A stretch of 64,000 nucleotides of DNA from Anaeromyxobacter sp. (GCA_049840735.1 JASGJN010000004.1:32001-96000); one strand, 5' to 3'; counted from the stretch's first letter, positions 1-64,000 are shown. The notes: generated from the letters alone by a model not told the origin. A program made the numbers and translations.

Positions 1-441
1 GCGCCGAACTATTTGCTGGGCTTGGCCCAGCTCGGCAACGGCCGTTCGGCCGAGGCGGCCGTCGCCTTCTCGGCGGCCACACTGCACCAACCGAAGTTCG
101 CCGCGGCGTGGGTGGCGTTGCGGGACCACGGCGCGACGGTCGCCGCCCGGTCCGATGCCTGCGCTTCAGGTGGCCGCGTTGCCCGGCCAGGTGGGACAGG
201 ACCACTTCGACCCGGCTGAGGTCATCGAGCCTCGGCGGTTGTGGGAGACCGTCACCGCCGCCCGCCGAGCCCTGCCGCCGCCGGTGACGGCGATCTACCC
301 GCTTGCGCCAGCAAGGCCGATCCTGATGACAAGCCGGGTGACGGCGTCGAGCATCCGACGCCGGGAGAAGTGCTGTCGCAGACCCTCTTGATGCAATCCT
401 TGAAGTCGCTCCTGTTCCTGCGCCTGCCTGACGAGCTGTAG
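1..441 (+). CDS. C-terminal part of a TPR-like protein (partial, frameshifted)
   Basis: TPR-like segment (LGLAQLGNGRSAEAAVAF...PKFAAAW) continuing across ORFs 13-219, 155-391 and 241-441. Confidence 0.35.
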
Positions 442-468
442 CCGCCCGCCGCGCGGTAGAATGCCGGT

Positions 469-1629
469 ATGAAGTTCCTATCCGCCATCACGCCCTGGCC
501 GACACCGACGATGTGCTTGTCGAAGTGCTGCAATCGTTTCGCAAGCAGGGCATGCCAGCGCCGATGTGGTGTTCGTCTTTCTGACGTCGCACCACACGGT
601 CGAGGCAGACCGGCTGGTCGAAAAGCTCTGGCTCGAGCTCGACCCGCAGTGCATGGTCGGCTGCTCGGGAGACGGCGTCCTCGGCGGCGCGATGGAAATC
701 GAACGCCAGCCGGGTCTGTCGGTCATGGTGGGGCAGCTTCCCGGCGTCCGGTTTCACCCGTTCCACATCGCCGACGACCTGGACTGGCGGCACATGCTGA
801 CCGACGAAGAGGATCTGGCCGAGCGTGTCGGCTATGGTCCGCTGACGCGCGGCATCGTCGGCTTCGGCGACCCGTTCACCACGCCCGCGGGGCAATTGCT
901 GACGGCCCTCGACGTCGCGTGTCCGAACGCGCCGCTGGTCGGCGGGATGGCCAGCAGCGGCCGCCAGCCGGGCGAGAACATCCTCATCCGCAACGACCAG
1001 GTGCTGGACAAGGGGTTCGTCGGCGTCAGTATCAGCGGGCCGGTCGCGGTGCAGGCGGTCGTCAGCCAGGGGTGCCGGCCGATCGGCAAGCCGCTGGTCG
1101 TCACCAAGGCTCGGGAGAACATCATCGAACAGCTCGGCGGTCGCCCGGCGATGGAAACGCCTCGCGCAAAATCGTCAACGGACTGGGCTCGCAGGACGAA
1201 AAACTACTGGCCAGCGGATTGTTCATTGGACGCGCGATCAGCGAATACCGCGACACGTTCGGCCGCGGCGATTTCCTGGTGCGGAACGTGATTGGCGTCG
1301 ACGAGCAGGCCGGATCGATCGCGGCGGCGGACTATATCCGCGTCGGGCAGACGGTGCAGTTTCACGTCCGAGACGCCGCCACCGCCGGCGAAGACCTCGC
1401 CGCGATGCTGGAAGTGCAGAAGGGCAGCCCGGCGGCGGGTTCGCTGCTGTTCAGTTGCAACGGCCGGGGCACACGCATGTTCAACACCGCCGGCCACGAC
1501 ATCGGCCAGGCAAAGAAGGCGATGCCACAAACCCCGGTGGCCGGCTTCTTCGCCGCCGGCGAGTTCGGCCCGGTAGGCGGCAAGAACTTCATCCACGGCC
1601 ACACGGCGAGTTTCGCGATGTTCCGGTGA
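469..1629 (+). CDS. FIST N/C domain protein (frameshifted)
   Basis: VGCSGDGVLG, PLVGGMAS, VSQGCRPIG in ORF 566-1291; VGQTVQFHVRD, LLFSCNGRG, GFFAAGEFGPVGG in ORF ending 1629. Confidence 0.85.
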   Translation: MKFLSAITPWPTPTMCLSKCCNRFASRACQRRCGVRLSDVAPHGRGRPAGRKALARARPAVHGRLLGRRRPRRRDGNRTPAGSVGHGGAASRRPVSPVPHRRRPGLAAHADRRRGSGRACRLWSADARHRRLRRPVHHARGAIADGPRRRVSERAAGRRDGQQRPPAGREHPHPQRPGAGQGVRRRQYQRAGRGAGGRQPGVPADRQAAGRHQGSGEHHRTARRSPGDGNASRKIVNGLGSQDEKLLASGLFIGRAISEYRDTFGRGDFLVRNVIGVDEQAGSIAAADYIRVGQTVQFHVRDAATAGEDLAAMLEVQKGSPAAGSLLFSCNGRGTRMFNTAGHDIGQAKKAMPQTPVAGFFAAGEFGPVGGKNFIHGHTASFAMFR

Positions 1630-1646
1630 ATGGATTTGCGCTTTCC

Positions 1647-1813
1647 TGTAGGGTGGGCTTCAGCCCACCGGTTATGTTCGAGCACTCGCTGTGTGACCAC
1701 CGTCGAACGCTGCCTGGCATCGCGACGCGACGGAAAACATCACGCTCATTGCCGAGGGTGCGATCACACAACGGGTATTCGAATACAACCGGTGGGCTGA
1801 AGCCCACCCTACA
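1647..1813. repeat. GTAG-type REP doublet (REPIN-like)
   Basis: Perfect 27-bp inverted repeat TGTAGGGTGGGCTTCAGCCCACCGGTT at 1647-1673 and 1787-1813, extending imperfectly inward, between convergent genes. Confidence 0.85.
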
Positions 1814-1828
1814 AGATGCCACCGCGCA

Positions 1829-2957
1829 TCACGCGAGGCCGCACAGCACCTCGCACCCCTTTGCCAGCTTTTCGTCGGTGGTCGCGTAGCTGATGCGGAA
1901 GTGCGTGTCTCGCCCGCTGAACACGTTGCCGGGGATGATCAGGACGTTGTTCTCGATCGCCTTGGCGACGAACTCGCGTGGCGGTCGTGGCCGGCGGGGG
2001 CCTTGGGGAAGATGTAGAACGCGCCGTCAGGCTTCTGCGACCTCGAACTTCTTGCTGAGCATCTCGTACGCCATGTCGCGCTTCTTCCGGTACGCGGCGA
2101 CGTAGTCGGCCATCGGCACGTCGATGCGCCGCGAGCGCCGCGTGCTGGAAGGGGCTGGGGGCGCAGACGAACGTGTACTGCTGCAGCTTGGTCATCTGCC
2201 CGATGATCTCGGCCGGGCCGAAGGCGTACCCGAGCCGCCAGCCGGTCATCGCGTGGCTCTTGCTGAAGCCGCGGAGGACGATCGTGCGGTCGTAGATTCG
2301 CGGGCGGGCGTCTTTTCGATGCGTCCCGTAGAGGAACGGCTCGTAGATCTCGTCCGACAGGATCAGCAGGTCGTGCTTCTTTGCGAGCTCGACGGCGGAC
2401 TGCACTTCGTCCTCGGTCATCACGATGCCGGTCGGGTTGCTGGGGCTGTTGAGGATCAGCAGTTTCGTCCGCGGGGTGATCGCGGCTTCGACCCGGTCGG
2501 CGTGGAAGCGGAAGTCGGGGTAGCTGTCGACGGTGACCGGCTTGCCGCCGGCCAGCGTCAGCAGGTGCTTGTACATGACGAAGTAGGGGTCGAGGAAGAT
2601 CGCCTCGTCACCGGGGTCGATGACGGCCTGGATCGCGAGCATCAGGCCGCCGGACACGCCGGAGGTGATCAGCACTTCGCCGACGTCGCGGCCGAACTCC
2701 GTCCGTCAGGTCCTTCCGTAGCCGGTCGCGGAGCGGCGGCGATGCCCTGGGTCTGCGTGTACCGGTTGTCGCCCCGGCGGATCGATTCGATCGCCGCGTC
2801 CTTCGCGATCTCCGGGACGTCGAAGTCGGGCAGGCCGATCGAGAGGTTGATCGGGTCCTTCATCTTCGCGGCGAGGTCGAAGACCTTGCGGATACCCGGA
2901 GGCGTCGACGCCCCTGGAGCGGGCGGAAAGGAAGTCATTGAGGTTGGCCGGCGGCAT
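1829..2957 (-). CDS. Class I/II PLP-dependent aminotransferase (frameshifted)
   Basis: INLSIGLPDF, NSPSNPTG, SDEIY, GFSKSHAMTGWRLG motifs spread over several frames. Confidence 0.9.
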
Positions 2958-3150
2958 GATGGGATTGTTGTGTCGGAAGCGGTTTCTGTCCACGAAGGGT
3001 CACGAATTGAGAAAATGTCCGTGACACGGCTTGGAAAGCCGTGTCACGGACAGCTACGCGTCGCACGACCGTTCGGTGCATAGAGAGAGCATGCGCAGGT
3101 GCGACGTTCGTCGCGCCTGCGTGCTTCGGGTTATCCGGCTTTGAGCGGGA

Positions 3151-3424
3151 TTACTTCTTCTTGGCGGCCGGGGCGGCCTTGGCGGCGGGGGCCGCCTTGC
3201 CAGCGGGGGCGGCCTTGCCGGCCGGAGCAGCCTTGCCCGCGGGGGCGGCTTTGCCGGCGGCGGCCTTGCCGGCCGGGCGCTGCGCCGGCTACTGCGGCGG
3301 CGTCGCCTTCGACCTTCTTCTCGGCCTTCACCACGGCGGCCTTGCGGTGGCCGACCTTCGGCAGGCCGAGGGGGCTGTTCTTGGTTTCCGACCACTTTTC
3401 AAGCTCGCGGAGCTTGTTGCCCAT
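3151..3424 (-). pseudogene. 5'-truncated small basic protein of PVC-superphylum type with Ala/Lys/Pro tail
   Basis: LRELEKWSETKNSPLGLPKV followed by (AGKAAP)n AAKKK; expected N-terminus is missing where the tRNA begins. Confidence 0.55.
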
Positions 3425-3425
3425 C

Positions 3426-3508
3426 GCCCAGGTGGCGGAACTGGTAGACGCACCAGATTCAGGGTCTGGCGGCCTCAAAACCGTGGAGGTTCGAATCCTC
3501 TCCGGGCA
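3426..3508 (+). tRNA. tRNA-Leu(CAG)
   Basis: GCCCAGGTGGCGGAACTGGTAGACGC; anticodon arm CCAGA-TTCAGGG-TCTGG; long variable arm; GGTTCGAATCC; one base apparently missing from the 3' acceptor strand. Confidence 0.9.
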
Positions 3509-3596
3509 CACCGAGCGGGTCGGCGAAAGCCGGCCCGCTCTTCTTTTTGCCCCCGGTCTGCCCGCGGGGGCGGATCCCCTTGACATCCCCGGCCGG

Positions 3597-4648
3597 TTGC
3601 AGACGAGTGCCGTCCCACGGATTCATACGCCTGCGATTGTCGGCGCCTCCGGTTACACCGGCCTCGAGCTGACGCGCCTGCTGGCGCGCCACCCCCACCT
3701 CCGCCTCACCGCCCTGCTCTCGGATCGCCGGGCCGGTGAGAAGGCCGGCCAGCGCCTGGCGCTGGAGGGCCCCGCCGCAGCGCTGGCCTACGGCGCGCTC
3801 GCGCAGGCCGAGGAGCTGGACGCGGAGGTCGTGTTCCTGGCCACGCCGGCCGAGGTGTCGGCGGAGCTCGCCCCCAAGCTGCTGGCCCGCGGCCGGCGGG
3901 TGATTGACCTCTCCGGCGCGTTCCGGCTGGCCGACGCCGCCGCCTATCCGCCCTGGTACGGCTTCACCCACCCGGCCCCGGCGCTGCTGGCGGAGGCCCG
4001 CTACGGCCTGCCCGAGCTGGGCGCGACGGGCTGCGCGGCGCGAAGCTGGTGACCAACCCCGGCTGCTACGCCACCGCCATCGCGCTGGCCGTGGCGCCGC
4101 TGGTCCGCTCCGGGCTGGTCTCGGCCGAGGGCATCGCCATCACCGCCATGAGCGGCGTCTCCGGCGCCGGCCGCAAGGCCTCGGAGGACTTCTCCTTCGT
4201 GGAGGTGGCGGACGACGTGCGCGCCTACCGGATCGGCAAGCACCAGCACGTGCCGGAGATCGAGCAGACCGTGGCCCGCTTCGCCGGGGCCTGCGGCCCG
4301 CTCTCCTTCACGCCGGTGCTCACGCCCATCCGGCGCGGCATCCTGGCCACGGCCGCCCTGCGCCTGGAGGCGGGCGCCAGCGCCGCCGACCTGCAGGCCG
4401 CCGTGGAAGGCGCCTACCGCGACGAGCCCTTCGTGAAGGTCCGCGCCGCCGAGAAGGTGATGATCAAGGACGTGGTCCACACCAACCGCTGCCACGTGGG
4501 CGTGGCGCTGGACGCGCGGGCCGGGCTGGCCATCGCCGTCTCGGCCATCGACAACCTGGTGAAGGGGGCCGCCGGCCAGGCGGTGCAGGCCATGAACGCG
4601 ACCCAGGGCTGGCCGGAGACCACCGGCCTCGACCTGGTGGGAGGCTGA
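3597..4648 (+). CDS. argC: N-acetyl-gamma-glutamyl-phosphate reductase (frameshift ~4030, start approximate)
   Basis: [47 protein letters not shown]. Confidence 0.93.
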
Positions 4649-4652
4649 TCCG

Positions 4653-6756
4653 GTGATCAGGATCCCCAAGGGCTTCCGGTTCGGCGGCATCGCCTGCGGG
4701 CTCAAGCCGCAGCGGCGCGACCTCGCGCTGGTGGTCTCGGATCACCCGGCCTCCGCGGCCGGCGTGTTCACCACCAACCGCGCCGCCGCCGCGCCGGTGC
4801 AGGACGCGCGCGCGCGCGTGCCGGCCGAGGGGATCCGGGCCATCGTGGCCAACTCGGGCAACGCCAACGCGCTCACCGGCCCGGCCGGCCTGGACGACGT
4901 CTCGGTGATCCGCTCGGCGGTGGCCGACGCGCTGGGGCTGCAGAAGCGGGCGGTGCTGACCGCCTCCACCGGCGTGATCGGCGCGCGGCTGCCGGCCATG
5001 AAGATCGTCACCGCGCTGCCGGCCCTGGTGGAGCAGCTGGGCGACCACCCCGACCTCTGCGCCGAGGCCATCATGACCACCGACACGCGCCCGAAGATGA
5101 CGGCGCGCGAGGTGACGCTGGGCGGCAAGGTCGCGACCATCGCCGCGGTGTGCAAGGGCTCGGGCATGCTGGCGCCCCAGCTGGCCACCACCCTGTGCCT
5201 GCTGGTGACCGACGCGGCGGTCTCGCCCGGCGCGCTGCAGGCGGTGCTGCAGCGGGCGGTGAGGAAGACGCTCAACATGGTGACGGTGGACGGCGAGACC
5301 TCCACCAACGACACCGTCTACCTGCTGGCCAACGGCCTGGCCGGCAACGCCCGGCTGCACGAGGCCGGCGCCGACCTGGACCGCTTCGAGACCGCCCTCA
5401 CCGACCTGCTGGGCGAGATGGCCCGCGCCATGGCGGCCGACGGCGAGGGCGCCACCAAGATGGTCGAGGTGGTGGTGGCCGGCGCGCCGGGCGAGGGCGA
5501 GGCGGAGGAGCTGGCCCGGGCCATCGCCTCCTCCCCGCTGGTCAAGGCGGCGCTGTTCGGCGCCGATCCGAACTGGGGCCGGATCCTGGCCACGGTCGGC
5601 GCGCGCGCCGGGGCCCGCGGCTGGGCCATCGACCCCTTCGGCGCCACGGTGGCGCTGCAGGGCGTGACCGTCTTCTCCGCCGGCGCGCCGGTGGAGTTCG
5701 ACCGGGAGGCGCTGCGCGCCAAGATGCGCGAGAGCCGGGTGGACGTGGGCGTGATGCTCACCGGCGGCCAGGCGCGGGCGGTGGCCTGGGGCTGCGACCT
5801 CACCTACGACTACGTGAAGATCAACGCCGACTACAGCTCCACCATCGTCCAGAAGGAGGACGGCGGCGTCGCCAAGGACGACCGCGTGGCCAACTACAGC
5901 CCCGCCTTCAAGCGGGCGCTGCTGGTGGAGGCGCTCAAGTACATCTCGGCCTTCTCCGGCCAGGTGGCGGTCATCAAGTACGGCGGCGCGGCCATGGTGA
6001 AGGACAGCCTCAAGGAGGCCTTCGCCGAGGACGTCACGCTGCTGAAGCGGGTGGGGCTCAAGCCGGTGGTGGTGCACGGCGGCGCGCCCGGAGATCACCC
6101 GCACGCTGGAGAAGCTGGGCGAGCGGAGCGAGTTCGTGGACGGCATGCGCATCACCGACGCGCAGAGCCTCCCGGTGGTGGAGATGGTCCTCTCCGGCAA
6201 GGTGAACCAGGAGCTGGTGGCGCTGCTCAACGCCCGCAACGCCGGGGCGGTGGGCGTCTCCGGGAAGGACGGCAAGCTGCTCCGGGCCCGCAAGGCGGTG
6301 CACGCCTCCGGCCGCGACCTGGGGCACGTGGGCGAGGTGGTGGAGGTGAACACCTCCTTCCTCCGGATGCTGCTCGACGGCGGTTACGTGCCGGTGATCT
6401 CGCCCATCGGCCTGGCCGACGACGGCTCCGGCCTGTCCATCAACGGCGACGACGTGGCCTCGGCGGTGGCCGAGGCGCTGGGCGCCAAGAAGCTCATCTA
6501 CCTGACCGACGTGCCTGGCCTGCTGGAGTCCTCGCCGGACGGGGAGCTGGTCCGCCAGACCACCGCGGCCGACCTGGCGCGGCGCATCGAGGCCGGCGCC
6601 ATCACCGGCGGCATGAAGTGGAAGGTCAACGCCATCCTGGCGGCGCTCCGGGGCGGGGTGCCGCGCGTGCACGTGCTGGACGGGCGGCAGCCGCACACCG
6701 TCATCGCCGAGCTCTTCACCGACCGCGGCGTCGGCACCCTGGTGACCCCGACATGA
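4653..6756 (+). CDS. argJ: Fused ornithine acetyltransferase ArgJ / acetylglutamate kinase ArgB (frameshift ~6090)
   Basis: [44 protein letters not shown] run in frame into VIKYGGAAM...VVVHGG; ArgB completed by ORF 6136-6756. Confidence 0.9.
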
Positions 6757-7241
6757 GCAACGCCGATCGCCGCCGCGAGGCCGTGGCCCGCATCATCCGG
6801 ACGCGCCGCATCGGCACGCAGGAGGCGCTGCTGGAGGCGGTCGTCGCCGCCGGCTTCCAGGCCACCCAGGCCACCCTCTCGCGCGACCTGGCGCGGCTGG
6901 GGGCCCGCCGCGTCTCGCGCCCCGAGGGCGGCTCGATCTACGAGCTGGCCGAGGGCGCGCCCGGGCCGGCCGACGAGCTGGCCACGCTGCGCCCGCTGGT
7001 CTCCCGGCTCGACGCGAACGGCTCGCTGGTGGTGATCCGCACGCACCCCGGCAGCGCGCCCGCCATCGCGCGGGCCATCGACCTGGCCCAGCTCCCCGAG
7101 GTGCTGGGGACCATCGCCGGCGACGACACCATCTTCGTGGCCCCGGCCGGCGAGCTGCGCCCGCGCCGGCTGGCGGCCCGCCTGGCCGAGCTGCTGGGCA
7201 CGCCGGCGGCGCTGGGCGACGGCGCGCGCGCCGACGGCTGA
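6753..7241 (+). CDS. argR: Arginine repressor
   Basis: TQATLSRDL and [15 protein letters not shown] overlap with the upstream stop. Confidence 0.93.
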
Positions 7242-7254
7242 GCCAGGCGACGGC

Positions 7255-7927
7255 TCAGCCGCAGAATCACCGCGCCGTCCACGGTGCGGCAGTTCATGTC
7301 CTTCTTCTGCTGCTCGTAGCGCTCGTCCATCTTGCCGGCGTCGAGGAAGCCGCCGCCCCCGCTGCCCTCGATGGCGCGGGTGTGGGCGTTGGTCTCGCGC
7401 GCCGGCGTCGGCTCGCCCGCCCCGCCGGCCGGCGCCGGCTGCGGCGACGCCGGCGCGGCGCCCTGGGGTGAGGCGCCCGCGGGCTGGCCGCCGGCGGCCG
7501 GCGGCTGCTCCGGCGCGGGCTGGCCGCGGCCGTTCTCCACCACGCCCACCGTGGCCGTCACCGGGCGCGCGCTGTGGACCCGGTCCGGCGGGACCGCGGC
7601 GCCGCCGGTGTAGTGGACGGAGCCGTCCTCGCCGGTCCAGCTGTAGATGGTCGCGTCGTCGAGCCCGGCGGGCTGGGCGCGCGCCGCGGCCGGCAGCGGC
7701 GCCGGCTCGGCGGCCGGGGGCGGCGGCTCGGCGGGCGCAGGCGCCGCCTCGGCCTGCGCCGCCGGCTCGGGCTCGGCCTCGGCAGGCTCGGCCTCGGCGG
7801 CCGGCTCGGGCGCAGCGGCCTCCCCGGCCGCGGGCTCGGCCGGCGCGGGCGGCTCGGCAGGCGGAGCCGAGGGCCGGCTGCAGGCGAGGCCCAGCGCGAG
7901 GAGGAAGGTGGCAGCGCGGAGACGCAT
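7255..7927 (-). CDS. Pro/Ala-rich lipoprotein with DUF4124-like domain
   Basis: Signal peptide with lipobox LALGLAC; IYSWTGEDGSVHYT motif; 3' end inferred across a frameshift. Confidence 0.6.
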
Positions 7928-8016
7928 GTGGGCTCCTGTCCGCCGCGCAGGCGCGCGGCTGGAGGATGGTCTCACGCCGCGCCGGCCGGTGCCAGCCCGC
8001 CTGCCCCGGGGCCAGC

Positions 8017-9235
8017 TCAGCCCAGCGCCGCCAGCCGGTTCCACTCCTCCAGCGAGCGGATCACGCAGTCCTCGATGGCCAGGCCGGCGAAGTAGTTGCC
8101 GGTGATGGCCAGCCGCGAGCCGGCCAGGCACTGGTCGATCTCGCGGACGATCTCGCCGTGGCCGATGGCCGGCGAGGGGAGCGTGAGCCGCTTCTCGACC
8201 AGCTCGCCCAGCTCCGCCTCCGGCACGCGCAGCACCTCGGCCATGCGCCGCAGGCGGGCCTCGCGGGGCACGTCGCCGCGGAAGTGGAAGGTGAAGGAGC
8301 GGCGCTTCCCGTCGGGGAACGGGTCGCGCGTCACGCAGGAGTAGAAGAGGTCGTCCACCGGCACGACGAAGGCGCAGTCGGGCATCCAGCACTTCTCGCG
8401 CGGTAGCACCAGCCCGACGCTCTCCACCTCGACCGTCTTGACCCGCTGGATGGCCGCGGCCACCTCGTGGAACGCGCCCTGGAGCACCCGGACGGCCTGG
8501 TCCGGCGTGGCCGCGACCGCCACCGACGGCGCCTCCAGCCTGCGCCCGTCGGCGGTGCGGACCGCGTACCCGGCGCCGGCCGGCTCCACCGCCACCACCT
8601 CGACGCCCTGCTCCACCGTCACGCCGCGCGAGCGGGCGGCGGCGTCGCAGACCAGCTGCAGGCCGCCGTCGAAGCCGAAGCTGCGCACGAACTCCTCGCG
8701 CCGCGGGCGCTTCTTGAAGAGCGACCCGGGCCCCTCCACCGGGAAGCCGTCCGCCTTCTGCGAGGGCACCGCGGCGAAGAAGGGCGAGAAGATCCGGTCG
8801 TAGTTCCGCCGGCCGACCAGGCTCGAGTAGTAGGAGTAGACGGTTCTCGCCGTCCTTCTTCTTGAACACGCCGCGCAGGAACGCGGCGCCGGCCTCGAGC
8901 CAGTTGAGCTGCAGCAGGATCCTGGGCGGCGTGAGCCAGGTGTAGCTCGAGCCGCGCAGCAGGCCGAACTTCGCGCGGGCCTCGCCGCGCTGGACGATCT
9001 TGCCGGCGATGCCGCCGGTCACGGCGATGTCGAGGAAGTTGCCGTAGCTGTTGTAGACGGTGTGCGCGCCCATCTCGAACCAGAAGCCGTCGGGCCGCCG
9101 GTGCGAGTGGAGGCACCCGCCCACCCGGCGGTCGCGCTCCAGGACCAGCGCGCGCTTGCCCGCCTGCCCGGCCCGCCAGGCCAGGGCCAGTCCGCTGATG
9201 CCGCCCCCCACCACGATCACGTCTGCGGTCGCCAT
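8017..9235 (-). CDS. FAD-dependent oxidoreductase, protoporphyrinogen oxidase (HemY)-like (frameshift ~8845)
   Basis: VIVVGGGISGL, FEMGAHT, C-terminal ITGNYFAGLAIEDC. Confidence 0.75.
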
Positions 9236-9377
9236 GTCTCTGCCGTCACCCCTGAGGAGCCCCCGGCGCCTGCCGGTCCCTCGCGAGGGTCGCAGAGAAC
9301 GGCGCGGCGCGCCAGCGCTCGTTTCAGGCGCGCGGCCGCGGGTGGCCGACGCTCCGGGGAGGGCTTAGACAAAGGCC

Positions 9378-10257
9378 ATGCGCATGCGGATCGGGTTCAT
9401 CGGCCTGGGGACCATCGGCGAGCCCATCGCCAACAACCTCCGCAAGGCGGGGCACGACCTCACGGTCTGGAACCGCACCGCCGCCAGGGCCAGCCACCTC
9501 ACCGCCAGGGGCGGCCGGCTCGCCGCCACGCCGCGCGAGTGCGCCTCCGGCCGGGATTCTGGTCTTCACCTGCGTCGCGGACGAGCGGGCCCTGGCCGCG
9601 GTGCTGGACGGCCCGGACGGCGCGCTGGCTGGCCTCGGGGAGGGCGACGTGCTGGTGGACCTCACCACCGCCGGCGTCGCCGCGGCCCGGGCGGCCAGCG
9701 AGCGCGCGGCCCGGGCCGGGGCCCGGTTCCTGGCCTGCCCGGTGCTGGGCTCCAAGGCCGCGGCGGAGCAGGGCCAGGTGGTGCTGGTGTGCGGCGGCCC
9801 CGGCCCGGCGCGGGAGCGGGCCCGCCCGGCGCTGCACGCGATCTCGTCCCGGCTCTTCGAGCTGGACGACCCCGCGCAGGCGGCGCTGATGAAGCTCTGC
9901 ATCAACGCCATCGGCGGCGCGATGATCACCGGCTTCGCCGAGGCGCTGGCGCTGGGCGGCGCCGGCGGGCTGGAGATCTGGCGGATGGTCGAGGTGCTGC
10001 AGGCCTCGTCGTTCCACTCGCCGCTCTTCCTCATGAAGGGCGAGCTGATCGAGAAGGGCGACTACGCGCCGCGCTTCCGGCTCAGCCTGGCGGAGAAGGA
10101 CCAGCGGCTGGCGCAGGAGGCGGCGGCCGGGCTGGGGTGCAGGCTCCCCATCAACGATGCGGTCCGGAGGCTGCTCCACGAGGCGGCGGAGGCGGGCGGC
10201 GACCGCGACTTCTGCGCGGTCGCGGAGCACCTGAGGAAGAAGAAGGGGCTGGGCTGA
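9378..10257 (+). CDS. NAD(P)-dependent oxidoreductase, 3-hydroxyisobutyrate dehydrogenase family (frameshift ~9555)
   Basis: IGFIGLGTIG, WNRT, PVLGS, MKLCIN, FRLSLAEKD. Confidence 0.85.
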
Positions 10258-10264
10258 TCCCTGG

Positions 10265-10301
10265 CCTTCGACTCCGGGCCGCTTCGCGGCCCTACGCTCA
10301 G
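10265..10301 (+). repeat. Left part of a REP-like repeat split by IS110 (right part 11732-11742)
   Basis: CCTTCGACTCCGGGCCGCTTCGCGGCCCTACGCTCAG here plus AGGCCGAACGG after the IS rebuilds the intact repeat seen at 24010 and 31583. Confidence 0.9.
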
Positions 10302-10388
10302 ATGGAATGAAGCGGCTGGCCTCCACCTCGGGGTGGTGGCACGAATGCCCCACAACGCGGTCAGAGCCGCAGAGAGTGGAGACCAGCC

Positions 10389-11423
10389 GTGGACCATATT
10401 GGCATCGACCTGCACAAGAAGGACAGCCAGCTTTGCATCCTGAACGCGGAGGGCGGGGTCCTGGAGGTGCGGATCCCCACCCGGGCCGACCGGTTCGCCG
10501 AGGTGCTCGCGAACAGGCCGCGGGCCAAGCTCCTGCTGGAGGCCTCCACGGAAAGCGAATGGGTGGCGCGGCACATCGAATCGCTCGGGCACGAAGTGAT
10601 CGTGGCCGACCCGAACTACGCGCCGATGTACGGGACGCGGACGAGGCGGGTAAAGACCGATCGGCGAGATGCCCGAGCGCTGGCCGAGGCTTGCCGTTCA
10701 GGGACCTACCGAGCGGCCCACCGGAGGTCGGAATCTCGGCGGACGGTCGCTGTCCGCCTGTCGGTGAGAGACACGCTGGTCCGCACCAGGTCGCGGTTCA
10801 TCACGGTGGACCCCGGACGTCCTTGCGGAGCCACGGGCTACGGGCCCCGAGCTGCGAAGCCGAGCACTTCGCGCGAGTGGTGTTGGAGATGGCCCTGCCG
10901 GACGAGGTCCGCGACGAGGTCGAGCCGTTGCTGCTGATGTTCGACACGCTGAACGCCCGGATCGCCAAGGCCGACGCTGACCTCGAGGCCATCGCCCGCG
11001 ACAGCGCAGTGGTACGGAGGCTCACGACGGCGCCAGGCGTGGGCGTCGTGACGGCCATTGCGTACGACGTCGTCATCGATGATCCCAAGCGCTTCCAGAG
11101 TGCCCAGCAGGTGTCCGCCTACTGCGGCCTGGTCCCTAGCGAGCTGAGCTCGGGCGAGAAACAGCGCAAGGGGCGGATCACCAAGACCGGCAACGCCAGG
11201 GTGCGCTGGCTTCTCGTCCAGGCCGCGCACTGCGTCTTGCGCAGCAAGAGCGCAGAGTCGCTGCCGCTGCGCGAATGGGCGGGGAAGATCCACCGGCGGA
11301 GGGCGACGCGCAGTCGCCGTCGTGGCGCTGGCGCGCAAACTCTCCGGAATCCTGTTCGCGATGATGAGGGACGGGAAGGACTTCGACGGCAGCCGCACCT
11401 GCAGGGGAAACGCGATGGCCTAG
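10389..11423 (+). CDS. IS110 DEDD recombinase/transposase (frameshifts ~10815 and ~11305)
   Basis: HIGIDLHK, LLEAS, KTDRRDA, PGVG, AYCGLVPSELSSG, ITKTGN, VALARKL. Confidence 0.92.
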
Positions 11424-11718
11424 ACGACCGAAATCGGACCCAGTCGGGCGGACGCCGGGCCGGAGATCCGGGAGTGAGGCGAAAGCGGGTTTCGAGACAG
11501 GGTGAGCGCGAGTTCGGCCTTGGCCGGTCACCAGGAACGGCCGTCGCTCAGATGGCGCCCCCTGCTCGAATCCCCCACTGCGCCGGCGGCACTGCCGCCC
11601 CTGTTGAGCGCGAATAGAAGGCTGATGGAACTCGCGTTCGCCTGACTCCCTGACCGATGGCCAACCAGCGCCGCCCAGGCTTCAGGACAAACGACATCAC
11701 CGGCCCTTGACCGGGGAC
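11424..11718 (+). ncRNA. Putative bridge/seekRNA region of the IS1111-type element (exact ends unknown)
   Basis: Contains GTTCGGCCTT (11512-11521), CGCTCAGATGG (11545-11555), ATAGAAGGC (11614-11622) and GATGGAA (11624-11630), all matching the IS junctions. Confidence 0.75.
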
Positions 11719-11787
11719 GCCGCTTCATAGAAGGCCGAACGGTGAGGGCCGGACCCGCAGAGCCGGGCCGCTGCGCGGCCCTACGCT

Positions 11788-11990
11788 CAATGCCGGTCAC
11801 TTAGGCAGCCGCCAGTTGCGGTCGTAGTGGCTCATCTTGATCTTCACCGCCCTCGGGTATCGACGTTTGGAGCGGCGAGGTGGCAAGACGAACTGGCTGA
11901 GATCTTCGGTGCTTCTCTCGATGAACGCCGAGAGCTTGCCTGGGCTCACCAGCGCAGCCAGGCGGAGGGTGTCGCGAGCCAGTCGGAGTT
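11788..11990 (-). mobile_element. IS4-family remnant (transposase C-terminus plus terminal IR)
   Basis: LPPRRSKRRYPRAVKIKMSHY C-terminus; end CAATGCCGGTCACTTA (11788-11803) resembles the IS4 terminal repeat; REP pieces on both sides. Confidence 0.7.
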
Positions 11991-12043
11991 CGCTCAGGCC
12001 GAGCGGGGGCGGCACCCCGAGTTGACCCGGGGTGACGCAGGAT

Positions 12044-12092
12044 CCGTTCGCCCTGAGCGTAGCGGGCCCGCAGGGCCCGCGGAGTCGAAGGG
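12044..12092 (-). repeat. REP-like repeat copy
   Basis: Reverse complement of CCCTTCGACTCCG-hairpin-CTACGCTCAGGGCGAACGG. Confidence 0.85.
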
Positions 12093-12102
12093 CAGGGATT
12101 CG

Positions 12103-12480
12103 CTAGTGCGTCGTCATCGAGAGCGCGTCCCCCACGACCTTGACCAGGTCGTCCAGGTGGAACGGCTTCTTCACGTAGCCGGCGGCGTGGCCGATGGGCT
12201 CCACCACCCGCGCGACCTCCTCGGGCGGCGTGGCCGACACGAACAGCACCTTGGGGCACCGCTCCCCGAGCGAGCCGCGCAGCCGCTCGAACAGGACGGC
12301 ACCGCTCATGCGGGGCATCCGATAGTCCAGCAGCGCCAGATCCGGGGGTTCGCGCTCGGCCAGCTCCAGGGCTTCCTCAGCGGTCGAGACCGAGACGGCC
12401 GTGTGCCCCATGCGCTTGACCGCCAGCTCGAGCGCGCGGCGGACGATGTCTGTGTCGTCTACGATCAGGACCTGTGCCAC
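12103..12480 (-). CDS. Single-domain response regulator
   Basis: VLIVDD, LLDYRMP, FVSA, KKPF. Confidence 0.9.
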   Translation of the reverse strand: MAQVLIVDDTDIVRRALELAVKRMGHTAVSVSTAEEALELAEREPPDLALLDYRMPRMSGAVLFERLRGSLGERCPKVLFVSATPPEEVARVVEPIGHAAGYVKKPFHLDDLVKVVGDALSMTTH

Positions 12481-12655
12481 GTCGTGCGTTCTCCGGTGCT
12501 GCTCCCGGTCCATGGCACATGCGCGTACCGTGCCGCGGCGCGCCGGAGGAATATGTCCACGGATCAGGGGATTGCACCGGCTTCGCTGAGAGTGAGGATG
12601 ACCCCAGGGTCCCTCGTGCCGGGTATCCTACTTCCCACCCCTGCCGGAGCAACTG

Positions 12656-13720
12656 TCAGACAGGCGAGCCGTAGCGCGCCTGCATCCTTCGGACGCGCTC
12701 CCCGAAGTGGCGCCTTGCCGCAGCGGGGGCGATGACCTCCGCCTGCCCCCCCAGGGAGAGGGCGAAGCGGGTGGCCCACTCCTCGCCGGCCTTCACCTCG
12801 ATGACCGCGCTGCCGTCCTCGCCGCGCTTCACCAGCGCGATGCCGGGGCGCGAGAGCGCCCAGCCGGCGGCCGCCGGCGAGATGCGGATCCGGACCGGCT
12901 CGCCGGAGCCCTCGGAGAAGAGGCGCGCCCGGGCCAGCTCGGCCTCGGCCGGCGGCTCGAACCGCTCCGCCAGCACCTGCACCTCGCCGATCCGGTCCAG
13001 GCGGAAGGCCAGCGCCTTCTCGCGCGAGGCGTCGTGGCCGTAGAGGTACCAGTGGCCGAACCGCTGGGCCAGCGTGTAGGGCTTCACCGTCCGCTCGGTC
13101 TCGGCGTCGCGCGAGGCGGAGTGGTAGGCCAGCCGCACCGCGCGCCGCTCGGCGATGGCGCGCTGCAGCCGGCCCAGCACCGAGTCGCGCGCCGGCGGCG
13201 CGCCGGCGTAGATGCGCCCCACCAGCTCGTCGAAGGAGGCGCGGCGGTCGCGCGGGACCGCGTCGCGCAGCGCCCTCACGGCCCGCTCGCGCCCCTCGCC
13301 GCCCAGCGCCTGGGCCGCGGCGGCCAGCGCGGCGGCCTCGCTCTCGGTGAAGCGCGGCGGGCGGGAGAAGGACTGGTGCAGCGCCACGTAGACCCGGTCC
13401 CCCTCCACGTACAGGTCGAGGAAGTCGTCCGGCGCGAAGGGCGGGGAGCCCACGTTGAGCAGGAAGTCGAGATCCTCGAGCAGCTCCTTCTCGGTGCAGC
13501 CGCAGCGGCGCGCCAGGTCCTTCACCGGGATGCCCGGGTGGCGGACCGCGTACGGCACGAGGAAGAGCACCCGGCGCAGCCGGTCGCGCGGGTCGTTGCG
13601 CGCTTTGTCGGCCCGCGGCTCGGCCTTGCGCGCCCGGGGCGCGGCGGCGCCCCTCCGCCCGGCCTGGGCCTCCGGGGCGGCGGCCTCGCGGCGGCGGGCG
13701 GGCTTGCGGGCGGCGGTCAC
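12656..13720 (-). CDS. HTH-WYL-WCX regulator, PafC-like
   Basis: RLRRVLFLVPY, ELLEDL...VGSPPFAPDDFLDL, HWYLYGHD, FRLDRI; GTGA overlap with upstream gene. Confidence 0.85.
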   Translation of the reverse strand: MTAARKPARRREAAAPEAQAGRRGAAAPRARKAEPRADKARNDPRDRLRRVLFLVPYAVRHPGIPVKDLARRCGCTEKELLEDLDFLLNVGSPPFAPDDFLDLYVEGDRVYVALHQSFSRPPRFTESEAAALAAAAQALGGEGRERAVRALRDAVPRDRRASFDELVGRIYAGAPPARDSVLGRLQRAIAERRAVRLAYHSASRDAETERTVKPYTLAQRFGHWYLYGHDASREKALAFRLDRIGEVQVLAERFEPPAEAELARARLFSEGSGEPVRIRISPAAAGWALSRPGIALVKRGEDGSAVIEVKAGEEWATRFALSLGGQAEVIAPAAARRHFGERVRRMQARYGSPV

Positions 13721-14719
13721 GCGATCACCTCCGCCAGCGCGCCCAGCACCTCGCGCGCCCGCTCGCGCAGCGCCTTCGGGGCCAGCACCTCGGCGCGGTC
13801 GCCCAGCGCCAGGACGTGGCGCAGGAGCCCCTCGCCGTTGGTGACCTCCAGCTCCACCACCACCCCGCCCTCCTCCTCCCGCACCCGCGCCCGCGGGCCG
13901 AAGGAGGCGAGCACCTCCGTCGAGAACCGGCGAGTCGAGCCGGACGCGGGCGCGCAGCGGCCCGTGGACGGTGTACTCCCAGGCCTCGCGGGTGGCGTAC
14001 TCGGCCAGCGAGAAGTCCTTGCGCGGCTGGAAGTCAGCGGTGCGCGGGGCGGAGGGGTTCACCTCCAGCGCCTCCACGCGCGACAGGTGGAAGGTCCGGA
14101 TGTCCTTGCGCAGCAGGCACCAGCCCACCAGGAACCAGGCGCCGCCCTTCTGGAAGAGACCGTACGGGTGGACGTCGCGCTCGGTGCGCACCCGGCGCTC
14201 GGCGCCGGTGTAGGCCAGGTGGACCCGCTTCTTGTGCGCGATGGCGCGGGAGAGCGCCTCCACCTTGTCCCCCACCGCGCTGCCGTCCCCGTCGGCCGAG
14301 AGCTGCTGCGTGGCCACGGCGGCCGCCTCCGAGGCGCCGGGGGCGCGGGCGGCGAAGGAGAGCTTGTTGAGCGCGTGGGCCAGGTCGCGGGCGTAGGGGA
14401 AGCTGCCCTGGGCCAGGGCCGCCGAGCCGGCCACGTAGAGGAGCGCCAGGTCCTCCGGCGGCAGCTGGAGGTCAGGTAGGTAGAACTCGTCCTTGTCGAT
14501 CAGGTAGCCGGCGGGCAGGTCCTCGTCGCCGGCCACGTACCGGACCGGGATTCCCAGCTCCAGGAGATCCGCCTTGTCCCGCTCGAACTTGCGGATGGCG
14601 GCCTCGCCCTTCCCCGCGTAATCGTCGGGAAACTGCTCCTGGATCTCGCGCCAGGAGACGGGCTCGGCGGCCTTCAGCAAGAGGGCCGCCAGATCCAGGA
14701 GCCGCTGATCCTTCTGCAT
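13717..14719 (-). CDS. HTH-WYL-WCX regulator, PafB-like (frameshift ~13920)
   Basis: QRLLDL, RKFERDKADLLELGIP, AWFLVGW, TFHLSRV; C-terminus in ORF 13717-13914. Confidence 0.85.
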
Positions 14720-14799
14720 CGGGCGAGAACCTAGCAGGCGCGCCCGGCCAGTCAACGTGTGCTACGATGGGCTGCACGTCGAGAGGCGGGAGCGGTCGC

Positions 14800-15426
14800 A
14801 TGGCAGGGCTGGGGCTCGGTCCACCCGACTTCGCGCTGTTCGAGATCGAGGACCCGGACGACAGGTCCGCGGCGCTCGAGGCCGTGCTGCTGCCCAAGCT
14901 CGGCGCCATCGCGCAGCAGTGCCTCTCCGGGCTGGGCCGCGTGGCCGGCCACGACCTCTTCCTCCACCCCGGCAAGCTGCAGCGGAAGCGCGGCGCCGCT
15001 CCGGAGGAGCTGCTGGTCGCGTTCTGCGAGAGCGAGCGCGGCTTCCGCGGCCTGCCCTTCCTCGGCATCGCGCTCACCCGGGAGCACCTGCACGCACGCG
15101 TGGGCGTCCGCGGCGAAGGGCCGCGGCGCGAGCCCATGCGCCAGGCCCTGCAGCGGGAGGCGGTCAACCTCTCGCGCAAGGGCAAGCCGTTCCGGCGCCT
15201 GCGGCAGTTCTCCGGCTGGAACCACGAGGAGCTGCCCGAGCTGGCCCCGGCCCACTCCGCCGCGTTCTGGGAGGAGCTGGCCGAGGAGCTGGCCGCCGGC
15301 GAGGCCGGGCTGGACGTGGGCATCTGCTGGACGCAGGACGAGGCCCGCAGCGTGGCGCTGGGCGACCTCCTGGGCGTGTTCCGCGACCTGGCGCCGCTCT
15401 ACAAGGTGCTGGTCAACGCGGAGTAG
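14800..15426 (+). CDS. YktB/DUF1054-like protein
   Basis: DFALF, LPKL, P-E-LVAF-ERGFRGLP pattern. Confidence 0.6.
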   Translation: MAGLGLGPPDFALFEIEDPDDRSAALEAVLLPKLGAIAQQCLSGLGRVAGHDLFLHPGKLQRKRGAAPEELLVAFCESERGFRGLPFLGIALTREHLHARVGVRGEGPRREPMRQALQREAVNLSRKGKPFRRLRQFSGWNHEELPELAPAHSAAFWEELAEELAAGEAGLDVGICWTQDEARSVALGDLLGVFRDLAPLYKVLVNAE

Positions 15427-15442
15427 GCCCTCGGCCTCCCTG

Positions 15443-15996
15443 CCCTTCGACTCCGCTCGCCCTGCGGGATCGCTACGCTCAGGGCGAACGGGGCCCCTCG
15501 GTGCCGGGCGGACCATGACTCAGGCCGGTCGGACCATGACTCAGGCCGAGCGGACCATGCGACTTGGCGCCGCTCTACAAGGTGCTGGTGAACGCGGAGT
15601 AGGGCCGCAGCGTCCCCTGCCCTTCGACTCCGCTCGCCCTGCGGGCTCGTTACGCTCAGGGCGAACGGGGCCCCTCGGAGCCGAGCGGACCATGACTCAG
15701 GCCGGTCGGACCATGACTCAGGCCGAGCGGACCATGACTCAGGCCGAGCGGACCATGACTCAGGCCGAGCGGACCATGACTCAGGCCGAGCGGACCATGA
15801 CTCAGGCCGAGCGGACCATGACCCAGGCCGGGCGGAAACAGCTCAGGCCGGGCGGACCCATGACTCAGGCCGAGCGGAAACAGCTCAGGCCGGTCGGACC
15901 CATGACCCAGGCCGGGCGGAAACAGCTCAGGCCGAGCGGGCTGTGAACCCGTTCGGCCTGAGCGTAGCCGCCGCGCAGCGGCGGCGGAGTCGAAGG
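15443..15996. repeat. REP cluster with 21-bp tandem array
   Basis: Forward REPs 15443-15491 and 15620-15668, reverse REP 15949-15996; ~14 units of GGACCATGACTCAGGCCGAGC and variants (15510-15559, 15687-15940). Confidence 0.92.
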
Positions 15997-16013
15997 CCAG
16001 GGATCCGAGCGCC

Positions 16014-16889
16014 CTACGCGCTCTTCTCCACCGCCTCGTCCGTCCCGCCGGCGCCGCCCACCGGGCCCTCGGGCTCGGCCGGCGCGGAGGGCGTGGTGGC
16101 GCGCTTGGCCTCCTGCTCCGTCAGGCGGCGCTCCTCGCGGGCGGCCTGGCGCACCGCCTCGACCAGCTCCTCGTGGTCCTTGCGGAGCGCGTCGTGGCGG
16201 CGGCGCAGCTCGGCGTAGCGATCCGCCGCCAGCTCCAGCTCGCCCTTCTGCACCATGTAGACCCGCTTCTCGGTCTCGAGCCGGCCGCGCACGCCGCGCA
16301 GCGACGCCTCCAGCTCGCCGAGCTTCTTCCTGGCCTCGCCCAGCTTGGCCTCGGCCTTGTCGGCGCGATCCTTCTCGGCGGCCAGCGCGGCGGCGTCGGC
16401 GCCCGGGACGGCCACCGGCGCTGGCGCGGCCACGGCCACCGGGGCCGGCGCGGCGGCGGCGGCCTCGGCGCGGGCGCGGGCCTTCTCGGCGGCGGCGCTG
16501 GCGCGGACCAGCTCGGCCTCCAGCGCCTTGACCCGGGCCGACTGGCCCTCGGCCTCGGAGCGGGCCTCGGTCAGGCGGTGGCCCAGCTTCTCCAGCTCCT
16601 CGCGGAGCGCCTGGGCGCCGCCGGCCTTCTTGGCGGCCTCCTGCTGCTCATAGGCCTTCTTCTTGCTGCGCTCCAGGTCGGCCTTGAGCTGCGCCACCTC
16701 CTCGCGGCGGGCCTTGGCCTCGACCTTCACGTCGGCGGCGGCCTTGCGCGCCTCCTCCACCTCCCTGGCCTGCTGGGCCAGGGTGGCCTCGCGGGCGGCC
16801 AGCGCCGCCTTGGCGGTGCGCGAGGACATGGCGAAGGCGACGGCGGCGAGGACGCCAACCAAGGCGACGACGAGGAGGAGGACTTGCAT
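16014..16889 (-). CDS. Membrane-anchored coiled-coil protein
   Basis: N-terminal TM (VLLLVVALVGVLAAVAFAM) then Ala/Glu/Lys-rich heptads. Confidence 0.75.
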   Translation of the reverse strand: MQVLLLVVALVGVLAAVAFAMSSRTAKAALAAREATLAQQAREVEEARKAAADVKVEAKARREEVAQLKADLERSKKKAYEQQEAAKKAGGAQALREELEKLGHRLTEARSEAEGQSARVKALEAELVRASAAAEKARARAEAAAAAPAPVAVAAPAPVAVPGADAAALAAEKDRADKAEAKLGEARKKLGELEASLRGVRGRLETEKRVYMVQKGELELAADRYAELRRRHDALRKDHEELVEAVRQAAREERRLTEQEAKRATTPSAPAEPEGPVGGAGGTDEAVEKSA

Positions 16890-17066
16890 GGTGGAGGGGC
16901 TCCGGGTGGGAAGGCTCCTCCTCAGTACCGCGGATGCCGGGCATTGAAAAGCACCAGCGTCCAGGCGGGCAGGCCCCCGCCGCGGCGGCCCGGATGGCGG
17001 CCGGTTAGGGAAGGTCGAGAATCGGGGCCGACGCCGCGGGGCCGCCAGGCTAGGATCCCCCTCCCC

Positions 17067-18625
17067 ATGCGCCGCGTCGCCACCAAGATCTTCCTCGCCT
17101 TCGCGGTCTCGCTGGCCGCGTTCGGGGCCGTGGCGGCCTTCTCGGTCTCGCGGCTGCATGAGCTGCACCGGGACCTGCGGCTGCTCTCCGCCGGCTACCT
17201 GCCGCTGACGCGCATCGCCGCCCAGCTCGAGGTGAAGGACTGGGTGGCCAGCCGCGCGCTGGAGGCGCGGACCCTGGACCCGGCGGCGCGCCAGGCCTAC
17301 CTGCCGGTGGCCCGCGCCCACTTCCCGGCGCTGGTCCGCGAGAAGATCGAGGAGGGGAAGCGGGTGGCCGCCGAGGCCGCCGCCTTCGCCAGCGGCGACG
17401 AGGCCCGCTTCCTGGCCGACGTGACCGCCAAGCTGGAGAAGCTCTCCCGGCGCTGGTCGGAGTACGACGTGGAGGCGCGCGGCCTGCTCGACGCGCTGGA
17501 GGCGGGCGAGGGGCAGGGCGGGCGCGCGGCCCCGGACCTGGAGGCGCGCATCCAGAAGGTGCGCCTGCTGGAGAAGGGGCTCTCGGTGGACGTGCGGCTG
17601 CTGCAGGTCGCCCTGGAGGCGCAGATCGGCGACCGCGTGCAGGGCACCGAGCGCACCGAGGCAGCACCGTCTCGCTGATCCTCATCTACAGCGCGCTGGC
17701 GCTGGCGGTGGGGGCGGGCGCGGCGCTCATCTCGCACCGGCTGCTGGCCCCCATCCGCTCCCTGACCGAGGGCGTGAAGGCCGTGGCGGCCGGCGACCTC
17801 TCGCCCAAGGTCGAGGTGCGCAGCCAGGACGAGCTGGGGCTCCTGGCCCGCGAGTTCAACGCCATGGCCGCCTCGCTCGACCGGCAGCAGGCCGCGCTGC
17901 GGCGGGCGGAGCGGCTGGCGGCGGTGGGGCGCATCTCGGCCCAGATCACCCACGAGATCCGCAACCCGCTCAACGCCATCGGGCTCAACGCCGAGCTGCT
18001 CTCCGACGAGATCGGCGCCCTGCCCGGCCCGCCCCGCGAGGCGACGCAGCTGGTGGCCGCCATCTCGCGCGAGGTGGACCGGCTCAACGGCGTGGCCGAG
18101 GAGTACCTCCGCTTCGCGCGCATGCCGCGCCCCACGCTCGCGCCCTGCGATCTCAACGAGCTGCTCTCCGGCCTGCTGGACTTCCTGGCCCCGGAGCTGG
18201 CCGCCGCCGGCGTGGCGGTGGAGCGCCGCCTGGCCGCCGGGCTGCCGGCCGTGCGGGCGGACGAGGGGCAGCTGCGCGCCGTCTTCCTGAACCTGCTGCG
18301 CAACAGCCGCGAGGCCATGCCGCGCGGCGGCCAGGTGACGATCGCCACCCGCCCCACCGAGGGAGGGGTCGAGGCGGAGGTGCGCGACACCGGCGGGGGG
18401 ATCCCCCCAGGTGACCTGACGCGGATCTTCGAGCCGTTCTACTCCACCAAGCAGCGCGGCACCGGGCTGGGGCTCGCCTACACGCAGCAGGTGGTCGAGG
18501 AGCACGGCGGCACGGTGCGCTGCGAGAGCGCGGTGGGGCGCGGGACGGTATTCACGGTGCGGATCCCTGCGGTCGCCGAGCCGCCGGCGGTGGGCGCGGC
18601 GGACGAGGCGGCGGTGCGGGGCTGA
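17067..18625 (+). CDS. HAMP-domain sensor histidine kinase (frameshift ~17660)
   Basis: Two TMs, THEIRNPLN H-box, NLLRNS, DTGGGI, FYSTK, GTGLGL. Confidence 0.92.
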
Positions 18626-18674
18626 ACGGGGACAGGCAGGGCACGAGGGCGCCAGAGGAGGGCGCGAGAGCGAC

Positions 18675-20097
18675 ATGAGACGGCCGATTCGAGAGATCCC
18701 GCTGAGCCGACGGAAGGGACCGGCGCCGCGCGGCGCCGCCTTCAGGGTGGCCGCCCCCCGGGTGCGCACCGGGGCGCGCGCGCGCCGCCCGCAGGACGAC
18801 GGCTGGGGCGAGGTGGACCGCGCCGTGCTGCCCAACGGCCTGCGCGTCCTCACCGCCCGCGCACCGGGGCTCCACTCGGCCATGATCGCGCTCTACGTGC
18901 GGGCCGGCTCGCGCCACGAGTCGGCCGGCCGGAACGGCGTCTCGCACTTCCTCGAGCACCTCTTCTTCCGCGGCTCGGTGGGCTACCCGGACACGGTGGA
19001 GATGAACGCGGTGGTGGAGGCGGCCGGCGGCAGCCTCAACGGCATCACCGCCCGCGACCACGGCTGCTACTACACGCCCATCCACCCGGACGAGGTCGGC
19101 ACCGGCCTGGAGGTGCTGGGTGACCTGATGCAGCGACCGCTGCTCAAGGAGATGGACATCGAGCGCGAGGTCATCCTGGAGGAGATCCTCGACGAGGTGG
19201 ACGCGGGCGGGCGCGACATCGACCCGGACAACATCTCCAAGCGGATCGTCTTCGGGGACCACCCGCTGGGCTTCAAGAATCGCCGGCACCGCCGAGATCG
19301 TCCGGCGCCTGGCGCCGCGCGACGTGAAGGCCCACCTGGCCCGCTTCTACACCGGCAGCAACCTGGTGCTGGCGGTGGCCGGCCCGGTGCGGCCGGCCGA
19401 GGTGGTGGAGCTGGCGGAGCGCCACCTGGGCGCCCTGCCCCGCGGCAAGCCCAGCGTGGACCGGCCGGCGCCGCCCTGGCCGGACGGCCCGCGGCTGTCG
19501 CTGGTGGAGCACGACGACGCGCAGGCTGAGTTCTCGCTCTCCTTCCCCTGCCCGCCCGAGCGCCACCCGGAGTACCCGGTGCACCTGTGCATCCGGCGCC
19601 TGCTCGACGACGGCCTCTCCTCGCGCCTGCCCTTCGAGATCGTCGAGAAGCGCGGGCTGGCCTACGCGCTCCACGCCGGCATCGACACCTTCACCGACTC
19701 CGGCATGACCGTGATCGACGGCGCCTGCGCGCCCCGCAAGCTGCCGCGGGTCATCGAGGAGGTGCTGCGCGTGCTGGGGCGGCTGGCCGCGGAGCGCGTG
19801 CCGGAGGAGGAGCTCCTGCGGGTGCAGCGGCGCCACCGCATGACGCTGGCCTTCTCGCTCGACTCGGTGGCCGACCTGGCCGGCTGGTACGGCGCCGGCG
19901 AGGTGCTCTCCTCGCCGGAGGGGTTCGAGGAGCGCTGCCTGCGGGTGGAGGGGGTGACGCCGGCCGACGTGCAGCGGGTGGCGCGCCAGACCTTCCGCCG
20001 TCAGAACCTGGTGGCGGTGGTGGTGGGGCCGGCCACCCGGCGCGCCCGCGCGGCCGTCGATCGGGTGATCCACCGGAGCGACGTGCTGCCGGGCTGA
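18675..20097 (+). CDS. M16 family zinc peptidase (frameshift ~19278)
   Basis: LPNGLRV, GSRHE, HFLEHL inverted HxxEH. Confidence 0.9.
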
Positions 20098-20136
20098 GGC
20101 AGCGCCCACCACCCCGTTGGTGGTACCCTGATCCCG

Positions 20137-20463
20137 GTGATCTCGGACTTCGTCATCCGCGCGCTCGAGCGCCTCCGGGAGGATCGCTCCTTCAGCCGGA
20201 ACCGCTACTTCGTGGCGCTCTCCTCGCCCGAGGGGCGCCGCGCGCTGCGCATCCACCGCCACCTGCGCTCGCTGGAGCGCGACCTGGGGGCGGCGGGCGC
20301 GGCCGGCTCGGTGGCGCACGAGGCGGAGCGGGTGAGGCTCGCCATCCGCGGACCGCGCGGGTCGCGCACCGCCTGGCTGACCCGCGCCGAGTTCCGGATC
20401 CTCTGCACCAGCCCCGAGGTGCGGACCGCGCTGGGCCAGGCGGGCGAGGGGGCGGCGCGCTGA
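20137..20463 (+). CDS. Hypothetical protein
   Basis: Clean ORF with host-like codon use; TGATG coupling to the next gene. Confidence 0.6.
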   Translation: MISDFVIRALERLREDRSFSRNRYFVALSSPEGRRALRIHRHLRSLERDLGAAGAAGSVAHEAERVRLAIRGPRGSRTAWLTRAEFRILCTSPEVRTALGQAGEGAAR

Positions 20464-20868
20464 TGGACCTCGAATCCCCTGCTGCTCACCGGGCACACCG
20501 TCATCGACGCCCAGCACCGCGAGCTGTTCAAGCGGCTGGGCCAGCTCCAGGCCGCGTCGCGCCAGCACCGCAGCCGGGAGGAGATCGGGCGCCTGCTCGA
20601 GTTCCTGGGCAGCTACGTCGAGGTCCACTTCGCCACCGAGGAGGAGGCCATGCTGGGCGCCGGCTACCCCGGCCTGGCGGCGCACCGGGCGGAGCACCAG
20701 CGCTTCACCGCCGAGATGGAGGGGCTGCGCGCCGAGTACGCGCGCGACGGGGCCGGGCCGCTGCTGGTGATCCGGGTGGGGAACCGCGTCACCGCCTGGC
20801 TCCGCGAGCACATCTCCCGGACCGACCGCGGCATGGGCGAGTGGCTGCGCGAGCACGGGGGCGTGTAG
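20463..20868 (+). CDS. Bacteriohemerythrin (frameshift near start)
   Basis: IDAQH, HFATEE, HRAEH, WLREHI..TD iron ligands. Confidence 0.88.
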
Positions 20869-20888
20869 CGGGCGCTGCCGCTTTACAG

Positions 20889-21743
20889 CTACGGCGCGCC
20901 CGCCGACCGAGGCTCCCTGGTTCCTCGGACGGCGAGCGCGCCGCAAGGGTTCAAAGCTGGATCTTCTCCGGACAGGTACTCGGCCGTCCGGCCAGCGATC
21001 ACCACCGAATCGTCGCGGTCCTCGCAGCGCAGCCGGCCGCCGCGTGCCGAGGCCTGGAAGGCCTCCAGGCGCCGCTTGCCCAGCCGCGCCGCCCAGTACG
21101 GGACCAGCGCGCAGTCGATCGACCCCGTCACCGGATCCTCCGGGATGCCGGCCTGCGGGGCGAAGTAGCGGGAGACGAAGTCGAGGCCGGCGCCGCTGCG
21201 GGCCGGGGCGGTGACCACCAGCCCGTGGCCGGGCAGCTCGCGGACCGCGGCCAGGTCCGGCTGGCAGGCGCGCACCGCCTCCTCGCCGTCCAGCAGCGCG
21301 ATCCAGTCGCGCGCCAGGACGGCCTCCCGGGGCGCGCGCCCCAGGGCGCGGACCAGCGCCGGCGGCGGCGCGCCCGGCACCGGCACATGGCGCGGGAAGA
21401 CCATCGAGAGCAGGCCGTCCGGCTCGCGGCTGACGGTGAGCGGGCCGCTCTGCGAGGCGAAGGTGACGGCGCGGGCGCCGGGCTCGAGGTGCGTCAGCAC
21501 CACGTGGGCCGAGGCCAGCGTGGCGTGGCCGCAGAGCTCGACCTCATAGACGGGCGTGAACCAGCGGATGTGCCAGCCGGCGGCGTCGCGCAGCAGGAAG
21601 GCGGTCTCGGAGAGGTTGTTCTCGGCGGCGATGGCGCGGAGCGTGGCGTCGGGCAGCCAGGCCTCGAGCGGGCAGACCGCCGCCGGGTTCCCGGCGAAGA
21701 CCTGCTCGGCGAAGGCGTCAATCTGCCACATCCGCAGCTTCAT
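20889..21743 (-). CDS. PhzF family isomerase (true stop may be ~20951)
   Basis: QIDAF...GNPAAV, NNLSETAF, LCGHATLA, EDPVTGS. Confidence 0.92.
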   Translation of the reverse strand: MKLRMWQIDAFAEQVFAGNPAAVCPLEAWLPDATLRAIAAENNLSETAFLLRDAAGWHIRWFTPVYEVELCGHATLASAHVVLTHLEPGARAVTFASQSGPLTVSREPDGLLSMVFPRHVPVPGAPPPALVRALGRAPREAVLARDWIALLDGEEAVRACQPDLAAVRELPGHGLVVTAPARSGAGLDFVSRYFAPQAGIPEDPVTGSIDCALVPYWAARLGKRRLEAFQASARGGRLRCEDRDDSVVIAGRTAEYLSGEDPALNPCGALAVRGTREPRSAGAP

Positions 21744-21755
21744 GGTCGTGCTCTC

Positions 21756-22020
21756 CTACCGCGCCGCCGCGTGGGCGAACCGGCTGGAGATGGTCGCCGG
21801 CTGGGCCAGCGGGACCACCTCGAGGCGGGCCGGCGTGAGCGCGAACACCACCAGGCGCCCCTTCCAGCTGCTCTCGAACGCCTGGGCGGCGCGGACCACG
21901 TGATCCTGCCCGTCGCGCTGGCGCGTGATCCAGACCTCGCCCGAGCGGACCCGGACCTGGATCCCGTCCCGCCCCACGTCAGCGGCCCACGTCTGCGATT
22001 CGGAGAGGTCGAGCATCATG
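21756..22020 (-). CDS. DUF2917-like small protein
   Basis: VRSGEVWIT..D..DHV motif; divergent from a MocR regulator. Confidence 0.65.
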
Positions 22021-22125
22021 GCGAGGGCATTAGTAAGACTCCCGGACGGGACATAACAGATACAGAATTGTCGATTTGCGACCAGCACAGTTACACTACA
22101 TCGGAACCTGTGCTAGCCTCGCGAC

Positions 22126-23577
22126 ATGGCTGAGGGTTCCGCCGCTGCGGCAGCTCCGCACACCCCGCTCTACGAGCAAATCGCCCGCCGCTACGCGGCC
22201 GCCATCGAGAAGGGGACCTTCGCGCCCGGGGAGCGGTTCCCGTCGGTGCGACGGCTTGCGGCGGAGGAGCGGGCCAGCGTCTCCACCATCCTGCAGGCGG
22301 TGGCGCAGCTGGAGCTGCTGGGGCTGCTCGAGGCCCGGCCGCGCTCCGGCCACTTCGTGCGGCTGCGGGCCCGTCCGCCGGCGCCGCGCCCGGTGGCGCC
22401 GCCCGCCAGCGCGGCGGTGAGCCACGTCGAGGTGGCCGAGCTGGTGGCGCGCGTCTACCACGCCGCCCGCGACCCCTCGCTGGTGCACCTGGGCCACGCG
22501 CTGCCCGACCCGGCGCTGCTGCCCACGCGCGCGCTGGCCCGCGCCACCGCCTCGGCGGCGCGCCGGCCGGAGGGCGGGGTGCGCTACGAGATGCCGCCCG
22601 GGCTGCTGGAGCTGCGGCGGGCGGTGGCGCGGCGCGCGCTGACCTGGGGCTGCGTCCTCTCCGAGGACGACCTGGTCATCACCAGCGGCGCCACCGAGGC
22701 CATCCACCTGGCGCTCTTGGCCTGCACGCAGCCGGGCGAGGCGGTGGCGGTGGAGTCGCCCGCCTACTACGGCACGCTGCAGACGCTGGAGGCGCTGGGG
22801 CTGCGCGTCATCGAGGTCCCCTGCCGGCCGGAGAGCGGCATGGACCTGGACGAGCTGCAGCGCCGCATCGACCGGCACGACGCGCGCGCGGTGCTGGCGG
22901 TGCCCACCTTCTCCAACCCGCTCGGCTCCTGCATGCCGGACGAGGCCAAGCAGCGGCTGGTGAAGCTCGTCTCGGCCCGCGGGATCCCGCTCATCGAGGA
23001 CGACGTGTACGGCGAGCTGGCCTTCGCGCCGGCCAGGCCGCGCGCCGCCAAGGCCTTCGACACCGACGGCAGCGTGATGCTGTGCGGCTCCTTCTCCAAG
23101 ACGCTGGCCGCCGGCTACCGGGTCGGCTACGCCGCGCCCGGCCGCTGGCGCGAGCGGCTGGAGCTGCTCAAGTTCTCGCTCAACGTGGCCACCCCCACGC
23201 TCCCGCAGCAGGCCATCGCGCGCTTCCTGGTGGGCGGCGGCTACGACCGCCACCTGCGCTCGCTGCGCGACCACCTGGCGCGCACCACCGCCCGCACCGC
23301 GGCGGCGGTGGCCGAGTCCTTCCCCGCCGGCACCCGCGTCTCGCACCCCTCCGGCGGCTGCTTCCTGTGGGTCGAGCTGCCGGCGCAGGTGGACGCGCTG
23401 GAGCTGCACGCGCGGGCCCACGACGCCGGCGTGAGCATCGCCCCCGGGCCGCTCTTCTCGCCCACGCAGGGCCACCGCAGCTGCATCCGGCTCTCCTGCG
23501 GCGCGCCCTGGAGCGACCGGATCGACGCCGCGGTCCGGCTGGTGGGGCGGCTGGCGACGCGGCTGGCCGGGGGCTGA
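22126..23577 (+). CDS. MocR/GntR family regulator with PLP aminotransferase domain
   Basis: LYEQIA...PSVRRLA wHTH; IEDDVY; SFSKTLA. Confidence 0.93.
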   Translation: MAEGSAAAAAPHTPLYEQIARRYAAAIEKGTFAPGERFPSVRRLAAEERASVSTILQAVAQLELLGLLEARPRSGHFVRLRARPPAPRPVAPPASAAVSHVEVAELVARVYHAARDPSLVHLGHALPDPALLPTRALARATASAARRPEGGVRYEMPPGLLELRRAVARRALTWGCVLSEDDLVITSGATEAIHLALLACTQPGEAVAVESPAYYGTLQTLEALGLRVIEVPCRPESGMDLDELQRRIDRHDARAVLAVPTFSNPLGSCMPDEAKQRLVKLVSARGIPLIEDDVYGELAFAPARPRAAKAFDTDGSVMLCGSFSKTLAAGYRVGYAAPGRWRERLELLKFSLNVATPTLPQQAIARFLVGGGYDRHLRSLRDHLARTTARTAAAVAESFPAGTRVSHPSGGCFLWVELPAQVDALELHARAHDAGVSIAPGPLFSPTQGHRSCIRLSCGAPWSDRIDAAVRLVGRLATRLAGG

Positions 23578-23684
23578 AGGCCGCGGCGGGGCGCGGGGTT
23601 GCGCGAGGACCGCAACCTTTCCCGCGGTGGCGGGTTGGAGTGGGCAAGAGGCCGATCACCGGCCCAGTCCTCCGGGAGCCCGCC

Positions 23685-23996
23685 ATGACCACCTTCCTCC
23701 GCACCGCCGCCGCCCTCGCCGCCCTCGCCACCGCCCTCCCCGCCCTGGCGGACCGCCCCGCCGCGCGCCAGGTCCGCCAGCAGGAGCGGATCGGGCAGGG
23801 CGTGCAGAGCGGCGAGCTGACCCGCCACGAGGCGCTCCGCCTGGAGCGGCAGGAGGCCCGCCTCCACCGCGGAATCGTGCGCGACCGCGTCGACGGCGGT
23901 GGCCTCAGCCCGGCCGAGCGCGCCAAGAATCGAGCGCCAGCAGGACCGGATGAGCGCCCGATCCACGCGCAGAAGCACGACGCGCAGGTGCGGTAG
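23685..23996 (+). CDS. Small secreted helical-repeat protein (frameshift ~23928)
   Basis: Signal peptide; RQ.RQ.ERI.QGV.SGELT..E motif. Confidence 0.65.
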   Translation: MTTFLRTAAALAALATALPALADRPAARQVRQQERIGQGVQSGELTRHEALRLERQEARLHRGIVRDRVDGGGLSPAERAKNRAPAGPDERPIHAQKHDAQVR

Positions 23997-24009
23997 GCGG
24001 AATCCCTGG

Positions 24010-24698
24010 CCTTCGACTCCGGGCCGCTGCGCGGCCCTGCGCTCAGGCCGAACGGGGTCCTTGGTCAGGCCGGACGGGGTCCTTGGTCAGGCCGGACGAC
24101 GTTCCTGGCCAGGCCGGACGGGGTCCTTGGTCAGACCGGACGACGTTCCTGGTCAGGCCGGACGGGGTCCTTGGTCAGACCGGACGACGTTCCTGGCCAG
24201 GCCGGACGGGGTCCTTGGTCAGGCCGGACGACGTTCCTGGCCAGGCCGGACGGGGTCCTTGGTCAGACCGGGCGACGTTCCTAGTCAGGCCGGACGGGGT
24301 CCTTGGTCAGGCCGGACGGGGTCCTTGGTCAGGCCGGACGGGGTCCTTGGTCAGGCCGGACGGGATCCTTGGTCAGGCCGGACGGGGTCCTTGGTCAGGC
24401 CGGACGGGGTCCTTGGTCAGGCCGGACGGGGGCCCTGGTCAGGCCGGACGGGGTCCTTGGTCAGGCCGGGGGTCCTTGGTCAGGCCGGGGGTCCTTGGTC
24501 AGGCCGGGGGTCCTTGGTCCAGGCCGCACGGGGGTCCTTGGTCAGGCCGGACGGGGTCCTTGGTCAGGCCGGACGGGGCCCTTGGTCAGGCCGGACGGGG
24601 TCCCTGGTTCAGGCCGGACGGGGTCCCTGGTTCAGGCCGGACGGGGTTCACTCTCCGTTCGGCCTGAGCGTAGCCGCCGAAGGCGGCGGAGTCGAAGG
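24010..24698. repeat. Inverted REP pair enclosing a ~600-bp 21-bp tandem array
   Basis: Forward REP 24010-24055, reverse REP 24655-24698; roughly 29 units of TCAGGCCGGACGGGGTCCTTGG-type repeat with ACGTTCCT variants. Confidence 0.92.
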
Positions 24699-24717
24699 CC
24701 AGGGGTCCGCGAGCGGC

Positions 24718-26175
24718 TCAGTACGCCGCCCGCACCCCCGCGCCGGCCAGCAGGGCGCGGAGCCCCTCGGCGGCGTCGCTGCCCTGGAAGGTGAAGCCGC
24801 CGGGGGCGTCGCGGAGCAGCCTGGGCACCGCGGCCTCCGACGGCCCGCACACCACCACAGGCAGCCGCAGCACCTGGGCCAGCTCCGTGAGCAGCCCGTC
24901 GTCCTCCTCGGCCGGGAGCAGCACCAGCGCGCCCACCGCCCCGGAGGCGAAGGGGCGCCAGAGCGGACGGAAGGCGCGGTCGGCCGGCACCTCGGCCAGG
25001 TCCACCCGGACTCCGTCGCCCAGCGTCAGCCGCCCCAGCGTGCCGAAGCCGGAGACCGGCTCGGCCAGCTCGGGCTGGTAGCCCGGCACCGACCGGAACC
25101 GCTCGCCGGCGATGCGCCGCGCCAGCGGCCCGCCGCCGGCCAGCAGCACCTTGCCCACCGTCTGCGGGCCGGAGGAGCGGCCGCGGGCGATGCGCGCCCG
25201 CAGCGCGTGCAGCTCGTGGGCCGCCAGCAGGTCGCCCTGCACCGGCGGCAGCGCCCCCTCGCGCCGGCGCGCGTAGCCGCGCTCCAGCAGCGCCAGCACG
25301 GCGCGCATGGCCTCGAGGTCGGTGGCCGGGCAGCGGTCCACCAGCTCCTGGAAGCGCCGCGGCGTCTCCAGCTGCCGGACGATCTCCTCGGTGACCGGGT
25401 GCAGGCCGGCCGGGATGCGCGTCGCGTCGGCGGCCAGCTCCAGCGTGTCGGCCGGCTGCGGCAGGGACGGGAGCAGCCGGGCCACCTCGTCGGCCTGGCG
25501 CAGCCCCTCCAGCATCAGCTCCTCCAGGCGGCGGTCAATCCGCTCCTGGCCCACCTCGGCGCCGGGGACGAAGGCGAACTGCCCCTCGCGCCGCGTCAGG
25601 AGCCGGTAGAGCGCCTTCTCGCCGGTGGCGGCGCCCAGCGCGGCGTCCACCACCCGGCCGTCGCGCAGCGCGATGGAGGCGCGCTCCCCCTCGCGCTCGA
25701 CCGCCAGCTGGCCGGTCTTGCGGTTGACCGAGAGGATCTGCAGCAGGTCCACCAGCGGGATCTGCGCCAGGTTGCCCTCAATCTCACGGCTCTCGCCGGA
25801 GACCGCCTTGGCGGCGTCGAGCCGGCGGAAGACCTGCTCGATGCGGGCCAGCACCTCGTCCTGGTTGAAGGGCTTCTTGAGGTAGGTGCCGAGCCGGGCG
25901 CGGTCCGGGTCCACCGCCTCGCCGGTGAAGATCACCGGGATGCGCTCGGTGCGCGGGTTGGTGCGCAGGATGCGGATGAAGGTGCGCGAGTCGAGCAGCG
26001 GGCAGCGCTCGTCGAAGAGGATCAGGTCGGGGAAGCGGAGGATGGCGACCTGGAGCGCGCGCGAGCCGTCGCGGGCGGCGTGGACCTGGTAGCCGCGCTG
26101 GCGCAGCGACGGCGCCAGCACGCGCACGGTGGTGGGGTCGGGGTCGGCGAGGAGGAGCTTGCGGGCCTGGGGCAT
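24718..26175 (-). CDS. Receiver-like + DUF4388 protein with degenerate small-GTPase-like C-terminus
   Basis: Atypical receiver (LLLADPD, KKPF); GNLAQIPLVDLLQ..NRKTG; C-terminal FGTLGRLTLGDG...FRPLW...GAVGALVL. Confidence 0.8.
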   Translation of the reverse strand: MPQARKLLLADPDPTTVRVLAPSLRQRGYQVHAARDGSRALQVAILRFPDLILFDERCPLLDSRTFIRILRTNPRTERIPVIFTGEAVDPDRARLGTYLKKPFNQDEVLARIEQVFRRLDAAKAVSGESREIEGNLAQIPLVDLLQILSVNRKTGQLAVEREGERASIALRDGRVVDAALGAATGEKALYRLLTRREGQFAFVPGAEVGQERIDRRLEELMLEGLRQADEVARLLPSLPQPADTLELAADATRIPAGLHPVTEEIVRQLETPRRFQELVDRCPATDLEAMRAVLALLERGYARRREGALPPVQGDLLAAHELHALRARIARGRSSGPQTVGKVLLAGGGPLARRIAGERFRSVPGYQPELAEPVSGFGTLGRLTLGDGVRVDLAEVPADRAFRPLWRPFASGAVGALVLLPAEEDDGLLTELAQVLRLPVVVCGPSEAAVPRLLRDAPGGFTFQGSDAAEGLRALLAGAGVRAAY

Positions 26176-26190
26176 GTCCGGGGCGCTCCG

Positions 26191-28054
26191 CTACAGCGGC
26201 TGGAGATCGTAGAGGGCCTGCAGCTTGGACACCAGGGTGTCCACCAGCGGCACGTCCGAGGTGTGGAAGACCTTGCCCGTGGGCCCGGCCACCAGCCCGT
26301 AGGCCGAGTGCTCGGACATGAAGAGCAGGAACTCGTGGTCCACCAGCCGCTTGTCGCCGTCGAGGAAGACCTCGGTGACCAGCGGGTGGCCGGGCCGCTC
26401 CGGCCCGCCGCGCGGGCCGAGCAGGTAGACGTGCACGGCGCTGTCGCCGGCGCGCGAGGCCGGGTCGCCGGCGGGGAGCGCGGCGCGGATGGCGGCGTGG
26501 CCCAGCCCGCCGCGCACGCCCACGTAGGCGTGGCCGCGGGCGCGCGGGTCGCGGCCGATCTCGCGCGCCACCTCGCGCTGCGCTGCGGCCAGGAAGTCCG
26601 GGTCGGCGGCGATGCGGGCGGAGGGCGAGCTGTCCGGCAGCGGCGCGTCGGCCAGCAGGATGTCCACCAGCTCCCAGAAGGCGGCCGGCTCGAGGTCGGC
26701 CAGGTGCAGCCGGCGCAAGAGCGAGCCGCGCTGGTCCTCGATGCGGTCCTTGGCCCAGTGGAGCAGCTGGTCGAAGTCCTCCCCGTCCTTGGGGAAGGTG
26801 GCGGCGCCCATGGAGAGGAGCAGCGGCGTCTTCTCCTCCAGCTGGCGCACCGAGCCCTCGCGCCGGACCTCGTCGGCGGCGCGGCGCTGGAACATGAGCG
26901 CGCCGAAGTGGTCGGTCTCGGGCAGGAGCACGTAGTACTCGCGCTCCGAGACGCGGGCCAGGATGTCGGCGTCGCGCGAGACGCGGGCCACCGCCGACAC
27001 CACGTCGCGGATCACGCGGCGGTGCAGCTCGCGCCCGGCCTCCTTGCGGATCTGCTCCACGTTGTCGATGGAGAGGACCAGCAGCGAGAAGGAGCGGCCG
27101 TAGCGGCGGGCCTTGTAGAACTCCTTGCCGGCGTAGTCGACGAAGTAGGCCAGGTTGTAGGCGCCGGTCTCCGCGGTCGCGCAGGCCGACGCGCTCCAGC
27201 GCCTGGAAGCGGCGGGCGTTGCGCACCGCGATGGCCGCGAAGTCGGCCATGGTGAGCGCCGCGGCGTGCTCGTCCGGGCCGAACCGGCCCTTGGCGCGGT
27301 CGGAGAGGAGCGCCATGCCCAGGGGCTCGTCGTCCGCCACCAGCGGCACCAGGAAGCTCTCGCCGGCCAGCGGGAACGGCGCCTGGAAGGGCGCGCCGCC
27401 GCGCAGCGCCTCCGACCAGCTGGGCGCCTTCGGATCGATCAGCGCCGGCAGCGAGGCCCGGTCCACCAGGCCGCGGTAGCTGCGCAGCGCCAGCAGCCCC
27501 TTGTCGTCCATCACCCACAGCGCCGCGCCCTGGGCGTCGGTGGCGCGGGCCAGGAAGGAGAGCGTCAGATCCTGCAGCCGCTCGCCGTCGAGCGTGGAGA
27601 GGATCTGCAGGCCCTGGCGGTAGATGACCTGCGACTTGGCGAACTCGATGTTCTCGCTGAGCAGCTTGGAGTGCTCGCGCCGCAGCTGCACGCGCGCCAG
27701 CACCCGCTCCGCCACCTGCAGGAGCTCGGCCCGGTCCACCGGCTTGGTGAGGAACTCGGCGCAGCCGGCCTTCATGGCCTGCACCGCCAGCCGGACGTCC
27801 TCGTGGCCGGTGACCGCCACCGCCTCCAGGTCCGGGTCCCGCCGCCGCGCCTCGCGCACCAGCGCCACGCCGTCCATGCCCGGCATGACCACGTCGGTGA
27901 CCAGCAGGTCGAAGGTCTCGTCCTGCAGCAGCTGCAGCGCCTCCTCGGCCGAGGACGCGGTGCGGGTGGCGTGGCCGGAGGAGCCCAGCACCTCCTTGAA
28001 GAGCTCCAGGAAGAACTTCTCGTCGTCGACGATGAGGATCCGCCCGGTGGCCAT
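26191..28054 (-). CDS. Response regulator REC-GAF-degenerate GGDEF (frameshift ~27170)
   Basis: ILIVDD, TDVVMP, TKPV; GAF region; active-site position reads ARVSEREY. Confidence 0.8.
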
Positions 28055-28846
28055 CTAGAGGTCCGCCTCCCCGGCGAAGACCCTCGCCGCCGGCCCGCGC
28101 ATCGTCACGCCGACCAGGTCGGCCGCCACCGTGATTTGCAGCGCGCCGCCCGGCAGGCGCACCTCCACCGGCACGCCCGCGGGGACCAGCCCGCGCGACA
28201 CCGCCGCCACCGCCGCGGCGCAGGCGCCGGTGCCGCAGGCCTCGGTCAGCCCCGCGCCGCGCTCCCACACCACCAGGTCGATGCCCTCCGGCCCGGCCTT
28301 CGCGAACCCGACGTTGACGCCGCCCGGGACCGACCGCTCCAGCGCCGGCCCGACCGCCTGGGCGCGCTCGCGGGTGGGCGCCTCGCCCAGCAGCACCGCG
28401 TGCGGGTTGCCCATGGAGACGCGGATGGTCGGGTAGCGCTGGCCGCCCGCCTCGAGCGGCTCCTGCCCGAGCAGCCGGGCGGGGCCCATCTCGACCGACA
28501 CCGCCTCGACCTCGCCGGACGCGCCGCGGTGGATGGTGCAGGCCTTGGGCCCGGAGTCGGTGTCGACGAGGACGGCGCCGGAGAGGCCGCGCTGCTCGGC
28601 CAGGTGGCGGGCCAGGCAGCGGATGCCGTTGCCGCACATGGCGGCCACCGAGCCGTCCGAGTTGTAGATGTGCATGGCGGCGACGGCGCCAGCCGTGCGG
28701 GGCGGCAGGACGGTGAGCACGCCGTCGGCCCCGAGGCCCCGCCGGCGATTGCAGAGCCGCCGGGCGCGCTCGGGCGCCATCAGCGGGCCGTCGACCACCA
28801 CGAAGTCGTTGCCGATGCCGTGGTACTTCACGAAGGGGAGCGGCAC
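28055..28846 (-). CDS. dapF: Diaminopimelate epimerase
   Basis: KYHGIGNDF, NSDGS..MCGNG, SMGNPH, ERGAGLTEACGTG. Confidence 0.95.
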   Translation of the reverse strand: MPLPFVKYHGIGNDFVVVDGPLMAPERARRLCNRRRGLGADGVLTVLPPRTAGAVAAMHIYNSDGSVAAMCGNGIRCLARHLAEQRGLSGAVLVDTDSGPKACTIHRGASGEVEAVSVEMGPARLLGQEPLEAGGQRYPTIRVSMGNPHAVLLGEAPTRERAQAVGPALERSVPGGVNVGFAKAGPEGIDLVVWERGAGLTEACGTGACAAAVAAVSRGLVPAGVPVEVRLPGGALQITVAADLVGVTMRGPAARVFAGEADL

Positions 28847-29000
28847 CCGCGCATCATAGCGCGGGCCGCCCCCGGACGGCAGGCTCGCGGCGAGGGCCCG
28901 CGCACGGAAAAAGCGTCGCGCGGGCCGGCGCTTGCGGTCCCCCCGGGGCCCGGCCACCCTGGGGTGGCGCCCGGCCCGGCGGCGCGGTAACCACGTGGGC

Positions 29001-30404
29001 GTGACCACCGCCCGCGCGTTCCTCCCCGACCTGCTGCTCGCCGGCGGCGCGCTCCACGCCGGCGCCGCGCTCACCGTGAAGGACGGGCGCGTGCTGGCGG
29101 TGGGCGAGCCGGCGCCGGGCGCGAAGCCGGTGCCGCTGCCCGGACAGCTGCTGATCCCGGGGCTGGTCTCGGCCCACGGCCACGCCTTCCAGCGCGCCAT
29201 CCGCGGCCGGACCGAGCGGCGCGCGCCCGGGTCGGGCGGCGTCCCGGAGACCTTCTGGACCTGGCGGCGGGCCATGTACGACGCCGCCGCGCGGCTGGGC
29301 GCCGACGCGCTGGAGACGGTGGCGCGCTTCGCCTACGCCGAGCTGGCGCGGGCCGGCGTGACCGCGGTGGGCGAGTTCCACTACCTGCACCACGCGGCGG
29401 AGGGCCAGCCCTTCGCCGACTCCGGCGCGCTGGCGCTGCGGCTGGTGCGGGCCGCCCGCTCCGTGGGGCTGCGGGTGGTGCTGCTCGACAGCGCGTACGC
29501 GCGCCCGGGCGCGCCGGGCGCGGCGCTGGAGCCGGCGCAGCTGCGCTTCTTCCACGCGTCGCTGGAGGACTACCTGGAGGAGCTGGCGGCGCTGCGCGAG
29601 GGGCTGCGGGGCGACCCGCTGGCCGGCGTCGGGATCGCGCCGCACAGCGTGCGGGCCTGCCCGCTCCCGTGGCTGACGCGGCTGGCCGAGGTGGCCTGGC
29701 GCGAGGGGCTGCCGCTGCACGTGCACGCCGCCGAGCAGCCGGCCGAGGTGGCCGCCTGCCGGGCCGAGCACGGGGTCACGCCGGTGGAGCTCTTGCACCG
29801 CGCCGGCGCGCTCGGCCCCGGGACCACGCTGGTCCACGCCATCCACCTCGACGACGCCGACATCCGTCGCGTCGGCGAGGCGCGCGCCACGATTTGCGCC
29901 TGCCCGCTCACCGAGCGCAACCTGGGCGACGGCGTGGTGCCCGCCGACCGGCTGCGCGAGGCCGGTGTGCGGCTGGCGCTGGGCGTGGACAGCCACGCCG
30001 AGGCCGACCCGCTGGGCGAGGCGCGGGCGCTGGAGCTGCAGCTGCGGCTGGTGCGCGGGCAGCGGGCGGTGCTGGACGGGCCGCCGGGCACGCTGGGCGC
30101 GCGGCTGCTGGAGGCGGCCACCGCCGGCGGGATGGCTTCGCTGGGGCTGGCCGGCGGGCGGCTGGCGCCGGGGGAGCCGGCCGACTTCGCGGTGCTGGAC
30201 CTGGCCGACCCGTCCATCGCCGGGGCCTCGCGCGACGCCCTGCTGGACACCGTGGTCTTCGCCGCCTCGCCCCGGGCCGTCCGCAGCAGCTGGGTGGCCG
30301 GCGAGCCGGTGCTGGTGGAGGGGCGGCTGGCCTCCACCGGGCCGGAGGAGCGCGACCTGACGGCCGGTTTCGCCGAGGTGATGCGCGCCCTGTGGGGTGC
30401 GTGA
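29001..30404 (+). CDS. hutF: Formimidoylglutamate deiminase
   Basis: HGHAFQRA, FWTWR..MY, VGEFHYLHH, APHSVRA, HVHAAEQ, CPLTERNLGDG. Confidence 0.9.
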   Translation: MTTARAFLPDLLLAGGALHAGAALTVKDGRVLAVGEPAPGAKPVPLPGQLLIPGLVSAHGHAFQRAIRGRTERRAPGSGGVPETFWTWRRAMYDAAARLGADALETVARFAYAELARAGVTAVGEFHYLHHAAEGQPFADSGALALRLVRAARSVGLRVVLLDSAYARPGAPGAALEPAQLRFFHASLEDYLEELAALREGLRGDPLAGVGIAPHSVRACPLPWLTRLAEVAWREGLPLHVHAAEQPAEVAACRAEHGVTPVELLHRAGALGPGTTLVHAIHLDDADIRRVGEARATICACPLTERNLGDGVVPADRLREAGVRLALGVDSHAEADPLGEARALELQLRLVRGQRAVLDGPPGTLGARLLEAATAGGMASLGLAGGRLAPGEPADFAVLDLADPSIAGASRDALLDTVVFAASPRAVRSSWVAGEPVLVEGRLASTGPEERDLTAGFAEVMRALWGA

Positions 30405-30449
30405 TTGGAATTGAGGCGCGCCGGCGCGGCCCGGCGTAACCTCCCGCCC

Positions 30450-31564
30450 ATGGACCTCGTGAAGCTGCTCCAGGCCCTGGTCGCCATCGACACCACGTCC
30501 TCGCGCCCCAACGCGCCCGCCCTCGACCTGCTCGAGCGCGAGGCCCGGGCCGCCGGGTTCGAGACCCGCCGCGCCGCCTGGACCGACGCCGCCGGCGTGC
30601 CCAAGGCCAACCTCGTCTGCCGGCGCGGCCCGGACAGCGCCGGCGGCCTGGCGCTGGTGGGCCACACCGACTGCGTCCCGTTCGACCCGGAGTGGAAGGA
30701 GGCGCTGCTGGGCGAGGTCAAGGACGGGCGGCTCGTCGGGCGCGGCTCGGCCGACACCAAGGGCTTCCTGGCCGCGGCGCTGGTGGCGGCCGGGAAGGCG
30801 AGGCAGGGCAGGCAGCCGCTCACCCTGATCTTCACCGCCGACGAGGAGATTGGCTGCCTGGGCGCGAAGCAGCTCCTGGCCGAGGGCCGGGTCCACCCGC
30901 GCCACGCCATCGTGGGCGAGCCCACCTCGCTCACGCCGGTCCGCGCGCACAAGGGCTACTCGGCGGTGGAGATCGGCTCACCGGGCTGGAGGGGCACAGC
31001 GCCTACCCCGACGTCGGCGCCTCCGCCATCCACGCCGCCGGCAGGCTCTGGCCGGAGATCGAGGCCATCGGCGAGGAGCTGAAGCGCGAGCTGGACCAGG
31101 CCTTCTCCCCGCCGTACTGCACCTGGAACGTGGGCGTCATCTCCGGCGGCAAGGCCCGCAACATCATCGCCGGCGAGTGCAGGTTCACCTACGAGTGGCG
31201 CCCCCTGCCCGGCCAGGACCCGCGCCGCGCGCTGCGCATGCTGGAGGAGGCCTGCGCCCGCCTCGCCGCCTCGCTGGGCGGCCGCGTGCAGATCCACGTG
31301 GCCCCGCAGCGGACCGACGCCGCCGCCGTCACGCCCGCCGAGGCCGAGATCGTCCGCTTCCTGGAGCAGGAGAGCGGCAACGCGTCCACCACCGTGCCGT
31401 TCGGCACCGAGCTGCCCGAGGTGAACGGCCTGGGCGCCGAGGCCTGCGTGTTCGGCCCGGGCGACATCCGCGTCGCGCACCGGACCGGCGAGTACGTCCC
31501 GGTGGACCAGCTGGAGAAGGCCGCCGCGATCCTGGTCAAGGCGATTGAGCGGTTCACGGGGTAG
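30450..31564 (+). CDS. argE: Acetylornithine deacetylase, M20 family (frameshift ~30975)
   Basis: GHTDCVP, GRGSADTKGF, ADEEIG, IVGEPT, GPGDIRVAH. Confidence 0.88.
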
Positions 31565-31582
31565 CGGGCGTCTCGGGCCTGG

Positions 31583-31757
31583 CCTTCGACTCCGGGCCCG
31601 CGGCCGCGGGCCCTACGCTCAGGCCGAACGGACGCTCCTGCGCTCAGGGTAGACGGGCTCCCAGGCCCGGACGCGGCCCCTTCAAGCCCGTTCGTGGTGA
31701 GCGTAGCGCCCCGGGATGCCCCGGCGCCGCAGCGTGGCCGGGGCGCGGAGTCGAACC
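31583..31757. repeat. Inverted REP pair between convergent genes
   Basis: Intact forward REP 31583-31631; reverse variant with longer hairpin 31688-31757. Confidence 0.8.
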
Positions 31758-31774
31758 ATGAACGGGCGGATCCG

Positions 31775-34475
31775 CTACGGCACCACCACCGCCACCGCGT
31801 CCAGGTCGAGCTTCACGCGCTCAATCGACTTCGCCACCACCTCGCGGTGGTGCCGCAGCACCGCCAGCGCCCCGTCGATCCGTTCGCGCGGCGCGCCGCC
31901 GTGGAAGCCGGCCTCCACCAGCCGCTCCTCCTCGGCGTCGGCGTGGGCCAGCAGGCGGCCGATGGCCTCCTCCTTGCGGCGCGAGAGGATTCGCAGCGCC
32001 TCGCGCTCCGCCGAGGCCTGGCCCGCCTCCAGCACGTTGGCCGGCGCGGCGCCCACCCGGGCGTCCTGCACGTCCTCGATCTCGTCCTCCAGCCGCTGCG
32101 CGCCGCCCGGCACGTGGCGGTTGCCCACCTCGAGGTCGATCAGCACCGAGATGGGCGAGAGGTCGAGGTAGCGCGAGGCCTGGCGCGAGGCCACCCGCGC
32201 GCCCGGGGCCACGTCGGCCGCGGAGGCCAGGCGCGGCTCGTAGCGGGTGTAGAGGCCGCCGCGGCGCGGGGCCCACTCGCGCTTGAGCGCGGCGGTCCGG
32301 CCGGCGTCGCCGTCGCGCACCAGCCCCACCAGCGCCTCCACCAGCTTGTGGCCGGTGGCGAACCAGTTGAGCTCGTCGCGCGCCACCGCCGTCTCGCGCC
32401 AGAAGCTGCCCAGGTAGGTGACCGGCTCCTCCGGCAGCTCCATGCCCGGCAGCGCCTCGATGCGCATGCCCGAGCCGAGCGTGAAGGCGACCTCGAACGG
32501 GTGGACGTTCTGGTCGGTGTCCACCTCGGCGCCGACCCGGCGCCCCACGTCGGTGGCCAGCTCCTCCAGCTCCTCCTCCAGCCAGCGCGAGAGCGTGACC
32601 AGCGAGGCCTCGATGGCCGTGATCGCGCCCTCGCCGCGCCCGTCGATTTCGCTCCGGCGCCTCCTCGCCCAGCCGCTCGAAGGCGCCGCGCACCAGCCGC
32701 GACAGCTCCGGCAGCGAGGCCGAGCGCAGGTCCAGCAGCGGGTCGCCCTGGTGCTGCGCCTGGCGCGCCGCCGCCACCCGCTCCGCCAGCTTCTTGCGGA
32801 AGGTGTCGCGGCTCTTCTCGGTGCGCTTGCGGGAGAGCGCCTCCAGCTCGTCCGGCAGCGAGGCCAGCACGGCGTCGAGGCCGCCCACCGGCTCGTCGAA
32901 GATGCCGATCTCCTGCTCGTAGAGATCGGCCAGGAAGGCCTCGTCCCCCGGCTCGGCAAGCACGTGGATCTCCACCGGCTGCGTCTGGCCCAGGCGGTCC
33001 AGGCGGCCGATGCGCTGCTCCAGCGTGAGCGGCGAGGCCGGCAGGTCGGCGCAGACCAGGTGGTGCGCGAACTGGAAGTTGCGCCCCTCGCCGCCCGACT
33101 CGCCGGAGAGGAGGACCATCGGTCCCTCCGGATCGCGGAAGCGCGCCACCAGCCGGTCGCGGGCCTCGAGCGAGGGGGCGTCGTCGTAGAGGAGCGCCTC
33201 CAGCCCGGCGCCGGCGAGGCCCGCCTGCAGGGCGCGCAGCGCCTCGAGGTCGTGACCGAAGACCAGCACCTTGTCGCCGCCGCGGGCCAGCTTGGCGCAG
33301 TGCGCGACCAGCGCCGCCGGCTTGCCGCCCTCCGGCACGTCCTGCCGGCGCAGCACGCGGCGGGTGAAGGCGCCCACCTTGACGCGGCGGTTGCGGATCA
33401 GCCGCGAGGAGAGGCCGTAGCGCTCGGCCAGGTGGTCGAGCAGCGCCTCGCGTCCCAGCGCGGGCGGGGCGCGGGTGAAGACCATGTCGTCCGGGGCCAG
33501 CTCGCGCAGCTTCGCGGAGGCCTCGTCGATGGGGCCGCCCGCCAGCAGCTCGCGGGCCACCTCGGCGTAGGCCTCGTGCTGCTCCAGGCGGGCCAGGAAG
33601 TCCTCCAGCTTGCCGCTGGGGATGGGCTCGACCAGCGAGAGGAGGCGGAAGTACTCGGCCGGATCGAGCCGGACCGGCGTGGCGGTGAGGAGCAGCAGGC
33701 CGAAGGAGGCCCGGCAGATGGGCGCCACCGCCGCGTGCAGCGCGTCGTCGGCCAGGTGGTGCGCCTCGTCCACGATGACCAGGTCGAGCGGCGTGTCGCC
33801 GGCCGCCTCGACCAGCGTCTCGTCCGCCAGCAGCGTCTCGTGGGCCACGATGGCCAGCGGCGAGCGGGCCAGGGCCGCGTCCGGGCCGCCCAGCGCCTCG
33901 ATCCGCTCCGGCGTGAGCAGCGAGAAGAGGGCGTTGAACTTGTGGAAGAGCTCGGCCAGCCACTGGAAGGAGAGGTGCTCGGGGACGATCACCAGCACCC
34001 GCTCCGCCAGCCCCAGCTGCTTCATGCCGGCGAAGACCAGGCCCGCCTCGACCGTCTTGCCCAGGCCCACCTCGTCGGCCAGCACGAAGCGCGGCATGCG
34101 GTCGGAGAGGATTCGGCCGGCCGCGCCCACCTGGTGCGGGAGGACGTGCACGCGCGAGGAGAGCAGCGCGCCCAGCGAGTCTGCGCGGCGCAGCGCCTCC
34201 AGGCGCGTGACGCGGGTGCGCAGGCCGAACGCCGAGGCCGGCCCCGCCTGCCCCGAGGCCAGCGCCTCCAGCGGCCCGGCCGCCGTCTGCTCGATCGGCG
34301 TCTCCGGCGGGACCTCCGCCAGGGCCGGGTCGCGGCCGGACACGACCGTTATCCCCTCCCGCCCCGCGAACCGGACGGCCAGCCGCCGCCCCTCGTCCGC
34401 GATCTGGACGATCACGCCCACCCCCCACGCCCGCTGGGCGCGGTGGATCACCTTCGTACCGGGTTTCCAGGCCAT
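31775..34475 (-). CDS. RapA-like SNF2 helicase (frameshift ~32650)
   Basis: LADEVGLGKT, IVDEAHH, LLTATP, GEGRNFQ, EQRIGRLDR. Confidence 0.9.
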
Positions 34476-34624
34476 TCGCGGGCCTCCGTACCATCCGCGC
34501 ATCGAGCGGTCCAGACGCCCCTGGGCGCACCGGTAAGGATGGAGCCAGGTAGGTACGGTCGCCCAGAGAACCCCCGTTGACATGGGCCGCGGACCGGGCT
34601 AGAAACCCCCCGCTTCGCCGCCTT

Positions 34625-34696
34625 GGGCGGATAGCTCAGGGGTAGAGCGTCGCCCTTACAAGGCGAGGGTCACAGGTTCGAAGCCTGTTCCGCCCA
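34625..34696 (+). tRNA. tRNA-Val(TAC)
   Basis: Anticodon arm TCGCC-CTTACAA-GGCGA; TAGCTCAG and GGTTCGAA motifs. Confidence 0.95.
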
Positions 34697-34721
34697 CTCA
34701 GTTTCGCCGCCGTCTAGTCTT

Positions 34722-36199
<1,478 letters not shown>

Positions 36200-36220
36200 G
36201 CTTCGCCTCCGCCCGGAGTC

Positions 36221-36417
36221 CTAGCGGCCGCGCCGCGCGCCGCCCTCCTGCACCCACGCGCGGATCTCGGCCGGGTGAACCGCACGCCCCAGCCCGCGAG
36301 CCGCTTCACCGGGAGCGTCCCGTCCTCGGCGCGGTGGTAGACCCAGCTCACGCTGCGCTTCAGGAACCGCGCTGCGGCCTGGACGTCCCAGAGCTCGTCG
36401 TCGGGAGGGAGCGCCAT
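36221..36417 (-). CDS. Excisionase-like HTH protein (frameshift ~36275)
   Basis: LWDVQAAARFLKRSVSWVYHRAEDGTLP..R...VRF; directly upstream of int. Confidence 0.8.
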
Positions 36418-36678
36418 TTCCGGGTTCGGCGTGCGCGCGGCCCGTGCTCGCGGCTTCGCATCCGGACGTTGCTCAAGGTCCGCTCGCGGTGAGCTTGTCG
36501 AACCGCGAGCGGTCGAGGCCCCAGTTCCCGCTCGCCCCGAGCGTTGCCGCCGCGGAGCGGCGGCGGAGTCGAGGGGCCGGCCCGCGCCGCTCGCGGGCCG
36601 CACCCCGGTGTCGGCAGTCCCCTCCCCCGCCCACCCGAACGCAACCTGCTCCCCGCGCGTCTCTTCCATCGCCCGCTC

Positions 36679-37077
36679 CTACTTCTTGCGACCAGGCGGC
36701 GCCGTCCCCGCCTTCCAATCGAACCCCGGCCCGCTCTCCAGCACCTCGTGGTAGCGGCGCATGAGGACGTGCATGACGTACTTCCGGCGGTCGAGCCCGA
36801 GCGCATCGCGGTCGCGCTCGAGCTCGTCCGTCACCATGTCCGGCATCGCGTACCAAGCGTAGAGGTCGTGGGTCAGGGTGACGAGGAACTCGTTCATCGA
36901 CCATCCACGCTGCTTCGCCTCGGCGCCGAGCCAGGAGGCGAGGTCGCGCGGGAAGCGGAACGTGACGACGACCTTCTCGGACGAGACGTCCGACGACGCA
37001 GGGCGCGCAGGAAGCTCCGACGGCGCCTTCTCTGGGCTCATGCTCCCGGACGTAGGCACCGCGTCGTCAGCCTGCAA
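36679..37077 (-). CDS. Small DNA-binding protein, ribbon-helix-helix-like
   Basis: VVVTFRFPRDLASWL..EAKQRGWSMNEFL, Arc-like pattern. Confidence 0.6.
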   Translation of the reverse strand: MQADDAVPTSGSMSPEKAPSELPARPASSDVSSEKVVVTFRFPRDLASWLGAEAKQRGWSMNEFLVTLTHDLYAWYAMPDMVTDELERDRDALGLDRRKYVMHVLMRRYHEVLESGPGFDWKAGTAPPGRKK

Positions 37078-37216
37078 GCGGTTCCGTTACGCCGCCCCTT
37101 CTGAACGCGCCACATTGACGCCGACCCGACCGGGAACCCGGACCAAGGCCGGGCGTTAGTCCAGTTTTCGCCAGGAACCTTGACTAGTAGCACTCGCTAG
37201 TAAACCTTCGTCAGTG

Positions 37217-38454
37217 ATGGCCCGGCACGAGACGCAACACTGGCCGGCGTACCCGTCCGCCCCCGGCGGCAAGGCGGAGCGCCGCGCGTTCAGCTACCGC
37301 GCCTTCGTCCCGGACCCGATCGCGCCGCTCGAGATCACGCTGCCGTCGAGCGCGGCCGCCGCGGTCTCGTCCGCCGAGCGCGCGATCGACGCGCTGAACC
37401 GCGATCCCCCGCGCGTCGCCAGCCTCGAGGTCCTCGCGCGCCGGCTCCTTCGCGCCGAGTCGGTCGCGTCCTCCCGGATCGAGGGGCTCGTCCTGTCGCA
37501 GCGCCGCCTGGCGCGGGCCGAGGCCGAGGCGCCCGACGCGCGCGACGAGACCGCCAGGTCCATCCTCGGCAACGTCACCGCGATGGAGCACGCCGTTGCC
37601 CTCGGAGCCGGCGCGAAGCCCCTCCGGCTCAAGGACGTGCTCGACGTCCACCGCCGCCTGATGCTGGCGACGACCACGCCCGAGATCGCCGGCAAGGTCC
37701 GCGACCGGCAGAACTGGATTGGCGGCAACGCGTTCAATCCCGGCCGCGCCGACTTCGTCCCGCCCTCGCCCGAGCGAGTGAGGCCCCTCATGGACGACCT
37801 GGTCGCGTTCATGAACCGGACGGACCTTCCGCCGGTCGTCCAGGCCGCCATCGCCCACGCGCAGTTCGAGACCATCCACCCGTTCGCAGAGGCAACGGTC
37901 GCGTCGGCCGCGCCCTCATCCACGTCGTCCTGCGTCGCCGCGGGCTCGCACCGCGCTACGTCCCTCCGGTGAGCCTCGTCCTCGCTGCCGACGCGAAGGG
38001 CTACGTCGTAGGCCTCACCGCGTTCCGCGAGGACCGCACCGCCGACTGGATCCTCCTGTTCGCCCAGGCGATCGAGCGAGCCGCGGCGAAGGCTAGCGAG
38101 CTCGCGCCACGCCTTGCAGAGCTTCTGGAACGCTGGCGAGAGCGTGCTGGCCGGCCGCGCCGCCACTCCAGCGCCGGGGCCCTGATCGTCGAGCTTCCCG
38201 CTCACCCCATCGTCACCGTCGCGACCGCCCAGACGTTCCTCGGCCGCTCCAAGCAGGCGATGAACGAGGCCATCGCCACGCTCGCCGAGAAAGGCGTCCT
38301 CCACGCGATCACCCTCGCGAAGCGGAACCGCGCCTGGGAAGCCCGCGACCTCTTCGACCTCATCAACGACTTCGAACGCGAGCTCGCCACCCCGACCGAC
38401 GACGTCGAGCCCTCTCGACCGTCACCTCGCCGGAAGACGACCTCCAGGACCTGA
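37217..38454 (+). CDS. Fic family protein (frameshift ~37890)
   Basis: ESVASSRIEG, QNWIGG, AHAQFETIHPF then GNGRVGR after the indel; C-terminal wHTH-like region. Confidence 0.9.
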
Positions 38455-38517
38455 CCGCCCTCGTCGTCTCCTCCCAGTCCCTCCACCTCACCTTCACTGT
38501 TCGTTACCCACCCCGAC

Positions 38518-38829
38518 CCCCGTTTGCTCCATCTTGAACCACGTGGTTCAAGCCCGGCCCCCCGCCCCCACTCACTTCGGAAGTGCTGAAGCCAGCAACC
38601 CGACCCCCCGATCACAGTTGGTCGTGAGCGGGGGGTCGGGCTGATGGCGCCCCTCGCGTCGCGCGAACCACGCTAGCCGCCGGCGGGGCCGGGCCGCCGC
38701 GATCACGCGCAGTTACACCGCAGAACCCTGCTCCCAACCCTGATCCGAATCCTGCTTTCAATCGTGGTGACTCCGGGACACAGCCCCCGGGAACACCCCG
38801 TTTGCTCCATTTTGAACCACGTGGTTCAA
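38518..38829. repeat. Two 34-bp direct repeats each ending in a perfect 18-bp palindrome
   Basis: CCCCGTTTGCTCCATYTTGAACCACGTGGTTCAA at 38518-38551 and 38796-38829. Confidence 0.9.
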
Positions 38830-39085
38830 CAAACGCGGGGGCGGTCCCGGAGGCACGAGCCGCCCTCGCTCGCCGCTAGTGCATGGGGGTTTCGCTGGCG
38901 TTCCGCCGCACACCTGATCCGAAAGCGACGCTTCGTACCTTCCTGCTCACACGCCTGATACCATGGCGGGGCGGCCCGCATCCGCCGCATCCGCCAGCTC
39001 GAGGGCGGTCTGCCGGGCCCGAGCGAAGAATCGCTTCAGCGCCTGAAGATCCTTGGGAAGGACACCGCAGAGGGGAGGCGACGGC

Positions 39086-40354
39086 GTGGCGAGCGCGAAT
39101 GACAACGGGGACGAGCTCAACCTCACCGGTGCTGCAGAAGCGATATCCTCGCCCACGTCAACGGTGTCGTCGGATCCCGGGGACGAGACCCAGAGGAACT
39201 TCCGCTATCAGCATGCTTATGGCGTCGTCCTCCTTGCAGCCGCATACCGCGGACAAGAGCCATACGTCGCGATCTTCTGCGAACACCACGAAGACTTCAT
39301 CGCAGAGCGAAGCGACGGACGGTTTGACGCATACCAGGTGAAGACCCGCGACCCCGGCCTTCATCGCTGGCGAAATTCCGACGAGGATTTCCGGAAGACC
39401 ATCCGTCGATTCGCATTCCTAGCGCGGCGGCACCCAGGGCTTTTCGCCCGATTTCGTTTTGTGTCAAACATGCCAGTGGACCAGAGCGCGGGCGAAACGA
39501 CGCGCGTGCGCTCCCCCCGCGCGCTGCAGCATGCGCTTGCGAACGGCCCACCGCTTGGCGACGACCTAGAGAAAGTCGCCGCGAATTTATCCGATGAGTG
39601 CGACTGCACGGTCGCGGAACTCGCAGAGCTCTTTGCCACTCTCGAATTCGTAACCGGCCCCGGCCGGGATTCGTTCGAGGCGGAGCTCGCGGCGATCCAT
39701 CTACCTCCGTGTGACGGATACGGGCACCTGGTGGCGGCTCAGTTGAGCGCACTCCGGGATGAGCTCATTCACCGCGTCTATTTGGCGTCTTCGCTTTCTT
39801 TGTCAGACCCCCAGAAGCACTTTGTCGACCTCGCGACGAACTCCGCAACAAATCCCCTTATTCAGGGCAAGCGGCTCTCCCCTGACGTCATCGCGGCGGA
39901 ACTCGCTGGCAGCGGCGTCCCGTTCCGCTTCTTGCCGGGCACCGCCCCATTCCGTCTGACCAACAAGCGGCCTGCGACCCGCATGGAGACCAAGTTCGAG
40001 AAGGCAGGCCTTGCCGATCAAGTTGAAACGATGCGAGCTCGCGCACTTGCCGCCGAGCGCGCCCTAATGCGGCTGGCTTACGCGGACGCGGAACACGCGG
40101 AGGGAACGCTGGACCAACTAGCTGGCGTGGTCAGGGGCGCGTGTGACGATGCAGAACTGGAAGTTGGAAGAGATGACCGACCGTACGGACGCGACATGCT
40201 CAGGCTCGTACAGGGGAGGCTTCGTCAAGCATCGACAAACAGCGACCTCGTGATGGGGCAGCCATACGAATGCCTCGTCGGCGTCGCCGGACTGCTCACC
40301 GACGAATGCTTGGTCTGGTGGGGGAAGAAGTTCCAGATGGAGGACGAGTCGTGA
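39086..40354 (+). CDS. lmuA: Lamassu/ABC-3C effector with Cap4-like (DUF4297) nuclease domain
   Basis: G..TQRNFRYQ, CEHHED, YQVKT PD-(D/E)xK-type motif; C-terminal GVAGLLTDECLVWW; GGAGG before the GTG start. Confidence 0.82.
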   Translation: MASANDNGDELNLTGAAEAISSPTSTVSSDPGDETQRNFRYQHAYGVVLLAAAYRGQEPYVAIFCEHHEDFIAERSDGRFDAYQVKTRDPGLHRWRNSDEDFRKTIRRFAFLARRHPGLFARFRFVSNMPVDQSAGETTRVRSPRALQHALANGPPLGDDLEKVAANLSDECDCTVAELAELFATLEFVTGPGRDSFEAELAAIHLPPCDGYGHLVAAQLSALRDELIHRVYLASSLSLSDPQKHFVDLATNSATNPLIQGKRLSPDVIAAELAGSGVPFRFLPGTAPFRLTNKRPATRMETKFEKAGLADQVETMRARALAAERALMRLAYADAEHAEGTLDQLAGVVRGACDDAELEVGRDDRPYGRDMLRLVQGRLRQASTNSDLVMGQPYECLVGVAGLLTDECLVWWGKKFQMEDES

Positions 40355-40899
40355 CGATCGGGGCCGCGCGAGCCGTGGCTCGGTTCGAGTTGTCCGACGA
40401 CTCCCATATGGCGCGGCTGCTGTTACTCGTCCACGGCGCCGGGGGAAGAACAGCCCGTATTGAGGGCTTGACCAAACTGGTGAAGCTGGACTTCCTCCTG
40501 CGATACCCGCCGTACTTTGAACGTGCGCTTCAACGGCTAGGGTATACGGTTGACGGCGCGCGCATCGAGCCCTTCGAACGTCAGACCATCGAAGCCACCA
40601 TGATCCGCTTCAAGTACGGCCCTTGGGATCCACGGTATCGCCGATGGCTCGCCCTTCTCAAGGCACGACAACTGATCACCACCGACATGAAGGGACGTAC
40701 GCTGACCATCGCGCTTACCGAGTCGGGCCGCGCGGCCATCGCGTCGCTCCAGCAGACGGATGCCTTTCGCACACTTGCGCTGCGGGCAACCATGCTCGGG
40801 AAGGCAGCCGGCCACATGTCGCCCTCGAAGATCAAAGACTTCATTTATGAGGCCTTCCCAGAGGTGACTTCGCTCGAATGGGGCGAGGAGATCGCATAA
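40351..40899 (+). CDS. lmuC: Lamassu/ABC-3C middle component
   Basis: RLLLL, GLTKLVKLDFLLRYP, MIRFKYGPWD; GTGA and TAATG couplings. Confidence 0.75.
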   Translation: MTIGAARAVARFELSDDSHMARLLLLVHGAGGRTARIEGLTKLVKLDFLLRYPPYFERALQRLGYTVDGARIEPFERQTIEATMIRFKYGPWDPRYRRWLALLKARQLITTDMKGRTLTIALTESGRAAIASLQQTDAFRTLALRATMLGKAAGHMSPSKIKDFIYEAFPEVTSLEWGEEIA

Positions 40900-42839
40900 T
40901 GAGGTTTCGCCTCGAGACGCTCCGGTTGGCTTTCGCACACTCCGAGGAACTCATCGCGTTCGATGATTTCACTTACTTCTTCGGCCAGATGGGCGCAGGG
41001 AAGTCCAGCATTGCCCGCCTGGTTGACTACTGCCTCGGAGCGGACCTCGACTTCACTCCCGCGCTCCAGAGCGAGTTTTCAGCGGCGGAGCTAACCTTCG
41101 TCGTCAACGATACCCCCATTTCTGTCTATCGCGAGCGCGGCTCTGGGCAGGTACGCGCCCGGTGGGCGCGCGGCGGCGATCGCTTCGACGCCGTGCTGCC
41201 AGCGCGAAATGCGGGTGGAGTCGTTGTGCCCGGCACGAAGATCGAGGTCCTGTCCGATTTGGTCTTCCAGGTGGCCGGGATCGATCCTCCGCGCGTCCTT
41301 CGGTCCAAGGCGAGCGAAGACCCTGAGTCTACGCGCCTGACGCTGCGCAACCTGCTCTGGTACTGCTACTTAGACCAAGAGTCGATGGACAGCTCGTTTT
41401 TCCATCTTGAACGGGATGCAAATCCGTTCAAGCGCAACCAGAGCAAAGACGCTCTTCGGTTCATCGTAGGCATTCATCAGCAGAAGGTCGCCGAGCTTGA
41501 GGCGGGGCTTGAGGACGCGCGTACGGAGCGGCTCAGGCACGAGCAGGGGGCCCGAGCGCTCGAAGAGGTTCTCAAGTCGGCCGGGATTTCCAGCGAAAGC
41601 GAGCTACGAGAGCAGATCGGACTTCGAGAGAAGGAGATCACTGCACTTGGACGGCAGATCACCGCGCTCCGGGAGGGCGCCGCGCCTCCCGACCGTCACG
41701 CCATCGATCGCCTCCGGGAGCAAGGCCGAGCGCTAGTCGGAGAACTCGAAGCGGCCGAAAACGCCCTTTCGAGCCTCGATCGCGTTGTACCGGACGAAGT
41801 ACGGCAGCGCAACGAACTCAAGATGTTGACGGTCAAGGCTGACCGAACCGTCGCCGCGTCCAACGTTCTCGCGGGCTTCCATTTCGCTGAATGCCCTCTG
41901 TGTGCCCAGTCTCTGCCGGAACGCCCGAATGCGCACTGTCGCGTGTGCGGGCAATCGGTTTCGCGCGTAGCATCACGTACTGTCGTCGCAGACGTTGATC
42001 TGAAGTCACGTCTCGCGGAGCTCGACGAAACGATTGAGCGCAGACAGTCGCAGCGAGCCGCGCTTGCGCGCCGCCGCGTTGAGCTGGCTGACAAGAAGCG
42101 GATAGTCGACAATGAGCTATCTACGGCGATTTCGCAGTACGACTCGAAGCTTGTGGCGGAGACGCTCGCTCTAGAACAACGACGTTCCGCGCTGCAAGAG
42201 CAAATCGTATCCCTGGCACGCCTTTCTGAATTGCCGCGCGCCGTCACAGAGCAGCTCAAAAGACGCGATGCCGCGATTGCGACCGAGCTCGGAATCAAAC
42301 GAGACCTGAAGACGGCGAGGGACGCCGCGGAACGTGATGCAGGAAATCTCCGCCGCCTCGAGGAACTCTTCCTAGACTGCGTAGTTCGAGCAGGGATACC
42401 CGGGTTCATGCCCGATGACGACGTTCACATTGACTCTCGCTCGTTCATGCCGATCGTCACACCGAACGGCGATCCCGACATCGTCGTTTCGTCCTTCGAG
42501 AACCTGGGCAGCGGCGGCAAGAAGACGCTCTTTAAGTGCTGCTTCGCCATTGCTGTTCATCGCCTAGCACGCGAGATCGAGGCCCCACTTCCTTCGCTAC
42601 TGATTATAGATTCGCCGATGAAGAACATCAGCGAACGCGAGAACAGGACGCAATTCGAAGGGTTCCACAGCCTCCTCTACTCCCTAGCCATGGACGATTT
42701 GCGAGGCACTCAGTTTGTCCTCATCGACAAGGAGTACGCGCCTCCGAGCGATGACATTGCCTTCGGGTTCACCGCTAGGCACATGACGCCCAGCGACGAG
42801 GCGCTTCCGCCGTTGATCTCGTACTATCGCGGCCACTGA
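40899..42839 (+). CDS. lmuB: SMC/Rad50-like ABC ATPase of Lamassu
   Basis: Walker A GQMGAGKS, coiled coils, CPLC/CRVC hook region, signature GSGG, Walker B LIIDSP. Confidence 0.85.
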   Translation: MRFRLETLRLAFAHSEELIAFDDFTYFFGQMGAGKSSIARLVDYCLGADLDFTPALQSEFSAAELTFVVNDTPISVYRERGSGQVRARWARGGDRFDAVLPARNAGGVVVPGTKIEVLSDLVFQVAGIDPPRVLRSKASEDPESTRLTLRNLLWYCYLDQESMDSSFFHLERDANPFKRNQSKDALRFIVGIHQQKVAELEAGLEDARTERLRHEQGARALEEVLKSAGISSESELREQIGLREKEITALGRQITALREGAAPPDRHAIDRLREQGRALVGELEAAENALSSLDRVVPDEVRQRNELKMLTVKADRTVAASNVLAGFHFAECPLCAQSLPERPNAHCRVCGQSVSRVASRTVVADVDLKSRLAELDETIERRQSQRAALARRRVELADKKRIVDNELSTAISQYDSKLVAETLALEQRRSALQEQIVSLARLSELPRAVTEQLKRRDAAIATELGIKRDLKTARDAAERDAGNLRRLEELFLDCVVRAGIPGFMPDDDVHIDSRSFMPIVTPNGDPDIVVSSFENLGSGGKKTLFKCCFAIAVHRLAREIEAPLPSLLIIDSPMKNISERENRTQFEGFHSLLYSLAMDDLRGTQFVLIDKEYAPPSDDIAFGFTARHMTPSDEALPPLISYYRGH

Positions 42840-42883
42840 AGCTATCGGTCGCGCCAGGGGCCGTCTGAACGCGTGAACGCTCG

Positions 42884-44527
42884 CTACGTCGAGGCAGGCG
42901 CAGCCATCGTGAGGTGCTGCAGTGCTCCCACCGGGATCACACCGTGCTCCTCGATGGAGTCGGCCTCTGCCTGAGTTGGCGCACCCGTGACAGCGACGCC
43001 GATAACTTGGCCGTGTACGTTCAAGATCGGGCCGCCACTGTTCCCGTAAATGATCGGGGCGTTGACAAGGATGCGCTGTAGACCCGTCTTAGGGCGAAAG
43101 CCGGCGACATGCCCTTGGCGAACACCAACCGAATCACCCTTGTTGTGATTCGGGAAGCCCCACACCTCCACCTTATCAAGCAACTTCGGTGCTCGTTCGG
43201 CAGCAACGAGTGGGGGCGGGAGGCCAACCGGTTCTGGCAGGACACGAAAGATGGCCAAGTCGAGATCGTCATTCCTTGCAAGAACCTCAATCTCGAACTT
43301 CTTGGTGAGGTCGTCTCCCCGATAGGCCTGGCTGTTCGGTCGAAGAACGTGGGCGCATGTCACGAAGCCATAACCATCTAACCGAAAAGCGGTCCCTTGG
43401 TTATCGCCCTCACTCTCGACGACCCAGACATTCGCGTGCCGTGCGGCGAGCAACTCGTCCGGCAGTTCGGGCGCAAGCGCAACTTTGGGAGTTCCCGCGA
43501 GGTCATTGAACCACGAGCGCAGTCGCACGTACCCCGGATCGGCAGAACTGACGACGGACTCGAGAAACGCGAGGCGCCCGTGCAGCACGCGCTTGAAATC
43601 AGGAGGGGATCTGCCGGGCGCACGCCTCTTCTTGTTGTAACGAGCGAGATACTCCTCTCGAGCTGCCTCGAGACCAAATCGCTCCCAGGCATGAAGCATC
43701 GCCCGAATTTGCTTCCGCTTCCCCCGCACAACGTTCGGACGCACATTCACGACCAGCCCGGTCACCTGCTGGCGCCGCGCTCGACCAAACACCCTCACCT
43801 TCTTGGTGTTGGGCGCAAACCCGTTGGCGGCGAGTATTGCGGCGAGTTCCGTGCCTACCGCCCATCCCGATGCCGCGGGTATCACGACAGTCGGGTGAAC
43901 CTCTCCACGCCAAGTCGAGAAGGTTAGGTCATCTGCATATCGGGTGTACGTGTAGCGCCGCTTCGCTGCCAGTGCCATCAAGGCGCGGTCCAGCCTCCGG
44001 CTCACCATGTTCGAGATCACAGGAGACGAAGGCGCTCCCTGCGGCAAATGATTGTTGTGGCAGGCGATGTTTGCCAGGAACGCCGCAAGGTCCTTTCTGA
44101 ATTCGAACGGCTTCGCCCGAAACAAGCCGTAGACACGCCCAAAATTGATCGTCGTGAAGAAGTCGGCGATATTTACATTCACGACAAGACGTCTGGCGCC
44201 GTGCGGCGCAGCATTTGTCAGGATGCTGCGCTGAACGGCAAATCCGTGAACGGAGGCAGGCGGGCGATAGCACGCGAGAAGCACCTGACTGAGTTTCCGC
44301 TGAATGATTTTCAGAGCAGTCGCGGGCGCTTCTATTCTGCGCACGCCTCCACTCTTTTTCGGGATGTCGAACGCCACGTACCTCTTCGCCGGAGGCACCT
44401 GAAACAAGTGATAGACGAGTTGGGCGTAAGGAACATCGAGCAGCGCCGCCAGATCCCTCGGTGTCTTGCAGGCGTAGAACCGAGACGAGAGCTCCTCCGC
44501 CGGCCTCTCGAGACGTAGCGAACTCAT
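42884..44527 (-). CDS. Retron reverse transcriptase fused to a trypsin-like serine protease (type XI-like)
   Basis: Region X NAAPH, LPQGAPSSP, YADD, region Y VTG; protease triad motifs TCAHV, DLAI, GNSGGP. Confidence 0.92.
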   Translation of the reverse strand: MSSLRLERPAEELSSRFYACKTPRDLAALLDVPYAQLVYHLFQVPPAKRYVAFDIPKKSGGVRRIEAPATALKIIQRKLSQVLLACYRPPASVHGFAVQRSILTNAAPHGARRLVVNVNIADFFTTINFGRVYGLFRAKPFEFRKDLAAFLANIACHNNHLPQGAPSSPVISNMVSRRLDRALMALAAKRRYTYTRYADDLTFSTWRGEVHPTVVIPAASGWAVGTELAAILAANGFAPNTKKVRVFGRARRQQVTGLVVNVRPNVVRGKRKQIRAMLHAWERFGLEAAREEYLARYNKKRRAPGRSPPDFKRVLHGRLAFLESVVSSADPGYVRLRSWFNDLAGTPKVALAPELPDELLAARHANVWVVESEGDNQGTAFRLDGYGFVTCAHVLRPNSQAYRGDDLTKKFEIEVLARNDDLDLAIFRVLPEPVGLPPPLVAAERAPKLLDKVEVWGFPNHNKGDSVGVRQGHVAGFRPKTGLQRILVNAPIIYGNSGGPILNVHGQVIGVAVTGAPTQAEADSIEEHGVIPVGALQHLTMAAPAST

Positions 44528-44687
44528 GCGTGCGCTCGGCGGTGAATTCTACTTTCTGGCGACGGCGACGAACCGTGTATGGTCCTGCGCTCGGGTACTG
44601 CTCCGCTCGCGGCCGTAAGGATGACCTTCGGTGGTTGAGCCTGCCGCCGGATCAGCGGCAGCGATAGATTGCCCACCGAGCGCACGC
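44528..44687 (-). ncRNA. Putative retron msr-msd RNA
   Basis: Perfect 12-bp a1/a2 inverted repeat GCGTGCGCTCGG (44528-44539 / 44676-44687), extendable imperfectly; 7-bp hairpin 44641-44661; abuts the RT start codon. Confidence 0.8.
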
Positions 44688-44734
44688 CTTCTGACGGTAC
44701 ATCGGCGTGCCCGTATGTCAAGGATGCTATTGCT

Positions 44735-45060
44735 TTCTGCCGGGGTTGAGGAGCTGGTAGGCCACGAAGCCCGCCAGCCACGGGAGCATCATCAGGGGGC
44801 GCGGCGGCGCCTGGTCGCCCACGTCCCAGCGGCGGCGACGCAGCAGGAAGTAGTCCACCAGCAGCACCGCGTAGAGCGGCACGAAGACCGAGCCCAGCAG
44901 GAACAGGAACCCCTCGTACTGGACGATTCTCGGTGCCTAGGGCGAGCAGCGTGGCGAGCACGCCCACCGCCACGGCCACCGCCCGGCGGTCCAGCGACGG
45001 TCGGAAGTTCTGGGCCGAGACGGCGGTCGAGTACAGGTTGGCGAAGGCCTCGTCGCCAAG
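44735..45060 (-). pseudogene. Internal fragment of an NCS1/CytX-like permease
   Basis: DEAFANLYSTAVSAQN and YEGFLFLLGSVFVPLYAVLLVDYF in two frames; no gene start or end. Confidence 0.7.
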
Positions 45061-45187
45061 GGGATACCAAGCGGCCGGAGAACGCCGGCGAAACCCGGCG
45101 AGCCGCTGGACTCCTCGCCAGACCCGCTGCCAGGATTTCCGCCGCCTTGCGAATCCCGACCACATCCACCCGACGTGATTTCACTGA

Positions 45188-45247
45188 CTGTCACGCCGGA
45201 GGCCAGGGGTTCGAGTCCCCTACACCCCGCCAGTAACGAGGCCGGGA
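45188..45247 (+). repeat. Second att site (duplicated tRNA-Asp 3' half)
   Basis: Identical to 34754-34813. Confidence 0.95.
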
Positions 45248-45359
45248 TTCCTCGGGAAACCGAAGGGGTCCCGGCCTCGGTGTTTCTGGCGCCCTCGGCT
45301 CAAAGCCCCTGCCCGGCCCCTCGCCAGCGCTCCGGCACGCGCGCGCCATCACGACGCGG

Positions 45360-46508
45360 TCAGGGGTTCTCCTCCCCATCGAGATCGGGGTAGCGGGTGG
45401 CGAGGCAGTGCGGGCAGAGACCGTGCGTGAACGCGGCGTCGGTTCGCTCCTGCACGTACTGCTCCACCGGGCTCCAGTGGCCCCGGTCGTCGCGGATCTT
45501 CTTGCAGTGCATGCAGATGGGGAGGAGGCCGTGCAGCGTCTTGATCTGCGCCTCCGCCCTTCGTAGCTCCGCCTCGGTCCGCTTGCGCGCGGTGATGTCG
45601 CGGGCGATCACCAGCAGCTTGGTGGGCCGCCCCTGCGCGTCGCGGATGAGGGAGCTGTTCACCTCGATGTCGAAGGTGGTGCCGTCCTTTCGCAGCCCGC
45701 GGTACTCGCTGGGGCCGGACGCGAGCCCCTGGAAGAGGAGCGCCACCCTGGACATGGCGCGCGCCCGGTCCTCGGGGACGAGGAAGTCCGTGACCTTGAG
45801 TCCCTTTCCCTGTTCGGCGGAGTCGTAGCCGAACAAGGGCACGGCGTTGGGCGAGACCATCAGCACGCGCCCTTCCAGGTCGGCGATGGTGATGTCGTCA
45901 GGCGACGCGTCCAGGATCGACCGGTAGAGCGTCTCGCTGTCCCGGAGCCGCTCCTCGGCCAGCTTGCGCTCCGCGACCTCGCGGGCCAGCACCGCGTTCG
46001 CCTCGGACAGCTGCGCGGTCCGCTCGGCGACGAGCCGCTCCAGGTCCTCGTTCCGGGCCACCAGCTCCCTCAGCGGGTAGACCTCGCCCTCGCGGACCAG
46101 GTGGTAGGGGATGGAGATGCTGCTGTGCGAGATCTTCCAGCCGGCGGCCTCCTTCCGGAAGATGAGCACAAGCCGGGCGGTCTCCCGCGAGAGGATGTGG
46201 TCCTTGATCGGGAGGTGGATGACGAAGAAGCTGGTGGCGACCGCGATGGTCTCGGACAGCGACAGGAGCGAGAAGTCCTTGAGCTCGAGGCGGAGCGGCT
46301 TCGGGACCTGGGCGAAGTCCTGCCGGGTGATCGCCACCCACGCCGCGCGGTCCTTGACGAGGAAGTCTCCACCGCCCGTGAAGCCGGAGAAGTCCTCGCT
46401 GAACGACTCGGTGAGCCGGTCGTCACGGTTGGCGTACTTCCGGAGGTAGTCGTCGAGCAGCTGCCGGAGGGTCTGCTGGTCGCTGGAGTCCATGATTTCC
46501 TTGGCCAT
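45360..46508 (-). CDS. SnoaL-like + coiled coil + PAS protein with Cys-rich C-terminus
   Basis: WKISHSSIS.P, PAS (RKDGT.F.IEV...RDIT), LLPICMHCKKIRD...THGLCPHC. Confidence 0.8.
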   Translation of the reverse strand: MAKEIMDSSDQQTLRQLLDDYLRKYANRDDRLTESFSEDFSGFTGGGDFLVKDRAAWVAITRQDFAQVPKPLRLELKDFSLLSLSETIAVATSFFVIHLPIKDHILSRETARLVLIFRKEAAGWKISHSSISIPYHLVREGEVYPLRELVARNEDLERLVAERTAQLSEANAVLAREVAERKLAEERLRDSETLYRSILDASPDDITIADLEGRVLMVSPNAVPLFGYDSAEQGKGLKVTDFLVPEDRARAMSRVALLFQGLASGPSEYRGLRKDGTTFDIEVNSSLIRDAQGRPTKLLVIARDITARKRTEAELRRAEAQIKTLHGLLPICMHCKKIRDDRGHWSPVEQYVQERTDAAFTHGLCPHCLATRYPDLDGEENP

Positions 46509-46674
46509 CGCGCGCGCCGAGTCGAGCGGCGCGGTGCCACCCGAGCGACTGCCCCCAGCCCTGGTCAACCACCAGTCTCCCTCCGCGCGCGCGGGGTCAA
46601 GGGTGATCGATCGCCGCAGGCGTGGCGTCAGTGGGATGACGGCAAGCGGCCGTGTGTTCGCCCTCGTGCGCCGC

Positions 46675-48042
<1,368 letters not shown>

Positions 48043-50126
48043 GCGCTTGCTCCTGCCCGGACGCCGCGAGCAGGGGCCAGGAGAGCACCACCGTCGTGCC
48101 CAGCCCCTCCTCGCTCTCCAGGTCGATCTCGCCGCCGTGGTTCCGCACGATCTGCGCCGCCACCGTGAGCCCCAGGCCCGTGCCCTTGCCGCGCTTCTTG
48201 GTCGTGAAGAACGGGTCGAACACCCGGTGCCGCAGCTCCTCGGGAACGCCCGCTCCGTCGTCGGCGACCTCGATCGCGGCGAGGCGCCCGCGGACCGCGG
48301 AGCGCGCCCGGATCCAGACGTGGCCCCCCTCGGCGCAGGCGTGGATCGCGTTCAGCACGAGGTTGACCAGCACCTGGTTCAGCTGATCCGGGTTCGCGGC
48401 CAGCGGGGGGAGGTTGGGCGGGAGCTCCAGGACCACCGCGACCTTGCGCTTGCGGGCCTCGAACGCGAGCAGCTCCGCCACCGTCACCGCTGCGGCGCCG
48501 AGCTCCACCGCGGTCACGTCGGCCTGGGAGACCCGGGCGAAGTCGAGGAGCTGCTGGATGGTCCGGGCGATGCGGTCGATCTCCTCCAGGATGACCCGCG
48601 TGCTCCCCTTCGCCTCCGCCTGCTCCGGGGCGAGCGCCTGGTCGAGCATCTCCGCCCGACCGCGGACGACGCCGAGCGGCGTCCCCACCTCGTGGGCAAT
48701 CCCGGAGGCGATGACGCCCACGGTGGCGAGCTTCTCGGCCCGCAGGAGCTGGGAGGAGAGCTCGCGGAGGTCCGTCACGTCCTCCAGGACGACCAGCAGG
48801 CTCATGTCCGGGAGCGGGTGCGGGAGCGGCACGGCGTGGATCCCGAACGAGCGGGCCCGGGAGAGGGAGAGCGGCTGGGCTTGCAGGTGCTGGACCGCCC
48901 CGGTGGCGCGGGCCTCGCTGACCAGCCCCCGCAGCGCGGCCACGGCGGACGGCGCCGCCTCCGGGAAGGCCTGGCCCAGCTCGCCCCCCACCTCGGAGCG
49001 TGGGAACCGCTGCCGGGCCTCGACGTTCAGCCCGGAGACGCGCCCCTCCTCGTCCAGCGCCATGACCGCGACCGGGACGTTCTCCAGGATCTTCTCCGCC
49101 TTCTCGCGCAGCCGGGCCACCTGCTCCGCGGCCCGCAGCCGCTCCTGGACGGCGATGCTCCTCCGGGCCGCCAGCACCAGGTAGACGGAGAGACCGATCA
49201 GCGCCGAGGCGAAGACGCCGGCGAGGAGCGCCATGCGCATCACGATGGCCCGCTCCTGCGACTCCAGGGCTGCCGTGGACTCCAGGACGCCCACCGACCA
49301 GTGGCCCGCGCCGTCGGCGGTCCGGACGGGAACGAACACCGCCACCGCGTCGGCCGGCTCGAGCCCGACCGCCGCCGCCGTGTCGCGCGACAGGTCGAGC
49401 GTCCCGGTGTGCCCGGCCCGCATCGCGCTGAGCAGGTCGGCGAGGGGACCTCGATCGGCTTCCGGCGCGCCCGCCATGGCCGCGAGCGCCGGGTCGGTGA
49501 TGGGCGCTGGGCTCCCGTGCGGGCCGATGAGGATGAGCTTCCCGCCGCCGCCTGGAGCCACCAGCCGGAGGCGCTCGAAGGTCGCCTGCTGGTCGGCCAG
49601 GATCACCACGGCGCCGCGGGCCTCGCCCTCCCGGACGAGCGGCATGGCGAAGGCGCGGTGCCAGGGGGACGCCTCGTTGCCCAGCGGCGGGGAGATCGCC
49701 ATGCCCTGCCGGGCGAGCGCGGCCATGGCGGTCGCGCGCACCGACTCCGCATACGGCCGGCGCGACCACCACCGCGCGACGGCGGGGTCGATCACCACCA
49801 CGCGCTCGCGGCCCTGGGCGTCGTACACCACCACCATCCGGTAGGTGCGGACCACCGAGACCAGCGCCTCGAGCTCGCGGCGCTGGTCGTTCCCGGAGTC
49901 GGTGGCGTCCACCAGCCGGCTCGCCAGCTCGAGGTGCTTCCGCACGTCGCCGAGCTCGGCCTCGATCTCCCGGACGGCGATCCGGACCCTCACCAGGTGC
50001 TCGTCCGCGAAGGACTTCACCAGCGCGGCGCGATCGCGCCGGGCCGTCTGGTACGCGAACCACCCCACGCCCAGCAGGACGAGGGCGGTGATGGCCACGG
50101 CGATCCAGCTTCCCCGCTGCATGGTC

Positions 50127-52378
50127 TCAACCCGCCTCGACCGAGCGGAGGCCGAAGGCCAGCCGGGTCGCGAGCCGCTCCTGCTTCCGCACCCGGGCGG
50201 CGTCGGAGAGCATCCGCCCCGCCCACCGGTAGACGTTGAAGTCCGCGACCTGGGCCCGGAGCGCGCGCATGCGCTCCGCCTGCTCCGGCCCGGGCATGGC
50301 CAGGGCGGTCGCCAGGGCGGCGCTGGCCTCCTCGAGGTCGTAGGGGTTCACGAGGAGGGCCTCCGAGAGGTCGCGAGCGGCGCCTGTGAAGCGGCTCAGC
50401 ACCAGCACCCCCCGCTCGTCCTCGCGGGCGGCCACGAACTCCTTGGCCACCAGGTTCATGCCATCGTGCAGGCTGCTGACGTAGCACAGGTCCGCCGCGC
50501 GGAGGTACGTGAAGATGGCCGGCGGCTCGTGGTGCGCCCGGTGCAGCACCACCGGCCGGTAGGCCCCGGCGGCGAACCGGCCGTTGATGCGCTCGGCGAG
50601 CGCCTCCACCCGCTGGTTGAGCTCGCGGTACTCCGCGATGAGCGTGCGGCTCGGCGCCGCGAGCTGGACGAAGGTGAACCGGCCGCGCAGGTGGGGGAAC
50701 CGCTCCAGCGCCCGCTCCACCGCGAGCAGGCGCTCCTCGATGCCCTTCGTGTAGTCCAGCCGGTCCACCCCCACACCGATCAGCGCGTCCTCCCGGAGCC
50801 CGAGCTCGGCGATCACCTTGCGGCGGCACTCCGGGACGGGCGGCGCCGACGCGGCCCACTGGTTCGGCCACTCGATCGAGATCGGATACGAGCGCACCAG
50901 CGTCTCGCGCCCCCCAGCACCACCGACATCCGCTCCCGGTCGATGCGGGCCTCGAGGAACCTATCCACGCACTCCAGGAAGTTGTTGCAGTGCTGCTGGG
51001 TGTGGAAGCCCACGATGCTCGACCCGAGCATGCCCTCCAGCAGCTCGCGCGCCCACGGGCAGACGCCGAAGCGCTCGGCGCTGGGCCAGGGGATGTGCCA
51101 GAACGCGATCACGGTGGCGCGCGGGAGGTGCTGGCGGATCAGCCGGGGGGCAAGGGCGAAGTGGTAGTCCTGGACCAGCACGATGGGATCCGGCCCCTCC
51201 ACCTCCTCGCTCACGGCGGCGGCGAACCGCCCGTTGACGCGCTCGTAGTGGCGCCAGTCGGCGGCGCGGAAGGAGGGCCGGGTGTAGACCAGGTGGCAGA
51301 GCGGCCACAGGCCCTCGTTCGCGAACCCGTAGTAGTAGCCGCGCTCCTCGGCCTGCGAGAGCCAGACCCGTCGGATGGCATACGACTCCTCACCCGGCGG
51401 GACACGCACACGATCGTCGCGATCCACGGCGGCGCGGTCGGCGGTGCCGCTCCCGTGCGCCACCCACACGCCCGAGCAGGCCCGCATGACCGGCTCGAGC
51501 GCGGTCACCAGGCCGCTCGCCGGGTGGGCCACCCGGACCGACCCATCCTGCGTCCGCTCGTGGATGTACGGCTCGCGGTTGGCCAGGATCACCACGCCCT
51601 CGCCGTCCAGCGACTCGGTGAGCGTGCGGTGGAGCCGCTCGGGCGTCCACCGGCCCGCGCTGGCGGTGCCCTGGTCAGCCACCAGCTCGGCCATCGCGGC
51701 GCGGAGATCCGAGAGGAGCGGGGCGAACTTCTTGGAGTCGGTCGCCAGCCCGGGCAGGTCGAGCAAGCCGCCGAAGCGGAGCACCCGGCGCAGCTCCCTG
51801 GTCCACCCCATCCAGCTGAAGCGGCGCACCACCACGGTGCCGACGGAGGCGAGGAACGCGACCAGCGCGAAGGTGAGGATGGTGAACCGCCTCATCGAAG
51901 ACTCGCGACGCACCACGAAGCCGAGATCGTGGACCACGACCAGCTCCGCCGAGATCCGGTCGTCGTCCGCCAGCGGAACGATCGAGACGTGGACGAGCCC
52001 TCCGTCCGGACGTTCGACCAGGTCGGACCCGCCGGGAGCGACCGGCTGGTCGATCCGGCCCGCCAGGCCCTCGCACAGATAGGGGGCGGCGAGCGCTTCG
52101 GTGTGGGCCAGCGTGGTCATCTCGGGCGAGCACAGGGCCGCGCCCACGATGCGATCGTTGCGAGCGATCTCGTCCAGCACGCGCCGGAGGCGCCGGCCAT
52201 CCTGGGCCCCGGCGTGTGTGAGCAGCGCATCCCGGGCGCCGCCCGCGACCAGGCGGGCCCTGAGCGCGACGTCGCGCTCGAACCACGTCCGCGTGGTGTC
52301 GTTCACGATCGTGGTGGCGCCCCATGCGAGCGCCCCGAGCAGCAGGAGCAACGGTCCCAGCACCTTCAATCCGTCCAT
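50127..52378 (-). CDS. otsA: Trehalose-6-phosphate synthase with N-terminal membrane domain (frameshift ~50910)
   Basis: [45 protein letters not shown]. Confidence 0.9.
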
Positions 52379-52615
52379 CGGCACCTCTCCAAAGCCCACC
52401 CGCCATCGCAATCTGCGAGGGCGGCCTTGCAGAACGCGACACCACACCCGGCCGGCCCGGCCTGCCGGTGCGCGCCGTGTACGAGCGCGCCGGCCTCCGG
52501 CTGCGTGGTGTGCAGGATCCACGCCCATTCCACCTGCCGCTGGCGGGCGGAGAGAGGGCCCCGGCCCCGCGCTTGCAAACGGGACGTGCCATCCACCCGA
52601 CCGAGGAGCCCCGCC

Positions 52616-53422
52616 GTGACGAACACCCCGCAGCCCATCCCCATCCTCACGTCTGGCGCGGCCATGTTCGCGGAGATCGCGCGAGCCCGCGCCCTGCTGG
52701 CCTTCGACTTCGACGGCACGCTGGCGCCCATCGTCGATGATCCCTCCCGGGCGCGGATGCGACCGGACACCTGGGCCCTGCTGCGCGCGACCGCCCTGCT
52801 GTTCCCCTGCGCGGTGATCTCCGGGCGCGCCCGGCCTGACGTCGCGGCGAGGCTCGAGAACATCCCGCTCGCCGCGGTGGTCGGAAACCACGGTGCGGAG
52901 CCGGGGCTGGGGCCGATCGACCGCAGCCTCCAGCTGCAGTGCCGCTTGTGGGCCCAGGAGCTCGAGTCCGCGCTGGCAGACGTCCCTGGACTGGAGGTCG
53001 AGCAGAAGCGGCTCGGGCTCGCGGTCCACTACCGCCGCGCTCCGGACTGGCCCGCGGCGGAGCAGCGGATCCGCGACGCCGTGCGCGAGCTCGAGGGCGC
53101 GCGGGTCTTCGGCGGCCATGCGGTGGTCAACGTCCATCCCGCGGAGGCGCCGGACAAGGGTGACGCCCTCGCGGCGCTGCAGGAGCGGTTCGACGCGCCG
53201 CTGGCGGTCTACGTCGGTGACGACGTCACGGACGAGGACGCGTTCTCCCGGCCGAAGGTGGTGTCGATCCGCGTTGGCTCAGCCGGACCTTCGGTGGCGC
53301 GGTTCTGCATCTCCAGCCAGGAGGAGGTGGATGACCTGCTGCGAGCGCTGATCGCCGCGCGCGCACAGGAGGACGGGCTGGGCGACCGCTGGCAGGGGCT
53401 CGTCCGGGTCCTCGCGCTCTAG
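52616..53422 (+). CDS. otsB: Trehalose-6-phosphate phosphatase
   Basis: DFDGTLAP, ISGR, GNHGAE, GDDVTDEDAF. Confidence 0.92.
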   Translation: MTNTPQPIPILTSGAAMFAEIARARALLAFDFDGTLAPIVDDPSRARMRPDTWALLRATALLFPCAVISGRARPDVAARLENIPLAAVVGNHGAEPGLGPIDRSLQLQCRLWAQELESALADVPGLEVEQKRLGLAVHYRRAPDWPAAEQRIRDAVRELEGARVFGGHAVVNVHPAEAPDKGDALAALQERFDAPLAVYVGDDVTDEDAFSRPKVVSIRVGSAGPSVARFCISSQEEVDDLLRALIAARAQEDGLGDRWQGLVRVLAL

Positions 53423-53430
53423 AGGACTCC

Positions 53431-54510
53431 TCAGCCTTCCTGCAGCGCCGGCACGGGATCGCGCACCGCAGCGCACCAGGCGACGGGCCACGCCGCCAGG
53501 ATGGCAAGGACCGGGGCGGCGAGCACGAGCGAGGCGAGCGGGCCTGGGTGAGACGCGAGCATTCCCGCGAAGCCTGGGGTCTGGGCAGCCACCACGGCCG
53601 CTCCGACCCCGACACCGAGCGTGGAGCCGGCCGCGGCGATGACCAGCGAACGCCCGACGATCACGAAGCCGAGCAGGCGTCGCGGGGCGCCGATGGCGAC
53701 CAGGGTGGCGAGCTCCAGGACGCGCTCCGCCGCGTCGAGGTGGGCGGCGATGAGCAGGCAGAGCCCGCCGGTCAGCGCGAACAGGAGCAGCGTCATGGCC
53801 CGGTGACGCGCGAGGGAGCCGGGCAGCTCCACCGCCGCCACCGCTCCCAGGTCGTGCCGGACCACGGTCACCCCAGGCACCCGCTCGCCGATCCTGGCGG
53901 CGGCCCGGGCTGGATCCGCGCCGGCCCGCAGGTAGACCCTGAGGACGTTGGACTGCGAAGGCGCACCGGGGAGCGCCAGGGCGCGCTCCAGCGGCAGCAG
54001 GACCGCCACGTCCTCGAGGCTGCCGCTCGCCGGCCTGCTCCCGGCGATGAACCCCGGCTCACCTGCGATCCTCACCGGTCCGGATGACCCCACGCGCCTG
54101 ACGAGCTCGACGCCGACCTGCGCGCCGGCGTGCGCCTCGCTCGGCCACGCCTCGAGCCCCATCACCGGGGTGGGGTGCCCTCCGACGTCGGCGAGGAACA
54201 GGAGCCGGAGCTCGAGCCGCCGGACGTCGCTGCCCAGCGCCTCCTCCACGCGCTCCGCCGTCGCCGCCGGAAGGCCGGCCAGGCCCAGCTCGGCCGTGGC
54301 CAGGGCTCCCGCCGTTCCTCCTGCCGGCACCACCGTGAGCGCCGGCCCCATGGCGTCGACCTGCGCCGCGACCGCGTCCTCCCGGGCCAGCGAGAAGAGC
54401 TGCATGGCGGTGACCGCAGCGGCCAGCGCCGCCACCACCGCGCCGAAGAGTCCGGCGCTTCGCCAGCGCGTGCGGAGCTCGCGCCGGATCAGCCACCCGG
54501 CGGTGCTCAT
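53431..54510 (-). CDS. FtsX/MacB-type ABC permease
   Basis: N-terminal TM, periplasmic domain, ER..ELATLVAIGA. Confidence 0.8.
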   Translation of the reverse strand: MSTAGWLIRRELRTRWRSAGLFGAVVAALAAAVTAMQLFSLAREDAVAAQVDAMGPALTVVPAGGTAGALATAELGLAGLPAATAERVEEALGSDVRRLELRLLFLADVGGHPTPVMGLEAWPSEAHAGAQVGVELVRRVGSSGPVRIAGEPGFIAGSRPASGSLEDVAVLLPLERALALPGAPSQSNVLRVYLRAGADPARAAARIGERVPGVTVVRHDLGAVAAVELPGSLARHRAMTLLLFALTGGLCLLIAAHLDAAERVLELATLVAIGAPRRLLGFVIVGRSLVIAAAGSTLGVGVGAAVVAAQTPGFAGMLASHPGPLASLVLAAPVLAILAAWPVAWCAAVRDPVPALQEG

Positions 54511-55199
54511 GAGGCCACCGACCAGGCCCCGGCCTGCTGCTCCTGGAGGGCGCCGGCCTCGAGCCGCAGGAGCCGCGGGGCCCGGCCCGCGAGCCGGTGG
54601 TCGTGCGTGACCATGATGACGGCCAGGCCCTCGCCGCTGAGCCCACGCAGCAGGTCCATCACGTTGTCGGCGCTGGCCGGGTCGAGGTTGCCGGTGGGCT
54701 CGTCCGCCAGGAGCAGCTTGGGACCGTTCACGATGGCCCGGCCGATGCCGACCCGCTGCCGCTCTCCCACCGAGAGCTGCGCCGGCCGGTGCCTGCGCCG
54801 CGCAGCGATCCCCAGCCGCTCCAGGATGCCGCCTGCCCGCTCCATGGCCTCCCCGCGGCGCAGGCCGGCCAGGAGCGCCGGCAGCGCGACGTTCTCCAGG
54901 CAGGTCAGGTACGGGACAAGGTTGAAGGTCTGGAAGACGAAGCCGACCTCCGTCCGGCGAAGGGCGGCCCGGGCCTCGAGGTCCAGGTCGTAGACCGAGG
55001 CGCCTCCGAGGTGCACCAGCCCGGAGGTGGGCGCCGCCAGCCCGCCGACGGCGTGGAGCAGGGTGGACTTGCCCGAGCCGCTGGGGCCCACCACGGCGAG
55101 GAAGTCGCCCCGGGCGACGGCGAGGTTCACGCCGCGCAGCGCGTGGATCTCGCCGTCGGGGCCTGCGAAGGAGCGGGAAACGTTCTCGAGCCGGAGCAT
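54507..55199 (-). CDS. ABC transporter ATP-binding protein (LolD/MacB type)
   Basis: GPSGSGKST, LSVGERQR, LLADEPTGNLD. Confidence 0.93.
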   Translation of the reverse strand: MLRLENVSRSFAGPDGEIHALRGVNLAVARGDFLAVVGPSGSGKSTLLHAVGGLAAPTSGLVHLGGASVYDLDLEARAALRRTEVGFVFQTFNLVPYLTCLENVALPALLAGLRRGEAMERAGGILERLGIAARRRHRPAQLSVGERQRVGIGRAIVNGPKLLLADEPTGNLDPASADNVMDLLRGLSGEGLAVIMVTHDHRLAGRAPRLLRLEAGALQEQQAGAWSVAS

Positions 55200-55202
55200 G
55201 CG

Positions 55203-56294
55203 TCAGCTCTCCCTGATGACGACGGTGGGATCCAGCGCGGCGGCCTGCCGTGCCATGAGGTGGGCCGCTGCGGTGCTCACCAGCACCGCCAGGGCAAGGA
55301 CCGGGGCGAGCGCTCCGGCGGGCGGGCTGATGGAGGCGCCGAGGAGCGCCGCCCCGGCCTCGTGCGTCAGCGGGAAGGCCGCCGCCCACCCGAGGAGCGC
55401 GCCCAGCGCGCCGACCGCGGCGCCCTGCAGCGTGAACAGCCAGCGCACCTTCCGGGGCGGCGCACCGATGGCCACCAGCAGGCCGATCTCCCGCCGCCTG
55501 CGGCGGAGCTGCGAGAGCGCGAGCGTCGCGACGATGGCGGCGACGACCGAGAGGCCCGCGGCGCGGATGAGGCCGGCATGGCGCTGCATGGTGGCGACGC
55601 TGCCCTTCTGCGCCTCCAGCGTACCCACCACCGTGATGGCGCGCGTGCCGGGGAGGAGGTGCTCGACCTTGCGGCCCAGCGTGGCGATGTCGATGCGGCA
55701 CCAGCAGCCGCCCAGCCGCAGCGCGGAGATCCGGCCGGGACGATCGAGGAGGCGCTGCGCCGTCGCCAGCGGCATGAAGACGGCGCGGTCGAGCCCGTCG
55801 GGCGCGGCGTCGGTGACCTGGAGCACGGAGAACACCTCCCCGCCCGCTGCGAAGGCCTGGCCGGCGGAGAGGCCGGCCGCCCGGGCCGCCTCACCGCCCA
55901 GCGCGGCCGGCTGGACGTCACCCAGCGCCGGCCACCCCGCGTCCTGGCCGACGACGATGAGCCGTGCCCCATTGACCTCCACCTCGCCGTACAGCCGCGC
56001 CTCCACGGAGCGGATGTGCTCACCCGCCTCTGACGCCTGGAGCGTCGCAGGGGTGGTGTCGGGGAGGGTCTCGGCCCCGAACCGCTGGCCGTGGAAGGCC
56101 GCCAGGTCGGCGCCCCCGGGCAGCACCAGCATGTTCCGCCCCAGCCGGTGGGCCAGCTCGTGCACCGAGTCCTGGGCCGAAAGGGACACCGCGTCGTTTG
56201 CCACCAGGGCAGCGATGACGAGCGCGATGGCGAGCGCGCCCAGGACGTGCTCCAGCCAGCGTCTCCTCAGCTCACCGACGAACAGCAGCCACAT
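55203..56294 (-). CDS. FtsX/MacB-type ABC permease
   Basis: RRREIGLLVAIGA; periplasmic CWC motif. Confidence 0.82.
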   Translation of the reverse strand: MWLLFVGELRRRWLEHVLGALAIALVIAALVANDAVSLSAQDSVHELAHRLGRNMLVLPGGADLAAFHGQRFGAETLPDTTPATLQASEAGEHIRSVEARLYGEVEVNGARLIVVGQDAGWPALGDVQPAALGGEAARAAGLSAGQAFAAGGEVFSVLQVTDAAPDGLDRAVFMPLATAQRLLDRPGRISALRLGGCWCRIDIATLGRKVEHLLPGTRAITVVGTLEAQKGSVATMQRHAGLIRAAGLSVVAAIVATLALSQLRRRRREIGLLVAIGAPPRKVRWLFTLQGAAVGALGALLGWAAAFPLTHEAGAALLGASISPPAGALAPVLALAVLVSTAAAHLMARQAAALDPTVVIRES

Positions 56295-56611
56295 GCATCC
56301 TCCGAGAGGAGAACCGCGCGAGGGCAGGTCATCGCCAGGCGAGCGGTCGTCGCCAGGCTTGGGCAGCGCCTCCGCGGATGAGCAAGAGGCGTGCCCGGGC
56401 GGGGCGGCGGCGCGGCTGTTCCGCAAGCCCACGAAATGCCGGAAAGGCCAGCCAGCCTGGAGGCAGGCCACACCACCGAGGACCGTGGCGAAGACGGCCA
56501 GCCGTAACCGATCCGGTCACGCTGTGACTCCGCGCGCACCGCTGGCGCCGGTCGGCGAGCGGCGTACGCAACGGCGGCGAACGGAGCGAAGGGCGAGCCG
56601 TGTGCGTGAGG

Positions 56612-56627
56612 CGGCACGCGCGCTGCA
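56612..56627 (+). promoter_or_regulatory. Putative sigma54 -24/-12 promoter
   Basis: CGGCACGCGCGCTGCA, GG-N10-GC, upstream of ORF 56694. Confidence 0.55.
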
Positions 56628-56693
56628 GAACCCGATCCCGAGATCAAGGGGCGCATTCCGCGCCGCCTGACCTTCCGGAGAGGAGAACCGGAC

Positions 56694-57089
56694 ATGTCCA
56701 CCCACGTCCTCAACAAGGCAGCCGTCATCCTTGCGCTCGGCGCCGCCGTCAGCATCGCCCAGGCCGAGGACAAGGCCCCCGACCCCAACGCCGCCGCCCA
56801 CGAGCACGCCGCGGCCATGAACATGGGCAAGGATCACCGCGACGCCAGCGCCGCTGCCGATGCGGCCACCGCCACGGCCGCAGACGCGAAGAAGGCCAAC
56901 GACAAGGCGCAGGAGCACGCGGCGGCCATGGCGCAGGGCAAGGACCACCGCGACGCGAGCGCGGCGGCGGATGCGGCCACCGCGAGCGACAGCGACGCAG
57001 CCAAGGCCACCGCCAAGGCCCGGAAGCACGACAAGGCGATGATGCAGGGCAAGGATCACCGCGACGCGAACGCAGCGGCCGACGAGTAG
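56694..57089 (+). CDS. Secreted protein with three GKDHRDA repeats
   Basis: AGGAG RBS, signal peptide, three M..GKDHRDA.AAAD repeats. Confidence 0.75.
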   Translation: MSTHVLNKAAVILALGAAVSIAQAEDKAPDPNAAAHEHAAAMNMGKDHRDASAAADAATATAADAKKANDKAQEHAAAMAQGKDHRDASAAADAATASDSDAAKATAKARKHDKAMMQGKDHRDANAAADE

Positions 57090-57262
57090 CGCCCCGCACG
57101 CCGAAGACCGGCTCGGCCAGCCCTGGGGTCACACGCCAAGCGTGTGGCCCCTTCGGCCGTGGCGCGCAGCTGCTCCGGTGGGAGCGCCCTGGCGCACCTC
57201 GAGCGGAGCGCGGGCCCGAGGCCTTGCGCTCCGCTCGAACATCGCCGGACACGGGCGGACCG

Positions 57263-57568
57263 CTACCGGGCCGCCAGCTGCACGGGCTTGGCCATGTTGC
57301 AGATCCCGCGAGCCTGGTCGGTGGTGGTCGGAAGGCGAGGCGTCATGTCCACCGAGGTGGTCGCGGACGCGCGGGCGTTCAGCTTGAGGAGCTCGTCGTA
57401 GCTCGTGGCCTTCCTGGACGGGACGGCGCGGGCGGTGGTTTCGGCCGAGGGGTCGTTCCTGGCTGCGGCGGCCTTGAGCTCGTCGAAGCTGGTCGGCGTC
57501 GCGGCGCTCGCGACCCCTGAGAAGAGCAGCGCGGCGGCGGCGAAGGTGAGGGCGATTCGGGACATCAT
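57263..57568 (-). CDS. Small secreted protein
   Basis: AGGAG RBS, signal peptide, two TS(F/Y)DEL repeats. Confidence 0.65.
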   Translation of the reverse strand: MMSRIALTFAAAALLFSGVASAATPTSFDELKAAAARNDPSAETTARAVPSRKATSYDELLKLNARASATTSVDMTPRLPTTTDQARGICNMAKPVQLAAR

Positions 57569-57614
57569 GGTGAGCTCCTGGTCGGAAGGGGTTGATGCTG
57601 CTGGCTTGCGTCAG

Positions 57615-57630
57615 TGCAGCCCTCGTGCCG
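57615..57630 (-). promoter_or_regulatory. Putative sigma54 -24/-12 promoter
   Basis: CGGCACGAGGGCTGCA on the minus strand, upstream of ORF 57568. Confidence 0.55.
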
Positions 57631-57732
57631 CGCGCCGCACCAGCGGCTTCCGGGTGTTTCAACCGCCCGGGCCCCATCCGGCCATGAACCGTGTCGCCCA
57701 CGGTCGTCACACCGTGATCGCGACCATCACAT

Positions 57733-58116
57733 TCAGTGATGGCTCCCTGCGGAGCTACGCGGCGCCTGCTCGCTCGCCGGCGCGTGGCCCGGTGGAGCTG
57801 GGGTGGTGAGCAACCCGGTCCCCCACCCTCCCACGTTGAGCGCCACCCTCAACCGACCGAGCGCGCGCTGGGTGCGGAGCAGCTCCCTCGCCGACCACGT
57901 GATCAGCGCGGCTCCTCCAGCGAGCATCAGCACCAGGACGCTCCAGACGGCCCAGAGGTTGACGCCGAGGGGGTGCCGATCTGCGAGCACCATGACCCCC
58001 GCGTGGATCGTGACCGGAATGGTCACGAGCACGATTCCCATCTGCAGCTGGGAGAGCTCGGTCCGCTTCTGCGCCAGCAGCGTCCGGTACTGAGCCAAGC
58101 GCGTCTGAAGGTCCAT
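57733..58116 (-). CDS. Small two-TM membrane protein, DUF202-like
   Basis: RT.LA..RT.LS motif followed by two hydrophobic helices. Confidence 0.55.
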   Translation of the reverse strand: MDLQTRLAQYRTLLAQKRTELSQLQMGIVLVTIPVTIHAGVMVLADRHPLGVNLWAVWSVLVLMLAGGAALITWSARELLRTQRALGRLRVALNVGGWGTGLLTTPAPPGHAPASEQAPRSSAGSHH

Positions 58117-58178
58117 GATCGCAGGAGATCGGATGCACGGCACGCGCCGGAGCGGTCTCGACCCGGCGCCCCGCACGA

Positions 58179-58194
58179 TGGCACGCAGGGTGCA
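58179..58194 (+). promoter_or_regulatory. Putative sigma54 -24/-12 promoter
   Basis: TGGCACGCAGGGTGCA upstream of the regulator at 58290. Confidence 0.6.
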
Positions 58195-58289
58195 CTCACG
58201 TGGCCCATGGACGCCCACGGCACGGTCGGCACCGGACCGCAGCTGGTCATCGCCTTCGCACCGCTGGTCTCTCCGTGACGGACGACCCG

Positions 58290-59684
58290 ATGGAGCGCGC
58301 GCGCATCCTGATCGCCGACGACAAGGAGAACATCCTCAAGCTGCTGGAGCGGATCCTGGGCGAGGTCTACCAGGTCACGCCCGCGCCGGACGGCGAGCGG
58401 GCCATCGCCCTCATCGCCACGCAGGCGTTCGACCTGGTCCTGACCGACCTGCGCATGCCCGGTGCGGACGGCTTCGAGGTGCTCCGGGTCGCGAAGGCGC
58501 GGGCGCCCGAGACCGAGGTCATCATCATGACCGCGTACGCCACGGTGCAGGACGCGGTCCTCGCCATGAAGCAGGGCGCCTACGATTACCTCCAGAAGCC
58601 GTTCGATCCGGACGAAGCCCTGCTGGTCGTCTCGCGCGCCCTCGAGCGGCGCCGCCAGCGAGCCCAGGCGCGCGCCTCCTTGCCCTCCCCCTCGGAGCTC
58701 CAGGCCTTCCACAACCTGGTGGGCGGAAGCGCCGCGATGAGGAACGTGTACCGGCTCCTCGAGAAGGCCGCCGGGCTGGACATCACCACGCTCATCACCG
58801 GCGAGACCGGGACCGGGAAGGAGCTGGCCGCACGGGCCATCCACGTCGGCAGCAGCCGCAAGGAGCGGCGCTTCGTGCCGGTGAACTGCGGCGCGCTCCC
58901 GGCCGAGCTCATCGAGAGCGAGCTCTTCGGGCATGCGCGCGGCGCGTTCACCGGCGCGGTGGGCCCCAAGGCCGGGCTCTTCGAGGAGGCCCAGGGAGGC
59001 ACCATCTTCCTGGACGAGCTCGGGGAATTGCCCCTGGGGGTGCAGGTGAAGCTCAACCGCGTGCTCCAGGAGAAGGAGGTCCGGCGGGTCGGCGACAACC
59101 GGCCGGTCCAGATCGACGTCCGCGTCATCGCCGCGACCCACCGCGACCTGAAGGCGGAGGTCGCGGCGGGCCGGTTCCGGGAGGACCTCTTCTACCGGCT
59201 GAGCGTCTTTCCCATCCGCATGCCCGCCCTGCGCGACCGGCACGACGACCTCCCGCTGCTCGCCGGTCACCTCCTGGACAAGCACGCGAGCGCGCTCCGC
59301 AAGGACGTGCGCGGGTTCTCGGTCGAGGCGCTCCGGGCGCTCACGGCGTACCGCTGGCCGGGCAACGTGCGCGAGCTCGAGAATGCGCTGGAGCGCGCCG
59401 TGGCGGTCAGCTCCACCGACACCATCGGACTGGAGGACCTCCCACCCGACGTCCGCGGGCCCGGCGGCGGCGAGGTTCCCTCCCAGGTCCGCGTCACGCT
59501 ACCCTTCCGCGAGGCTCTCGAGGCAGCGCGCGACCGGGTGTCGCGCGACTACCTGATGGCCCTCATGAGGGAGTTCGGGGGTCACGTGACGCGGGCGGCC
59601 GAGCGAGCCGGCATGGAGCGGGAGAGCCTGCACCGGCTTTTGAAACGGTACGGAGTCAAGACCGATGACTTCAAGCAGCGCTGA
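58290..59684 (+). CDS. Sigma54-dependent response regulator (NtrC/AtoC type)
   Basis: ILIADD, GETGTGKE, GAFTGA, WPGNVREL, HTH. Confidence 0.93.
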   Translation: MERARILIADDKENILKLLERILGEVYQVTPAPDGERAIALIATQAFDLVLTDLRMPGADGFEVLRVAKARAPETEVIIMTAYATVQDAVLAMKQGAYDYLQKPFDPDEALLVVSRALERRRQRAQARASLPSPSELQAFHNLVGGSAAMRNVYRLLEKAAGLDITTLITGETGTGKELAARAIHVGSSRKERRFVPVNCGALPAELIESELFGHARGAFTGAVGPKAGLFEEAQGGTIFLDELGELPLGVQVKLNRVLQEKEVRRVGDNRPVQIDVRVIAATHRDLKAEVAAGRFREDLFYRLSVFPIRMPALRDRHDDLPLLAGHLLDKHASALRKDVRGFSVEALRALTAYRWPGNVRELENALERAVAVSSTDTIGLEDLPPDVRGPGGGEVPSQVRVTLPFREALEAARDRVSRDYLMALMREFGGHVTRAAERAGMERESLHRLLKRYGVKTDDFKQR

Positions 59685-60303
59685 AGGACCGAGTCGCCGC
59701 AGCTCCGCCCTGAAGCTGCTGGTGGCCGCGGCAGTGGGTGGCGCCCTGGTGGCCGGAGCGCTGGTCGTGTTCGTGCTGGCGGGCGGTGTGTCGGCCCGGC
59801 CGGAGCCGGGGCGCATCGAGGCGACCATCGCCCGCACGCTCCGGCACTTCGCCATCCCGGAGGCTGCCCGCGGACGCGAGAACCCGATCCGGCTCGACGA
59901 CCGGACGCTGGCGCAGGGGTTGGCCCACTTCGCCGACCACTGCGCGAGCTGCCACGGCAACGACGGCAGCGGGGCGACGGCGCTCGGCCGCGGGCTCTAC
60001 CCGCGGGCGCCGGACATGCGGCTGCCCGCGACCCAGGACCTGAGCGACGGGGAGCTCTTCTTCATCATCGAGCACGGCGTGAGGCTCACCGGCATGCCGG
60101 CCTGGGGCGGCGCTGGCCAGCCCGAGGAGAGCTGGAAGCTGGTCCACTTCATCCGGCACCTCGAGGACCTCACGCCGGACGAGCTGGCCCACATGGAACA
60201 GCTCAACCCCCGGTCACCCGACGAGTGGCGCGAGCTGCAGGAGGAGGACGAGTTCCTGCAAGGTGGCGCGCCACCCGCCGGCGGCCTACATGAGATGCAC
60301 TGA
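59665..60303 (+). CDS. Membrane-anchored cytochrome c
   Basis: CASCH heme motif, TGMPAW. Confidence 0.88.
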   Translation: MTSSSAEGPSRRSSALKLLVAAAVGGALVAGALVVFVLAGGVSARPEPGRIEATIARTLRHFAIPEAARGRENPIRLDDRTLAQGLAHFADHCASCHGNDGSGATALGRGLYPRAPDMRLPATQDLSDGELFFIIEHGVRLTGMPAWGGAGQPEESWKLVHFIRHLEDLTPDELAHMEQLNPRSPDEWRELQEEDEFLQGGAPPAGGLHEMH

Positions 60304-60320
60304 TCGATCCGGAGCCGCCC

Positions 60321-60641
60321 ATGTCGCGAAGCAGCCGAGCTGCCCTCCTGCCCCTCCTGCTCCTCTTCGCCCGCCCCGGGCTGGCGCACGAGGGCGCCAT
60401 CCACGCGATGGGGACGGTGAAGGAGATCACGGCGGCGCGCATCGTCGTGACCACGCCCGAAGGCGACAAGGCGTTCACCATCGGCCCGCAGACGCGCTTC
60501 CTCCGCGGGAAGTCCACGGCCGCGGCCAGCGACGTGCACAGCGGCGAGCGGGTGGCGGTCCATGCCCGCGCGGCCGACGGCGGCGCCGCTGCGTACGAGG
60601 TCAAGCTGCCCGCCTCGCCGGCCCCAGCGGCGCAACCCTGA
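60321..60641 (+). CDS. Small periplasmic OB-fold-like protein (DUF5666-like)
   Basis: Signal peptide, AHEG..H.MGTV. Confidence 0.6.
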
Positions 60642-62994
60642 GCCGCAGCGCGTTGGCGATCACCGACACCGAGCTCAGGCTCATGGCCGCGCTCGCGACC
60701 ATCGGGCTCAGCAGGACGCCGAGGAACGGGTACAGGACCCCTGCGGCGATGGGCACGCCGACGGTGTTGTAGAGGAAGGCGAAGAACAGGTTCTGGCGGA
60801 TGTTCCGCAGCGTCGCGCGGGACAGGTGGCGCGCGCGCACGATCCCCTGCAGGTCGCCCTTCACCAGCGTCAGCGAGGCGCTCTCCATGGCGATGTCGGT
60901 GCCGGTGCCCATGGCGATCCCGACGTTCGCCCTCGCGAGCGCGGGCGCGTCGTTCACGCCGTCGCCCGCCATCGCGACCACGTGCCCCTGCGCCTGCAAC
61001 CGCGCCACCACCTCGCCCTTCCCCTCGGGGAGCACGCCGGCCTCCACCTCGTCGAGCCCGAGGCGGCGGCCGACCGCGCGCGCCGTGGCGGCGTTGTCGC
61101 CGGTGAGCATCACCACCCGGATGCCGTCTTCGCGCAGCGCCTGGAGCGCCGCCGGGGTGGTCGCCTTGATCGGATCCGCGACCCCGACCACCCCCACGGC
61201 CCGCCCACCGGCGGCCACGAACACCACCGTCTCCCCGCCTTCACGCAGCGCCGCGGCTGCCGTCGAGAGCGCTTCTGGAATGGCGACGTCACCGAGGAGC
61301 CGATCCGTCCCCACCCGCACCTCCCGGCCACCGATGGTGGCCCGCACGCCCTGGCCCGTCACCGACGCGAAGCCGGCCCCTGGGGACGTCGCGACGCCGC
61401 GCTCGCGCGCCCCGCGCACGAAGGCGCCCGCCAGCGGGTGCTCGCTGCCGGCCTCGACGCTTGCGGCGAGCCGGAGCACCTCGGCCTCCGAGGTCCCGTC
61501 CGCCGGGACGACGCTCGTGAGCCGCGGCTTCCCTTCGGTCAGGGTGCCGGTCTTGTCCACCACCAGCACGTCCACCTTCGCCATCAGCTCCAGCGCCTCG
61601 GCGTCGCGCACCAGCACGCCGGCGCGCGCGCCGCGCCCCGTCCCGACCATGATGGACATGGGGGTCGCCAGCCCGAGCGCGCACGGGCAGGCGATGATGA
61701 GCACCGCCACCGCGTTCACCAGCGCGTGGGCGAGGCGCGGCTCGGGGCCTACCGCGGCCCAGATCACCGCGGTCACGACCGCGACCACGATCACCGCCGG
61801 CACGAACCAGCCGGCCACCCGATCCGCGAGCCGCTGGATGGGCGCCCGGCTGCGCTGCGCCTCCGCGACGTGCCGGACGATCCTGGCGAGGAGCGTGTCC
61901 TGGCCCACGCGCTCCGCGCGCATCACGAACCCGCCGGTCTGGTTGACCGTGCCGCCGGTCACGCGGTCCCCCGCGCCCTTCCCGACCGGGAGGGACTCGC
62001 CGGTGACCATCGACTCGTCGACGCTGCTGGCGCCCTCGACCACCGTGCCGTCCACGGGGACGCCTTCTCCCGGGCGGACGCGGAGCCTGTCCCCGACCGT
62101 CACCGCGGCCAGCGGAACGTCCCGCTCCTCGCCGTCGGGATCGAGCCGGCGGGCGGTCTTCGGCGCCAGGGCGAGGAGCGCCCGGATGGCGCCGGACGTG
62201 GCCTGGCGCGCCCGGAGCTCGAGCACCTGCCCCATGAGCACGAGCACGGTGATGACCGCCGCCGCCTCGTAGTAGAGGGGGACCGCGCCATCGTGCCCCC
62301 GGATGGCGGGCGGCAGCGCCCCCGGGAGCAGCGTCGCGAAGGCGCTGAAGGCGAAGGCGACGCCGGTCCCGAGCGCGATCAGCGTGAACATGTTGAGGTG
62401 CCGGTTCACGATCGACGCCCAGCCGCGCTGGAAGAAGGGCCACCCGCCCCAGAGCACCACCGGGGCGGCGAGGGCGAGCTCGAACCACGGCAGCGCGCCG
62501 CCGCGCAGGCCGTGCAGCGGGTCCTGCGGGAGCATCTCCGCCATCCCGGCCAGGAGGACCGGCGCCGTGAGGACGGCGCTGATCCAGAGCCGCCGCGTCA
62601 TGTCGCGCAGCTCGGGGTTGGGGGTGTCCGCCAGCGTCACCGTCCGCGGCTCGAGCGCCATGCCGCAGATCGGGCAGCTGCCCGGGGCGTCGCGGACGAT
62701 CTCGGGGTGCATGGGGCAGACGTAGGTCGTCCCTGGGGCCGCTGGAGTCTCCGCCGTGCGGCGCGCCTCACCCGTATAGGCGGCCGGGTCCGCCACGAAC
62801 TTCTCCCGGCACTTCGCGCTGCAGAAGAAGTGCTCGCGAGCGCCGTGTCGGGCGCTGCCGCCGCGTGCGTGGGCCGGGTCCACCGTCATCCCGCAGACGG
62901 GGTCGACGGCCTGCCCCGGCGCCGGCGTGGGCTCGCGCCGGCGTGCGGCTGGCTGGTGTGCGGCGGAGTGCGGGTGAGCATGACGTTCCTGCAT
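60601..62994 (-). CDS. copA: Cu(I)-type P1B ATPase with YHS and metal-binding domains
   Basis: DPVCGM, CPMHP, TGES, CPCALG, DKTGT, GDGVND, YN and MxxSS. Confidence 0.93.
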
Positions 62995-63052
62995 GGATGC
63001 GTTCTCCTTTTTCAGACGAACGCGCGACGTGCGCCGGCCTTACACTTCCAGG

Positions 63053-63628
63053 ATGTCCATGACCGACGCCGCCCGTCCGGGGCTGCCGCCCGCGCTCCTG
63101 GAGGGAAGGCGACGCTTCCTCGCCTTCCTCGCCCGCCGGCTCGGCTCAGAGGCGGCCGCAGAGGAGGTGCTCCAGGGTGCCTACGTGCGCGCCCTGGAGA
63201 GCGCGCCGGCCACGTTCGACGAGGAGGGCGCGGTGCGCTGGTTCTTCCGCGTGCTGCGGAACGCGCTGATCGACCGGGCCCGCCGCACCGACTCCGAGCA
63301 GCGCGCGCTGTCCGCCGACGCTGCGGAGGCGCCCCAGGCGCTCGACCCCGAGTGGGAGCGCGCCGTTTGCGGCTGCATCGAGAGCGCGCTCGCCGGCGTG
63401 AAGGACGACTACGCCATCCTGGTGCGGAGGGTGGATCTCGAGGGTGCCTCCGTGTCCGACGTGGCGCGCCAGGTCGGCGTCACCCCCAACAACGCCTCCG
63501 TCCGCCTGCACCGCGCGCGGCGGGCGCTCCGCGAGCGCCTGGAGGGGCTGTGCGGCGCCTGCGCCGCGCACGGCTGCCTCGACTGCTCCTGCCGAGGCGG
63601 GCCGACGCTCGGGTACGTCCCGCGCTGA
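63053..63628 (+). CDS. ECF sigma factor with CxC and Cys-rich C-terminus (CorE-like)
   Basis: sigma2 and sigma4 regions, VCGC linker, C-terminal CGACAAHGCLDCSC; divergent from copA. Confidence 0.85.
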   Translation: MSMTDAARPGLPPALLEGRRRFLAFLARRLGSEAAAEEVLQGAYVRALESAPATFDEEGAVRWFFRVLRNALIDRARRTDSEQRALSADAAEAPQALDPEWERAVCGCIESALAGVKDDYAILVRRVDLEGASVSDVARQVGVTPNNASVRLHRARRALRERLEGLCGACAAHGCLDCSCRGGPTLGYVPR

Positions 63629-63641
63629 AGCGGCGGCGAGG

Positions 63642-64000
63642 TCAGGCCTTCACGCCTCCGCGCCGCGCTCCGGCGCCGCCTCGACGCGCTTCGCCTCCAC
63701 GTCGGGCAGGAACGCGGTGAGGAGCCCGAACGCGGGGAGGAAGGCGCAGATCCGGTACACGGCCTGGATCCCGTACTCGATCCGCCACCTGGCCGAGCAG
63801 CGCCGCGCCGATCCCGCCCGCGCCGAAGGCGAGGCCGAAGAAGAGCCCGGCGACGGTGCCCACGCGCCCGGGCATGAGCTCCTGCGCGTAGACCACGATG
63901 GCCGAGAACGCGGACGAGAGGATGAGCCCGATCACGACGGTGAGCACGGCGGTCCAGGCCTCGTTCGCGTAGGGCATCGCCAGCGTGAAGGGCAGGACGC
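63642..64000 (-). CDS. MFS transporter, Fsr-like, C-terminal part
   Basis: SAFSAIVVYAQELMPGRVGTVAGLFFGLAFG. Confidence 0.85.
   Translation of the reverse strand, partial: VLPFTLAMPYANEAWTAVLTVVIGLILSSAFSAIVVYAQELMPGRVGTVAGLFFGLAFGAGGIGAALLGQVADRVRDPGRVPDLRLPPRVRAPHRVPARRGGEARRGGAGARRGGVKA

Follow-up and report, generated by a model that had tools for sequence, protein, structure and literature searches.

Organization of the locus

The 64,000-nucleotide stretch of DNA analysed here (the window) lies on contig C4 of a 6.67-Mb genome with a G+C content of 73.5%. It carries an insertion sequence of the IS1111 group (IS110 family) that interrupts a short, REP-like repeat (Table 1). The element begins at 10302 with ATGGAATGAAGC and ends at 11731 with GCTTCATAGA, and the dinucleotide AG abuts it on either side, which bears out the AG core proposed in an earlier reading made from the sequence alone. 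Downstream of the recombinase gene, the non-coding trailer contains a candidate guide RNA gene with three predicted guide segments, here called T, B and D.

Table 1. Features of the insertion sequence and of the repeat that it interrupts, in window coordinates.
Feature	Position	Strand	Remarks
Left portion of the interrupted REP-like repeat	10260..10301	+	CCTGGCCTTCGACTCCG, then variable hairpin, then CTACGCTC (10292-10299), then core AG (10300-10301); left flank identical at 5/5 copies; repeat consensus from 101 empty sites
IS1111-type insertion sequence, 1430 bp	10302..11731	+	One of five genome copies, 98.7-100% identical, junctions identical in all
Left subterminal inverted repeat ATGAAGCGGC	10307..10316	+	Preceded by the 5-nt terminal extension ATGGA; repeat conserved in homologues
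Recombinase (transposase) gene, pseudogene in the window copy	10389..11423	+	Longer than the intact 343-aa copies by two bases at 10810-10811 and by one at 11304
Candidate guide RNA gene (seekRNA/bridge RNA)	11496..11649	+	Extent is that of the covariance-model match, not of mapped RNA ends; 106.7 bits, E = 1.2e-25; single match in the window
Helix P1, 5′ strand (GGTG.GCGC)	11501..11509	+	Pairs with 11555-11562; both partners changed in 6 of 8 pairs (G-C replaced by A-U in 9 sequences, for example)
Predicted guide T (GTTCGGCCTT)	11512..11521	+	Top-strand complement of the last IS base, core AG and right flank GCCGAAC; covaries with the right flank
Hairpin P2 (TGGC...GCCG)	11521..11543	+	Between the two target guides; 98.4% of cells paired, 2 of 4 pairs compensatory
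Predicted guide B (CGCTC+AG+AT)	11545..11553	+	Same sense as left flank, core and first two IS bases, so pairs with the bottom strand
Linker directly 5′ of P3, candidate weak fourth guide	11572..11579	+	Weak complementarity with the left IS end, top strand
Helices P3 (GCGCC / G.GCGC) and P4 (GGCGGC-ACT-GCCGCC)	11580..11611	+	Compensatory pairs: P4 5 of 6, P3 2 of 5
Predicted guide D (ATAGA+AG+GC)	11614..11622	+	Same sense as right IS end, core and first right-flank bases
GATGGAA, earlier proposed as a left-end match	11624..11630	+	Unsupported as a guide
Outward-facing −35-like box TTGACC	11707..11712	+	Putative half of a circle-junction promoter
Right subterminal inverted repeat GCCGCTTCAT	11719..11728	+	Followed by the 3-nt extension AGA
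Second core AG and right portion of the repeat	11732..11742	+	Right side of the element; AG at 11732-11733, GCCGAACGG at 11734-11742

Across the whole genome, all five copies of the element occupy the same place in the REP-like unit, between CTACGCTCAG and AGGCCGAACGG, so that the check proposed for the other copies came out positive at every one. Their non-coding regions differ from one another by one base each in hairpin P2 and between P4 and P3; in addition, 2 bases are inserted in one copy other than that of the window. Among 30 relatives searched (a sample, with some genomes incomplete), the element gave marginal short matches only, and in a plasmid collection the best matches were at most 36% identical and carried generic names.

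The uninterrupted form of the repeat is present nearby, as the sequence-only reading had pointed out: its 19-mer is intact at 31613-31631, and the window as a whole holds three exact copies of this 19-mer and 10 sites within three mismatches, where 0.05 would be expected. The 14-mer that spans the insertion point, CGCTCAGGCCGAAC (CGCTC-AG-GCCGAAC), is found uninterrupted 101 times in the genome against an expectation of 0.18, and 844 sites lie within two mismatches of it. Its one-mismatch variants are more numerous (GGC, 118 sites; CCC, 80; GAC, 69), and none of the five insertions is at such a variant. In the same sample of 30 relatives, some of them incomplete, the 14-mer reaches at most six copies per genome; the element and the exact 14-mer are thus frequent only in the present genome.

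Each unit of the repeat opens with a conserved left arm, continues with a hairpin in which the two arms covary, and closes with the target. The folding energy of one repeat unit is unremarkable (z = −0.52). A short, highly repeated hairpin unit is what the term REP describes. Six matches to PF01797 in the genome were considered as cognate RAYTs, and at none of the four loci fetched does a repeat lie within 1.5 kb. We call the repeat REP-like because no RAYT adjoins it at these four of the six PF01797 loci.

Recombinase and mobility of the window copy

Three of the five copies encode an intact protein of 343 aa. Residues 4-146 of this protein match PF01548 (E = 3.1e-13), residues 209-286 match PF02371 (E = 1.1e-23), and the NCBIfam model NF033542, 'IS110 family RNA-guided transposase', is matched with 249.5 bits (cut-off 140). 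The two Pfam matches supply the DEDD/RuvC-like domain at the N-terminus and the Transposase_20 domain at the C-terminus that characterize the IS110 family. The transposase of IS4321, the one named IS1111-family enzyme compared, aligns with 28% identity over 323 aa (E = 7e-30), and has the motif GLVPRQYSTG, as against GLVPSELSSG in the present protein. The transposases of solved structure, those of ISCro4 and IS621, give distant matches that are weaker than that of IS4321 (51 bits for IS621). The catalytic motifs are conserved in these comparisons: IGIDL, LLLEAS, KTDRRDARAL and SSG of the intact protein align with their counterparts in ISCro4 and IS621, the roles of Asp/Glu/Asp/Asp and of the Ser of the SG motif being those given in PMC11208158. 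Judged by these matches, the protein is an IS110-family DEDD recombinase, as had been suggested.

Members of the IS1111 group are characterized in section 6 of PMC11187229 by a recombinase of 330-350 aa with a GL-P----S(t)G motif, and subterminal inverted repeats of 7-17 bp are given for them in PMC11208160. The present element combines (i) 10-bp subterminal repeats, (ii) terminal extensions of 5 and 3 nt, (iii) a leader of 87 nt (10302-10388) as against a trailer of 308 nt (11424-11731), (iv) a protein of 343 aa, and (v) the motif GLVPSELSSG, and is placed in the IS1111 group by these features.

Because its recombinase gene carries two frameshifts, the window copy is predicted to be unable to move alone and would be non-autonomous. 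The sequence-only reading had called for a corrected recombinase in order to reprogram the guides; no such correction is needed, because three other copies are intact. A copy in this state could also be a dead fossil, all mobility having been lost, and not a non-autonomous element that its intact sisters mobilise in trans. We regard this as a serious possibility, a little short of an even chance. Besides the two frameshifts, the fifth copy (C26:118178) is broken as well, by insertions of one and seven bases, and decay is hence under way. Set against this, both ends of the window copy, both subterminal repeats and every guide segment are identical to those of the intact copies, and the tested IS110/IS1111 systems described in section 10 of PMC11187229 and in PMC11208160 work with enzyme and RNA supplied in trans.

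Guide segments that follow the target

The sequence-only reading had singled out four strings in the 3′ non-coding region as junction-matching guides, and all were found where it had placed them: CGCTCAGATGG, an 11-mer equal to the left junction (11545-11555); GTTCGGCCTT, a 10-mer that is the reverse complement of the right junction; ATAGAAGGC, a 9-mer comprising the right end and the core (11614-11622); and the 7-mer GATGGAA, matching the left end. In 2000 dinucleotide-preserving shuffles of the 283-nt non-coding region, a match as long was reached once for the left-junction 11-mer, four times for the right-junction reverse-complement 10-mer, 60 times for the right-junction 9-mer and 225 times for the left-end 7-mer. 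Three of the four matches thus exceed chance, and GATGGAA does no better than chance.

Relatives of the element were collected by scanning one genome per species, which yielded 80 loci at 45-67% identity, mostly in Gemmatimonadota and Vicinamibacterales assemblies. The subterminal repeats were recognisable on both sides at 56 of the 80 loci fetched and at L003 of the present genome, 57 loci in all. We removed two of them where the pattern had matched the wrong place (L033, L083) and three with too short a flank (L007, L020, L070), and the 52 remaining loci contain 37 distinct non-coding regions and 35 distinct target strings. The boundaries assigned to these homologues are deduced from their subterminal repeats and not from a comparison with empty sites. 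Nearly all of them have AG at the left junction. Their left extension is variable, with 12 classes when the core and the first six IS bases are considered, and the right end varies at one main position, reading ACAGA, ATAGA, AGAGA or ATAAA.

In every subgroup of the 37 homologues, guides T, B and D stand at identical alignment columns and match each element's own junctions. Guide T agrees with its own right flank at a mean of 6.5 of 8 bases, compared with 3.4 for cross pairs. Guide B, which follows about 30 nt after T, agrees with its own left flank at a mean of 4.5 of 7 bases (cross pairs, 2.3), with identities of 0.78-0.95 at four flank columns. The summed score is 10.95 for own pairs and 6.30 ± 0.29 when the junctions are permuted, and none of 5000 permutations reaches the observed value, a count that overstates independence because the homologues are related and is not to be read as a probability. 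An unbiased mutual-information scan returned as its top column pairs exactly those of B, D and T. These results support T, B and D as guides that track the flanks and the right end of their own element. Covariation between guides and targets had been named in advance as the test on which the guide proposal would stand or fall, and the proposal withstood it; guides T and B match the repeat with its 101 empty 14-mers, in keeping with an element programmed against this genome's REP family.

The closest relative, L006 (67% amino acid identity), has the same left half-target, left end and guide B, and a different guide T; its guide D extension differs from that of the present element at the second base. 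Its right half-target is uncheckable because the right junction lies off the contig. With half of the target shared and no more between closest relatives, the clade shows modular guide reprogramming in nature.

A conserved RNA scaffold

The guides are embedded in a region that a covariance model detects in 65 of 68 sources, once per element and in every case on the strand of the recombinase gene and downstream of it. Helix P1 surrounds a large internal loop, whose 5′ side carries T and whose 3′ side carries B; hairpin P2 closes this loop, and P3 lies further 3′. P1, P2 and P3 were recovered by RNAalifold on 30 sequences; P4, a hairpin within P3, was defined by hand from the alignment. In the model alignment 96.9% of cells are paired and 15 of 23 pairs are compensatory, values reached by none of 500 shuffles and to be read with the caution that this alignment was fitted to the covariance model and hence leans towards it; slid controls gave at most 54%. 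RNAalifold on the same alignment produced the same four helices and none further. Taken together, the pairing and its compensatory changes support a conserved four-helix RNA in which the guides would sit.

A single-sequence minimum-free-energy fold of the 308-nt non-coding region has z = −2.0 and was set aside because it buries the guides. Applied to the non-coding region of IS4321, the RNA model gave at best 3.9 bits and detected nothing; because it misses this trailer, we take the scaffold to be specific to the present clade. A search of Rfam returned no family, with two chance-level snoRNA matches only (E = 5.9 and 9.6).

Handshake positions and recognition of the element ends

The sequence-only reading also held that the guides extend into post-recombination sequence, as handshake positions would. 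This applies to guide B, where the two bases after the core equal the first two IS bases in 28 of the 37 homologues, evidence that amounts to about three independent switches (AT, TT and AG). The left-junction 11-mer itself has to be shortened. Its final GG (11554-11555) is conserved in the family whatever the left end, and the second G is paired in helix P1; the 11-mer is for these reasons best described as a 9-base guide, CGCTC+AG+AT, followed by scaffold.

Guide D lies about 70 nt beyond B in the homologues and directly follows P3. Its 5-mer follows the four variants of the right end, being identical to that of its own element in 34 of 35 homologues, and the variable base has a mutual information of 1.29 and an identity of 0.97. 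An extension of D into the right flank is suggested weakly, at position +2, where the match is 0.54 against 0.33 and 14 of 5000 permutations do as well; positions +1 and +3 show none. RNAalifold and inspection by eye found no supported closing helix around D. One candidate, in which the linker UCG pairs with downstream CUCG/CGAG, was dropped, being inconsistent between subgroups and not predicted by RNAalifold.

For the left end, GATGGAA was rejected as a guide: across the family the stretch 3′ of D has a mean score of 3.00 against an element's own left end, compared with 3.33 for cross pairs (3.09 and 3.25 in the other sense), so that it shows no covariation, and the family consensus of this stretch already resembles GATGGAA. 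The linker directly 5′ of P3 behaves differently. Its longest exact runs against the left end average 4.09, as against 3.04, in inconsistent registers, and a left-end guide of fixed register was discarded on that account; the signal appears only in a gapped, class-level test, in which an element's own left-end class has a mean rank of 2.9 of 12, six of 5000 label permutations are as good and the sense control is flat. The present element's own match in this linker is poor (rank 5 of 12). A degenerate, fourth guide for the left end is possible on these figures.

We also considered that the RNA may read the target only, with the protein recognising both IS ends through the subterminal repeats and the conserved A-N-AGAAGG being scaffold. 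An 82-nt ISEc11 seekRNA with target matches only did suffice for transposition (section 10 of PMC11187229), guide D is without a supported enclosing helix, and the left-end guide is weak. Yet the variable base of A-N-AGAAGG goes with that of the element's own right end in all but one of the homologues, and donor guides are predicted in IS1111 elements by Durrant et al. (PMC11208160). We consider a target-only RNA unlikely.

Proposed model of RNA-guided insertion

The explanation that we hold with high confidence, on the evidence of the comparisons above, is that of an RNA-guided IS1111-type element whose guides specify a host repeat. The DEDD/serine recombinase would be supplied by the three intact sister copies, and it would bind, and be directed by, a structured RNA of about 150 nt produced from the region just downstream of its gene. 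The internal loop closed by P1 and P2 would serve as the target loop, and the two bases that follow the core in guide B as handshake positions. Beyond the P3/P4 stem-loop, guide D (ATAGAAG, plus G/C) would read the right end and the core, and the left end may be read by the degenerate stretch 5′ of P3. Taken as a set, the guides would specify the 14 bases CGCTC-AG-GCCGAAC, and the recombination chemistry would take place at the AG core, which then flanks the inserted element on both sides. That the recombinase finds the repeat by protein-DNA contacts alone, the strings of the non-coding region being captured bits of the target or recombination scars with no guide role, is very improbable: the 9-mer and the 7-mer taken alone are indeed not rare by chance, but across 37 homologues and 35 targets the strings at these positions vary along with the target, beyond any of the 5000 permutations, they occupy the loop of a helix framework that is conserved and shows compensatory changes, and one is a reverse complement and the other in sense, as in the tested seekRNAs of PMC11187229.

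The element is probably expressed from a promoter that arises at the junction of a circular form, as may be gathered by analogy with the junction promoter described for the family (discussion of PMC11187229; PMC13604230). No internal sigma-70-like promoter or intrinsic terminator was found in 10200-11850. All 37 homologues have a TTGAC-like box at a distance of 20-26 nt from the right end, and the hexamer that spans the joined ends falls 17 bases after it and makes a good −10 box in the subgroup with the closest spacing.

Comparison with known elements

REP-targeting IS110-family elements of Pseudomonas putida were reportedly described by Tobes and Pareja in 2006. The targeting of REPs is documented for IS621, for ISPpu9/10 and for others (PMC11208160, PMC11208158, PMC12288879), and both the mechanism and this choice of target are thus already published; the element adds another seekRNA/bridge-RNA case and no new mechanism. 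What it does offer is a single genome in which the guides, the family of targets, its empty sites and intact copies of the enzyme occur together, a clean natural example of RNA-guided transposition. The approximately 65 related RNAs with their many targets, from Gemmatimonadota, Vicinamibacterales and others, form a ready comparative set, usable for the question of how IS1111-type RNAs read their own ends, which the 2024 papers leave open.

With ISEc11, ISPa11, ISKpn4 and ISPst6, the four IS1111 elements of Siddiquee et al. (2024; PMC11187229), the present element shares subterminal inverted repeats, a DEDD recombinase that is about 340 aa long and contains the GL-P----S/TG motif, and an extended non-coding trailer after the gene. 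The tested IS1111 seekRNAs of section 9 of that paper carry their top-strand-complementary match first and the bottom-strand-complementary one 3′ of it; the present RNA likewise has T before B, and here too the matches overlap at the insertion point. Natural reprogramming between relatives, as in the L006 comparison, is also described for the tested elements (PMC11187229). Unlike the tested members, from which its protein is distant if the IS4321 comparison is a guide, the present clade has a predicted right-end guide backed by covariation.

Like ISPpu9 and ISPpu10 of Pseudomonas putida (Pares-Guillen et al. 2025, PMC12288879), the element has several genomic copies, each in a REP or REP-like unit, with a small RNA gene, a candidate one here, downstream. 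In the account of PMC12288879, however, Ssr9, the downstream RNA of ISPpu9, is dispensable for transposition and also exists as solo copies, whereas segments of the present RNA region track the target and BLAST found no solo copy of it in the genome.

The resemblance to IS621 (Durrant et al. 2024, PMC11208160; Hiraizumi et al. 2024, PMC11208158) comprises two guide regions, one for the target and one, supported here for the right end, for the ends of the element, a core dinucleotide covered by guides, a 2-base handshake that reads the partner DNA, a REP as the natural target and a promoter, putative in the present case, assembled at the circle junction. IS621 nevertheless belongs to the IS110 group, in which the RNA lies upstream of the gene and the inverted repeats are very short (PMC11208160). 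Its RNA has the bottom-strand guide of 8-9 nt first, then a top-strand guide of 4-7 nt with the 2-base handshake, around a CT core (PMC11208160, PMC11208158); in the present element the order is reversed and the core is AG on the strand of the gene.

These two differences would both disappear if the site were read on the strand opposite the recombinase gene, and we suggest, tentatively and as a reading that we think somewhat more doubtful than probable, that the guide layout of the clade is then that of the IS621 bridge RNA. An IS1111-type element would accordingly be an IS110-type element with its gene-plus-RNA cassette inverted relative to the polarity of the site, strand exchange would start antisense to the gene, and the left end would be read loosely by the RNA and recognised mainly via the long subterminal repeats. 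On that strand the core is CT, the 'bottom' strand is paired by a long 5′ guide (about 9-10 nt), and a short 3′ guide of 5 nt plus core is followed by a 2-base handshake; there is a matching arrangement around the second stem-loop for the ends of the element.

The target repeat and its distribution

The element's target, the 14-mer CGCTC-AG-GCCGAAC, is contained in a REP-like repeat with a unit of about 60 nt, found genome-wide. Each unit runs from a conserved left arm, CCTGGCCTTCGACTCCG, through a hairpin, both arms of which vary together, to CTACGCTCAGGCCGAACGG. Exact copies of the 14-mer number 101 in the genome and near copies 844, often arranged in tandem arrays that repeat roughly every 82–111 nt; the exact 14-mer is rare among the 30 relatives searched. 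No Y1 transposase was found beside the repeat at the 4 loci examined (of 6 in the genome). Just beyond the right end of the insertion there is another REP-like unit, a truncated one that consists of the hairpin and CTACGCTCA and is followed by unrelated sequence; of the target it retains the left half alone.

Locations of REP-like units, tandem arrays and a variant guide region
Feature	Location
REP-like repeat	window 15473-15491
REP-like repeat	window 15949-15967
REP-like repeat	window 24655-24673
REP-like repeat	window 31576-31640
Truncated REP-like unit	window 11757-11792
Tandem array of 14-mer repeat	C10:71754-72428
Tandem array of 14-mer repeat	C20:653872-655003
Tandem array of 14-mer repeat	C26:251251-251595
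Related element with 6-nt insertion	L037:3092-3256

Half-targets and targets of related elements

The left half-target CGCTCAG is common to the window element, its closest relative (L006; 67% amino acid identity; its 1.4-kb contig carries the label Brevundimonas) and a more remote one (L076; 45%), and the right-half guides of L006 and L076, GGCTCATCCTT and CGTCATCCTT, are unlike that of the window element. The two relatives represent a natural case of half-site reprogramming.

L011 and L015, two related elements in Gemmatimonadota assemblies, have on their right side a sequence whose end is GGTTCAAATCC, and because it resembles a tRNA T-arm, their target may be a tRNA gene. In a single Vicinamibacterales genome, one chromosome bears 15 or more copies of the same related element (L043-L058 and L073). 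Nearly all of them share one coding-looking context (...GGCGTCGGGGAG, element, AGGATCTTCAG...); here a conserved motif within a gene may be the target, instead of an intergenic repeat. In L037, a copy of a related element, the 6-nt insertion GCTTCT immediately precedes the right-end guide, and this guide region may be slipped or damaged.
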